From: Octopus sinensis
Taxonomy: Eukaryota
Length of the DNA stretch: 64,000 nt
Reading direction: 5' to 3'
NCBI RefSeq assembly: GCF_006345805.1
Contig: NC_043003.1
Location: forward strand, 52,018,001-52,082,000
Shown: piece by piece, positions 1 to 64,000 of the stretch
How the letters are laid out: each line of letters begins with the position of its first letter
How positions within the stretch are numbered: position 1 is the stretch's first letter
The notes under the pieces: model-generated
The model's database searches: none
What the model saw: the letters and a program-made list of their open reading frames with translations, nothing else
Told to the model about the DNA's origin: nothing
Made by a program: the position numbers and the translations under genes

Positions 1-1110
1 TCACTCGATATTGTCGATAACACTCAATATGAGTCCTTTTTTCTTTAATTCTCTCTTTATACTTGTACATTATATAATCCTTAAGCTTAATGTCAGTAAC
101 CATCCCCTAGTTTATGAAAAAAATACAAAAATCTTTATATAGAACTGTGCACATCACAGTTCCAGCGGTGTTTCGCTGTTGTGCCCAAGCTCACATGTCC
201 GAGATAGGAAACCTCACACTAGGAGAGACAGCACTGTCGTTCACGCAGTACCGGTGAAAGGTTTGACTCCGGTGTGTTGTGCTTAAAAACGTGTTTATAT
301 TCTTGAATGTGATAAAGTGTAGAATTAGATTATTATCCTGCTTCTAGCTTCAGTGTTGCTTCCAGGATTTAAAACATTTCCCCACTTTATTTTGTGATTT
401 AGTGGGGAGGTTGAAATACAAGGGGGAATTCGCGGTGGTGTTCAGTGAACAAATTATACACATTACCCAGCAGTAGCTAAAACGCGAACCGATTAAGTTT
501 ATGTATAAATATTCTTTTTATGTGTTTGTTTCCTTTTACAGAATATTAAAAGAATGGCTAAAAATTTTCTGAAGCAGCACCCCAACTAATTTTATCTACG
601 AGCCGCCACTGAGTTCGAGTCACCAATATGGCGTTCGAAACTCGCTGAAAAGTGAGTAGAATGGATTTATTGACGGTTAGGAACGTCAGACAATTCACAG
701 ACTACTGGTTGCTAATTAGTTAAGAAGTTGGCGATAAATAACATTTCACCCGTCAATCAAAGCGAGAGGCAACGAGATCACATCGCAGTCACGTCGGTAC
801 AATATTTATAACACCAAGGCTGAACTAATCCGTAAATTGTTACAATGATTTAACCACCGCCCTCATCACGCCACCAGCACCACCAGCAAAATTACCAGCG
901 CTGTTTTCACCACCATATATATTAAAACGAGTAAACATACACTTGTAAACGCATACACACATAAGAATAATTCTTAGAAAAGTAATAAACGTACCAACAA
1001 CCGGGAAGCTGCTAAGAGGTCATAAGAAACAGTAGCAAAATATCCTACAAATCAGAAACTAGCGTCTTAAAAAGAAGTCATATTTTAGCTTTAGGTATGT
1101 TATATACCAT

Positions 1111-1329
1111 TTACCGTTGACTTATTTCAGTGATTAGACCGCAGTATTGCTGGGGCACAGCCTTGAAGAATTTTAGACGAACGAATCGACCCCAGAACAT
1201 ATTATTTTTTTGTAAATCCTGGTACTTATTCTATAGGCCTCTTTTGCTGAACTGCTAAGTTACGGGAAAGTATACACATGCGGGGCGGAAGACAAACACA
1301 GGTACAAAGACATACACACACACACACAC

Positions 1330-1408
<79 letters not shown>

Positions 1409-1580
1409 CACACATCACACAAGTCGGGCTTCTTTTCATTTCCGTCTCCCAAATCCACCCGTACGGCTTTGGTCAGCCCGAGGTTATAGTTGAATAGATT
1501 TACTCAAGGTGCCACGCAGTGGGACTGAACCTAGAACCATATGATTAGGAAGCAAACTCTTACCACTCAACCATGCCTGC
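1111..1580 (-). mobile_element. Bipartite tRNA-derived SINE (here 'family A') with internal (CA)n microsatellite
   Basis: Minus strand gives an A/B-box head (gcaggcatggttgagtggtaag...ggttcagtcccactgcgtggcacc), then (TG)n, then the conserved second half ending gtc...tgaaa(c/t)aagt; same layout as 60806-61194. Confidence 0.8.
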
Positions 1581-2520
1581 CTGCGCATATATATGAAAAA
1601 ACAAAAAACAAAAAACAAACAAAATGGATGATTCACTGCTGGAATGCTACTCGTCATAAATTTTCCCCATTGAAACTGCATTAGAATACCATGACGATCT
1701 AGTTGGTTTGGCTGCCATCATTTCGAAAATTAAACCTTATCGAAAATTTTAAAATTTGGCACATCAACATACTTTTCCAAGCTGAATTGCTGGAGTTATT
1801 TCACTTTTTCTAGAAAAAAATGTTTTAAAAAAGTTATAGAAGTTTAAAGTTTGATCATTTTCACCAAGTCAGGAAACAAGATTTGGAAGGTGCCATTTTA
1901 TGTGTGATTGCACATTTTGTCGTTAGCATTCTGAAAATAGCACGTGTTGTCAATATTTGTAAACATCACGTGTTTTGTAGTTTGAAGCATTCAATGTGCA
2001 TTTAATGCGATAGCACGAACTTAAAAGATTTATCCAAAAAACGTTATTTAGCTGTTATTTTTAGCACACCTCACAACCACCTCGATGACAAAAATAAACG
2101 GGTAAAGAAGTCGTTTTAGCATTTAATATGCATTTAATGCAAATGCAATGAACAACACGTTACATGCGATAAACACATTACAATTTCCCCCACAAATGAT
2201 TTCAATGCAGTTTTAACAGAAAGATTTGGAAGAATTAAATAAAAGTTCTCCAGTAACTTCTTTTCATGAAAATAAATGTTTATGTTAATTTAAAAGATTT
2301 ATCCAAAAAACGTTATTTAACTGTTATTTTTAGCACACCTCACAGACAAAAAGAAACGAGTAAACAAGTAGTTTTAAGCATTCAGTATGCGATGAAGAAC
2401 ACGTAACAAATTAAATATTTAAAAAAAACAACATTTTTTTGACCAGTTCATAAATTCACATACTCAATTGTCAATAGATAAGTAAAACAAGCGGTTTCAA
2501 TATATTTGTCAACACGTGAT

Positions 2521-2562
2521 GGCGGCGAGCTGGCAGAAACGTTAGCACGCCGGGCGAAATGC
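2521..2562 (+). mobile_element. 5' head of a second tRNA-derived SINE ('family C'), cut off at the Tx1 element
   Basis: ggcggcgagctggcagaaacgttagcacgccgggcgaaatgc matches family C heads elsewhere (reverse strand near 27800 and 54600); the B-box half is absent. Confidence 0.75.
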
Positions 2563-2748
2563 ATTGTGGTATATCGTACGTCTGTTACTGAAAATTTATT
2601 GCTGGAGTGTGTTCGTAAGTTTCTATTAATTGTTATATTTCTTGTTGTGCCTATTGTTGGACTTATTGTTGAAAAAATTGTAGTATAGTTTTCTTTCGAA
2701 AGCTATCTGTGGTTTTCCCCTGTGGGGAAAACATTAATTGTCGGCAAG

Positions 2749-4053
2749 ATGCTGAAAAGTTCGTGTTCTTCGTCGGGGGACGAATCATCGATTGAAAGAG
2801 AAGCAAAGAAAACAGAAAGCTTAATTTTTGACAACGTTTCTGATGTGTCGGAGAGCGAATTTCCAACATTACCAAGAGTTATGAACACCAATAGAAAGAC
2901 AGAAAAAAGACCATCCAAAATGAAGAAAAGAAAAGTTTTGCGTTAGCGGCTGGTGGTGGAACGAGACAGCTGTCAACTGACATAAAAGAATATTTAAAAT
3001 ATAAAGATATGATAACAGAACGAAATGGAATAGTAAAAGTGGAACTACCAGAAAAAGAATTAACGGAATCAAAAAAGTAAAACATTATTTTAAAATCATT
3101 TTGCTTAAAAGCACGTAAAATTGATAAAATATGTGAACAAAAAATTGAAAAATGTCTAAAACCCATCTGGCAGGACATTACATATCTAGCCAGAGGGAAA
3201 AAGTTTGGAACCATCGTGGTGAAATTCAAGAATGCAGAAACGGCACAAAAACACTCTATAAAATCTTTAGAGTCGGAAGACACTCTGTTAATCCCAATTT
3301 ACATGGGAATGAGAACATCAAAATTGAGAATACCTAGAATTCCGCCCGGAATAAACCCTATGTGCTTGATGGCGGCGGTCCTGGCAAACAGGGAAGATAG
3401 TATTAACCTCCTGCAGGCTACCGTCACAGAAAATACTTATTGGACAGGTCAGACGCTTAACATCATATTGCAGGCTGACCAAAATAGTTTAGAACCGCTC
3501 CCAGAAATCGTGGAAGTAGGGGAGGAAGTTCTAAATATTTTTGTTGAGGGGCGTAAGTCCCGATGTTTCCAGTGTGGCCAACTGGGTCACATTAAAAAAT
3601 ATTGTAAAGAAGGTGTAGAAGAATCAGACGGCGAGGAGGAAGAAAGAGAGAGAGAAACAGAAGAAAAAATAAACACTAAAAGGAAAATGGAAGGATCGAA
3701 CCAGCAAAAGCAGAGCGAGCCGAGACCAAAAAACAGCCAAGAGAGACAGACCGAGGAAGGCGGAGGGGGTGGCGATCAGAGGAATAGCTGCACTTTACAG
3801 TAAAAACGAAGATTTAATGCGGGAAATAAAAACAAAAAAATCAGCAACTCGATTAATTGAACTGTCAGAGAAATATAAAAACTACGAATTTTACGAATTG
3901 GACGAAAAAACGTACATGTTGTCTAACAATATAGAAAATCGGTCTCAACATGGAGACTTGATTTTCACTAATCCATGTTTGAAAGCTTACCATCTCCGAC
4001 TCAAGAAAAGGTGGAGAATCCCTCTCCACAAGACACCCCGATCTAAAAGGTAA
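2749..4053 (+). pseudogene. Tx1 ORF1 (gag-like), with frameshifts and stops
   Basis: Segment 3216-3803 contains CFQCGQLGHIKKYC (CX2CX4HX4C). The upstream frame gives ITYLARGKKFGTIVVKFKNAETA, alignable to ORF1 at 48417. Confidence 0.8.
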
Positions 4054-4056
4054 GTC

Positions 4057-4958
4057 ATGTCTATTCCCATTGGTTGTATAAATGTTCGTGGCCTGATGTC
4101 AAGCTGGAAGCAAGGACGCTTCCTAAATGACATCAGGTCAAGAAATTTGGATATAATTGTTGCAACGCAAACCCGGGTGAAGGGGCCAAGTGATCTGCTC
4201 CCACTCCTGAACGGCTACGAGAAATACGTTTCTCCGAGTCGGGCGGGAGGTGGGGGTGTGGTGTTGGTCCTACTAAAAAGAAACCGGGTAGCCGAGAAAA
4301 AGTTGTTTTTTTTTTCTGATCCAGAAGACAGGTTGGTCGTTCTTGACCTGACATTCAGTTGTGACAAGACAATCAGGCTGATCGCTCTTTATGCACCCAA
4401 CATTATGGGCCCGCAAACTGAATATTTTCGTGACCTGGGAAAGTTCCTAGCCACGACGCATTCGCTAGTATTGTTAGGAGACTTTAACACAATATGTGTA
4501 GCACACTCAGATTGTGTTGGCTCGAACATGAACAGAAAATGTAAGCCAGGCTTACGAGATCTGCTAAGTCAATTTCAGCTAACAAATCCATATAGGTTGG
4601 AACACCCGAATACTCCACAGTGGACGTGGTCAAATAGTGACGGGTCTTCCAGAACATATCTAAATAGGATTTTAATTAGAGAAACAGATAAGTCCATAGT
4701 CGAGTGTCCACAGATTTTTCTAGTCAGCTACAATGACCACAAGATGGTTACCTGTAAACTGACGGTAGATAAGTTGCATAGTCAGGGATCTGGCTACTGG
4801 AGACTCAATATGTACCTTTTGGCGATTGAGGAGTACAGAAATCGGATCAAGATGTTAATACAGAGGGCATTAACAGGTACCATCATTAATAACAAATGGT
4901 GGTACGCCCTAAAAAGAGTCATCAAATATGAGTCTATTAGGTTTAGCATAAGTTTAGA
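4057..4958 (+). pseudogene. Tx1 ORF2 N-terminus: AP-like endonuclease domain
   Basis: CINVRGL, ATQT (normally ETH), GDFN, WTW, YLNRI (normally LDRI), NDH and GYWRLN motifs; catalytic substitutions suggest it is inactive. Confidence 0.85.
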
Positions 4959-5394
4959 TGGTTATGTGCAGACCCTTCTGAACTTCCAAGTGTTATGCAT
5001 ACAAAATTTCCTGCAACTGTCATGGTTTTAGGAGTTATCAGCAATGAAGGACATGTGATACCTCCTTACTTCTTTCCACAAGGTCTTAGAGTTAACTCTG
5101 CTGTCTATAGTGAGGTCCTGGAAATAATTTTTAGCCCTGGATCGACAGTGTATGCAATGGAAGGCCATATGTGCTTCAGTAAGGCCCTGCACTATCACAC
5201 ATGGCTCTAGTAACACAGGAATGAATGGTTGAAAATGTTCATGATCACATAACCCCTAACATTTGGCCTTCTAATCCACCAGATCTCAATCCATTGGATT
5301 ACTACATGTAGATCGTTGTTGAGAGAGGTCAATGAACACGCCTATAACACCAAAGATTCTTTGAAAGCTGCCATAGTCAGCGTAATGTCCAAAA
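4959..5394 (+). mobile_element. Internal fragment of a Tc1/mariner transposase (maT/DD37D-like)
   Basis: MHTKFPATVMVLGVISNEG...PWIDSVCNGRPYV...PDLNPLDYY; near-identical to part of 42449-42987. No TIR at the left junction, so it is probably joined to the Tx1 by deletion. Confidence 0.8.
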
Positions 5395-5426
<32 letters not shown>

Positions 5427-5479
5427 TGTTTGTATGTGTGTGTGTGTGCGTGTAATAATATAATATATTATATATATAA

Positions 5480-5857
5480 TATATATATAAACGGCAGTTT
5501 GTCTGTGCGTGTTTCTGTGTGTCTTTTGCTTGTACCCTCACCCTGACCACGGCTTTCAACCGATTCTGATGAAACTTGACACACACATAGCCCAATGTCA
5601 TAATTCAAAACTAACGCAGCGAAAATTTTGAAAAGTTCCCCCAGTTCTGAAAAAATCGATAAATTCGACATGGGGTCGAGAATCAGAAACACAAACCAAA
5701 CAAACTGTCTAGGGGACGCAACTCCACCTTTTTTAACTTAAAAAAAATTTACCATCATTTTTTTCCATTTTTTTGCTATTTTTTGGCTATAACTCTCTAA
5801 AAATGCTTTATAGTTATTTCCCTTACAAACCTGAGCAACGCCGGGCGATACTGCTAG
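5480..5857 (+). mobile_element. Non-autonomous Helitron-like element
   Basis: Ends in a gagcaacgccgggc hairpin region plus CTAG followed by T; the last ~70 bp are shared with 25415-25923. The 5' limit is uncertain. Confidence 0.65.
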
Positions 5858-5864
5858 TATATAA

Positions 5865-6379
5865 ATAAAAGTAAATAAATGGTACAACCAAGTACCGATA
5901 TTTACTGGAAAATAGCGATCGTAATAAATACGACGCTATTGTATAGCTTCACTGCGTATATACTAGCAAAGACGTGTGTGTGCAACAAACATGAAAAAAA
6001 TTTGTCTTACCTCTAGGAAGAACATCTGAAAAATGAAAAACCTAGAAACGGATAATGCAGGACCGGTTTCAGACTCTTCAAATACGTTTGACAACGTAGA
6101 TTTGATTTGTCCTCATCAGTTGCATATACCTAGACAAAATTTCAAATGTTGCCACATCTATGCCAGTACACTCGTCTGAGCGCCAAAACGTTAACAGAAC
6201 GAGAACAGTGAAAAAGTTTCAATGAAAATAGTAATGCAATACGAAAGTATTGCTTTCCAGTAAAAGATAGCCCGTAAGGGTAAAATTATACATATAAAAG
6301 TAAATAAATGGTACAACGAAGTACCGATATTTACTGGAAAATAGCGATAGTAATAAATACGACGCTATTGTATAGCTTC
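5865..6379 (-). repeat. Partial tandem repeat (429-bp period) carrying a hammerhead motif; Penelope/retrozyme-like
   Basis: 86-bp direct repeats at 5865-5950 and 6294-6379. Confidence 0.7.
6053..6126 (-). ncRNA. Candidate minimal type-I hammerhead ribozyme
   Basis: atgcaa-CTGATGA-ggac...gtct-GAAA-ccg-GTC-ctgcat: intact core, 4-bp stem II, palindromic ACCGGT stem III, 5-bp stem I. Confidence 0.6.
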
Positions 6380-6433
6380 GTTCATTTTCTGAATATTTTC
6401 AGTTTCTGTTTCTTTCTGTATATATATATATAT

Positions 6434-6497
<64 letters not shown>

Positions 6498-6528
6498 TAT
6501 ATATAATATATATATATATAATATATAT

Positions 6529-6571
<43 letters not shown>

Positions 6572-6633
6572 TATATATTATATATATATATATACAGAAA
6601 GAAACAGAAACTGAAAATATTCAGAAGATGAAC
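6380..6633. repeat. 41-bp inverted repeat flanking a (TA)n tract
   Basis: 6380-6420 is the reverse complement of 6593-6633 with one mismatch. Confidence 0.85.
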
Positions 6634-7069
6634 ACTCGTGTATAAGCATGTAAATATTTATATACTTAATGTATAAGCATATAGATATTTATATATTTAC
6701 AGAACAAATTTAAACAGAGTGCAAAGGCATAGTATTTCAAGTCCGACAGCTTTTTCTGGGGATCGGAATTACGTAATAGTTGTAATGTTTATAATTGGCA
6801 GATGAAGTGTATAAAAATTCAAAGATATGCAACTTATAGAGGATGCACATAAAATTACCATAACACCGGCCACCGTCTTCGGGATGGAAAGTTCGGCAAT
6901 TAATTTTTGATTTAGTCTTAAGGTCAGCAATTCTTAGAGAAGGTGTTTAGTGGTTACCATCGATCTCAGACTTTAACATTACGCTATCGTTTTGAACCGT
7001 TAACTTCAGGGGAATTTGAAATCTGAATAATAAGAACTTTGATAATTACTATAACACACAAAGCCTGAA

Positions 7070-7270
7070 GTTTTGTGGGAGGGAGATAGTCGATTACATC
7101 GACCCCAAAGACATTTTGGTGGGAAGGGATAGTTCATTACATCGTCCGGTGCTCAACTGTTACTTATTTTATTGACCCCACAAAAGGATGAAAGGTGTAG
7201 TCGACCTCAACGGAATTCTGAACTCAGAACGTAAAGTCGTATGAGATGCTGTTAAGCATTTTGTCCATCT
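7070..7270 (-). mobile_element. Degenerate family C SINE
   Basis: ggatgaaagg...gtcgacctc...tgaactcagaacgta core. Confidence 0.6.
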
Positions 7271-8024
7271 ATAATGATAAAATATCTACGGCGAAGTCCT
7301 TCGCTGTTAACACCGAATGATTTTTAGCAGTGCTCCAACGCTCATTGATGTTTCGGCCATTTAACTAATTCCGTCTGAATTATTATAGTAATAAACTAAA
7401 ATTAAAATTTCTTCAGTTTCCACAATGTGTATTAACTCCAGTTCATTAAAATAGTGTGTAAGTGGCTGAGTATTTAGCCACTAACACATACACCTTTCCA
7501 AGAAGAATTAGCATGACGCGGTGTGGCAATACTGAGCCTTTTAAATTATAGGTACAATCCATTCAGCGAGCTTTCACATAGTTTTCATCCATCAAATTTC
7601 TCTCATATGGCTTGGTTAGATCATAACCTATGACACTTGCTCAACATTGCACACAGGAGCCCGGCATTTGGCTGTGCTATGCCTCCATTATTATAAATAA
7701 TGTTAGATCCTTCTCACACAGCATTTGTTAACTTTGAACAATTTTATGATGTCTTCCAAGATGTACGTATTTCATTTTGGCCAAAGCAAATTTGAAGTAT
7801 GTCTCAATCCATTAATGATAATAATTATCTAACATCGGCAAAAAGTTACACATTTGAAACGGAGAGTTGCATTTGATTAAATAGACACCAGCACATTAAA
7901 AAAAAATTCCTTGAGCCCTAGGACACACTATGCCGGTTACTCGATTTCCATAGCATAGATGTGACAGAGATAGCGACATTTTCCTTGAACTTGACACCGG
8001 TCCATTGAAGGATTCATTGAGGAA

Positions 8025-8190
8025 AGAGGACAAGTCGATTTCATCGAACCCTGGACTTGACTGGTACTTTATTCTATTGACCCTGAAGGGATGAAAGGCA
8101 AAGTTGACCTAGACTGGGTTTGAACCCAGAAGAAAAGTTGCTAAGCGTTTTGTACGCTTAGTAATTTGCTAGCGATCCCGCCAACTCGGC
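8025..8190 (-). mobile_element. Degenerate family C SINE
   Basis: gtcgatttcatcga...ggtact...ggatgaaaggcaaagttgacc core. Confidence 0.55.
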
Positions 8191-9247
8191 ACCTTATTAC
8201 ATGTTGAGTACTTATTTTATCGGCTCCAGAAGGATAAAAAGCTAAGTCAGCTCTGATGCTGTTGATGCCGGTGTCTTGCTTTGCTGACCTACCTGCACGA
8301 TGTATATTATTATAGTGGGCATGGCTTGTGCAGAACCAATTCCACTCTTTTGTCCTTCAAATTGGTATTGGGCTGGTAAACAAGTAGCACGGGACCCCAG
8401 TAGTAATTAAGATACAAAATTTATATAGAGTTACCTTCTCTTAGATGAACAACTAAAGATTGTAATAATTTAAAATGATTCCAGTTGTTTTAAGAACCTC
8501 CAAAAGGCTGGTGTTTAGCTCCGGGTCTCACCGCACCCCCTTTGATACGACTACAGTCTCTTTCTTAAAACATTTCCCGAAGATATTTTACTTATTCTGG
8601 GTTTGGTGGGACGTTTGTGAGTGACCTTCTTCTGGAGACCCCGGCAGGTACTACTACTCCGGGTCAGAATAGACCTGGGAAAACATTATGTTGAAGTGAT
8701 GTTTCTACATTCCTCAAAGCCTTGAAATTCCCGAACTAGGGCTCCACTATCGGATGCAGTTTAAAGTCATATTCAGGACATTAATAGCTCCTATAGCATA
8801 CTGCAAACTCTTGTCCTGATTAATAATTCTGAGAAGTTAGGCAACGTCCGCAACACCCGATGGATGCGATGGAAATGTTGCAGATACTGTGAGTGGTGGT
8901 GACCTAAAACGGAAGTGGGGAACCACTTCTTTCGAAGTTAATGTTACTGTTTCAGCATTCAGATTTGGATTGCTTATATACCACAATTACAACCTATTGC
9001 TGCTGGTGAACGCTTCGTATTTTTTTCCGTTATTGCTGTAGTTTTGTTTTTTTAGTTTTTGGTCGCCCTCTGCATCTGTAGACTTATGCTCGAAGAAATT
9101 CCTGGTGTGTCTAACATGTCTTTTAGTAACCTTTCTTCCTTATTTTCAAGAGGGGTCAGGTATTATTTGAATAGGATTTGACCACTGTTTCCGGCAAGTT
9201 GTTGGTGTTAGACAAAGATCTTTCCTGCGAAGAAAGGCGTTCCATCT

Positions 9248-9249
<2 letters not shown>

Positions 9250-9278
<29 letters not shown>

Positions 9279-9471
9279 TGTGTGTGTGTGTGTGGTGTGT
9301 GTGTGTGTGTGAGTGTGTGTGTCAGTGTGTGTGTGTATGTGTCAGTGTGTGTGTGAGCGTGTGTGTGAGCGTGCGTGTGTGTGTGTGTGAGTGTGTGTGT
9401 GTGCGTGTGAGTGTGTGTGTGTGTGTATGTATGTATATATCTATCTCTCTATATATACACACACACACACG

Positions 9472-9502
<31 letters not shown>

Positions 9503-9870
9503 TTCTCTCTTCCTCCACCCTCTTTCTCTCTGTATATATAATATATATATATTTACATTATGTATGTAAAGTATGTAAAACTACTTTTCTTTATTGTTTT
9601 TTAAGGCGGTAGGGTGTTTCCGTGTGAATTTGTGTGTTTCCATATGTACGTATTTATGTGTGCTTTCATTTGTTTGTATATTTGCAAGTGTGTGTGTGTG
9701 GTGTGTGTGTGTGTGTGTGTGTGTAAGTGAATGTAAACGTATGCACGAGTATATCTATTTGTGCATGAGCACGTGTGAGAGTATTTACTGATTCATCTAT
9801 CATAGCTCAGCTATTTCTTTGAAGCTCTGTTTTACATTGTGAATTCATCTGGTTCTCGTAACAGACTGTA

Positions 9871-9914
<44 letters not shown>

Positions 9915-9922
9915 ATATATAT

Positions 9923-9957
<35 letters not shown>

Positions 9958-9960
9958 CAC
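9250..9960. repeat. Compound (TG)n/(CA)n/(TA)n microsatellite region
   Basis: Direct reading of the sequence. Confidence 0.9.
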
Positions 9961-10157
9961 CATTTCTCCTCCTGTTTGTAATTTATGCTACTGCTGTGTG
10001 CTCTCGCTGCTTGTTGGTAATTTCCTGGTGTGTGGTTAAGTTAGTTAATTCAATACTATACACAGGAGACCACTGAAGTGTTTTCGCCAAACCAACATAT
10101 AAAACAAATAAAACAGTAAGAAATAACAACAACAACAACAACAACAACAACAAAATG

Positions 10158-10220
<63 letters not shown>

Positions 10221-10593
10221 GTTTCAAATTTTGGGGGAGGGGATGAGTCGATTTCATCGACACCAATGTTTCACTGGTACTTAATTTATCGGCTTCGAAA
10301 AGATGAAAGGCAAAGTCGACCTCGGCGGAATTTGAACTCAGAACGTAGTGACAGGCGAAATACTTATTTCTTTACTACCCACAAGGGGCTAAACACAGAG
10401 AAGACAAACAAAGACAGACAAACGGATTAAGTCGATTATATCGATCCCAGTGCGTAACTGGTACTTATTTAATCGACCTCGAAAAGATGAAAGGCAAAGT
10501 CGACCTCGGCAGAATTTGAACTCAGAACGTAGTGGCAGGGGAAATACCGCTAAGCATTTCGCCCGGCGTGCTAACGATTCTGCCAGCTCACTG

Positions 10594-10658
<65 letters not shown>

Positions 10659-10764
10659 TTAAAAATATAATTGTTTTTTTATTATTATTATATTATTAAT
10701 AATATAATAATAATAATATAATAATAGTAATAGTATTTTAATAATAACACCAACAACAACAATA

Positions 10765-10827
<63 letters not shown>

Positions 10828-11373
10828 GCCCTGATGCCGTACCAGGCAGTGGCTCTCATGGCTTCTGATCTTAACTGATGGAAGTGTTATCATGTACATT
10901 GTTTTGTATTGGTATAAAAGATGGCTACAGCAAATATTTTGCTCAATACCACAGATTTGCTTCTTTTGTGTGACCTTAACCAGTTGAGCATGTCCCTTAG
11001 TGCTGACGATATGTGCATCTCTGATCACGAGCAGAAGTAGTGGGGGAGCATCATAGCCATGTGTTGAGAGGGATTCTTTGGGGTTTGAATAGTTCACCTC
11101 TGGAAAACATGGGTGGTTCTTTCAACATCCTTAAGCAACCCTTATTCACGGACCGTTTGAGCGGGATGGGCTACTCAACCTGAAGAAAATTCTAACTGGG
11201 CCCCACCTGCAAGGTCTTGTGCTGTTTATCTTGATATGAGATCACCATGTCGCGCACATATGGTTGTGATGCATGTGCCTGGTGTACCTTTATCAGACGG
11301 GTAGTCATGAGGGTATATTGGGCTTCGTATATTTTACCCCATGTCACTTTGATGGCATGACTGTCTCTCACTC
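10828..11373. mobile_element. ~550-bp non-coding interspersed element embedded in (AAT)n, copy 1
   Basis: Runs gccctgatg... to ...ctctcactc, with (AAT)n on both sides. Confidence 0.55.
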
Positions 11374-12023
11374 ATAATAATAATAATAATAATAATATAA
11401 TAATAATAATAGTTTCAAATTTTGGGGGAGGGGATGAGTCGATTTCATCGACACCAATGTTTCACTGGTACTTAATTAATCGGCTTCGAAAAGATGAAAG
11501 GCAAAGTCGACCTCGGCGAATTTGAACTCAGAACGTAGTGACAGGCAGCCGAATACTTATGTCTTTACTACCCACAAGGGGCTAAACACAGAGAAGACAA
11601 ACAAGGACAGACAAACGGATTAAGTCGATTATATCGATCCCAGTGCGTAACTGGTACTTATTTAATCGACCCCGAAAAGATGAAAGGCAAAGTCGACCTC
11701 GGCAGAATTTGAACTCAGAACGTAGTGGCAGGGGAATACCGCTAAGCATTTCGCCCGGCGTGCTAACGATTCTGCCAGCTCACTGCCTGAATAATAATAA
11801 TAATATAATAATAATAATAATAATAATAATAAAATAAAATAATAATAATAATAATAATAATAACTAAAATAAAAATCATAATTGTTATTATTATTATTAA
11901 TTATTATTATTATAATAATAATAATATAATAATAATAGTATAGTATTATTAATAATAACAACAACAACATAATAATAATAATATAATAATAATAATAATA
12001 ATATAATAATACTAATAATAATA

Positions 12024-12073
<50 letters not shown>

Positions 12074-12141
12074 ATAATAATAATAATCATAATAATAATA
12101 ATAATAATAATAATATTAATAATAATAATAATAATAATAAT

Positions 12142-12692
12142 GCCCTGATGCAGTACAGGCAGTGCGCTCATGGCTTCTGATCTTAACTGATTGGAAGTGT
12201 TATCATGTACATTGTTTTGTATTGGTATAAAAGATGGGCTACAGCAAATATTCTGCTCAATACCACAGATTTGCTTGTCAGTTGTTTGACCTTAACCAGT
12301 TGAGCATGTCCCTTAGTGGCTGACGATATGTGCATCTCTGATCACGAGCAGAAGTAGTGGGGGAGCATCATAGCCATGTGTTGAGAGGGATTCTTTGGGG
12401 TTTGAATAATTCACCTCTGGAAACATGGGTGGTTCTTTCAACATCCTTAAACAACCCTTATTCAGGGACCTTTTGAGCGGGATGGCTACTCAACCTGAAG
12501 AAAATTCTAACTGGGCCCCACCTGCAGGTCATGTGCTGTTTGTCTTGATATGAGATCACCATGTCGCGCACATATGGTTGTGATGCATGTGCCTGGTGTA
12601 TCCTTATCAGACGGGTAGTCATGATGGGTATACTGGGCTTCGTATATTTGTACCCCAGTGTCACTTCGATGGCATGCACTGCTCTCTCACTC
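12142..12692. mobile_element. ~550-bp non-coding interspersed element embedded in (AAT)n, copy 2
   Basis: Same as copy 1. Confidence 0.55.
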
Positions 12693-12708
12693 AATAATAA
12701 TAATAATA

Positions 12709-12744
<36 letters not shown>

Positions 12745-12767
12745 GTGATGATGATAATAATAATAGT

Positions 12768-13213
12768 AAGGCCTCTGCACAGCTTCTAACGCTGGAAATG
12801 TGTCAGCCGTTCACTACGAGTGAACTAAGGTAACACCTCTTATTTTTGGAACACCTTCCGGAGTATTCGAGCGTTTCCAAGCAGTGCTGTTTCCTACAAG
12901 TGCTCCAACCTTATTGCGGCCCCTATTTGTTCCACGTATTTCTCGAGATTTTTGCTCACTGTTACCAGGGCTCTGACAATTATTGGTACTATTGATACCT
13001 TTTTCATCGACCACAACTGCTTAACTTCCCAAGCTAACCTGTCATATCTCTCGACTTTTCTTTCTTCCTTATCGCATACCTTGTTGTCAGCTGGGCATGC
13101 TATTTCTAGGATCCAGCATCGTTTGCTTTCTCTAGTAAGACTACGTCTGGCTTCCTATTCTCTATCTCATGGTCACACTGACTCATATAATCCCATAGTA
13201 ACTTTGTCTTATC
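12768..13213 (-). mobile_element. R4/Dong-clade LINE 3' fragment (restriction-like endonuclease domain)
   Basis: KLLWDYMSQCDHEIENRKPDVVLL, then after a frameshift WILEIACPADNKVCDKEERKVERYDRLAWEVKQLWS; stop near 12840, short 3' UTR, then a (TTA)n tail. Confidence 0.8.
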
Positions 13214-13632
13214 ACCTGACCTGACATCGGAAACCGGACATTGTTGTGGTGAATAAAAAACAAAGAACATATATGATAATCGACATAGCATGCCCCGGTG
13301 ACAACAGGATCAATGTGAAAGAAGAAGAAAAAGTAAACAACAATGACGATTTAAAGTGGGAAATACGAATGTTGTGGTCAATGAAGAGGGTAGACGTGAT
13401 ACCAAGAGTAATTGGTGCACTTGGAAGTATCAGCACTCAACTACCAACATTGCTGAAAAAGATCGGTGCAAATGTTAAGGTAGAACACTTACAAAAATCA
13501 GCATTGCTTGAAGCTGCAAGAATTCTAGGCAGATTTCTTTAAGCATGACCTGTAAACAAGTGTCACCTTAGCCTGCTGGCTGTGGACTGCTGACACTTTC
13601 CATCATACCCAGCAATATAAGCTGTAAGTGTT
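13214..13632 (+). mobile_element. R4/Dong-clade LINE 3' fragment, a different family from its neighbour
   Basis: HRKPDIVVVNKKQRTYMIIDIACPGD...EEEK...IGALG...LQKSALLEAARILGRFL* (stop 13542), 3' UTR, then (AAT)n. Confidence 0.85.
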
Positions 13633-13979
13633 AATATAATAATAATAATAACAATGATAATAATAATAGTCTTGTATATTGCAACAAAGGTCATGGATGG
13701 AGGGACTCAACAAGGCCATGACCGTAAAGTATGTGGGGTGTGTTACATTGAAATAAAAGTAAAGGAAAAGTGCAATTTACTGATTTAAAAAAATATATTA
13801 AGGTAAATCCAATGTTTTTAACAGATATTGTGAGACTACGGAGAAGTGTAAATAAATGACACAGAAAAAAAAAGGAGGATTGACTTGAACTGGTTTCGAA
13901 TCTAAGTGGGTTCTCTTCAGATTTATCTTAATTATTAAAATCCTATACTGCTGATAAACACATTATGAGTGTTTGTTAA

Positions 13980-14148
13980 TTTGTTTCTGTTCCCGTAACG
14001 TAACGCTTCGGCAAAAGAGACTGATAGATTAAGTAACAGATTTGAAAACAAAAATAAATACATGGGTCGGTTTGTTCGACTAAACCTCCTTAATGCAGTG
14101 CTCCAGTATGGCTGCAGTCTAATGACTGAAACAAGTAAAGATAAAAGA
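13980..14148 (+). mobile_element. Family A SINE, second half only
   Basis: ttcggcaaaagagac...gtgctccag.atggc.gcagtc.aatgactgaaacaagtaaa. Confidence 0.7.
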
Positions 14149-14724
14149 TTTAAATTTATGCATTCACGCTATCTAATGCATTAATAATTAATTGAATTAG
14201 CAGCCAGCAAAATATTATGCAAATTTTATTTTCCGAAGCCACTAAGTTTAGTGTCTATTAAAGACAATATCCCAGGTGATATGTACTTATACAATGAGCT
14301 ACACTTGAGCCAGGACTGCCGCTTCGTCAAAGAGACAAGTTGCAGAAAGTGTGCTTGGAAAAAAGTGATCACCGTCAGGAATCAATGTTGATGACACAGC
14401 TTCAGTGAAAAAAATACGACGTTATTACCCAAGGTATACCGAGCTCTTGGTGTTGTAACTGTTGGACTATCTGAAAATCGGAATGCAACCAGCGAAGAAG
14501 TTAGTATTTCATATTTCGTAACCTAAAGTTTCATGTCTCCGCTTCTCTGACGAAATATGAAAAGAGGTGCAATAAATCCGTTACTTTGAATATGATGGAA
14601 AACTAAGAGAGTATGAAAGACTTTGATGAGTTTAGAAGAATAATTACAAAGACAAAAGTGTAAAACAATGTACTTGTGAGTGGATTTGGTGGACAGAACT
14701 TGAATGGGGCTCGTCGTATATATA

Positions 14725-15578
14725 CAGGGTGCGATGAATAAAATGTCATCTAATTTACGCAAAAATGAAATTAACGCTAAGATCTCATTTTAACAGACAT
14801 ATTTACCAAAATTGCATAAAAATATCTTGAAATACTAAAGAGTAAATTTATTCAATAAAATCGCCATTGGCTTCAACCACGGCCTCCAGACGACTTCGGA
14901 ATCACCGGCAACTCTTCTTGGTTAAGTTGATGGATGCTACTGTAATCCTTGTCTTCAGTTCATCTTTGGTCTTTCGCTCAACTGTGCCCCATACATAATA
15001 ATCAAGGGGGTTGCAGTTTGGGGAGTTAGGTGGCTAGATGTTAGGGGTAATGTGGTCACAGAAATTGTCTGACAGCAATGACTACGTTCTCCTGCTTGTG
15101 TGGCATGGTGTAAAGTCCTGTTGCCAGATTTAGGGTCTTACAGCAACCACACTGATGACTCAGGACTGTACTACCTCCTCCAGGCATTTGATGTAGGCCT
15201 CTGTGTTAGTCTGATGCCGTATAGGAAGATGAATGGAGGCACAACGTCGCCATCACTAGTGATCACTCCAAAAACCATGATGTTGACTGGACGTTTGATT
15301 TTTATCACTCTCGTTACATCTCCTCAGTTTGCACAGTCCTCAGATTGACACCGAAACGCTCTGAAATGTTCCTATTGGAGCTTCCAGCGCGAATGCCAAG
15401 CACCACAGCATGTCGTTTCCAAATTTCTGACAGAGTGAATTGTGTCATGGTGCTGTTTTTCTCACAGACGGTGCCCAACTGACCCTACTATACTGTGTAG
15501 TTGACAAAATCAACAACAAACCATGCGTGTGCGCGAAATTAAAAATATAAAACGGCAACAATTTACCCATCGCACCTG
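14725..15578 (-). mobile_element. Internally deleted maT/DD37D-like mariner with TIRs
   Basis: TIRs cagggtgcgatg... and ...catcgcacctg in a TA context; minus strand encodes VFGVITSDGDVVPPFIF...WQQD...CNPLDYYVWG with frameshifts. Confidence 0.85.
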
Positions 15579-15591
15579 CATATATATATAT

Positions 15592-15636
<45 letters not shown>

Positions 15637-15645
15637 TATATATAG

Positions 15646-15693
<48 letters not shown>

Positions 15694-15918
15694 AATGAAA
15701 TGCTTGCACATGGACACAATATAAAAAGCAGGTTCTATCTGTGATCTTGGGGATCCAAAAACGTAACGAATATTTAGCCATATATGGACATGACACAAAA
15801 AGTCCAGTTCTTGAATTTAGACATGTAGTGGAGTCTAAGCTGCTTTTCCAGATGAGCCATCTTTCCCTATCACAAAGACTGCACTTTCCACTGCCGTTGG
15901 CTGCTGGGAGACCCTAAA

Positions 15919-16532
15919 TTTTAGAAATTTCTGTCGGCTTTCTTTGAAACACGTGCTTGTAGTGATAAATTACATGGTTATTGACGTAGTGTCTACTTTC
16001 GGCATATTTTATCATTAGAATTTTTTTCTTTTGCGCTTACTTATAAATTGTTTATAAATTTAACCTTTAAAGGTATTTTTTAATATGCTGGCTATTGATA
16101 GAATTTTTTTCGAAAAATTCTATCCTATATTAGATGTTAATTTAATAGTCTTCACTTCCGGACTCTCTTACTTTGCGAGAGCTTTTCGGTTCGAATCGCA
16201 CGTGTCTCGAGGTGTGCTAGAGAATTTCTATTTTGGATATATTTGGGGTACTTAATTGTTCTCGTGGCTTAGTGCTCGCTTCTTCCATGGGTATGAGTAA
16301 GTATTTCACTTATTTCTTTACCGCATTTATCACTGATGAAGAGAAGGTTCTTATGAACTAACTCTGAAATCGGGTCCGATATGGTAATAACGGAATTTTT
16401 TAGAAATTTCTGTCGGCTTTCTTTGAAACACGTGGTTGTAGTGATAAATTACATGGTTATTGACGTAGTGCCTATTTTCGGCATATTTTGGCATTAGAAA
16501 TTTTTTCGTTTGCCCTTACTTATAAATTGTTT
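15919..16532 (+). repeat. Partial tandem repeat (479-bp period) carrying a hammerhead motif
   Basis: ~135-bp direct repeats at 15919-16053 and 16398-16532. Confidence 0.75.
16327..16381 (+). ncRNA. Candidate minimal type-I hammerhead ribozyme
   Basis: tatca-CTGATGA-agag...ctct-GAAA-tcgg-GTC-cgata. Confidence 0.55.
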
Positions 16533-16994
16533 ATATATATATAACAATGCAGCACGGAATTTTGTCAGTGAACAGGTCGCGGTCTCAAAGCGACGAAAAT
16601 ATTTTGACAAATAAAATTTTACTGTTGAAGTTAATCCAGATACCCATTCACTGCTTAATGTAAACTAGTGGTGAAAACAAGATGGCTACAGAAGGCGGCT
16701 GGAAAATAATAGTATTTTCGACAACATCTAGCATAAATGAACAAACACACGCATGTACACGCATGTGGACACATGCATACACACATGTGCACACGTAGTT
16801 CTGTGCAAGTAGCATTACAAACGTATGTAGAAACGAATAATGTAAACAGAGGTGACAGATAAAAATATTTACTCCAAAATGGCCACAATGAAAATGGGCA
16901 AACAATGCTTCGGGTGCAGCGTTGTGGCCATGTGACATCTCGTCATGGTTGTGTGAAAATATAACGCAATGAAAACAGAAAAAATACTAACATG

Positions 16995-17068
<74 letters not shown>

Positions 17069-17135
17069 AAGAAAGAAAGAAAGAAAGTGAAAGAGCGAGT
17101 GAAGTGGAGCGAGAGATACACATTCATTTATACAG

Positions 17136-17175
<40 letters not shown>

Positions 17176-18177
17176 GTATATGCACATATATGTATGTATA
17201 TATATATATATATATATATACATATATATGCATATACATATAAATGTATATGCATATACATTTTGACACATATATTTACATGCTAATATGTAAGATTTAT
17301 GAATGCATGTGTGTGTGTGTGTGAAAATTTGTTGAAATATTTGTGAGTTTATGTAAAACGATAACCTTGGAAATTTAAAAGTCAGCCGACATATGACATG
17401 CCAATGAGGATAAGAATAATTGAAGTGGGGAAAGAGATGGAGTAAAACTAGCGATGAATCGATAATGAATGGCAAGTATGGTGAAAGGTTGAAGCGATAT
17501 TGTAGCAAAAGGAAAGAACAGTGGGTGGTGATGAAGAAACGAAAAGAAAATTAAAGAAAGACGCGTTATAATATTGGAACAATTGGGCACTATTTTCTGT
17601 GCTTGCTTATTTTAATGTAATAAACAGCCACAGACAACGCCCTCATAAAACAACATAACAAAAAGACCACCAGAAACCAACCAACTGAAAGAAGAGACGT
17701 AAAAGAACAAGCTCACGCTGATAGATATGAAACAACACATACATGAGAAATAAGTTCTCGCCTTGTGATTGTTGTGGCGCGAAACTCGTGTCAGAAGAAA
17801 GGAATTAAGCTTTTAAGATCCAGCATGTTTATTGAGTACTCTGGGTTATTTTTTTAAATATAACGTTTTGTTTTTTAAAAATAACGTTTTTTCTCGCAGA
17901 TCAAGCGACTACATAGATAATCCTTTCTTGAGTGGAAGTCGGCGGCAGATTTTTTGCTTGTTTGTTATGGTTCAAGAGACAGTGCAGCATAAGAGACTAA
18001 ATAGGCTTGAGGTCAAGCCTTTTACTTTTCAGCCCCACCCGACCTCGTTTTCTTCATTGAAGTTGAATGTGAGCGTGGCGAATTTGTTGTAAATGGATGG
18101 TTAGATTGTTGGATGGATGACTGGCTCAATTTTTGTACACTGTCAATGGTAGAAGGCTCTTGCCTTTGTACCAAGGT

Positions 18178-18281
18178 CTATAGTGGTATATATGGGTTCA
18201 TAGAGCAAGAAGTTTCACAATCCCCTCCCAAAGTTCGGATTAGACACTGCAATAGTTTAGTTTTCGGATACTTTGACTTTT
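18178..18281 (-). other. Possible terminal exon of an unidentified minus-strand gene
   Basis: Strong acceptor ttttatttttttatttttcag at 18282, followed by non-repetitive sequence; longest frame KSKYPKTKLLQCLIRTLGGDCETSCSMNPYIPL*. No homology recognised. Confidence 0.25.
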
Positions 18282-19007
18282 CTGAAAAATAAAAAAATAA
18301 AAAGTGGAACGGAGAAATTAGGAAAAACATCTGATATCACTTGAACATTCTATTGTAAAAGAATCTGGTTAGATAAACCTGTATCAAAGACATTAGTGTG
18401 CCAAGGATCTTAGTGCTCAAAATTTGATTAAAGGGATTTTGTGTTTATTTAAAGCCTGCATCCAAAGAAGACTTCCGCCACTCATTCAGAGCAATGACCA
18501 TATAGTATATTTCCACAAAGCCTCTTCGGTAATCCCAATAACCTTATAAATCTACATTTTAACTCCTAATCCCTATCTAATTCCTCTTTCATACTTGAAT
18601 ATCACAATCATTTAATTATATTTGTATGTATATGCGTACGTACGTGTGTACGCGTGTGCGTGTGTATGTGTGCGTATGTGTGTGTCTGTATGTATGCAAG
18701 GTATATATAACTGCGTGTCACGGGGTCACAATACATACATATACACGTATATATGGGTGTACGTATATACATATACATATGAGTACGTGTTTATGTGTAG
18801 GTGTTGATGTATGTAAATATCTATATACATGTTTAATATATGCATGTGTATACAACTTCACATATACATTCTTCTACTACTAAGCACTGGTCTGTCCTCT
18901 AAGCAACCTAACCTATATTCCAAAATTCTTCGTTCCACCATTTTACTACCCCTACCCCCTTTCTCTTCCCCTCATTTAGGCTCTATCACTACATACCTGA
19001 CACTCCT

Positions 19008-19543
19008 ACCGCTCTATGTCACGCTGGTGAGACCCATATTGGAGTACGGGATTCAAGCTTCTTCTCCTTATCTCCTCAAAGACATACAGCATCTCGATAG
19101 AGTCCAGAAGCTGGTTCTTGGTCTCAAGCATTTGTCTTATGAAGAAAGGCTGAAGACACTCGACCTTTATTCTCTAGAAAAACGACGACGCCCTGGTGAT
19201 GTCATTCTTGCTCACAACATCATAAGCGGAAGGTGTAACCTCTCGAAAGAGCTGTTCTTCACTCCTGCTCCAGAATGTCGGCTGCGGGGTCACTCCGAAA
19301 AGCTCTATCAGCGACGATTTCATCTCAATCGAAGGAGAGGGGTTTTCTCCGTCCGGATTGCGGATCCGTGGAATGAGCTGCCGGACGAGATAGTAAAGAT
19401 GCCGACGACCACTCGGTTCAAAGTCTCCCTTGACCACAAGTGGCCTGAACTCTTTACATGAACACCATCCTGTACATAACTCCATGTCCCCCTACATGGC
19501 CTTGCTTTTTGCTTTTTGAGCCAAATAATTAACTAACTAACTA
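19008..19543 (+). mobile_element. CR1 LINE, 5'-truncated 3' end
   Basis: LYVTLVRPILEYG...LSYEERLKTLDLYSLEKRR...LRGHSEKL...FSVRIADPWNELP; (TAAC)n tail; possible actcct TSD at 19002-19007 and 19544-19549; same family as 63140-64000. Confidence 0.9.
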
Positions 19544-20011
19544 ACTCCTTTACTCTTTATCCTCTCATCTCTTTACACTTCCATATCTTTCCCTCTCTAT
19601 CACCCTCACCACCTCATTCCTTCTATCAATTTATCCTGACTGACCACTAACCAGTACACTTTCCCTCTCTTCATTGCTTTATATCTCTCTCCCCGCTTTT
19701 CTCTTCTTTTCTATTTTCTTTATTCCTTTCTTCCTGTTTTTGATTTGACCTTACAAACACATTCCCAACTTTTAAGTCACTTCAAAAAAAAAAAACCCTC
19801 GATTCAATAACACCGTTTACAAACTCTATGCTTGGACTGACCAATTTTAAATACTCACAAGGTAAAGGAATCTTATATGTATACTATTCTGCCTAAATAA
19901 TGGAACTGCAGATACAATATCCCTGCATATCTCACGTCTATTTTCATTCCTCCACTTCACTCTCTATTTCTTATCTTATCTAGAATAACTATTACTTAAC
20001 CATTTTCTCAC

Positions 20012-20064
20012 ACCGTCCCCGATGAAGAGATATTTAAAATATCTCGGAAACAGCTGTAAGACCT
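20012..20064 (+). ncRNA. Candidate hammerhead ribozyme with a U4-to-C core change
   Basis: gtcc-CCGATGA-a-gagatatt/aatatctc-g-GAAA-cagct-GTA-agac: 8-bp stem II, palindromic ACAGCTGT stem III. Confidence 0.5.
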
Positions 20065-20277
20065 ATTCATAAATGTTCTGAAATTTTTCACAGCCTTGGA
20101 TTTTTATCTCATTCTGTTAATTTTTTATATATATATATACGCATGCTGATATATGACCGACGTTGGACTCCTCATTCGCATAATCATCGAACCTGGAGCT
20201 TAACTATAGTCTGTCCATAGCACTTACTCAGCATTACCTGACACCTTTGGGTCTTCTTGACACCATTACCTCCCATA

Positions 20278-20342
<65 letters not shown>

Positions 20343-20404
20343 CCCGCTAAGTGTTTACATAATTTTTTATCATATAGTACAGTGGTTCCCAGTCTGGGAT
20401 CCGC

Positions 20405-20622
20405 GGACGCCTGGTGGTCTGCAAAGTTAGCACGCCGGGCAAAATACTTAGCGGTATTTCGTCTGTCTTTACGTTCTGAGTTCAAATTCCGCCGATGTCG
20501 ACTTTGCTTTTCATCCTTTCGGGATCGATAAATTAAGTACCAGTTGAGTACTGGAGTTGATCTAATTGACTGCCCCCCCTCCCCAAAAATTTTGGGTCTT
20601 GTACCTAGAGCAGAAAAGAATA
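20405..20622 (+). mobile_element. Family C SINE joined to a hAT-MITE-like end (cagtggttccca at ~20380)
   Basis: ttagcacgccgggcaaaatacttagcggtatttcgtc...gagttcaaattcc...gtcgactttgc. Confidence 0.7.
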
Positions 20623-20798
20623 TAGAAATATATTCACACACATACAAACACACACACATACACACACATACACACACATGCACACACTAATACACACCTC
20701 TACTCACACACGTGGGCACACATACACGCATATATAGTCATAGACATAGACATCCTGTCACATGTATAAGCATATACACAGTCACAAGAAGTAATGTA

Positions 20799-20847
<49 letters not shown>

Positions 20848-21129
20848 CGTGCGTGTGCAGTGTTTAAAATGTATATTATATTGATGCATAGCAAATAATC
20901 TATATTGCAGTAGATGTAAATTTTAACATATGTTGTACCGATACTCATTTGTATTAACCATCGGAAATATATGCAGTGAATGTATATTGAATAAAAATTG
21001 TACAGTGTTATGTATGTATTACGCCATAACAGCTTTATACATAGGATTTTTCATGAACATGTTTATACTAAATGTGTATAAAATGCAAGCTACCTTGATT
21101 ATCTATAAAATATATTGCTTTGGGGTACT

Positions 21130-21412
21130 ACTTGAGAACAGTGGTCCCGGTGCGCGCACTCGCATACTTGCGCATCCGCGCTAGCTAGTCGTGACTAGTC
21201 GATCCTACAACGACTACCTAGCAAAGTAAATAAAACACAAAATAAATAATTTTTTTACACAAAGTATATAAAACACAAAAACATAAAGTAAATAATTTAT
21301 TAAACAAAGTAAATAAAACACAGAAACACAAAGTAAGGATCGACTAGTCGCGACTAGCTAGCGCGGATGCGCGAGCACGCGAGTGCGCGCACCGGGACCA
21401 CTGTTCTCAAGT
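21130..21412. mobile_element. MITE-like fold-back element with ~85-bp GC-rich terminal inverted repeats
   Basis: cttgagaacagtggtcccggtgcgcgcactcgc... versus ...gcgagtgcgcgcaccgggaccactgttctcaag, with an A-rich core; no clear TSD. Confidence 0.8.
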
Positions 21413-22489
21413 TGTAGCTTGCTTTGGTAAGTGAGCTTTGCTTAGAAGCTAATCTAGCAATATAAAATATTTTGAAATAACTTTGTATCAAATATATGGA
21501 ATACATGTAATTTTGAAATACTTTAATTTCAATTTCCTTTAGGAAATCACTGGAATTTGAAAAATTCTGGCTGCGATCCCGTGAAAATTCCTTTTAAACA
21601 AGGAATGTTTATTTATGACTAGATGCCTGTTTCACTCCACATACGAAGCATTACATAGGAACTTGAAACAAATGTCCACACCTCAAAGAACATATTGTAA
21701 AATGGCATGTGCAGTTGTTTGTAACAAATACTGAACAAAACTTATTCGCTACTTTAAGGAAACAGTTATTATACGATATGTAAGCACAACTTTCTCTCTA
21801 TTCTCTCGACTCCTAACCTATAGCACTCGATGAAAGAAAGAACGAGGTGGGAAAAACACATTCCACGAATTTCCTTCGGCCTATAGTTATTTCAGTCTTT
21901 AATGAAATATTTCACATCATAAAATGCTTAATTAAAATATTACGGGTTATATCGTGCTGATAATTTCTAATAAGAATGAAATAGTGCTATACATGATTAC
22001 CAATGATGAGGAATTTTAAAGAACTTCGCGTTAAATAAAAAAAAAAGTATGTGAATGTTATACATAGTTTTCCTCATAATTTCTCAATTTCCATTTCAAA
22101 TTCCACTATTGTGACGAAATGATTGTCTCCCTTGTAATAGCTACGACGTTAAAGTACCTCGTGTATGTAATATGTAATATGCCTTTATTTCATTAATTCT
22201 TTAGAAATACTGCAATTTTTTTACTGCACGGGTATACTAGTGTATATAGGTTAGCTTTAATATTTGTGAACCAATTTATATGGAAATATATACATGCACA
22301 TGCTTTTATTCTTTGTTGTTTTCGTTCTCTCCCACTCTCTCCTTCACACATACATCCACACAATAACTCACAAATTCTCTTTAGACATACATGCACACAC
22401 CCAGACCCCTCACAAGAACTCACCATCCACTCTCACTCATTCTTTCTCTTTCTCTCTCTCTCTCACGCGCACGCACACACACAAACACA

Positions 22490-22753
22490 CACACACACAC
22501 ACACGCATACACACACACACAGATACGCGGTCACATTCTACACATGCACAAATATACATACACATTCACACACACAGAAACGTGATCACAGCCCATTATA
22601 CACTAACACACGCATACGCACACGCACAGGCACACACATTCACACACAGAGAGACCCAGTCACAGCCAACACACACTCACACAGAAACGTGAGCACAGCT
22701 TACACATGTACACACAAACGCAATCATACAGAGACAAGACGCACATGCATACC

Positions 22754-22799
<46 letters not shown>

Positions 22800-23075
22800 T
22801 ACACACACACACAGATACGCGGTCACATTCTACACATGCACAAATATACATACACATTCACACACACAGAAACGTGATCACAGCCCATTATACACTAACA
22901 CACGCATACGCACACGCACAGGCACACACATTCACACACAGAGAGACCCAGTCACAGCCAACACACACTCACACAGAAACGTGAGCACAGCTTACACATG
23001 TACACACAAACGCAATCATACAGAGACAAGACGCACATGCATACCAACACACACACACACACCACACACACACAC
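22490..23075. repeat. Tandem duplication of a 292-bp CA-rich cryptic repeat
   Basis: agatacgcggtcac occurs at 22521 and 22813; gcacatgc at 22741 and 23033. Confidence 0.9.
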
Positions 23076-23789
23076 ACATACATTCACAGCATTGTATATA
23101 CGCGTTTATGCGTATGTGTGTGTGTTTATGGGTCAATGTGTGCCTATGATTTTGTGTGTATATGTGTGTGTGTGTGCCTATTCTTATGTGTATGTGCGTG
23201 TGTGTGTATGTACGTATGAGTATGTGACTATGTAGATGTGTCTGCATGACTATATGTATCTGTGTTCTGACTGCATGTTTGTCTCTGCCGTTGACTCTGT
23301 ACGCGCTTATACATGTGACAGGGTGCCTGTTTCTATGGTTATGTATGTGTGTGTGTGTGTGTGTGTGTGTCCGTGTCTGTGCTTATATTACTGTGTACAG
23401 TGTCAGAGGCTCACTACACAGGCAAGCTATGACTAATGCTGTGAACAGAACTTCGCCAAACTATTGTTATTTTAAACTATTAACACGCATGTCAGAAATC
23501 CTTTGGTTTTAAGGTAAATAAACAAATAAAAAAAAAGTAATAAATATATAATAAAGAAATAAATACATATAAAAAGAATTCCACATTTCTCAGGGACAGG
23601 GCCCAAGGGATCAGTTGTGTAAGATTGACGGAGGGGTTGCGATACGGAGTTTTAAAACTATATGTCTGTATCTTACATACAATGATGCTCTTGTTGAACA
23701 ACGCACGTACATGATGTTTCGCACAAAACTGTAAAGGGACACCGATCTACTCTCGTTACGCAACGATTTCATAGGCTTCCTTCACCATT

Positions 23790-24072
23790 GTCAACAGCAC
23801 CTCTGCCAACACCACCAGCACCATCACCGGAACCACCACCACCACCACCACCATCACACCCACATCACCCACCACCATCAACCCCTATCTCTACCCTCTC
23901 TAGCATCACCACCGTCACTATTACCACCACCATCCCCCATCCTCAGTACTACTACTACTACTACTACCACCACCACCATCACACCCACACCACCCACCAC
24001 CATCAACTCCTATCTCTACCCCCCCCACTACCATCACCACCATCACTATTACCACCACCATCCCCCATCCTC

Positions 24073-24106
<34 letters not shown>

Positions 24107-24510
24107 TCACCACCGCCACCACTAACACAACAACCAGCATTACACCCACCAGCACGATCACTACTACCACCGCCACCACCTCCACCACATATACCACCAA
24201 CACCAGCACCGCAACACCTAACATTATCACTATTAGTACCACTAACACCATCACCGCCACAAATAGCTTCATCACCAACACCTCTACTACACATACCACC
24301 ACCACCACCACCACCACCACCACCACCACCACCATTCTGAATACCATTATGTCTACCAGCACCATTCCCAATAGCACAATTCCAAAGGCTACAACCACCA
24401 CCACCACCACCGCCATCACTATCACTACAATATCTACTATGTCTATCATTATCTCCAGACGACCACCATAACAATCAATATACAACTACCACTACTGACT
24501 ACTGCAACCA
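23790..24510. repeat. (ACC)n/(ACT)n low-complexity region
   Basis: Direct reading; it produces spurious Thr/His/Val-rich ORFs. Confidence 0.85.
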
Positions 24511-24549
24511 TTAAGTCTGTCCCGAGCCCAAGGACTCAAAATGCCACAG

Positions 24550-24795
24550 TTTAACCCGACTTCCATGGCGTATGAGTGACTGAGATTACAGACCCTCTCT
24601 CTTGAATGGAACGCCAGTTCTTCACAGGGTCAACTTCCCAGCTATTGCTGGAACACATTTGCAGCTGAGTGGACTTTAGTAATGTGAAATGAAGTGCTAT
24701 GCTCAAAAACACGTCACACCGCCAGGTCTTGGAATCGAAACCTCTATGTTACGATCGTGAGTTCAACATCCTAAGCACTAGGACACGCGCCTTCA
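24550..24795 (-). mobile_element. tRNA-derived SINE ('family D')
   Basis: Minus head tgaaggcgcgtgtcctagtgcttagg...ggtttcgattcc; ttgagca...cactcagctgc core. Confidence 0.65.
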
Positions 24796-25317
24796 ATGTA
24801 ACTATTACAACACTTCAGCTACTACCACTACTATAAACATTGCATCACTGCAACCACTGTAGTACTACAGCACATACACTACACCATCATAACCCCAGTA
24901 GCCCTACAACCATTATAATCATTAAAGCACCACAACAGTACTACAACCGCAACAATCACACAACACTACACTCACTACTGCCACTTCCACTGTAATAACT
25001 ACTACACTACAGTTCCTACAATCATTACAACCATTACAACCACTATATATACACATGCAGGAGTGGCTGCGTGGTAAGTAACTTGGTTACCAACCACATG
25101 TTTCCGGCTTCAGTCCCACTGCATGACACCTTGGGCAAGTGTCTTCTACTATAACCTCGGGCCGACCAAAGTCTTCTGAGTGGATTTGGTATGCGGAAAC
25201 TGAAAGAAGCCTGTCGTCTATATGTATTTAATTTATATATATATATCGGTAAAAAAACGGTGAGATAACAAAAGAAAGAAAGAGACCTCAATATTATGTA
25301 AATAGAGGAAATTTATC

Positions 25318-25406
25318 TATAAAATAATATGTTACATTACTCAATAGTCAAGATGAAACTCAGAGTTTTATCTTGACTATTGAGTAATGTAACATATTAT
25401 TTTATA
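25318..25406. repeat. Near-perfect palindrome (44-bp arms, 1-nt loop)
   Basis: 25318-25361 pairs with 25363-25406, with one G-T mismatch. Confidence 0.9.
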
Positions 25407-25414
25407 TATATATA

Positions 25415-25923
25415 TCTATATATATAAAACTCTAGTTGTGTGAGTGTCTGTCCCCTTCGATTTAGATTCCTAACTCCTCCCACATTTTGCGGTGCAGTTT
25501 AACCAAATTCGGGTATCTTATAGTCGTGATTCATATCGAGCCCGTCTGCCTATTAGCGCGCGTCAACGATGAGTCTACGATTTTAAAAATAATTTAACAT
25601 CATTTTTTATTCCATTTTAATGCATAATTTTTCGTGTGTCGATGGCGGCGGAGTTGGCGTCCATGCTCACAGCTGCACCTGTTTGCTTCTCCCCCTTCCC
25701 TCCCTCGTGAAGCTGTGGGGAAGGGAGTTTAAGGAAATCAACGTCGTAATGCGTTGTCAAGGAGACCAGCGTTCTTTTAGAACAACGACTTCATGGCTTG
25801 AAGACACCAAAACAGAAATGGCTAAGAAAGCCCGAATTGGCATCTATAAGGGAAGTAACTCTCTAAAAATGCTTATATAGTTATTTCCCTTACAAACCCG
25901 AGCAACGCCGGCGATACTGCTAG
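25415..25923 (+). mobile_element. Non-autonomous Helitron
   Basis: A|TCTATATATATAAAA 5' end, subterminal cccgagcaacgccgg, and CTAG|T 3' end. Confidence 0.8.
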
Positions 25924-25943
25924 TATATATATATATATATATG

Positions 25944-26017
<74 letters not shown>

Positions 26018-26109
26018 AGTAGGTGAATGAATTATCCTATGTTTATCGTCAGCATGGAAAATTCGTTAAGGAATTTTGTTAACATCTTCGTTCGACTCCA
26101 TTCTTTCAT

Positions 26110-26141
<32 letters not shown>

Positions 26142-26519
26142 TGTATGTATGTATGTGTATATGTTTGTGCGTCTGTGTTTGTCCCCACAACATCGCTTGA
26201 CAACCGATGCTGGTATGCTTACGTCCTCGTCACTCAGCGGTTCGGCAAAAGAGCCCGATAGAAAAAGTACTAGGCTCACAAAGAATAAGTCCTGGAGTCG
26301 ATTTGCACGACTAAAGGCGGTGCTCCAGCATGGCCACAGTCAAATGACTGAAACAAGTAAAAGAGTTAAAAGAGTAAATATCTTATACTAGGACCCATAT
26401 ATACTAACCAAGGAAATATATGCGGTGAACGTATATTGAATAACATTTTCATATTGTTATGCATTTGTTTCATCGTAACAGCTTTATATATAGGATATGT
26501 TATAAAGATATTATTATAT

Positions 26520-26876
26520 TTCAGAACGGTCATTTTGCCAGTTTAGCCAATAAAAACACACGTACTATATATTTGGTGTTATTTTGCTTCAGTGTTATTT
26601 ATTTTTTACATTAATCTTAATCTTATTTCGGCCAGAGTTCTTTCGTCATACTCCTGTGACTGCATCAGTGGTCCTTTGTTTTCTTCTTTCTTATTTGTGT
26701 CTCTCCTTACTAACCGTCAGCCATTTTGTATTTCTATTGTATGTCTTCATTTGCGCATGCTTATATCTCTATGTGCGTCTATGTTTAGTTAGTGTGTGTG
26801 TGGGGGGGGGGGGAATGCATGTAATATTTGTATCTTCTGTTTATATTGGCTAAACTGGCAAAATGACCATTCCGAA
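26520..26876. repeat. 357-bp element bounded by 33-bp inverted repeats
   Basis: 26520-26552 versus 26844-26876, two mismatches. Confidence 0.8.
26629..26674 (-). ncRNA. Candidate hammerhead ribozyme with a variant core
   Basis: cca-CTGATGCA-gtca/tgac-GAAA-gaa-CTC-tgg. Confidence 0.4.
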
Positions 26877-27371
26877 GTATAACAATATCTGTTTCAACAC
26901 ACGACTTCACATAAAAAATCTTGCTCAACAAATATATAAACGTTATAAAGATATTTATACGATATTCATACAATACCACTGCAATCTCTCCACCACGTCA
27001 ACCATTGATGTACTTCATTATTAAAACCACTCCCACCACCATTATAAATGCTACACCACTCCACTTCATCAATACAACCTCTGCAGTTCCTACAACCATT
27101 GCAAACACTGAACCATTCATCAACTACAATGCTGCAGCAGATCAACCACAACAGTTATAACACTACAACCACTCGTCCGCTTCACCACTACAAAAACAAT
27201 CAGTAACAACAATTACTGTTACTGCTATTTAACCCCAGGCCAATCTTGATGAGGTACTACTACACTAAACTCTGCATCATTCATCCACTACAGCGACAGC
27301 ACAGCAGCTACTCATTCATTACGTTGTTACAAATTAATAGCAATAATAATAATAATATAATAATAATAATA

Positions 27372-27403
<32 letters not shown>

Positions 27404-27439
27404 AATAATAATAATTATAATAATAATAGTAATAATAAT

Positions 27440-28085
27440 AATCCTTTCTACTATAGGCAGAATGTCTGAGATTTTGGGGGAGGGAACTAGTCGATCACAT
27501 CGACCCCAGTAATCAACAGGTACTTAATTTATCGACCCCGAAAGGATGAAAGGCAAAGTTGACCTCGGTAGAATTTGAACTCAGAAGGTCTTTAAGACGG
27601 ATGAAATACCTATTTCTTTACTACCCACAAGGGGCTAAACACAGAGGGGACAAACAAGGACAGACAAAACGGATTAAGTCGATTACATCGACCCAGTGCG
27701 TAACTGGTACTTAATTTATCGACCCCGAAAGGATGAAAGGCAAAGTCGACCTCGGCGGAATTTGAACTCAGAACGTAGCGGCATACGAAATACCGGTAAG
27801 CATTTCGCCCGGCGTGCTAACGTTTCTGCCAGTTCGCTGCCATAATAATAATAATCTTTTCTACTCTAGGCACAAGGCCCGAAATTTTGGGGCAGTAGAT
27901 TAGATCTAGCTCAGTACGTAACTGGTACTTAATTTAATCAACTCCGAAAGGATGAAAGGCGAGCTGGCAGAATCGTTCTGAGTTCAAATTCTCCCGAGGT
28001 CGACTTTGCCTTTCATCCTTTCGGGGTCGATAAAACAAGTACCCCTCCCTCAAAATGGTTGCCCTTATGGCTAAATTTGAAACCA
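27440..28085. mobile_element. Cluster of family C SINE copies, mostly minus strand
   Basis: Repeated gaaaggatgaaaggcaaagtcgacctcggcggaatttgaactcagaacg cores at ~27540, ~27730 and inverted at ~27990. Confidence 0.8.
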
Positions 28086-28414
28086 TTATCATTGAGTTGT
28101 ATTTGATTTAATTAAATTTAACGCTCACCGAAATTATTTTGTGGGGCGAAAATCGCCCCGCTGGGGGCTACACAACCATAAAAGCCATAATAGATTCCTG
28201 GTGTTTCTATTCACAACTTGGAATAAAGTAATTATTGAAAAAGGACACCAATTGTAGTGTAAATAAATATTTTGAACTAGACTTACTTGGAGCGTTCGAA
28301 AACACGTCCGATGTGTACCGAAGCAAATATGATAACAACAACAACAACAACAACGATAATAATAACAACAACAACACCAATAATAACAATCCATTCTATT
28401 ATAGGCACGAGGCC

Positions 28415-28590
28415 TGAAATTTGGGGGTGGGAAATAGACCCCCAGTACTCAATTGGTACTTAATTCATCGAGCCCGAAAGGATGACAGGTAAAGTCAACC
28501 TCGGCGGAATTTGAACTCAGAACGTAGCGACGGACGAAATACTGCTAAACATTTCACCTGGAGCACTAACGAATCTGCCAGCACGCCGCC

Positions 28591-28592
<2 letters not shown>
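28415..28592 (-). mobile_element. Family C SINE
   Basis: Core plus head (ggcgtgctggcagattcgttag on the minus strand). Confidence 0.75.
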
Positions 28593-28625
<33 letters not shown>

Positions 28626-28626
28626 G

Positions 28627-28676
<50 letters not shown>

Positions 28677-28759
28677 TGCTTTAAATTTTGGCACAAAACT
28701 TGCAATTTTAGATAGAGGTGCATGGTCAATTACGTCGACACTATTACTTGACTGGTAAA

Positions 28760-28987
28760 GGGGTGTGGCTTTGCGGTTAGGTGTTCGGCTCATGACCGTA
28801 AGGTCGTGAGTTCAATTCTTGGCGGCGTATCCTGTCCTTGAGCAAAACATTTTGTTTCCCGTTGCTCAACTTCATTCAGCTGGTAAAAATGACTACTAGC
28901 CTTGTCACATTCTGTAATTTCACGAGTAGGCTGTTCCGTTGATCAGTTCAACTGGAACCCACATCGTCGTAGCCGACGGAGTGTCAG
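28760..28987 (+). mobile_element. Family D-like tRNA SINE
   Basis: A box gtggctttgcggttagg, B box gagttcaattc, then tgtccttgagcaaaac. Confidence 0.65.
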
Positions 28988-30993
28988 CATTACTTGACTA
29001 GTACTTAATCTTATCGACTCCGGAGCGATGAAACCTAAGTGGATATTGGCGAGATTTGAACTCAGAACATAAGGAGTAGGAAGGGTTTTGAATTTTAGCA
29101 CAAGGCCAGTAAATTTAGGAAAAGATCGAGAAGGTGATTATATTGACCCCAGTGCCAAACTGACACTTAATTCATCAGCACCGAAAGGATGACAGGCAAA
29201 GTCGACCTCGGCAGAATTTGAAAATAAAATAGAAAAAGCGTGTGTCAGTATATAATGTGTGTGATTATTTAGTGGTTATTGAAGTGTGTCAGTCTCAAGC
29301 AGGATTCGAAACGGCTAATCGAAGCATCTGTTGTTTACATCTCAGTTTTGTCAATCAAAATAACCCAGAACATCCAGACATTATTCGCATAGAACAGTGA
29401 GAGGTACGCCTTAGTTTGATTTTTTGTAACCCTAAAAATTCCGCTCGTGCATGCACAGCAAACAAGACATGGAGCCAGACTTAAGCTCGTGGAGGTGTAT
29501 TTTTACCCACTCCGTTGTTTACATACGTCGCTATGAGCAGAGCAACGGACTCCAGTAATTTGAAAATTAGTGACGACCAAACAGAAAATATCGTCTACAA
29601 AGAAGTTGTGTAACCATATTGATATTATCGAAAGGAATATGGTTCATAATTCAAATAAGGAAATTTGTGAACTTTGAATATATAAGAGTAAAATAATGTA
29701 AACAACTAGAATAAAAGTATATCTAAATAACATTTTTAAAAATACTTTTCGTGTAGTGGTCGAGGGAAGCTCTGGCTTTCGTTAGGGGTGGTCCACATAA
29801 CCATTCAAGATACAGAGGCTAGGAGCCTATTTCAGTTCCGGAGTGAATTGTCATCACATGTCACTTAGTCGCAAATACATGTCATATAACTGCAATAGAA
29901 TGCTGTATCACCAACAATAATGTGATTTCTCTAAGACATCACCCAGTAATCTATCAAGTCCATTTACACATTTCTCAATGCATACTGCTGTTATGGTTTC
30001 CCTCCCTCATTTTATGCTTCCAACGTAGATGGGTAGAATTGCTAATTAAAATAATAATAATTAAAAAAAAGAATGCTATTACCATTTTATCAAACAGTAG
30101 TTAAAGAAACACTTGAGAAGGAAATTAACATATTTTACTAGAAAATATTCTAGAGATTCTAGGATATTTAGAATCAAGACATTTAGAACCAAGAGATTCT
30201 AAATATTCAATCTTTGGTGAAGTGACTGCGAATAAAAATTTATAACATAAGCACAAGACCACATATTTAAAAAAAAAAGAGAGTTCTGTCGATTGTCACA
30301 ACTTGGTCCCACGAGATTTGAACTCAACATACAAAGGAACGTAACTAACTTTGCAATGTAGTTACCCAGTAACTCCCATGATTCTGTCAATTTGACGCTT
30401 TTGCCAATGCCTATATTTATTTCTAACATAATCACGAAGCCTCAAATTTAGGGAAGGGAGTAAAAATGGATCTCCCTCGGTTTGGAAGATGAGTACTCAG
30501 TTATTTGATTAACCGAATTACCTCCTTATCGAATTGGTTTGTTATGACTGAGTATTCCACAGATACGTGTAGCCTTGGCGTAATTCGGAGGCAGAATATT
30601 ACAGGAATAACCACTCCAACAGGATTCAGCACATTTCCGTCAAACCAAATTTCACTTAAAATGTTTGGTGGTGGTGATGATAATGGTAGAGGCTGTAGTG
30701 ATGGTGGTAGTGATGACAGTAGTAGTGGTGTTTGTAGTAATGGTGGTGATGGTAGCTGCTGTTGTGGTGGTGATGGTGGTGGTAAGGGTAGCGATCGTGA
30801 GGCGTAGTAAAGGAGGACACTTGCTCAATATGTCATGCAGTAGGATCGAACCAAGGGACATCTTGGGCGCGAAGCGAACTTCTTAGCCATTCAGTCCGGT
30901 CGATTATATTAAATTGTTATCTCTTGACTTATACATACTGTTCAATGCTCTACTGATACAGCCAATGCTAATAAGAAATAGATTATAATCTGG

Positions 30994-31147
30994 CAGTGGC
31001 GTAGCTAGAGCGTACGTCATCCGAGGTAGCCCTACCCGGGCTAATACTGCCTATACAGACTTCTACTGCAGACCCAAAAGTGCCGTCCCATGAAGACGTC
31101 GCCCAGGGTGGTCCACTCCCTCGCTGCGCCTCCTACTTACGTTACTG
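30994..31147. mobile_element. Possible old MITE
   Basis: Left end cagtggcgtagctag and right end cctacttacgttactg are an imperfect inverted pair (11/17). Confidence 0.4.
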
Positions 31148-32339
31148 TGAATTGGAAGGTTTAGTGAGTTTGTTCTGGAGGAAAGGTGCTGTGCCCATGG
31201 TGCTTACCAGACCTCTGAGTCAAGAAAGATTAATGTGACTAGCATTCTATAACGTCATTGTCTACAACCGTAGCTCTGGCCCAAGTGTAAAAGTGGTGTT
31301 CCAAAAGTGGTGTTCCACTGTTGGTCTTATTTGACCCTTGCAAACAACAACAGTTGGAGTATTTTATGTCCTATTTTATGATCCTAAAGTGGAGGACAGT
31401 CTTCTTGATGTAGTTCTTTTGCTATATTATAACAGTAAGATCGCCAGGAGAGATCCTCGATGATTGTGAGTCCAGCATTTGTAGTAACTTTATGGCGTTT
31501 AGTTGTGGACATGTTTCACCTCGCTCTCCCTTATTGTTAATTTTCAACAAATAAAATTATGCGCAAAAAGGATTCTTTTTAAAGTGGGGCTTCGAAATAG
31601 AGAGATAGAATTTATGGACGGTTTCCAGTTAGACGAGCAGAAAACTACCTAGAAATCTGAATAGGGAGTCAATGCCGTGGAAGTTGAGGACCAAGAAATG
31701 AGGTTTCACTACTTTCTAGTTTTGACACTTTATCGTTGCCAGACAATGAAAAAGTTAATGGAGGACAGACAGTGGTAGCAAAATCGACCCCAGTCGAATT
31801 TGAACTCAAAACATGAATACGGACGAAATGCCGCTAAGCATTTTGCTCGGCGTACAAACTACTCTGTCCGCTCGCCGCCCTAGTCTGACATGAAATAAAT
31901 GGCAACAATAACGAATTAGGAGACAAATTGTAAGAGGTATGCAAATGACAGGATTTTTAAGACTACACTAATGGTCTATTACACAGTAAAGCAGGCATTC
32001 TCAGAGGTTATTTTATGCTTTTTGTGCTGCCCAAAGTAGGAAATGTTAACAGGCCACTTCAGGTATATCAGTTTCTTATACAAGTGGTAGGCGGTCAAAG
32101 ATCGGAGTGATTTGACCCAACCTAGTCGGTGGTTTCTCACATATTTTGCGTGTCTCAATATATTGTATAAGGTTTTTCTCCCCCCCCCCCACTTTTTTTT
32201 TATATAACTTTATTTAGTTTGCATATATTTCGTAAAAACAATGTATGCGTTTTAATCGTATGACTGCATAGACTTAGTGGCAATAAACAAAATATAAATT
32301 GTTGTTATTCAAAAGCTATTACATGCTCGTTTAATTAAC

Positions 32340-32740
32340 CAGGTTGTTATCCTGAGATATGGTGACAACAGATCTCGTATCTCGAGAATCTTTCTCAGGA
32401 TTCTTGCAGAATACAAGCTGACTCTTTTCTACAGGTTGACAGAACATGTTTCAATTCTAATATCCTTTATCTCAGCTTCTTGGGTATCAGTTTGAATGCC
32501 GGGTGCACCAGTTATGGCGGGGAATAATTATCATCGTTGTGTTCCACAATCGCTTCATCTCTCTGGCTTGCTCATGATATTTCGTAATTTTCTCAATTTC
32601 TTTGATATCTACTCTACTGTCATATAGTATTACAAAGTCTTTCACTAGTTTTATTTATTTTTGTTTTCTATGGTCATATTTGATCTCCTTGTTTCAATAA
32701 TATGGTCAATAGCATAGAAAATCTCATAAAACGGCAGTAT
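32340..32740 (-). mobile_element. Degenerate R4/Dong-clade RLE fragment, third family
   Basis: DHIIETRR...RVDIKEIEKITKYHEQAREMKRLWN...ITGAPG...ARILRKILE. Confidence 0.65.
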
Positions 32741-33731
32741 GTGAAAACAAAAACTGAGTACTTGTACTTGCGGCGGCATTCACACGAGCTGGGTTGAGCT
32801 GGTTCCATCCAACGGGTTCACAACATCCTTCGCGAATACCGGCCATATCCGAGGGTCAGCCGCAATCAGGCTGTATGCAGCCCCAAAACAAATACCCTGC
32901 TGCGGACGCCATTGCTGCAGTCAGAGCTGAATCCCTCTTGATCATATGTCTACTAGAATTAGGGCTGACCTGGGACCAAACAACAACAAGTTTACTCTCA
33001 CGGAACTACAGTTTTTTTTTTAATGTCTACGTCTTCAATCACTACTACAATGGCAATGGTTTCTGCTCCTTCGAGCTTGCTATATGCTTATTCATTCAAT
33101 TCACACGTCGTTCTTCGTCCTCTCACATCTGTTGTATCTTGTCTTTTATATTTCTTTACAAAATTCTTTTCCCCCGTATAATACTTCCTACCTATGAAAT
33201 TACAGGAACTGTGAAATAACCTCACAAACAATTCCAAAACCCATCGCAAAATATTATTAACTCACGAACTAATAAATAGAGCCTCTACATAGTTACTCGA
33301 CCTGCTAGAAATATCAGTCAAATCTCCCTTAAATCCCAACCTATGACTGAATAATGTATAGTTTAGCCCTGCATACGCATAGCCTTAAAAGAAGAGGGAA
33401 TAGTCTTGGCCTAGATGCCTTTGACCGCAGGTCTGCATATCTACATTTGTGTTCAAAATACCCCACCGTAGAAGACTTTGCCTTTTCTTTAGTGAGTGAG
33501 TTTCTACGACCACGAAAATAAATATCAACTTTGCACTGATGTTCGCGTAAGCTGCCTACCGCTCACCTCCGCTTCATTTTTTGTAAATCACTCATTCTCA
33601 TTTAATTGTATATATTTTAATTGTTTGTTTATTCATACATTTCGTCTCATTCGATACCCTGACCCCAATGTTTGTTTTGTCTGTCTTCGTATCGTCCCCT
33701 CTTTTTGTCAACCTTATAGTGAATAAAGAAA

Positions 33732-33810
<79 letters not shown>

Positions 33811-34437
33811 CTCAAATATTGGGACCTTGTGCTCCTTGCGTCAAAAAGGCGTGACATATTTGAGGAGTGGAAGTTTATATGTGTACATTGTATTGTGATA
33901 TTTATGAGAATGGTGGCAAACTCAACCATTACGCCGGGTGGTACAAACTCTAACTACGTCACTGTCTCGTGTCAATATAAGAAACATTATTTACAGCTCA
34001 GTAAATAATGTTTTCTTATATTGACATACAGAACCTCCATATTTACTGTAATCTATCTGCTACTTTACATAGGCATTAAAGCGCATATCCATATTGTTGG
34101 TGGGGAAGTAGCATCCATGCCTCGCAGCTATCTGTTGGTCGATTTCCAGTCGGGAATTTCCCTGTGGAAGAACCAGCGGAAACCATCCGTATGTTCAATC
34201 CGTTTCCATGGACCACTCAATGGCTTGCAGTGTTCGATCCATCATCAAAATGTAGCAGTCTCATGAAGTATATGCCATTTTATGAAGTGTGAGATTTTTT
34301 CTTTGATATGTTTGGGGAAAGTGGGTGAGTTGCTATTATTTAGTAAAACCCTTTGGAATCGCGTGGCGCCGACGGCTTTACCGACTGTGTTGATGCATCT
34401 GTTATATATCTGGGATATTTCAAGATAAACTACACTA

Positions 34438-34478
<41 letters not shown>

Positions 34479-34819
34479 TGTGTCTGTGTCTGTGTGTCTA
34501 TGTCTGTGTGTGTGCCTGCGTGCGCGTGTGTGCGCGTGCGAGTGTGCATATGTACGACGACTTAGAAATTTTTGGCTTGATACCCAGAGGCACATCTCGC
34601 CTATCAAGATGTGCTGGACTCTAATCCGTGGCGAAGGCAGCTGATCCAGGAGATGGAAATCTCTAATAGAAAAACCTGAAGTATATTGTTCGAGGAGTTT
34701 GTGGTAAAGATTTGCGCTAACCTTCTGCTATCAGCATTTCCCAAAAAGTGTGGCTGGTCCTGCACGAGCAAAAACTTCTGAAAAACAAATCATCTGTGTG
34801 GCTTGTTTAACGACTATAA

Positions 34820-35035
34820 TATTGGTTTCAAATTTTGGCACAAGGCTAGCAATTTCGGGGCGGGGGCTAAGTCGATTAAATCGACCCCAGTGCTCAACTG
34901 GCACTTATTTTATCGATATCGAAAGGATAAAAGGCAAAGTCGACACCGGTGACATTTGAACCTAGAACGTAAAGACGGGCGAAATGTCGCTAAGTGTGCC
35001 CGGCAGGCTAAAGATTCCGCCAAACTCGCCGCCTT
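34820..35035 (-). mobile_element. Family C SINE
   Basis: Core plus ...ctcgccgcc head end. Confidence 0.75.
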
Positions 35036-35097
35036 ATTTAACGGCTATAATATTGGCTGTTAGACCCTCATAGGTCGATGTCAGCGGGAGAATCCAC

Positions 35098-35102
35098 CAT
35101 CC

Positions 35103-35187
<85 letters not shown>

Positions 35188-35320
35188 ATATGGTTGTCTA
35201 TCTATCTATACATGCATACATACATACATATTTACATATACATACATACATACATACATACATACATACATACATACATACATACATACATACATACATA
35301 CATACATACATACATACACA
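35098..35320. repeat. (ATCT)n plus (ATAC)n microsatellite
   Basis: Direct reading. Confidence 0.9.
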
Positions 35321-36393
35321 CTGCCTAAATACCAATCTTGAGAAATTAGGCTTCTCAAAACTAGAAAGGAGAAAGCTAATTTAAAGGCTACAGATCCAGT
35401 CCATCACTGGAGCTGTAATAATCTCTAAAACTTTCCAGAAGTTTATCATTTAAATATGTATGAGCATGTCTAGATATGTAACTACATGCATGAGAATACA
35501 TTATTATTCATACATACATACATACATCTGTTACCTTTTACTTCAGTCATGAAACTGCGGCCATACTGGAGCAACACCTTGAAGAATTTTAGTCGAACGA
35601 ATCGACCCCAGTGCTTATTTTTTTAAAGCCTGGTACTTATTCTCTCGGCTTCTTTCCTATGTATATACAAACCTTGAAATCTAAACAGCAATCTGTTGAA
35701 TATCTGTGAATGTGTAAAACAGAAAATTCAGTACAGACGCACCCTCACAGGTTCTTATGCACTTACAGTTTGACCTTGGTGCTAAAGAGGTTCGCTTGCT
35801 AGAAGAACCGGCTAAATTTCCTGCAAATCACAACCTACATTGAAGCAGTTGGAACGGTCACGGCTGAAACGCACAGTAAGGTTTGACCTGAGGCTACAAG
35901 AAAATATCACATCAATCTCTACGCACAACCCACATTTGTTTATGCTTACTAATACGATCGCACATTCAATCACTTAACGACACACTAGAATACATATATA
36001 TCAGCCTATATACCCTCATTCACATTCTGCATGCCATCCACACCTACTTGAGCATTCGTATACACATGTGAAGGCCTACACATACATACAGTTTACTCAC
36101 ACACCCACCAAGTCACTAACTCACAAACATAAACACAAAAACTTATATATATACACACGCATAGCACGCATTCAAACGTTTGTTTATTTACACATTTACA
36201 CATATATATGCACATATACACTCACGCACATATTTTCAGGCCGACACATATGTGCATATATATATATATATATGCAAAGACAAGAACGCATACACATACA
36301 CAAAGAAACATCAACAAAAGACATACAATACAGAAAGACCACACAGTGGAAGATACACACATATTCACACACGTACACACACACAGATACGCA

Positions 36394-36435
<42 letters not shown>

Positions 36436-36446
36436 ATATATATATA

Positions 36447-36482
<36 letters not shown>

Positions 36483-36944
36483 GCACACAAATACGCAGGA
36501 TACATACACATATATATACATACAAATATCTACAAAAAGACAAATGCACAAGCACACACAAACTCACACATACAGATGCACACGCACATACAAACACAAA
36601 CAAACACACACACACACACACCACACACACACACACACATCTAGTCGGTTGACTTTATCGTCGTAAATCTTATGTTATAAGAATGTTTTCAACACTTAGT
36701 TGTTAACGCGACTCTGTTGAAATGAAAGAAGTAATTTCAGTGTTGGGAATCTCTACGAAAAACTATATCATCCCATGGGTTATGGTGATAACACATATTC
36801 GTGTGTGGTTCTTTCTAATTACGTCACACAGCCACCCACTTCCGTTTCCGGTGCTTTACAAATGCAACTGAATGCATTTATACATTTCCGTCCTTTCTTT
36901 GTCCTGCCTTTGTTTTTTGGGGGTTTTTTTCCCAATAAGTTATT

Positions 36945-37335
36945 CAGAGGGGGAGTGCTGTAAAGAAGCTCGCTTTGCGACCACATGAGTTCGGGATCAG
37001 TCCCATTGTGAGACACCTTGGATTAGTGTCTTCTAGTATAGTCCTAAGCTGACCAATGCCTTGTGAGTGAATTTGGTGGACCGATACTGTGCGGAAGCCA
37101 GTCATATACATATATTTATATACCTTTGTGTATGTGAGTTTTTGTGTTTGTGCTGCCATTCCAACGCTTTACAATCGGTATTGTTTGTGTAGTGGTTCGG
37201 CAAAAGCGACCGATTGAGTAAATACCAATCTTTAAGAAGTAAGAACTGTGGTTGATTTGTTCGAGTAATAGCTATCAAGTTGGTGCTCCAGCATGGCCAC
37301 AGTCCAATAACTAAGTCAAGAGATAAAAAATAAAA
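36945..37335 (+). mobile_element. Old family A SINE
   Basis: Degenerate head and second half (ggttcggcaaaag...ggtgctccagcatggccacagtc). Confidence 0.65.
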
Positions 37336-37559
37336 CAGGAGAATAGCAAGACCCCCACCTCGCTACTTCCGAGACGTTGGAATCCATTTCCCCTTCCAAT
37401 TTGTGAAAATGATGTGGCAGATATTATTGATGCTTGGCCTGAAAAGCTGGAAGTTCATATCTGTAGGGAAAAAAACTGAGAAGACAAAGCGACGAGGGAT
37501 GCATTCGTTTCTGTTGCATAAGGTACACATGCAAATGAATACATTTAAGCCAAGGAGCT

Positions 37560-38130
37560 ACGCCTCCTATAGGATCCCCCGATCTCAACCAAATTTTACT
37601 CAAATCATATCTTTTCCAGTTAAGACGTTCGAGTCACTCAACTTCATTGTTGTCCAAAGAGAGAACTGCAGCCGTGAAATCTGATTAAGAAAAGAGGATC
37701 AGCTCTGTGGTACTTGTGAACATTATGGAGAGATTGGGCCCTCAGCAAAAGTATCAAACTGAAGCTTCGTAAAGCTTTAGTCTGGCCAGTAGCCATTATA
37801 AGGGAAAAGAAAGGTTATGCAGCTGAGGGTGTTTGAGATGATGTACTAGAGGAGAGCGTTGCAGATCCACTGGGTGACCCGTAAGACGAACAATTCAGTC
37901 CTCGAGGAGACAGAAGTTGAATGAAAGTGTGTTGATAGTCAGACAGCAAAACTACAATATTTTGCCGACGTTTTTAGGGCCCAGAAACTCTATGCCTGCT
38001 TCCTTTAAGGTTGAGATGTTGGAAAGCCTCGCAGGCGACGAAGATGAAGATGAACAATGAAATCAAGGATTAGACAGGAAGAACTTCGGTGGAACACTAG
38101 AAAATACTCTGTGACGAGGAACTGTAGCAG
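37560..38130 (+). mobile_element. Old RTE (BovB-like) LINE 3' fragment
   Basis: VKTFESLNFI...ENCSREI, WRDWALSKSIKLKLRKALVWPVA, LRVFEMMY*RRALQIHWVTRKTNNSVLEE. Confidence 0.7.
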
Positions 38131-38139
38131 TATCCACCA

Positions 38140-38270
38140 TTCTTTCGTTTGTTCGTTCGTTCGTTCGTTCGTTCGTTCGTTCGTTCGTTCGTTCGTTCGT
38201 TCCTTTCTTCCTTCCTTCCTTCCTTCCTTCCTTCCTTCCTTCCTTCATTCATTCATTCATTCATTTATTC
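38140..38270. repeat. Graded tetranucleotide array (TTCG)n-(TTCC)n-(TTCA)n
   Basis: Direct reading. Confidence 0.9.
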
Positions 38271-38421
38271 ATATATACTACCTGACGGAGAGAGAGTGAT
38301 CACGACGGAATGCTTTTCTTTGATCATATTTCTTCTCTCTTAAAGAACCTCGGTTTAAAAAAATGAATTGCATACATGCATTTATTTACTTCGTTCGTCT
38401 GCTTGCCGACTATATATATAT

Positions 38422-38472
<51 letters not shown>

Positions 38473-39084
38473 TAATAAATAAAATATATGCATACATACA
38501 TACATACATGTACGTACATACATCTACATGTATATATACATGCATATATAAATATATATACGTGAGTACAGGACACCACAAATAGACGTAGAACTCAACG
38601 AGAAACGAAAACGGAAAAACAGGCATGGAACAGACTATTTTTTTACAACGAAAAACAGAGTACAAGACAAACTACACAAGGAAAAATCCCCTTCATCAGC
38701 TGTCCCTAGTTCAACTCTAGCGTGTTTCGAAGGTGAGGACAGAAGACGACTCGTCGAACTAGCCCTTCCTGCGAAAGAATTAAATAAAATTACTTCGCAG
38801 TAATTACTTGGAGAAGAAGAAACGAAACGAACGAATCGAATCGAATCGACGCGAGGGCGCTATATGTGTGTGTGCGTAGTTATGCATCTATTAGAGACAA
38901 ATCAGGCATGGTAGTAGTTAAAAAGGAAAAGTTGTTGTGCCCCGGCAGCTAGGCAAACTGAGGTGATACAGAGAAACGTGACCCGTCTGTAGACAGCACG
39001 AAACATTTACAGTGTATTTGATATTACCTCACATGAAACAAAAGCACACGAATATAGAATCTCATAATATTGTTTTGCATAAGG

Positions 39085-39660
39085 GTAAGGCAGCGAGCTG
39101 GCAGGTTCTTATTGCACCGGACAAAATACAAAGTGGCATTTCTTCCGTCTTTTTATGTTCAAATGCTGTCGAGGTCGACTTTACCTTTCATCCTTTTCGG
39201 AGTCGACAAAATAAGTACCAATTGAATCCTGGGGAACGACGTAATCGTCTTACCTCTTCGTCTAAAAATACTGGCTTGCTGCCAACATTTGAAATCTTTA
39301 GGGAGGTGAGCTGGCAGAATCGGTAGAGCGTCAGAAAAAAAATATTTCGCAGTATTTGTTCCGACTTTTAAAACAAAGCGACGAGCTGGTAGAGTCGTTA
39401 AAGTGTCGGACAAAAATACCTGGCGTAGTTCTTTCGACTCATTATGTTTTAAGTTCGGATTCTGCCGGGGTTAACTTTGCCTATCATACTTTTGTGGTCG
39501 ATACAGTAAGCACCAGTGTAATTACTTGTACTTATAGGTTGGCGTTCCGGCCTTGATTATGCTGGTACTAGTAAGTACCATTGTAAATACTGGTACATTG
39601 ATAAGTACTGGGGTCGATGTAATCGACTTGCCTCCCCTACCCTCAAAATTTCTGGCTCCA
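39085..39660 (+). mobile_element. Three degenerate family C SINE pieces in tandem
   Basis: Three gagctggcag/gagctggtag heads at ~39095, ~39308 and ~39383. Confidence 0.65.
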
Positions 39661-40346
39661 TCCTAAAATTACAAAGAAATTATTATTATTATTATTTCCA
39701 TTTTCGTTTGTGAAAATATTTTCACAAAAATAATGAAAACGAAACTCGAATTGAAATTATCTTCGTTAATCCAGATCAACGCTTCAAAGGATGGTAAAAT
39801 AGGGGAAATATATAAATAATAGTTGCTAACTGTTACTGTTGGTTGGGATATCACTACACTACTGTTTTACACCACCCACTAATGTTTCCGCTGTTTACAT
39901 TAAATAGAGACTGCTTTTTAAAAAAAAATCATAGTGTGAGAGAGGAGTGAGATTTAATGAAGCTCAGCTTTTGTTGCCTTTGCTTGTATGTTTTGTGGGG
40001 TGAGGTTTTTGGAGTTGGATGATAGAGATCTGTTTCCGTCTCTCCCTTGTCTTTTTGTCATTCTTGGGTTGAGTTTCGAGCAAGTACTGAATCAACACTA
40101 TTAATAATATCGCTTACAACGGCAGTAACAACGATGGTACCTGTAACCAGCCGATTGAATCGCATGAAGATATAACAACCGACTAACTCTCGCTTAAATC
40201 AAGTCTAACCGTCTTTAAAAATGAGTTATTTGAAAAAAAAAATTTTTTTAAGATGGGATATAATCATGGCCGGAACGCCAACCGATAAATAAGGATAAAA
40301 TGTGATTGGTGCAGGAGTGGCTGTGTGGTAAGAAACTAGAATTAAA

Positions 40347-40563
40347 AGGTTTTTTTGTCCGACACTTTAACGACTCTACCAGCTCGTCGCTTTGTTTTAA
40401 AAGTCGGAACAAATACTGCGAAATATTTTTTCTGACGCTCTACCGATTCTGCCAGCTCACCTCCCTAATGATTTCAAATTTTGGCAGCAAGCCAGTATTT
40501 TTAGACGAAGAGGTAAGACGATTACGTCGTTCCCCAGGATTCAATTGGTACTTATTTTGTCGA
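40347..40563 (-). repeat. Inverted copy of 39203-39421 flanked by tagaattaaa direct repeats
   Basis: Base-by-base reverse-complement match with few differences. Confidence 0.9.
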
Positions 40564-40564
40564 T

Positions 40565-42220
40565 TAGAATTAAAGGGGGATCAGCTAAGAAGCGTTTAGA
40601 AAATTGGTCAACCCATTTTAAAAACCTCCTTGGGAAGAATGCCAAAATCCCTGATAACCCCACTCTTCCAAGTGTGCCTATATCAGACACGCTGGACATC
40701 AACACCTCCCCTGTTACCATATTTGAACTAACAGCAGCCACCAAGCAACTAAAAGCCTCGAAAGCATTTGGTCTCGACAACATCCCAGCTATAATTTTGA
40801 AGGATGATAGATTTCACACACTTTTGCTCAACCTCTGCAACCACATACTTTCCACCTTTGTCGCTCCAAAGATTCGGAATCTCAAATCATCCCAATACCC
40901 CAAAAAGGCGATTTATCCCTCGTCACCAACTACAGGGGTATATCTCTAATGTCAATTGCTGCAAAACTGTACAACAAACTGATCCTAAATCGTCTTGTCC
41001 TTTTTTGTTTGTTGAACCTTTGCTCTGAAAGAGCCAAAATGGATTCAGACATGGGCGCTCAACGCTGAGCCAGATACTATGCCTACGCAGACTTATTGAA
41101 GAATCAAAAGCATTTAATCGCGATCTTGCAATGGTATTTGTAGACTTTTCTAAAGCGTTCGATTCTGTAGATAGGTACAAGATGTTTGAAATCCTTAAGC
41201 TCTATGGGATACCAGACAAAATCATTTCTGCCATCAAGGTCCTCTACACAGATACGTCTTAACCATCTTAACCCCTGACGGAGAAACATCATCTTTCTCA
41301 ATCAAAGCCGGAATACTGCAGGGAGATACACTCGCCCCATTTCTTTTCATCATTGTTGTTGATTATGTGCTACGTATGTCAGTTGATACCATCTCTGGCA
41401 AGGGCTTTGAAATAAAACCAAGAAGAAGTTCCAGACACCCAGCTGAGTACTTGACAGACACTGACTTTGCTGACGACATCGCTCTTAGTGATTCTCTCTC
41501 CAATGCCCAGTCTCTTTTACAATCTCTTGAACAAGCCTCAAATTGTGTACGTCTTTACCGCAATGAGGCCAAGACTGAATACATAAACAAGTGCCTGTCC
41601 AACAGTGATTGCATCATCCATACTCTCAATAATGCGCCCTTAAATATGGCTTCTGATTACAAATATCTTGGGTCATACATATCATCATCTGGAAAAGACT
41701 TTCTAACTAGAAAGGATATGGCCTGGTCAGCCTGTAATGACATGCATAAGATCTGGTCATCAAATCTAAGTAGAGACTTCAAACTTGAAATCTTCAAAGC
41801 CACAGTCAAACCAATTTTACTATATGGCTCAGAAACCTGGACGTTATCAAAGAAGCTTGAGAGGCAGTTGGATGGAACCTACACTCGCCTCCTTATGAGA
41901 GCTCAAAATCTCTCGTGGAAGCGCCATCCAACCAAAATGCAAATATATGGGAAACTACCACCTGTGTCATCTCTTGTGAAAGGTAGGAGAGTCCAGTTTG
42001 CTGGACATTGTTGTAGAGCTGAAAAAGAGGTAATTTCTACTCTTCTCCTCTGGAAGCCATCTACTCGCAATACCAGAGGGCGTACACTCTCCTACCCTGA
42101 TGTAATCTCCAGGGATACAGGCATCCAGCAACAGGACCTCCGTAATGCCATGATGGACCGTGAAGTCTGGCGTAGCATGGTAAATTCCATTGTCTCGACC
42201 ACGGTCGAACAATGATGATG
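40565..42220 (+). mobile_element. RTE-clade LINE, 5'-truncated, RT domain with frameshifts
   Basis: DFSKAFDSV, GILQGDTLAPFLF, DFADDIAL, YLGS, ILLYGSETW; (TGA)n tail; TSD aagaaact at 40330-40337 and 42221-42228. Confidence 0.92.
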
Positions 42221-42359
42221 AAGAAACTTGCTTCCAGACCACATGGTTCAGTCCTACTGCGTGGCACCATGGGCAAGAGTCTTCTACTTTAGCTTCGGGC
42301 CGACCAAAGCCTTGTGAATGGATTTGGTAGAGGAAACTGAAAGAAATACGTTGTATGTA

Positions 42360-42418
<59 letters not shown>

Positions 42419-42448
42419 TATATATATACACACACACACATACATATA

Positions 42449-42987
42449 CAGGGTGCGTACAGTATCTGTGGACATACCTTTTTGGGGTGATTGTGAGGTC
42501 CTGGAAATAATTGTTAAGCCCTGGATAGACAGTGTATGCAATGGGAGGCCATATGTGCTTCAGTAAGACTCTGTACTATCACACGTGGCTCTAGTAACAC
42601 AGGAACGGGTGGATGAAAATTTTCATGATCACATAACCGCTAACATTTGGCCTTCTAATCCCCAGATTTCAATCCACTGGACTATTACATGTGGAGTGTT
42701 GTTGAGAGTGAGGTTAATGAACACGCCTATAACACCAAAGATTCTTTGAAAGCTGCCATAGTCAGAGTAATGTGCAAAATGAACCAGGACCACTTGATTC
42801 GAGCATGTAGATGATTTAGATCTCATATAGAAGCAGTTGTTGAAGCTGAAAGTGGCTTTATTGAATAACATTATAGAAAAGGTTTATTTTTATCGTCATG
42901 GCATTTTTGGATAAATAAAGTTATCTATTATTATATACCTGTTTTTTTATAAACATAAATCTGTCCTCAAATATCTTACGCATCCTG
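42449..42987 (+). mobile_element. Internally deleted maT/DD37D-like mariner
   Basis: TA|cagggtgcgta...tacgcatcctg|TA ends; transposase C-terminal remnant PWIDSVCNGRPYVLQ. Confidence 0.85.
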
Positions 42988-43509
42988 TACAAATGTATAT
43001 TTATCTAGGTGTGTGTATTTGTATCTGTGTTTGTCCCCCCCCCCCATCACCGCTTGACAACCAGTGTTGGTTTGCTTCCGTCCCTGTAAATTAGCGGTTC
43101 GACAAAAGAGACCGACAGGATAAGTACCAGGCTTAAAATATAAGTCCTGGGGTCGATTTATTCGTTCAAAAATTCAAGGCGGTGCCCCAGCATGGCGGCA
43201 GTCAAATGACTGAAACCAATAAAAAATAAAAGATCATAAAACAAGAACGAAATGCAGATGAACCCAAACGTTAAATGATCTCAAAACCGTAGACCCCACG
43301 CAAAAGAAACTGTATGAAAGGACATTTGTAAAGATCAGAACAGCTTTAATAAAAAAAATGCAGAGCTTCCTACAGCTCCTGCATTCGAGACAGTACTAAT
43401 ACTACTCTCATCAACATCCTCAACCACATCCAATTGATGAAACGATTCTGACTGATTGTTATGAAGTGGTTCACAAACACACTCCAGCCTCTAGTTCACA
43501 GACATACTA

Positions 43510-44756
43510 TTAGGTTGTAAGCAACGTTTTGAACCATGAAGAATTTGTACCGGATTTTTGCAGAGTTTTGAATTTTATTAAAAACACTTCTCTACAATTG
43601 TCTGATAATAGACATAGACATGCCCAAATGCATCAATAAATTAACATTGATTTTTTTTCACCGTTGTTACAATCATCTGAAATGGAACTGTCAAAGCGCG
43701 ATATTCGAGCAATTTTACTATTCAACTTCAAAAAAGGATGTAAAGCAGCTGAAACCGCTCGCAATATAAACGAAACGTTTAGGAGGAAATGACCAGTGAG
43801 TGGTCAGCTCGAAAATGGTTTAAGCGATTTCGCAGTGGAGATCTGAGCCTTGAAGGTCGTGAGTGTAGTTGACGCCCATCTGTCATCGATGACGGTCAAT
43901 TAAAGATTGTCATTGAGAAAGATCCACGTAAAATCACTCGAGAACTGGCAAAATTTGCCAGAAAACTGCCTGCAACCATTTGCATGCGATCGGAAAATCA
44001 AAAAGGCTCGACAAATGGGTATCACACAATTTGAATGAAAATCAGAAAATGCGCAGATATGAAATGTGCTCGTCGCTTCTTCTCCGTAACCAGACCGATC
44101 TATTTCTCGGCTGTATGGTAACTTGCGATGAAAAGTGAATTCTGTACATTAATAAAAAAAAACGTTCTTTGCAGTTGTTTGTCCAAAGTGAAGCACTGAA
44201 AACCTTCCCTAAACCCGAGTTCTTAAAAAAGAAGGTTATGGTGTGCTGCTGAACTCATTTGCTATAACTTCTTAAAACAGGAGAAAACCATTACTGCAGA
44301 AACATATTGCCATGAAATTGCCAAAATGAACGAAAAATTGCTACTCCTCCGTCCTTGACTGGTCAACAGAAGGGGGCCAATCATTCTTCATGACAATGCT
44401 CAATCACATGTTTCACTAATGACGCTCCAGAAGTTGAGGGAACTTAGCTACAAAGTTCTTCCCCACCCAGCTTATTCTCCAGACATTTCTCCTACCGACT
44501 ACCACTGTTTCAAGCACTTTGATTGCTTCCTGCGAGAGTTCAAAAATCAAACCGATGCTGAAAGTGCGTTCAAAAAGTTCATCAGCTCCAGAACTCCAGA
44601 TTTTTATGTTACCGCAATAAACAAACTTGTAATTCGTTGGCAAAAATGTGTTGATTGTAATGGTACTTACTTTGATGAAAAAAATTACTGCATTATTGAA
44701 ATATATTGTGATGAATTTCATGTTTCAAAACGTTGCTTACTTTTTACTCAGCCTGA
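43510..44756 (+). mobile_element. Full-length but dead mariner (Mos1/Hsmar1-like)
   Basis: TIRs ttaggttg..taagcaacgttttgaa and ttcaaaacgttgcttac..cagcctga|TA; MELSKRDIRAILLFNFKKG, VTCDEK, HDNA and HPAYSPDISPTDYH motifs, with stops and frameshifts. Confidence 0.9.
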
Positions 44757-45449
44757 TATATTCTCTCTGTCTTTTCTATCACTTCTGTGTTGGGCACTGT
44801 TCCTGAGAGCTGACTGGTTTCGTGTCGCACTCACTTAGGTCCTGCCGATTCACTCGTCTCCTCTTTTATTACCTATACTGTGCCCACCACCCCTATTCAC
44901 CCACATTAACCACTACACTCAGTTCCTTCTCCCCTGTATGTAAGTATAAAAATGGCATCTGCAGTCGTGATGCGGTAGTTGAATCATAGCAAAGCAAAAT
45001 CCTTTTGTCGCTGGCAACATAAATTGCTTGTAAATTTTATTTCCTGGGTGTTGTTTGGTACATCTTTTATCTTCAATCTTCCAGAGTTCTTCTCCAGAGA
45101 CATCACACTGGTTGTCTTCCACATCCAAAGAACTAACAGTATTAACCTGTCCTTGAGTTTTGTAACACACGGCTTTGAAACGAAAGAATTATAAAACAAT
45201 CAGATCGCACAGTCTGCTAGAAATAACAGCTGAATCTCCTTCACATCACGCTGACCGGACGATTCAAATAGGAAAAGAAAGAGAAATCTGAAAAAAAAAG
45301 AAAAAGAAAAAAGAAGAAAGACAGGATAGTTTTAGCTGGAACATTTTCGAATGGAGGTATGCTCAAACAGAGTTGCTACGAGTTATAAAGCAATAGCAAT
45401 AACTACAACAAAGCAGTAGCGATGAATGATAAGATAGAACGTCTACACT

Positions 45450-45883
45450 GGTTTCAAATTTTGGCACAAGGCCAGCAATTTCGGGGAAGTGGGTTAGTCG
45501 ATTATATTGACATCAGTGCTCAACTGGTACTTATTTTATCGACTCTGAAAGGATGAAAGGTGAAGTCGATCCTCGGTGGAATTTAAACTCAGAATGTAAA
45601 GACGGACGAAATGCCGCTAGCGATTCTTATTTCTTTACTGCCCAAAAGGGGCCACACACAGAGGGGACAAACAAGGACAGACAAACGGATTAAGTCGATT
45701 ATATCGACCCCAGTGCGTAACTGGTACATATTTAATCGACCCCGAAAGGATGAAAGGTAAAGTCGACCTCGGCGGAATTTGAACTCAGAACGTAGTGGCA
45801 GACGAAATACCGCTAAGCATTTCGCCCAGCGTGTTAACGATTCTGCCAGCTCGCCGCTAGCGATTCTGCCAGTTCGCCGCCTT
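45450..45883 (-). mobile_element. Family C SINE dimer
   Basis: Two cores and a head ending ...ctcgccgc. Confidence 0.85.
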
Positions 45884-46879
45884 AAAGAGAACGTCTATAT
45901 TAATATTTGTTATGAGTGACAGAGGCAGTATTAGTTCAAAATAGCAATCTGTGTAACATACTTAAAGAAGATGCATTGTTGAAAGCCTAATAAACTGCGG
46001 TCTCTAAATAATATCTATTCTGGACAAATAGAGTACAAAAAAAAACAAAAAAAAAAACACAGAAATATATCAACAGGAGACGAAAACCGTCCAGCAGCAG
46101 TAGTGGCATTGCTAAATACGTATTTCTGTCCCTTTATGTTTCATCAGTCGCAAATATCCACCGGCAAACGTATTCTAAGACAAAATCAACCACCACCGAT
46201 ATAGTAAAACAATGACTGAAAAAAATTACTGATGTCGCAGACAACTTCAAATAACTGAACGAACAGGATGCTGTTTAAGCATCAACTAGGTGGAGGTTAG
46301 AATTCCACCTTGACTTTACATATGCCTGCGGTCAAGATACCTTACTCTCAACGTTGTAGTCCTTTAAGAAGGAACCTTCTTATCGGAAGGAAGAGTACCC
46401 AAGAAGGCACCATTAGATGGTTCAGTCTCTTCTGGTCTGCTGGTCTGCACTGCTTTTTCTTACTGATTTCAACCGATCTTTGCCGACTTTCTTTGACTTT
46501 CGGCGATTTAAAACAAATTTACTTTCCTTTACTGACTGCTGCAAGTTTCTGTTCATTTCAAAATGTCTTATGTCATCCCCACAACTCAATTGAGTTCACT
46601 CTATCTTTACTGGTATTTACCGAACATTGGTATTTACTCCTAGTTGGTATTTACTCGAAGTTGTTTTCTACTCAAAGCTGATAGTCGGTCTTTCTTGAAC
46701 GTGGCAACCGATCTTTGCCATCATCGCAACAACTACGCCATTATTTTTTCTCTCTCTCTTCATTTGATAAACTATTTCGTGCTGGACTGCATAGTGTGCT
46801 CCTCAATTAGACGGATCTTTGGAATATCTGGAGCATTTGCCTGAATATTTGCGTGCCAAATATCTCTTTATCTTTTTTT

Positions 46880-47066
46880 TTTTAACTTTTATTTCTTTCA
46901 GTCATTGGACTGTGGCCATACTGGGGTACTGACTTAAAGAGTTTAATCGAAAAAAATCTACACCAGCACTTAGTTTTTAAAGTCTGAATCTTATCCTATC
47001 AGGCTCTTTTGTCGAACCGCTTGAATTGAGAACACAAAAAAAATGAATACCGGTTATCAAGCGAGG

Positions 47067-47075
<9 letters not shown>
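46880..47075 (-). mobile_element. Family A SINE, second half
   Basis: tttcagtcattggactgtggccatactgg...ctcttttgtcgaaccgct. Confidence 0.7.
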
Positions 47076-47124
<49 letters not shown>

Positions 47125-47133
47125 CATCATTAT

Positions 47134-47470
47134 GAAGGCGCATGGTTCAGTGGTTAGAGCGTCGAGCTTACGATCGTGAGGTTGTGAGCTCGAATCGCGG
47201 ACCGGGCTGCGTGTTGTGTTCTTGAGCAAGACACTTTATTTCACGTTGCTCCAGTTCACTCAGCTGTAGAAATGAGTTGCGACGTCACGAGTGCCAAGCT
47301 GTATCGGCCTTTGCCTTTCCCTTGGATAACACTGGTGGCGTGGAGAGGGGAGGCCGGTATGCATGGGCGACTGCTGGTCTTCCATAAACAACCATGCCCA
47401 GACTTGTGACTAGGAGGGTAACTTTCTAGGTGCAATCCCATGGTCAGTGTCGTGACCGAAGGGGGTCCCG
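47134..47470 (+). mobile_element. Family D tRNA SINE, near full length
   Basis: gaaggcgcatggttcagtggttagagc (A box), gagctcgaatc (B box), tcttgagcaagacact core; homologous to 52680-52985. Confidence 0.85.
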
Positions 47471-48132
47471 GATCCGGATTATCATTATTATTATTTTGGT
47501 GAGTGGTGGGGTGCAAAGACAACCATATATTTATATATGGATATGACTGCTTCCATACAGTTTCCGTCGCCCGAATTCATTCACAGAGCATTGCTCAGTC
47601 TGGAGCTATTATAGAAGACACTTGCCCAAAATGCCGGGCAGTGGGATTGAACTCGAATTCACGTGGTTGCCAAGCGCGCTTCTTAACCACACAGCTATTT
47701 TTTAATTGTTAGCCAAAGCAAGAGAGGTGGTGACCGTGGGTTTTATAAATCTTCATAACCAGATAAGAATAAGATTTTTGCATCTGAAACACAACTTGAA
47801 CAGTAGTGGCTGTGTGGTAAGTAGCTTCTTACCAGACAGACGTGCTGTTTTTTGCTCCGGCAAATGTCACGTGTTAACGTGAATTATTGAACATTTTACG
47901 GCAACAGGTAGGACATTTTGGATATTTTTGGAAGCATAGTGAGGTTTATTGCTTGCCGTTAATACTTTTTTGGCATTAATGTTAATTAGTGTTAACACTT
48001 TTCTGCGCGTAATAAGCTTCACTTTGCTTCGGATGTATTTGTTCTGCCTGTTGGCGTATTTATTGTCTCACCTTTTAGTGAGAATTGTGTATTTTGAAGA
48101 GGCATAGCCCCTCCTCAAAAATTAATTTGTTC

Positions 48133-48248
48133 GCTTGGATTTACCACGGAGAACCAATTGTGCTTGGATTGACCACGGAGAACCAATTGTGCTTGGATTT
48201 ACCACGGAGAACCAATTGTGCTTGGATTTACCACGGAGAACCAAGTGT
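48133..48248 (+). repeat. Four 29-bp tandem repeats in the element's 5' UTR
   Basis: gcttggatttaccacggagaaccaattgt x4, no spacers. Confidence 0.95.
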
Positions 48249-48416
48249 GCTGCAACTAGGAGTACCCTGTTTCGTGAGGATTACCAGTTGCAGAACTGTG
48301 TTGCCATTATTTGAACTGTCTTCCTTCGTCCTTTTCTCTGTTCTGTCTTTCTGTTTTGTCATTGTGTTTTTTTCTTATTGGACTTTGAACTTTTAGTTGA
48401 ACTTTTTTTCAAAATC

Positions 48417-49619
48417 ATGGCAACAAAAGAAACCACTGCTTTGGAATGGGAGGTTGTCCCACCCAAGCAGTGGATTGAAAGTCTTGAGAAGAGGACGGTG
48501 GTCCTACGAACCTATTCTAGGTCGCGTGGAGCTATCGCCCTCTTCGACAGGAGCACCATAGAGAAAGAGTTGGGGAACCACCTACCAACGATAAAGTTTA
48601 TTTCTCGGGGGAGTAAATTTGCAACGGTGTGGTTGCTGTTTGGTACCCCCGAGGAAGCTAGCAGATTTGCTAGCGAGCCACTGGAGGGAGAGGAAATGCT
48701 GTTCCTCCCCTCGTATTGTGGCAGAAAAGTAAAAAGAGCCTGGGTTTGTGGGCTGCCCCCGGGCACGGAGGCGGAATGGATCGAGAAGACCATCCGGAGA
48801 GGCCTGGGGGATAGCGGACCCAGGCTACTGAGTGTGAAAATGGCTCCCGCGGTCGCCTGGGAGGGGTCAAAGGCAACTTTGACCCTGTGGACACCGGTGG
48901 CCGTGGGAGAAATGAAATTCCCGGACTTCCTGAGAATGGCTGGGCACAGGTACCCGGTGATACTCGAGGGACGCCCCCCCAAGTGTCACCTGTGCCTGAA
49001 GCCCGGACATATCAAGAGGAATTGTCCCGGGGGCCGTGGTGGTGCCCCGGAGCATGAAAGGGAAAAGGCGCCCGCCGCCCCCTCATTGGAGGGGGAGACG
49101 GTGGAAGTCGTGGAGGAGGTTGCCCCCACGAAAAGAAAGAGACAGGCGAGCAACAATGGCTGCTCGCCAAAGAACGCTCAGGTGGCGGAGGGGGATAGCG
49201 ATCCCCCGTGTCTGGTGACGGAGTCCCCTGGGTCAGCAGTCTCCCCCAAAAGAAGGAGGAGAAAAAGAAAGAAAGGTCGGGCGGCTGATATCCATGAGCC
49301 GCAGACGTTGACGGGAACTGTGCCGCCAACGAAAGAACTGAACGTATTGGTCCTCTTCTATAGAGGAGGAGAAATTGAAAAAAAAATGATGGAAGAGTAC
49401 CACAAGGGAGCTCCTTTAGCCTTCACACAGGACCCCGAATGGCCTCCGCAGATAGCTGTGGAGGCCGTGGCGTTCGACGTGACGCTTGGGCTAAAGGAGC
49501 TCAATGAAGATTATAGCTTGGTCCCGGGCGACGCGAACTCGGAACTTGATTACATTCTGAGGGAGGCGTGTTTGATGGTGGAGGGCGCGGGCACAAGCTA
49601 TTTCGAGGACGATATGTAA
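48417..49619 (+). CDS. Intact Tx1-type ORF1 protein (400 aa) with a CCHC zinc knuckle
   Basis: Uninterrupted from ATG 48417; CHLCLKPGHIKRNC knuckle, basic NLS-like KRRRRKRKK, RRM-like N-terminal half alignable to ORF1 at ~3100-3600. Confidence 0.85.
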   Translation: MATKETTALEWEVVPPKQWIESLEKRTVVLRTYSRSRGAIALFDRSTIEKELGNHLPTIKFISRGSKFATVWLLFGTPEEASRFASEPLEGEEMLFLPSYCGRKVKRAWVCGLPPGTEAEWIEKTIRRGLGDSGPRLLSVKMAPAVAWEGSKATLTLWTPVAVGEMKFPDFLRMAGHRYPVILEGRPPKCHLCLKPGHIKRNCPGGRGGAPEHEREKAPAAPSLEGETVEVVEEVAPTKRKRQASNNGCSPKNAQVAEGDSDPPCLVTESPGSAVSPKRRRRKRKKGRAADIHEPQTLTGTVPPTKELNVLVLFYRGGEIEKKMMEEYHKGAPLAFTQDPEWPPQIAVEAVAFDVTLGLKELNEDYSLVPGDANSELDYILREACLMVEGAGTSYFEDDM

Positions 49620-49634
49620 TTATTGAACTGTTAG

Positions 49635-49770
49635 TATTAATAATGGACTGCCAAGTCCAAAAATTGAAAAATTGAAAGAGGTTTAATACCTCGTTTTGTA
49701 TTTTTATTAATAATGGACTGCTAAGTCCAAAAATTGGAAAAATTGCAAGAGGTTTAATACCTCGTTTTAT
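49635..49770 (+). repeat. 70-bp tandem duplication in the 3' UTR
   Basis: tattaataatggactg.. at 49635 and 49705; each unit has ggac/gtcc and gaggt/acctc hairpins. Confidence 0.9.
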
Positions 49771-50093
49771 GTTTATCTTTAAAAAGAACAATGTTTTAGA
49801 GAAGCGAAAGTCGGCGGGCGCTTTTTGTCTTCTCCCATCCTTATCATCTGTCTTTCATTATCATTCACTTCATTAATGTCCTCGTCCAGCCCGCAAAGCT
49901 AACTTAATCTGTGTACTGCCTTTATGGCAAATGTTTTGAAATAAAGTAGCTTGCTTACCAACCACATGGTTCCGGGTTCAGTCCCACTGTGTGGTACCTT
50001 GGGAAAGTGTCTTCTACTATAGCCTCGGGCCGACCAAAGCCTTGTGAGTAGATTTGGTAGACGGAAAGTGAAAGAAGCCCGTCGTATATATGT

Positions 50094-50171
<78 letters not shown>

Positions 50172-51279
50172 TGTTTGTGTGTCTGTGTTTGTCCCCCCAA
50201 TATCGCTTGACAACCGATGCTGGTGTGTTTACGTCCTCGTAACTTAGCGGTTCGGCAAAAGAGACCGATACAATAAGTACTACGCTTACAAAGAATAAGT
50301 CCTGGGGTCGATTTGCTCGGCTAAAGGCGGTGCACCAGCATGGCCGCAGTCAAATGACTGAAACAAGTAAAAGAGTAAGAGTATTCAAAAGTTAAGAATG
50401 CCTGCATAAAGTACATGGGCATAGAGGGTGTCTCGGAGTTGAGAAGAAAATGCTAGTAACAACATGAATTTCGTTAAAGGAACCTAAAGACCAACAGCTG
50501 GTGTCCAACAAGGTGATATATTAAATATACCACTCTAAATGCTGATCTGGGGGGTCTACAGACAACTATGGAATCTGTATGCGGTTGTTCGAAGTGCTAG
50601 AAATAGCAGCCAAATATCTATCAAATCACAATCTAGCGTCTTTAAGAAATAGATCTATGATATACATGTGTATTTTAACGCATTTATGAACTTGTTTTTA
50701 CACACAAACATAGCCACAGACACAGATACACACAAACACACGCATTCATATACAGAAATACTTATACGCATAAATTCACCAACACATATATGCACATACG
50801 CACACATGCACGGACATATTCACTCACTTGTACGTACGTACGTATGTACGTGTGTGTGTGTGTGTGTGTGTGTGTTCACACACATACACATATACACATT
50901 ATTTGTACACGTATACACATATTCTACGTGGATATACACATATGTAAATAAATGTTGGGAAAAACGAATGCTCCTGTGTGATTGTGTTTGAGTTCATAAC
51001 ATAGAAAGAAAGAGAGAAGGAAAGAGAGAGAGAGAGAGAGAGAGTGTGTGTGTGAGAGAGAAAAAGAGAGCGAATGAGAGAGGGAGAGAGACAGAGGGGG
51101 AGAGAGAGAGAGAGCTTATTTAGGTTTGGTGGCAATGTTCTAGACAAAACACAGGTCATATTACCAAAAACGTGGTAGAAGTCTCTGTGCATTGAGCAAC
51201 TTTTCTTCTCAATGGCACCATATGGAATGTTCTAGTAATCTTGGAGATCTGATTTACTTACAATCACTTTTCCCAGGCG

Positions 51280-51867
51280 TGGCGGTTGGTTGGTAGTGGT
51301 GGTCGTCATGTGGAGGTGTTGGTGGTCGAGTTGGTAGGGGTTGATATGATAGTAATGCTAGTGTCTGTATTGGTGGTGGTGGTGGTAGTAGTGTTTGGTG
51401 GCGGGTTAATATGACAGTAATGGTAGTGTCTGGTGATGGTGGTAGTGGTGATTGGTGGTAGTGATGGTGGTGGTGTTAGTGGTGGTGGTGGTGATGGTGG
51501 TGGTAGATGTGGTAGTGGTATTGATATGATAGTAATAGTAATGGTGATGTTTGGTTGTGATGGCGGTGATAGTGGTAGTGGTAGAAATGGTGATGGTGAT
51601 GGTGATGGTATTTGGGGTGGGTTAGATTGGGTTGGGGTAGGCGCCTTCAGGTTACTATTGACGATATTGGCCTGACTATTGTTTTTTGACCGCTAATCGA
51701 TGTTGGTGGTCAGTCGATCACATGTTGCAGTGCTGATCATGGTTAAGATCTTGGTGGTAGTAGTGGTGGTAATGCTGATGAGGATGGGCAGTGAAATGGT
51801 AGTGTTGGCAGCTGCAGGTAATTGTAGTAGTGGTGGCGATGGTAAGACTCATTTTAGGTGAACAAGT

Positions 51868-51926
<59 letters not shown>

Positions 51927-52370
51927 ATGATAATAGTGGTGATTGTGAGTGGTCGTGGCAGTGATGATCGTCGTGGTTGTTATTGTGGTGGTGGTGCTGA
52001 TCATGGTAGTGGACTGGTGATGGGAACTGCGATTGTGACGTCACATGGTAGTGGTGTAGATTGTGAAATTTGGACGTGGAGTAAAGTCTCTCACCAAATT
52101 CCACCAATATCTGATCTCTGAATCTTTGACTATCTTTAATACCAAGAATGTACACCAACATCCACGAACGATATAAAGTTATTCGCATCACTGTTATCAG
52201 ATGTTGACGTCCAATACCACTTTTCACTAGCACCACTACCACCTACTGGCACCACAACCACTACCAGAACTACTACCAACACTACCACAACCAGCACTAC
52301 TATCAATAGCAATAACGCTACAAATATACTACTATATCACTTCTCACTACTGCCAATACCGCTATCAATA
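51280..52370. repeat. (GGT)n/(AGT)n/(ACC)n low-complexity region
   Basis: Direct reading. Confidence 0.8.
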
Positions 52371-52397
52371 CAAAACTCGCGGCCAGTATTCGTCTGT

Positions 52398-52657
52398 TAT
52401 CTCTTTCTCTTTTATTCTTTTACTTGTTTCAGTCATTTGACTGTGGCCATGCTGGAGCACCACCTTTAGTCGAGCAAATTGACCCCAGGACTTATTCTTT
52501 GTAAGCCTAGTACTTATTGTATCGGTCACTTTTGCCGAACCGCTAGGGTCGGCCCGAGGCTATAGTAGAAGACACTTGCCAAAGGTGCTCCGCAGTGGGA
52601 ATGAATCCGGGACCATGTGGTTAGTAAGCAAGCTACTTACCACACAGCCACTCCTGC
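52398..52657 (-). mobile_element. Family A SINE with the central microsatellite segment deleted
   Basis: Head joined directly to ...agcggttcggcaaaag. Confidence 0.85.
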
Positions 52658-52679
52658 ACCTATCAATATAATATGCACT

Positions 52680-52985
52680 AGGTAGTGGTTACAGCGACGG
52701 GCTCACAATAATGAGGTAGTAAGTTCGATTCTCAGACCGGGCTGTATGTTGTTTTCTTGAGCAAGACACTTTATTTTGCTCCTGTTCATTCAGCTGTAGA
52801 AATGAGTTGTGACGTCACTGGTACCAAGATGTATCGGCCTTGCATTTCCGTTGGATGACATCGGTGGCGTGGAGAAGGGGGACTGGTATGTGTGGGCGAC
52901 TGCTGGTCTTCCATAAACAACTTTGCCCGAACTTGTGCCTCGGAGGGGAAATTTCTAGGTGCAATCCCATGACCGAATGGTGTCT
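52680..52985 (+). mobile_element. Family D SINE
   Basis: Collinear with 47134-47470. Confidence 0.8.
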
Positions 52986-53589
52986 TTACTCTTTTGATCT
53001 AATCTATAAAAATGCGCTCTTTGAAAAGTTTTGGCGCTATGTCAATCTTATAAATCAAAATGATTAATTATATAATTAAAATTTTTTATGAACCAGGAGA
53101 AAAGTCAGTGTGAATATACAATTGTATTGTATAATGCCGTGCATGCATATTAGTACAAACATTCAAGCATAATTTCTTCAACATGATGAAGGTTGCGAAA
53201 TGGCTGTAACCCGAAAGATGACAAGTAGTTAAATATATTCTCATACGTCCTGACTTTTTACGGTTTATGTACGACTTGAGAAATGATTTCACCGCTCGGA
53301 TCGTCTAGATTTCAGCCACTTGGTCACTCTATATTACACTTCTTTGTAGAGGATTACTATGTGGACTGTTAGCCGAGTCCGTTAGAGGAGCTTTCTGCGA
53401 TAGCCATACGATTCTCTGATTCCATATTTTACATACATACACACATACATACATACATACATACATACATACATACATACATACATACATACATACATAC
53501 ATACATACATACATACATACATACATACATACATACATACATGTATGTATGTATGTATGTGTGTGTGTGTGTGTGTGTGAACGCACGTG

Positions 53590-53830
53590 GGCTGGTGATT
53601 GGGGTGTTGCACTCATGATCGTGATTGTGTTTCAATTCTGGGACCTATTGCGCATCGTGTTCTTGAGCAAAACACTTCATTTCACGTTGCTCTAGCTCAC
53701 TCAGCTGCGACAGACTGGCCTCCCAGTCTAGAGAGTATGTTGACTTGCTAGCTTTGTCAGCGGGGTGGCATCATTTGAAAGCTGAAACGATGCGAATTGT
53801 GACCACCGAAGTATGACACCAGATGTGTGG
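53590..53830 (+). mobile_element. Family D-like SINE
   Basis: gtttcaattc B box, then ttcttgagcaaaacact...cactcagctg. Confidence 0.6.
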
Positions 53831-54404
53831 TGAATACTCACACACACGTATTGTTATATTCGGGATGGCCTTTTGGGTTGGGGTTGGAATAAACATTCGC
53901 GCTCTAGTGCGTGTGTTTATTTGGCAGAAAAGTAAAAAATGACCATCCCGAAATGTAATATGGTTCAACATACGATATCAATTCAGGAATCATGCAAAAC
54001 AAATACATAAACGTATATATATATATATAATTATATCATTTTGTATGTAATGTGTGTGTGTGAGTGTGAAAACGACAAATCACAGAAAAAGATTGTAGCA
54101 GACTATATATATTAATCAAAGAGCTGGGTTGCTTCTCTTCGATTGGCAAAGGCCTAACTGTTTAAAATATGTGATTAAAAAAAAAAAAACAGATACAAAG
54201 CTAGAAAAATAGATGTAAAATATATATAACAATAGAATGGTTTGGAAAGTTTTCTGGTGATAGTCTACGTTGGAGTAAATAAGGGGGAATGATTATATGC
54301 TGAAAAAAAATGATGATTGCAGGATAGTAGGAAAATAATGTTTAGGCATAGGGGATAAATGTATGGTAAAAACGGTGAAAGTTGTGGTTCACTAGCGAAA
54401 TGAT

Positions 54405-54610
54405 AATCCTTTCTACTAAAGGCACAAGGCCTGAAGTTTGGGGAGAGGGATTAGATCGACCCCAGTTCGCGACTGGTACTTAATTTATCGACCACGAAAG
54501 GACGAAAGGCAAAGTCGACCTCGGCGGAATTAGAACTCAGAACGTAAAGACAGACGAAATACTGCTAAACATTTCGCCCGGCGTGCTAACGATTCTGCCA
54601 GCTCGCCGCC
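54405..54610 (-). mobile_element. Family C SINE
   Basis: Complete head and core. Confidence 0.85.
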
Positions 54611-56331
54611 TTGCTAGTGAGATGGTAATAATACTAAAACATGTACAGAGTTGTTTCCCGTACTTTCTGAAAAATGCAAGATGTAATAGTCATTGACTAA
54701 TACTTTTTCTTTCCTTTCTTGCAAGTGCATAATTATTTCCAGTTAGCTTTTTAAATATTCCTTGCACTAAACTGTTGTATACCAGGAAGGCGATGCCTTT
54801 GAACCATTATTCTCTTAACGATTCTATTCTCCTATGCCAACTGATGAGCAATAATGTACATTTACTTGGTGTTTCTTTCATCACTACTTCAATAAATACA
54901 TTCGTGTCTATGACACACTCTCTCTCTCTGATGAGGTCATAAAAAAATTGAGATCGAAATACGTCTGGATTTGTTACTTGCAGAGAAAGACAACAAAAAA
55001 AAGAAAGAAAGAAAGCAAGAAAGAAAAAAGAAAAAGGAGAATGTAAAATTGGTTTGTGCTTTGCTTTCGTTTTGATTCCTTCTTGTCGCGTACCGGTTTT
55101 CACTTTGGCTTAAATGTACTACGACTAATTTTAACTTTCAGTAAAGAAATAATATAATTGACGCTAACATGTTTAATGATAATTGCTTTTCTGAGTATCT
55201 GCACCTGGAAAGTCCTTCTCCAAGTCTCAGACCTGGGCAAAATTGGGCAAGATGTTTATGTAGAGACCCAATTTTAGCCCATGCATGCAATTCTCTCTTC
55301 ACGCCACCTATATTTTCCACAAGAAAGACACAGCTGGTACAGGTTGGCATCATTAAAACGCAGAAACACAAAACCATTGTAAAATATACTATTCGGCACT
55401 CTTAAACTTCCACCAGTCCGCCGCTTTGAACTGGTCCTTTAATTTAATCGACTCGGAAGAATAAATAGCAAAGCTGACCTCAGCAGGACTCGAACTAAGC
55501 GCACAAAGTCGGAACACCTAACGCAAAGCTGTTCTATCCGACGCTCTAACGACTCTGCCGGTTATCCCCCTTATATTTAAATTAGAAAACCATCTGTGGA
55601 ATAAAGAAAGTAATCATAAAATCACGTAGCTAAACGATAAATTCTGGTCCAAAAAGATAGGGGAAATAACTCATGGATTTGAATTAATTAAAACTTGAAA
55701 ATAGTGAGAAGTCTGATATTTGGTAGTCACCGAGTGAATAACAAACGAATGTCAGTGAAAATGTTAGTGAATATCACTTTTTGTATTGCGTGGGGGACAT
55801 TCATGCACAATAACAATAACAACAAAATCAACTTCGTGTCACAGGATTTCTTATATCAATACTGTTAGGATTTTTTAAAAGGGTTTTGACTGAGTTTGTG
55901 TATGTGCTTCTGCTTTCCTGTATGTTGTAGACATAAATACACACACATGTCTGTGTGTGTGTGTGTGTGTGTGTGTATAGATACACAAATATGTGTGCGT
56001 GTGTGTGTGTATACATATATATATATAATTATATACACATACATATACATGTATGTATGTATGTGCTTATGTGTGTGTTGTGTGTGTGTATGTGTGTGTG
56101 TGTTGTGCGTGTTATAGTGTATATTTGTGCGTTTGTATTAGCAAATGTGAGAGAGCGGGAAGGGAAAAATATTTGCTTTAAATATCTCTTACAGACTGTC
56201 AGATTGAGTAAGATAAATGGCACCTTGTTTTTGTTGACGTTGGTTATGATGGTGGCGGCGATGTGATGGTGGAGGTGGTGATTGTGGTGATGGTAGTGGT
56301 GGTGGTGGTGGTGGTGGTGGTGGTGGTGGTG

Positions 56332-56366
<35 letters not shown>

Positions 56367-56514
56367 TCTGGTCGTGGTCGTGGTGATGGTGGCGGTGGTG
56401 ATGGTGGTACTGTTGATAGTAATGATAGTAGTGATGATGTGTTTTGTAACCCCAGGCCAACCAGGAGCAAGCCTAGTGTCAAAGATGTTTCAGTCACGAC
56501 CATTCAAGACTTAC

Positions 56515-56908
56515 ATTCTCCAACGTGTTTTTTTTCTTCCTTAACAGTGTCATCTGAGAGGACGATTTTACTGCTGTTTCTAACACATCAATCGACAACG
56601 TAGCGGCCTCTCTGATTCATCGTCATGGCGTTGTTGTTGTTGAGTAATCTCCAATGTCATCCATGACTGAATAGTCCTAAAGGATGGTGGAAGTCGGCCG
56701 AACGACGACGCGGAACCCATAGATCCATTTTCTCAGTTATGTTATATTTATTTCTTCCAGCTTTCTTCAAAGTTCCGACATATAGTAACGAATCACATGG
56801 TTGTACGAAATTGACGGCCTGGATATGTTGTGCTAGCTCCGCTCTCAGATCTATTTCTATATGTCCATAAATTACGATGGTGATAATAACGGAGGCGAAC
56901 AAAATAAA
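56515..56908 (-). other. Possible exon of an unidentified minus-strand transcript
   Basis: Acceptor gtgctttcag at 56909 and donor GTAAGT at 56514 bracket non-repetitive sequence; no frame is open throughout. Confidence 0.25.
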
Positions 56909-57500
56909 CTGAAAGCACGACAGTTGTTGCCCCTAGCAGCTATCGTCAATAGAGGGCGTTCTATTGCAGTGTTTTCTGCCTTTTATGTTGCAGTTATTTG
57001 TGTATCTGTGTGTTACTTAACTTTTTCTGAAGAGAGCGGAAGAGATAGTATTGGTAGAATGGTGTGTGGTAGTGCCGTAGAGAGTGGTATAAGTGTTCGG
57101 ATGTTTGGAAGTTTTGTTGTTTTTTTCTAACATGTAGTAACATGGACTATAAGGGAATGAAGCTTACTGCAACAACAAACTGTGCTTCTCATATATCCAA
57201 GCAGTCTTTCACTTTTAATAGTATTTGTCTTGTAATATAGGTGGTCTGTGGGTGTTTGCAGGATGCGCAGTACACAGCTTTATGATGTTTGTAATTTCTC
57301 TGCGGCTTGCAGAGAGATTAGGGTACCGCGTAAACTTACACTAGATGGATCTAATGTATTGTTTGTGCAGTATTGTTATTTCTGTTGGCCTAACGCGGTA
57401 TTTGTGATGGCTTAAAATATGTCTGTGCATCGTTTTAGTTTCTTTGCTGTCTTTTATTTCTTGCAAATATTTTTTTTCTATTCTGTGCTTGCGGTACACT

Positions 57501-57870
57501 CTTTTACTTGTTTCAGTCATTTGACTGCGGCCATGCTGGAGCCCCGCCTTTAGTCAAGCAAATCGAACCCAGGACTTATTCTTTGTAAGCCTAGTACTTA
57601 TTATATCGGTCTCTTTTGCCAAACCGCTAAGTTGCGGGGGCGTAAACACACCAGCATCGGTTGTCAAGCGATGTTGGGGGGACAAACACAGACACACAAA
57701 CACAAACAGATATATACGACGGACTTCTTTCAGTTTCCGTCTACCAAATCCACTCACAAGGCTTTGGTCGGCCCGTGGCTATAGTATAAGACACTTGCCG
57801 AAAGTGCCACGCACTGAACCCGGAACCATGTGGTTGGTAAGCAAGCTACTTACCACACAGCCACTCCTGC
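57501..57870 (-). mobile_element. Intact family A SINE (empty-site reference)
   Basis: Contains an uninterrupted aagtagcttgcttacca at 57835-57851. Confidence 0.9.
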
Positions 57871-57879
57871 ACCTATATG

Positions 57880-58746
57880 TTGTTGAGTGTGGTGACTGGT
57901 GATATTTTATGTCTTCTGGCGTTGCTGGTAAGATGGAAGACTAGATTTTATAGGTGCTGCTTAAGCCTGTTGGTGTGGGACCCAGATTTCTTGGCGATTT
58001 ATGTTGGATCGGAGTAGTTATGCAGATGTGTTTGAAGAATAGTGAGGACATGAGTATAATATCATCTGCGTACAAAGCTGTCTGTATTTTTTGGAGACGT
58101 ATTTGGTCGTGTAAATTGTAGGTTGAAGAGAATAGTTTAGGGGACAGATCCCTGTGGTATTCTACTGAAGAAATTTCAGGTTTTTCATATTTTGTTCCTA
58201 TACAACATACAAACTTGTCAACCTGACAGATCGTTTGCGAACCAACGTTTTAAGTTAACGGTGTTTTTTTCCTTTTGATGTGCAGATGCCAGGAAATGAA
58301 ATCGAAAACTTTTGCTGATGTCCACAGTAGTTAGTGTAGTGCGTGTATGAAAGGTTTTTTGATGTTGAAAACATATTTTCTGTGAAGGTTTATGAGTAGT
58401 GTAATCGTTGGGAGTGATCTGAATTCGTGATATGATTTGAAAAGAGTGGTGTATAGGTTTATTGACGTCAAAAATGTGCTTTTGTAAAACATTCGAGAAC
58501 GCGAACAAGTGTGTGACCGAGCTACATCATGTTAATTCACTTCAGGTTTTGACGAAATTTAGAAGTATAATTTGGCACAAGTTCCAGATTCTGAGAATTT
58601 GGCAATGTTGGTCAGAGCTGTTGTAGAAGTTGGTGAGGGATAGAGAGAGTCTTTCAAATCTTAGATGTTTTAGGTTTATGCTTGTAACTTTGTCTAGCAC
58701 TGAAGTTATTGAGGCCGCAGATTCCTCTATTGCTTTACGAATGTCT
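57880..58746 (-). mobile_element. Degenerate I/Jockey-group LINE RT fragment
   Basis: VDISKSF, RIPQGSVP and ALYADDII motifs with many frameshifts; probably resumes after 59080. Confidence 0.7.
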
Positions 58747-58758
58747 AATAAAACGAAG

Positions 58759-59067
58759 GTGGGGCACATGGCCTAGTGGTTAGAGCAGTGGACTCACAGT
58801 CGAGGGATCGCGGGATCGCGGGTTCGAATCTCAGACTGGAAAATGTGCGTGTTTATTAGCGAAAACACCTAAGCTCCACGCGGCTCCAGCAGAAGGTAAT
58901 GGCGACTTCTGCTGACTCTTTCGCCACAACTTTCTCTCACTCTTTCCTCCTGCATCTTGCAGCTCACCTGCAATAGACCGGCGTCCCGTCCAGGTGGGGA
59001 ACCTATACGTCAAGGAAACCGGGAAACCGGCCTTTATGAGCCAGGCGTGGCTCGAGAAGGAACAAAC
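58759..59067 (+). mobile_element. tRNA-derived SINE with a 12-bp TSD
   Basis: A box tggcctagtggttagagc, B box gggttcgaatc; TSD aataaaacgaag at 58747-58758 and 59068-59079; cctgcaatagaccggcgtcccgtccagg resembles a V/Meta-type central domain. Confidence 0.85.
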
Positions 59068-59399
59068 AATAAAACGAAGTATTAAAACTGTGGTCGATGT
59101 GGAAGATACATATTTTTCCGTTTCGTGTTCCTGTCTTCCTTAGTTTGAGGTTTGTAATTGTGATATGGGGTGTAGTGTGACGTTCGTTGCTGTTGTTAAT
59201 GGTGATGTTGTCGCCGTGGTTGTTATTGTGGTTTTGCCGGTGTTAGTGTAGTAATGATGGTATCACTTCTGGCAGCATTGATAAAGATGAGGTGGTGGTG
59301 GTGGTGGTGTCAGCGGCAGTGGTGGTAGTGTTGGTGGTGGCGATGGTAATGATAGCGATTGTGGTGGTGATGGTGGTGGTGGTGGTGGTTGTGGTGCTG

Positions 59400-59690
59400 A
59401 CTTTTCCGATGGCAGCTTCTCTTCTAGTTCCTCAACAGTTACGATGTGATTTTGTTCCGCCGGGGTTTCCAGGACGTCCTCGTCGAACCCTACAGATCTT
59501 CCAGGACGAAGCTCGACTTCTAGGCTGCAGTTTCCGGCTCGGAATTTCTGGAACCACTGTTGACACTGGCTTATGCTTATTGTCCGATCCCCATATATTG
59601 CATTAATATTCCTTACCATTTCTGTTACGTTGTTACCTTTTTTGAACTCATAAAGCAAAATATGCCGAATATTATTATTTCGTTATTATA
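59400..59690 (-). mobile_element. Mariner transposase N-terminal HTH fragment
   Basis: MLYEFKKGNNVTEMVRNINAIYG...WFQKFRAGN..LE...RPGRS. Confidence 0.8.
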
Positions 59691-60016
59691 TGATCGAACG
59701 TCACGCATCCACTTCCAAGTATATATATATATATATATTAATATATGACATTATATGGCAGATTGAAGCAAAGAACAGAGGACTCAATACTAAGTAAAGG
59801 AAATATATTTCAATTTGTGAAATTCATTGTAATATACCATTCTAACAACATACTTTTGTGTGGTCTTAATCCAATTTTGTCAAACGACCACACCCTCGCA
59901 AGAAAACTCGGAGTAATTATTAAATTAATAAGTATATGAACTTAGATAAGTTCTGTCAGTGTTGACGCAGGCTGTGCCTAACTCAATATCGCCCGTTCGC
60001 CCATCTGGCATATATA

Positions 60017-60052
<36 letters not shown>

Positions 60053-60332
60053 TGTATGTATGTATGTATGTATGTATGTATGTATGTATGTATGTATGTA
60101 TGTATGTATGTATGTATATGTGTGCGCGTGTGTATATGCGTGTGTATTCTGGGGAGTGACATTCCTACTTAGCGATAATAATTCTTTAGCTACACTACAT
60201 ATCAGCAAACTTGCAGATTATGTTACTTGTGATGCTAAATGTAACAGTAAAAAACATTGTTTTCTACTGACAGCTAATAGTCAACGTTAAGTGGATGACA
60301 CGTCAAATAATGGATGAAAACACGCAAAGGCA

Positions 60333-60383
<51 letters not shown>

Positions 60384-60768
60384 ATGCAGACGCACACATA
60401 CAAGTACGTGCAAAGGCACTTATGCACACAAACACATCTATGTATACATAGAACCCAAATCCTAGGCACGTGAAGACTTTGCAGTAAAGTCTTAATTAAA
60501 CTTAATTAAACTTAATTAATAAAGTTAGTGTTTAATCCTTCCTAGAATTAGGATTGAATTAATGTGGTGATATCTAAGGTATGTTTGTTCCCAAACAAAA
60601 CTTGTTTTAGTACTGTTGACACCACCGGATTGAATGGTACTTCCCAGGTGTCGAAACCATAGTGATATCCGTGGGGCAGCTAATGATGGAGGTATGTTGG
60701 AATGGCTGTTATTGTATGTGCGGAAAAGTTTTATAACACTTTTATAAAACTATATGTTATATATATAT

Positions 60769-60805
<37 letters not shown>

Positions 60806-61194
60806 GCAGGAGTGGCTGTGTGGTAAGTAGGTTGTTTACCAACTACATGGTTCCGGGTTCAGTCCCACTGCGTGGCACTTTGGGCAAGTGTCTTCTACTA
60901 TAGCCTCGGGCCGATCAAAGCCTTGTGAGTGGATTTGGTAGACGGAAACTGAAAGAAGCCCGTCGTATATATATATATATATATATATATACGTGTGTGT
61001 GTTTGTGTGAATGTGTTTGTCCCCCTAGCATTGCTTGACAACCGATGCTGGTGTGTTTATGTCCCCGTTACTTAGCGGTTCGGCAAAAGAGACCGATAGA
61101 ATAAGTCCCGAGGTCGAGTTGCTCGATTAAAGGCGGTGCTCCAGCATGGCCGCAGTCAAATGACTGAAACAAGTAAAAGAGTAAAGAGTAAAGA
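60806..61194 (+). mobile_element. Intact family A SINE
   Basis: gcaggagtggctgtgtggtaag head, (TA)n(TG)n core, second half, (AAAGAGT)n-like tail. Confidence 0.9.
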
Positions 61195-61195
61195 C

Positions 61196-61226
<31 letters not shown>

Positions 61227-61269
61227 ATAAAACTATAAACATATATACACGCACATCCCTATATTGTCC

Positions 61270-61478
61270 TTTCTACTATAGACACAAGACATGACATTTT
61301 GGAGGAGGGGGTCTAGTCGATTTCATCGACCTTACAACTTGTCTGATACTTATTTTATCCATCCTGAAAGATAAAAGACAAAGACGACCTCGGCATAATT
61401 TAAAATCATAATGTAAAGACTGACGAAATGCCACAGCATTTCGTCCGGTGTGCTAACGATTCCGCCAGCTCGCCACCA
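61270..61478 (-). mobile_element. Family C SINE
   Basis: Core plus head ...gccagctcgccacc. Confidence 0.7.
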
Positions 61479-61971
61479 TGCGCATATATATATAATCTCA
61501 TCTAGTGTGATTCAGACATGCAAATATTAATATTAATATAAATGGTGCTGCTACACTACATACCTATGGATTTTGTATAGTGCCCTAGAATCATCAGCGA
61601 GGGAAAAGGTTTTTTTTTATTATACAGGAGCTGTAGTAGTAAGTTTGATGTAGGTAGGTTTTTTTCTTTTCTTTTCTTTTTTTCTTTCACATTACATTTT
61701 AAAATTCTCTCACACGGAATATATGTGCAGTAAATAGGAAACGGGTGTAATCACTCTCATTCTTAAATATATTGTTGATTCTATACACAACTATAGCTCT
61801 ATCAACTGTGTCACTTAGCATAGTTGTTTCTTAATATATATCTCAATGTATGCTTATATTGTAGAAACATTGAATAAAAAATACATAATGTAGAGCTTAT
61901 AATATAAACGCCATGCTTGATCGCTGAATCCACAAGGTTTTTTTTAGTTCTCTCTCTGTTTATTTTCTCTT

Positions 61972-62013
61972 TTTCCTTTCTGTTGAAGAGCGTAGACTCG
62001 AAACGTAAAAAGA
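61972..62013 (+). ncRNA. Degenerate ultra-minimal hammerhead-like motif
   Basis: ttt-CTGTTGA-a-gag/ctc-GAAA-C-GTA-aaa, with an ACGT palindrome and an A6-to-U change. Confidence 0.3.
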
Positions 62014-62439
62014 CTTTCTCACTTTCCCGAGCGCCAAACTAATACACCAGCTTGTTGTTCATACACCTGTCATCGTCTTTTATTTTTCTGTAAATCTCAA
62101 TTATAATATAATATAGTGCATAACTATTCACGCAAAAAGCCTATTGATTTTATAAAACCACTGCTCAAGTGCAATTATCGATTTTTTTGTTAACGCCTTG
62201 TACTGACATCACCTCACTGCCATGAGCCTCGCTTACTCATCGATTTTCATCAAAATCGAACAAAAAATGCAAAAGCTGCAAGAACTCACAACATAATAGG
62301 GCAGGGTCTGTTGAGGAAAAGATATTGTGTTGCAGTGTATTTAAGTGTTGAGATCCTGATCCTAGCTATGGATGAATTCTGAAACTAATGTTGAGGTCGT
62401 CTGGACAAGGCTGGTAACATATTCTCTACATCGTGCAAA

Positions 62440-62605
62440 TGATGTATGAAATCAGAACTTATCTGCCGCTCATGGTGGTCCAAATCAGATACGTAATCTA
62501 TGTAGGTGTCTTTTCAAAACATCGTCTGGTTTAAAAAGCCACATCAGATGCCATGATGGTTCTAAGGTGTTGGTACAGGAGGTAGTCAAACTCTGCATTA
62601 GGAGT
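62440..62605 (+). mobile_element. LINE 3' end with a C2H2-like finger (RTE-group-like)
   Basis: (R)NLCRCLFKTSSGLKSHIRCH, followed by a CA-rich tail. Confidence 0.45.
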
Positions 62606-62635
62606 AGACAACCACCATACACACACACACACACA

Positions 62636-62805
<170 letters not shown>

Positions 62806-62980
62806 CTATGAAATGGAGAGGAGTATCAAGATTACAGCGTGATGAGCTTAAGCAATTGTATGGATTTCCTCTGCATGAAATCGTTGGTTGCCTTGTTAAT
62901 CCATAAATAAAAGTATTCACCAATGTAGTATTGAGCAGTTATTCTCACTGTTCGATACTAGCATACACACATACTCGCAC

Positions 62981-63024
<44 letters not shown>

Positions 63025-63029
63025 ACACA

Positions 63030-63094
<65 letters not shown>

Positions 63095-63139
63095 GGCCGA
63101 AATTTTAAAGTTACTGTCACCCTATCTCTGATTCCCAAC

Positions 63140-64000
63140 ACGGCTTCGTGCCGAAGAGATCATGCTTGACCAACTTACTGGTAATGAAAGAATTGGTGAC
63201 GCGTATCATGGATGATGGTGACGCTGTTGACATCGTTTTATTGGACTTTGCCAAAGCTTTTGACTCGGTTAACCACCGCTTATTACTTGTCAAGCTTGAA
63301 GCATATAGTTTCCATCCGGATATTGTACGATGGGTTGGTGCCTTCCTCTCAGATCGCTCCTTCCAAGTCCAAGTTAATGGTTCGCTGTCCGACGTCTCCA
63401 GTGCGAGCAGTGGCGTGCCTCAAGGTTCAGTGCTTGGGCCCTTATTGTTTTTAGTCTTCATAAATGACTTGCCCGACGACCTCACGCAACACACCCTTCT
63501 ATTTGCCGATGATGTCAAACTGGTCGCTCCTCGCGGTGATATAGATGATCTTCGTCGATGTCTCCACCAAGTTTGGAGATGGTCTAACGAATGGGACCTG
63601 TGTCTGAACGTGTCAAAGTGCTGTCATCTGCCTGTTGGCTCTTCTCCTGCAACTCAACTTGATTTCGAGCCGGGTCGTCTGCTGCTGGAGAGGACCGACC
63701 AGGTAAAGGACCTGGGTATCTTGGTGGATTTTTCCTTTTCACCTTCGGCCTAATGCGTCCATGCTGCCAACAAAGCACGCAGAGTTCTGTTTTTGATTCG
63801 ACGGTCATTCGGAATGCTCACAGCAGCCATATTCCTACTGCTCTATGTCATGCTTGTGAGACCCATGTTGGAGTACGGGATTCAAGCCTCTTTTCCTTAT
63901 CTCCTCAAAGACATACATCATCTCGAAAGAGTCCAGAAGCTGGCTACCCGCATGGTTCTTGGTCTCAAGCATTTGTCTTATGAAGAAAGGCTGAAGACGC
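63140..64000 (+). mobile_element. CR1 LINE RT region; runs off the window
   Basis: RSCLTNLL, LDFAKAFDSVNH, GVPQGSVLGPLLF, LFADD, VKDLG; stop at 63751-63753. Confidence 0.92.

What the first reader, a model, noticed from the sequence alone, without database searches (positions are those of the whole stretch)
47801..49960. Intact ORF1-only Tx1-like retrotransposon inserted in the tRNA head of a SINE
Seen: a family A SINE is split after ...TTACCA, and aagtagctt(g)cttacca is duplicated on both sides (47819-47834, 49944-49960). The same 17-mer is uninterrupted in the copy at 57835-57851. The 2.1-kb insert has a 5' UTR with 29-bp monomers, one stop-free 400-aa CCHC-knuckle ORF, no endonuclease or RT, and an AATAA-ending 3' UTR. 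It is the only intact TE ORF in the window. Established: Tx1-clade L1s are often target-specific (Tx1 into Tx1d, Keno into U2 snRNA, Dewa into tRNA arrays), and ORF1-only HAL1 elements exist in other L1 lineages. Inference: this is a non-autonomous, ORF1-retaining Tx1 family that parasitises tRNA-derived SINEs (or tRNA genes), mobilised by a partner ORF2.
Basis: partly seen in the sequence, partly recalled or inferred. Interest (0 to 1): 0.88.

Follow-up and report, generated by a model that had tools for sequence, protein, structure and literature searches.

The report
ORF1-only LINE relic inside a SINE
A 2.1-kb retrotransposon that keeps only the RNA-binding first gene of an L1/Tx1-type LINE has inserted into the head of a short repeat (SINE) in an octopus-like genome; two decayed relatives in Octopus sinensis are also joined to a SINE head, so this is a small non-autonomous family with a probable liking for that site, and a variant of known kinds rather than a new kind.

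Summary
**Observation: confirmed.** A 2,109-bp insert (47835-49943) splits a SINE, with a 16/17-bp target-site duplication. It has a 582-bp 5' UTR with 4.1 monomers of 29 bp, one intact 400-aa ORF, no endonuclease or RT, and a 324-bp 3' UTR with no poly(A).

**The ORF.** The model shows two RRM-like domains, one CCHC knuckle and a disordered tail, which is a type-I ORF1p. Remote homologues (25-30% identity) are ORF1s of complete octopod LINEs. The ORF2 of one scores 331 bits to Xenopus Tx1 and 244 bits to human L1.

**ORF1-only is a lineage trait.** Two decayed copies in O. sinensis (about 60% aa identity) also lack ORF2, and one ends its ORF at the homologous stop. N-terminal dN/dS is about 0.11-0.22.

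**SINE targeting is only partly supported.**
- All three copies abut a SINE head cut within about 2 nt of the same position.
- Only the window copy has the SINE remainder and a duplication.
- An unrelated LINE fragment (40338-42220) entered another SINE at the same first-strand nick, so the site may be a general hot spot.

**Not found or not resolved.**
- No partner ORF2 and no shared 3' end were found.
- Tx1 membership cannot be tested, because the element has no RT.

**New here.** A conserved, very stable 95-nt stem-loop lies inside the ORF's 3' part.

**Verdict.** New variant of known kinds (HAL1-like, Tx1-like targeting); moderate interest.

The parts
47801..47834 (+). Left half of the host SINE (SINE positions about 2-36; contains the A-box-like TGGCTGTGTGG)
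   Evidence: Alignment with five intact copies; blastn with the SINE consensus.
47819..47834 (+). Left target-site duplication AAGTAGCTT-CTTACCA (16 nt)
47835..49943 (+). Whole insert: ORF1-only non-autonomous L1/Tx1-superfamily element, 2,109 bp
   Evidence: Single copy in the window. No TIR or LTR. No EN or RT.
47835..48416 (+). 5' UTR. It starts about 42 nt further in than the O. sinensis relatives and shares conserved blocks with their 5' UTRs.
   Evidence: Alignment A2; blastn 72% over 137 nt to L001.
48133..48251 (+). 29-bp monomers, 4.1 copies, specific to this copy (about one copy in L001/L006)
   Evidence: TRF; the repeat finder D1; alignment A2.
48417..49619 (+). ORF1, 400 aa plus stop, intact
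   Evidence: Homologues. N-terminal dN/dS 0.11-0.22 against the O. sinensis copies.
48465..48965 (+). Tandem RRM-like domains (residues about 17-183)
   Evidence: AlphaFold2 pLDDT mostly above 90. Best Foldseek PDB hits are two-RRM proteins: UP1/hnRNP A1, IMP3 RRM12, NONO/SFPQ.
48984..49025 (+). CCHC zinc knuckle (C190, C193, H198, C203)
   Evidence: Pfam zf-CCHC E 0.0099, sub-threshold. The profile of the family alignment hits retroviral nucleocapsid and ZCCHC8 knuckles at E about 6e-6.
49408..49502 (+). Very stable 95-nt stem-loop inside the 3' part of the ORF, conserved in L006; candidate cis-acting RNA element
   Evidence: MFE -63.3 kcal/mol, z -7.98, 0 of 200 shuffles as stable. The L006 homologue has z -4.0. 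It is 87% identical over 101 nt without indels, against about 67% in the rest of the ORF. 92% of cells pair, with no compensatory changes.
49620..49943 (+). 3' UTR without poly(A), ending ...TTTTGAAATA. It holds a 71-bp unit x1.9 (49635-49768) with small hairpins.
   Evidence: RNA fold z -2.39. No similarity to L006 or to any fetched LINE.
49944..49960 (+). Right target-site duplication AAGTAGCTTGCTTACCA (17 nt)
49944..50192 (+). Right part of the host SINE (positions 20-161) with its (TA)n(TG)n tail
40311..42345 (+). Second interrupted SINE, used as a comparison. Head 40311-40337, 8-bp duplication AAGAAACT, a 1.9-kb 5'-truncated non-Tx1 LINE at 40338-42220, SINE body 42221-42345. Its 3' junction is at the same SINE position (GGT|AAG).
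   Evidence: RVT_1 + DUF6451. No hit to Tx1-like ORF2.

Best explanation
**What it is.** The insert is a retrotransposed copy of a non-autonomous, ORF1-only derivative of an L1-superfamily (Tx1-like) LINE. It is the cephalopod counterpart of mammalian HAL1.

**Shown**
- It encodes only a type-I ORF1p: two RRM-like domains, one CCHC knuckle, and a disordered basic tail with a conserved C-terminal motif.
- It has no endonuclease or RT.
- It sits inside a SINE, flanked by a 16/17-bp duplication of SINE positions 20-36.
- It has no poly(A) tail, TIR or LTR.
- The ORF1-only layout and the junction to a SINE head recur in two decayed relatives in O. sinensis.
- The N-terminal two-thirds of the ORF evolved under purifying selection.

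**Inferred: how it moved.** It moved by target-primed reverse transcription, using an ORF2 protein supplied in trans.
1. The bottom strand was nicked at 5'-CTACTT|ACCACA (between SINE positions 19 and 20).
2. The freed ...CTT-3'OH primed on the A-rich RNA end (...GAAAUA[AA]).
3. The top strand was cut 16-17 nt downstream at 5'-CTTACCA|ACCACA.

Both cuts precede ACCACA in an imperfect palindrome.

**Inferred: its lifestyle.**
- The lineage prefers this position in SINE heads, which is a harmless and very abundant target.
- Copies embedded there can be transcribed together with the head. That would explain head-bearing copies that lack the downstream SINE.
- The conserved 95-nt stem-loop in the ORF's 3' part and the 3' UTR hairpins are candidate handles for the partner's RT.
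For: **Insertion signature**
- Two SINE halves overlap by one 17-mer that is single in intact copies.
- There are no TIRs or LTRs.

**ORF1 identity**
- The AF2 model has pLDDT above 90 over most of residues 10-205.
- The best Foldseek hits are tandem-RRM proteins. The CCHC knuckle is seen.
- Type I ORF1p is defined as RRM plus CCHC, and such variants are described as consistent with the Tx1 clade (PMC5203782).

**LINE ancestry**
- phmmer gives 52 hits, nearly all cephalopod among those looked up.
- Homologues in L002, L003, L005 and L010 are immediately followed by ORF2. The ORF2s of L002, L003 and L005 carry Exo_endo_phos and zf-RVT, with RVT_1 scored in L003 and L005; L010's ORF2 was identified by tblastn only.
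- L003 ORF2 scores 243.8 bits to human L1 ORF2p and 331 bits to Xenopus Tx1 ORF2. The BLASTP match to Tx1 is 30% identity over 830 aa.

**A family, not a one-off**
- L001 and L006 are 54-60% identical in protein and 67-78% in DNA.
- No ORF2 lies downstream of either.
- L006 keeps the same C-terminal motif and the same stop position.
- dN/dS is 0.11-0.22 with dS above 2 by most estimates.

**SINE association**
- All three 5' junctions lie within about 2 nt of SINE position 36.
- The window copy begins about 42 nt further into the 5' UTR than L001/L006. The junction is therefore fixed on the SINE side, not on the element side.
- The L001/L006 heads are of the GCTTCC SINE subfamily, while the window host is of the GCTTACC subfamily. 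This argues for at least two independent events.
- With about 20 SINE copies in the 271 kb held, my rough estimate for a random insertion hitting that 5-nt window in the same orientation is about 2e-4.

**Precedents**
- Tx1 families target other transposons, snRNA genes, 5S rRNA genes and microsatellites (PMC4494074).
- Dewa targets the tRNA-Leu spacer (PMC3706591).
- HAL1 encodes only ORF1p and arose several times (PMC5753468).

**Stem-loop:**
Against: - Only three copies could be examined. No eukaryotic genome could be searched by DNA.
- L001 and L006 have no SINE remainder and no detectable duplication at the 3' side. They do not prove insertion into a SINE.
- Their heads diverge from each other about as much as the adjacent UTR does. 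That also fits a head inherited with the element.
- The 3' UTRs of the window copy and L006 are unrelated.
- No autonomous element sharing the 3' UTR or the stem-loop was found in 271 kb.
- An unrelated LINE used the same nick position. The preference may belong to the SINE sequence rather than to this element's partner.
- The ORF1 link to Tx1-like LINEs is remote: 25-30% identity, E 1e-13 to 1e-21 by tblastn.
- The C-terminal 139 aa have no homologues outside the lineage.
- The stem-loop shows no compensatory changes, with only two sequences.
Confidence: 0.65

Rival explanations
1. The SINE head is part of the element rather than its target. An ancestor acquired the first 35-36 nt of a SINE at its 5' end, and copies carry it wherever they land. 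It could have been acquired by RT template switching onto a SINE RNA, or by read-through from one master copy lying in a SINE. There is no real target specificity.
For: - L001 and L006 have the head but no SINE body downstream and no duplication.
- Their similarity to each other starts at the SINE 5' end.
- The head diverges at a rate similar to the neighbouring UTR.
- Some Tx1-Mar families carry U1- or U2-derived heads at their 5' ends, attributed to template switch (PMC4494074).
Against: - The window copy has the rest of the SINE directly 3' of it, with a 16/17-bp duplication. A head-carrying RNA landing at random would not produce that.
- The window copy lacks the first about 42 nt of the L001/L006 5' UTR yet joins the head at the same SINE position.
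- The heads belong to different SINE subfamilies.
- A mixed model also fits: on-target masters are co-transcribed with the head, and their off-target daughters keep it. That model is folded into the best explanation.
Confidence: 0.2
2. The SINE head holds a general hot spot for LINE endonuclease nicking (GGT|AAG on the top strand, CTT|ACC on the bottom strand, within an imperfect palindrome). Any LINE-mobilised RNA lands there more often than by chance. The association says nothing specific about this element or its partner.
For: - A 1.9-kb 5'-truncated LINE of another type (RVT_1 + DUF6451, no similarity to Tx1-like ORF2) sits in another SINE copy.
- It has an 8-bp duplication AAGAAACT that starts at the same SINE position 20.
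- My rough estimate of this happening by chance in the window is about 0.01.
Against: - The other held copy of that LINE's 3' end (L006, minus strand, near 38713) is not in a SINE.
- The 5' junctions differ: position 27 with an 8-bp duplication, against position 36 with a 17-bp one.
- The hairpin at the site is not unusually stable as DNA (z -1.27).
- Most SINE copies held are uninterrupted.
Confidence: 0.25
3. The ORF is a domesticated, LINE-ORF1-derived host gene (like mammalian L1TD1) or a retrocopy of one. The window copy is a retrogene rather than a member of a propagating transposon family.
For: - The 400-aa ORF is intact, and dN/dS is 0.11-0.22 against relatives that are otherwise saturated at synonymous sites.
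- NCBI annotates the O. sinensis relative as a protein-coding locus.
- Very few copies are visible in protein databases.
Against: - The locus is intronless and sits within a SINE, flanked by a duplication.
- The two O. sinensis relatives lie on different chromosome records. They are pseudogenes with stops, a frameshift and a broken knuckle.
- UTR monomer amplification and 5' length variation are transposon-like.
- Purifying selection is also expected for the ORF1 of an active lineage.
Confidence: 0.1
4. It is a single full-length Tx1-like LINE copy that lost ORF2 through a deletion after insertion.
For: The window also contains a 3'-truncated fragment of a Tx1-like LINE (3045-5028), which shows that such deletions occur.
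Against: - L006 shares the ORF end, C-terminal motif and stop, and like L001 has no ORF2.
- The C-terminal half of the protein has no similarity to any ORF2 or to other ORF1 tails.
- The 3' UTR ends cleanly at the duplication.
Confidence: 0.03

Closest known systems
HAL1 (half-L1) of mammals
   Same: A non-autonomous LINE derivative that keeps only ORF1 and UTRs, forms a lineage of its own, and must borrow ORF2p in trans (PMC5753468).
   Different: - HAL1 derives from vertebrate L1 with a type-II ORF1p (coiled coil, RRM, CTD) and a poly(A) tail.
- This element has a type-I ORF1p (two RRM-like domains plus CCHC) and no poly(A).
- It has a lineage-specific disordered C-terminal half.
- It is associated with one position of a SINE.
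Target-specific Tx1-clade LINEs (Tx1L in Tx1D, Keno in U2, Mutsu in 5S, Dewa at the tRNA-Leu spacer, Tx1-Mar in Mariner-N4_AMi)
   Same: - L1-superfamily elements that insert at one position of a multicopy sequence, often another transposon.
- Some carry small-RNA-derived heads at the 5' end.
- Non-autonomous riders (SINEU) share the target (PMC4494074; PMC3706591).
- The nearest ORF2-bearing relatives of this ORF1 score best to Xenopus Tx1.
   Different: - Those are autonomous (ORF1 + ORF2) or are short SINEs. This one is ORF1-only.
- None of the papers I read mentions a SINE head as target.
- Specificity here rests on three copies.
Full-length Tx1-like LINEs of octopods (L003 in O. vulgaris, L010 in O. 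sinensis, L005 in Argonauta hians, fragment at window 3045-5028)
   Same: Homologous ORF1 core of RRM-like domains plus CCHC; no poly(A) at the 3' end of the L003 unit.
   Different: - Only 25-30% ORF1 identity.
- They carry ORF2 (APE + RT + zf-RVT).
- They sit in head-to-tail tandem arrays, not in SINE heads.
- Their UTRs are unrelated.

Membership tests
Non-LTR retrotransposon copy made by target-primed reverse transcription | Flanking target-site duplication of variable length; no terminal inverted repeats or LTRs | tested here: met
   16/17-bp duplication of SINE positions 20-36; no TIR or LTR.
Non-LTR retrotransposon copy made by target-primed reverse transcription | Fixed 3' end with variable 5' end among copies | tested here: inconclusive
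   The 5' start differs by about 42 nt from L001/L006. The 3' ends could not be compared: L001 is truncated and the L006 3' UTR is unrelated.
HAL1-like (ORF1-only non-autonomous LINE derivative) | Encodes a protein homologous to the ORF1p of autonomous LINEs | tested here: met
   phmmer and tblastn hits to ORF1s that are followed by APE+RT ORF2 in L002, L003, L005 and L010.
HAL1-like (ORF1-only non-autonomous LINE derivative) | No ORF2 in several copies that share the ORF1 end | tested here: met
   No EN or RT in the insert or downstream of L001 and L006. L006 has the same C-terminal motif and stop. Only three copies were examined.
HAL1-like (ORF1-only non-autonomous LINE derivative) | Shares its 3' end with an autonomous partner that mobilises it | tested here: not met
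   No LINE in the 271 kb held shares the 3' UTR or the stem-loop. The sample is far too small to exclude a partner.
HAL1 proper | Derived from vertebrate L1 with type-II ORF1p (Transposase_22) | tested here: not met
   No Transposase_22 hit in Pfam. The fold is tandem RRM plus CCHC. It is therefore HAL1-like in lifestyle, not a HAL1 member.
Tx1 clade of the L1 group | RT domain groups with Tx1 in an RT phylogeny | not testable with these tools
   The element has no RT. Indirectly, the ORF2 of a distant ORF1 relative (L003) scores 331 bits to Xenopus Tx1 ORF2 against 244 bits to human L1 ORF2p. No tree was built.
Tx1 clade of the L1 group | Type-I ORF1p (RRM plus CCHC zinc knuckle) | tested here: met
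   AF2 model and Foldseek; CCHC; definition taken from PMC5203782. The feature is also found in plant L1s, so it is not exclusive to Tx1.
Target-specific LINE lineage | A large share of copies flanked by the same target sequence at the same position (more than 20% of flanks in PMC4494074) | tested here: inconclusive
   3 of 3 5' flanks are a SINE head cut at about position 36, but only 1 of 3 3' flanks is SINE. n = 3, from two species. An unrelated LINE shares the nick site.
tRNA-derived SINE (the host repeat) | Head recognisable as a tRNA | tested here: not met
   ARAGORN finds no tRNA. Rfam gives no tRNA hit even at E up to 10.
tRNA-derived SINE (the host repeat) | A and B boxes at tRNA-like spacing | tested here: met
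   Read from the consensus. TGGCTGTGTGG at positions 8-18 and GGTTCAGTCCC at 51-61 each have one mismatch to the textbook boxes. Tested by eye only.

The most novel reading that the evidence does not exclude
A three-tier parasitism: an ORF1-only Tx1-like lineage has specialised on the anticodon-arm-equivalent position of an abundant SINE.
- It uses the SINE as a safe landing site.
- It is transcribed together with the SINE head.
- It hijacks a partner ORF2p through the conserved 95-nt stem-loop embedded in its own coding sequence.
- Its retained ORF1p is needed in cis for this.
Probability: 0.3. Interest if true: 0.6.

Novelty: new variant of a known kind. Interest (0 to 1): 0.42.

Why it matters
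If the preference is real, it adds SINE heads to the list of safe-haven targets used by Tx1-like LINEs. It would also be an ORF1-only (HAL1-style) derivative outside mammals, in the Tx1-like branch.

That would make it a natural system for two questions:
- What does ORF1p contribute when ORF2p comes in trans?
- Which RNA feature lets a rider be picked up? The conserved stem-loop is a concrete candidate.

It would also show that octopod genomes, known for SINE and RTE expansion, hold young L1/Tx1-type elements. The intact tandem copies seen in passing in O. vulgaris point the same way.

If the preference is not real, this is one ordinary nested insertion.

Tried and rejected
**Searches that found nothing**
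- Exact-protein look-up of the 400-aa ORF: not on record.
- Homologue search with the C-terminal 139 aa: none. phmmer of residues 206-400 against the six-frame translation of everything held hits only L001 and L006.
- Look-up of P0002, the best distant hit: not on record.
- Two scans of JGI metagenome contigs with conserved motifs of the lineage: no match.
- Covariance model of the stem-loop over all 271 kb: only the two training sequences.
- Rfam at E up to 1 over 47700-50200: only spurious low-complexity or miRNA-type matches, and no ribozyme or tRNA.
- phmmer of the ORF against PDB: nothing.

**Comparisons that came out negative**
- SINE remainder or duplications around L001 and L006: no alignment above shuffles and no shared k-mers.
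- The 42 nt after the head in L001/L006 as diverged SINE sequence: not above shuffles.
- 5' transduction of upstream flank shared by L001 and L006: not significant, 221 of 2000 shuffles reach the score.
- 3' UTR similarity between the window and L006, or to any LINE held: none.
- An apparent head-less SINE at 36963-37089 is an intact diverged copy.
- The hairpin at the target site as an explanation for a hot spot: not unusually stable.
- L007, a Logan contig with several ORF1-like pieces, is degenerate and gave no usable junctions.

Full report
**1.

The window looks octopod. The only close protein relative is from Octopus sinensis, and the remoter ones whose source I looked up are mostly from Octopus and Argonauta; the rest are unnamed contigs.

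At 47801-47834 there is the first 35 nt or so of a SINE that occurs about ten more times in the window. It stops at ...AAGTAGCTT-CTTACCA. The SINE resumes at 49944 with AAGTAGCTTGCTTACCAACCACATGG and runs to its (TA)n(TG)n tail. In five intact copies the 17-mer is present once. So the two halves overlap by a 16/17-bp target-site duplication.

The 2,109 bp in between (47835-49943) are single-copy in the window and have no terminal inverted or long terminal repeats. They contain:
- a 582-bp 5' UTR with 4.1 tandem 29-bp monomers;
- one intact ATG-initiated ORF of 400 codons at 48417-49619;
- a 324-bp 3' UTR with a 71-bp unit repeated 1.9 times.

The element ends ...TTTTGAAATA without poly(A). The AATAAA hexamer is completed by the first bases of the duplication. 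tblastn with Tx1-like ORF2 proteins finds no endonuclease or RT in the insert. The other TE-like ORFs in the window are fragments.

One qualification concerns the 'tRNA head'. ARAGORN and Rfam find no tRNA in the SINE. The tRNA origin rests on A-box-like (positions 8-18) and B-box-like (51-61) motifs at tRNA spacing. It also rests on my memory of the older octopus SINE literature, which I did not check.

**2. What the ORF is**

Pfam sees only a sub-threshold zinc knuckle, and the sequence has no PDB relative. An AlphaFold2 model built on 26 homologues is confident over most of residues 10-205, with pLDDT mostly above 90. It shows two beta-alpha-beta domains followed by the CCHC knuckle. Residues 210-400 are predicted disordered apart from two short helices.

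Foldseek's best PDB matches are two-RRM proteins: hnRNP A1 UP1, IMP3 RRM12 and NONO/SFPQ. RRM plus CCHC is the definition of type-I ORF1p. Variants of it in non-mammalian animals are described as consistent with the Tx1 clade (PMC5203782).

An exhaustive phmmer search of 1.8 billion representatives gave 52 hits. Only one exceeds 50% identity over most of the ORF; a second (P0022) matches at 59% over the first 46 residues only. The rest are 20-40% identical over residues about 10-250.

**3. The remote relatives are LINE ORF1s**

I fetched the loci of several of them. In O. vulgaris (L003), O. sinensis (L002, L010) and Argonauta hians (L005) the homologous ORF is immediately followed by a long ORF2. 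The ORF2s of L002, L003 and L005 carry Exo_endo_phos and zf-RVT, with RVT_1 scored in L003 and L005; L010's ORF2 was identified by tblastn at 60-96% identity to L003's.

The L003 ORF2 matches human L1 ORF2p at 243.8 bits across EN and RT. It matches Xenopus 'Transposon TX1 149 kDa protein' at 331 bits, with 30% identity over 830 residues by BLASTP. So the ORF belongs to the ORF1 family of L1-superfamily LINEs whose nearest named relative is Tx1.

This link is transitive. The element has no RT, I built no RT tree, and the ORF1 link is only 25-30% identity. A fragment of the same LINE type lies in the window at 3045-5028.

**4. ORF1-only is a property of the lineage**

Two further members were found in O. 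sinensis.
- **L001** (LOC115225585) is 54% identical over 331 aligned residues and 68% identical in DNA. It has a stop after codon 281 and a Cys-to-Phe change in the knuckle. It loses homology after the equivalent of residue 322.
- **L006** has several stops and a frameshift but covers the ORF to its end.

Neither has any ORF2-like sequence downstream. L006 keeps the C-terminal motif (...QDPEWPPQIAVE...AGTS...) and stops at the homologous codon. This rules out a private post-insertion deletion in the window copy.

Between the window ORF and the two relatives, dN/dS over the RRM-knuckle part is 0.11-0.22, with dS above 2 by most estimates and therefore rough. That indicates long purifying selection on the protein. 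The C-terminal half has no homologue outside the lineage, and none in any ORF2 or other ORF1 tail that I hold.

**5. The SINE association**

In both O. sinensis copies the 5' UTR is directly preceded by a SINE head:
- L001: ...GGCTGTGTGGTAAGTAGCTTGCTTCC|TGTGCATGCG
- L006: ...GCCGTGTGGTAAGAAGTTTGCTTCCA|CTGCGCATG

Each is cut within about 2 nt of the position used in the window. Three points argue for at least two independent events at the same SINE position.
- The window copy starts about 42 nt further into the 5' UTR than L001/L006 yet abuts the same SINE position. The junction is fixed on the target side.
- The O. sinensis heads belong to the GCTTCC SINE subfamily, while the window host is of the GCTTACC subfamily.
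- The upstream flanks are unrelated.

With roughly 20 SINE copies in the 271 kb I hold, my rough estimate for a random insertion hitting that 5-nt window in the same orientation is about 2e-4.

The evidence against is equally concrete.
- Neither O. sinensis copy has the rest of the SINE or any duplication on its 3' side.
- L001 is truncated. L006 runs into (TG)19 about 95 nt after the stop, and its 3' UTR is unrelated to the window's.
- These two copies could therefore carry the head as part of the transcribed unit. The literature describes this for Tx1-Mar families with U1 or U2 heads (PMC4494074).

The reading that fits all three copies has three steps. Copies land in SINE heads. Embedded copies are transcribed together with the head. 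Some daughters land elsewhere but keep the head. This is inference.

**6. A complication found in passing**

A second SINE in the window is interrupted. The head 40311-40337 and the body 42221-42345 flank a 1.9-kb 5'-truncated LINE of a different type: RVT_1 plus DUF6451, an (ATG)n-like tail, and no similarity to Tx1-like ORF2. Its duplication is the 8-bp AAGAAACT.

Its 3' junction, which marks the first-strand nick, lies at the same SINE position (GGT|AAG) as that of the ORF1-only element. The other copy of that LINE's 3' end that I hold is not in a SINE. This could be coincidence; my rough estimate is about 0.01. Otherwise this spot of the SINE is a general hot spot for LINE endonucleases, which would weaken the case for a dedicated partner.

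In the ORF1-only insertion both cuts precede ACCACA: bottom strand CTACTT|ACCACA, top strand CTTACCA|ACCACA. They sit in an imperfect palindrome. The corresponding DNA hairpin is not unusually stable (z -1.27).

**7. A conserved RNA structure inside the ORF**

The last 90 codons diverge in a different way from the rest. Against L006, dS is only 0.29-0.38, compared with more than 2 upstream, and dN/dS is 0.6-0.9.

The core of this region, 49408-49502, folds into a 95-nt extended stem-loop. Its MFE is -63.3 kcal/mol with z -7.98, and none of 200 shuffles is as stable. The L006 homologue folds the same way with z -4.0.

Over 101 nt the two are 87% identical without indels, including an identical 31-nt stretch that holds the apical hairpin. 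With two sequences there are no compensatory changes, and 92% of cells pair. A covariance model finds no other instance in the sequences held, and Rfam has nothing there.

I read it as a candidate cis-acting element, for instance the handle by which a partner's RT picks up this RNA. That is a hypothesis only. The 3' UTR also folds somewhat better than shuffles (z -2.39).

**8. Comparison with what is known**

In lifestyle this is HAL1-like. HAL1 is a non-autonomous L1 derivative that encodes only ORF1p and arose several times in mammals (PMC5753468). It is not a HAL1 member, because its ORF1p is type I and not Transposase_22.

In target behaviour it resembles Tx1-clade lineages. Those insert at one position of multicopy sequences, including other transposons (PMC4494074; PMC3706591). 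Membership in Tx1 cannot be tested without an RT, and specificity is inconclusive at n = 3.

I found no description of an ORF1-only Tx1-like element, or of a SINE head as a LINE target, in the papers I read. That search was not exhaustive.

**9. Verdict**

- 'ORF1-only non-autonomous LINE derivative' is well supported.
- 'Tx1-like' is plausible but indirect.
- 'Parasitises SINE heads' is suggestive but unproven, with two live rivals: the head as part of the element, and a general hot spot.
- No partner was identified.

The decisive test is a genome-wide census of copies and flanks, which these tools cannot run.

Noticed in passing
window 40311-42345: A second SINE copy is split by a 1.9-kb 5'-truncated LINE of another type (RVT_1 + DUF6451, ends ...CAATGATGATG) with an 8-bp duplication AAGAAACT. 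Its 3' junction is at the same SINE position (GGT|AAG) as the ORF1-only element, so the SINE head may be a general insertion hot spot.
   Followed up: partly
L003 4446-19184 (O. vulgaris OX597840.1) and L010 (O. sinensis CM016867.1): Tx1-like LINEs with both ORFs sit in head-to-tail tandem arrays. In L003, three 5.27-kb units are 99% identical, and the first has intact ORF1 and ORF2 (1132 aa: APE + RT + zf-RVT). The units have no poly(A) and join ...CACTGATAAG|GACGTTAC. They look young. The octopus LINE paper I read (PMC9115989) reports only RTE and Dong as full-length elements.
   Followed up: partly
window 3045-5028: A fragment of the same Tx1-like LINE: an ORF1-like ORF with a CCHC knuckle at 3081-3800, and an endonuclease part at 4054-5028 that is 67% identical in protein to L003 ORF2. 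It is truncated at its 3' side, which is unusual for a LINE copy.
   Followed up: no
window 49344-49616 versus L006 17391-17672: Divergence within the lineage is mosaic. The C-terminal 88 codons have dS 0.29-0.38, against more than 2 for the N-terminal part of the same pair. This could reflect nucleotide-level constraint from the stem-loop or recombination between subfamilies.
   Followed up: partly
L004 9959-11137 (O. vulgaris), L009 10055-10378 (O. bimaculoides), L007/L008 (Logan contigs): Other distant ORF1-like ORFs also have no Tx1-like ORF2 downstream on the same strand. L007 carries three degenerate ORF1-like pieces about 1.6 kb apart. ORF1-only derivatives may be recurrent in octopods.
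   Followed up: no
window 48417-49619: The ORF is 56% G+C in a window of 39% G+C. Its UTRs are 33-39% G+C.
   Followed up: no
window 63109-63750 and L004 18331-21138 (minus strand): Further RT fragments of other LINE types (RVT_1; motifs such as LLDFAKAFD and GVPQGSVLGPLLF). They are unrelated to the finding.
   Followed up: no
window 50193-50300: After the (TG)n tail of the host SINE, the sequence (...GTCCCCCCAATATCGCTTGACAACCGATGCTGG...) looked to me like another common octopus repeat, so the SINE unit may be longer or composite. This is a recollection only and was not tested.
   Followed up: no
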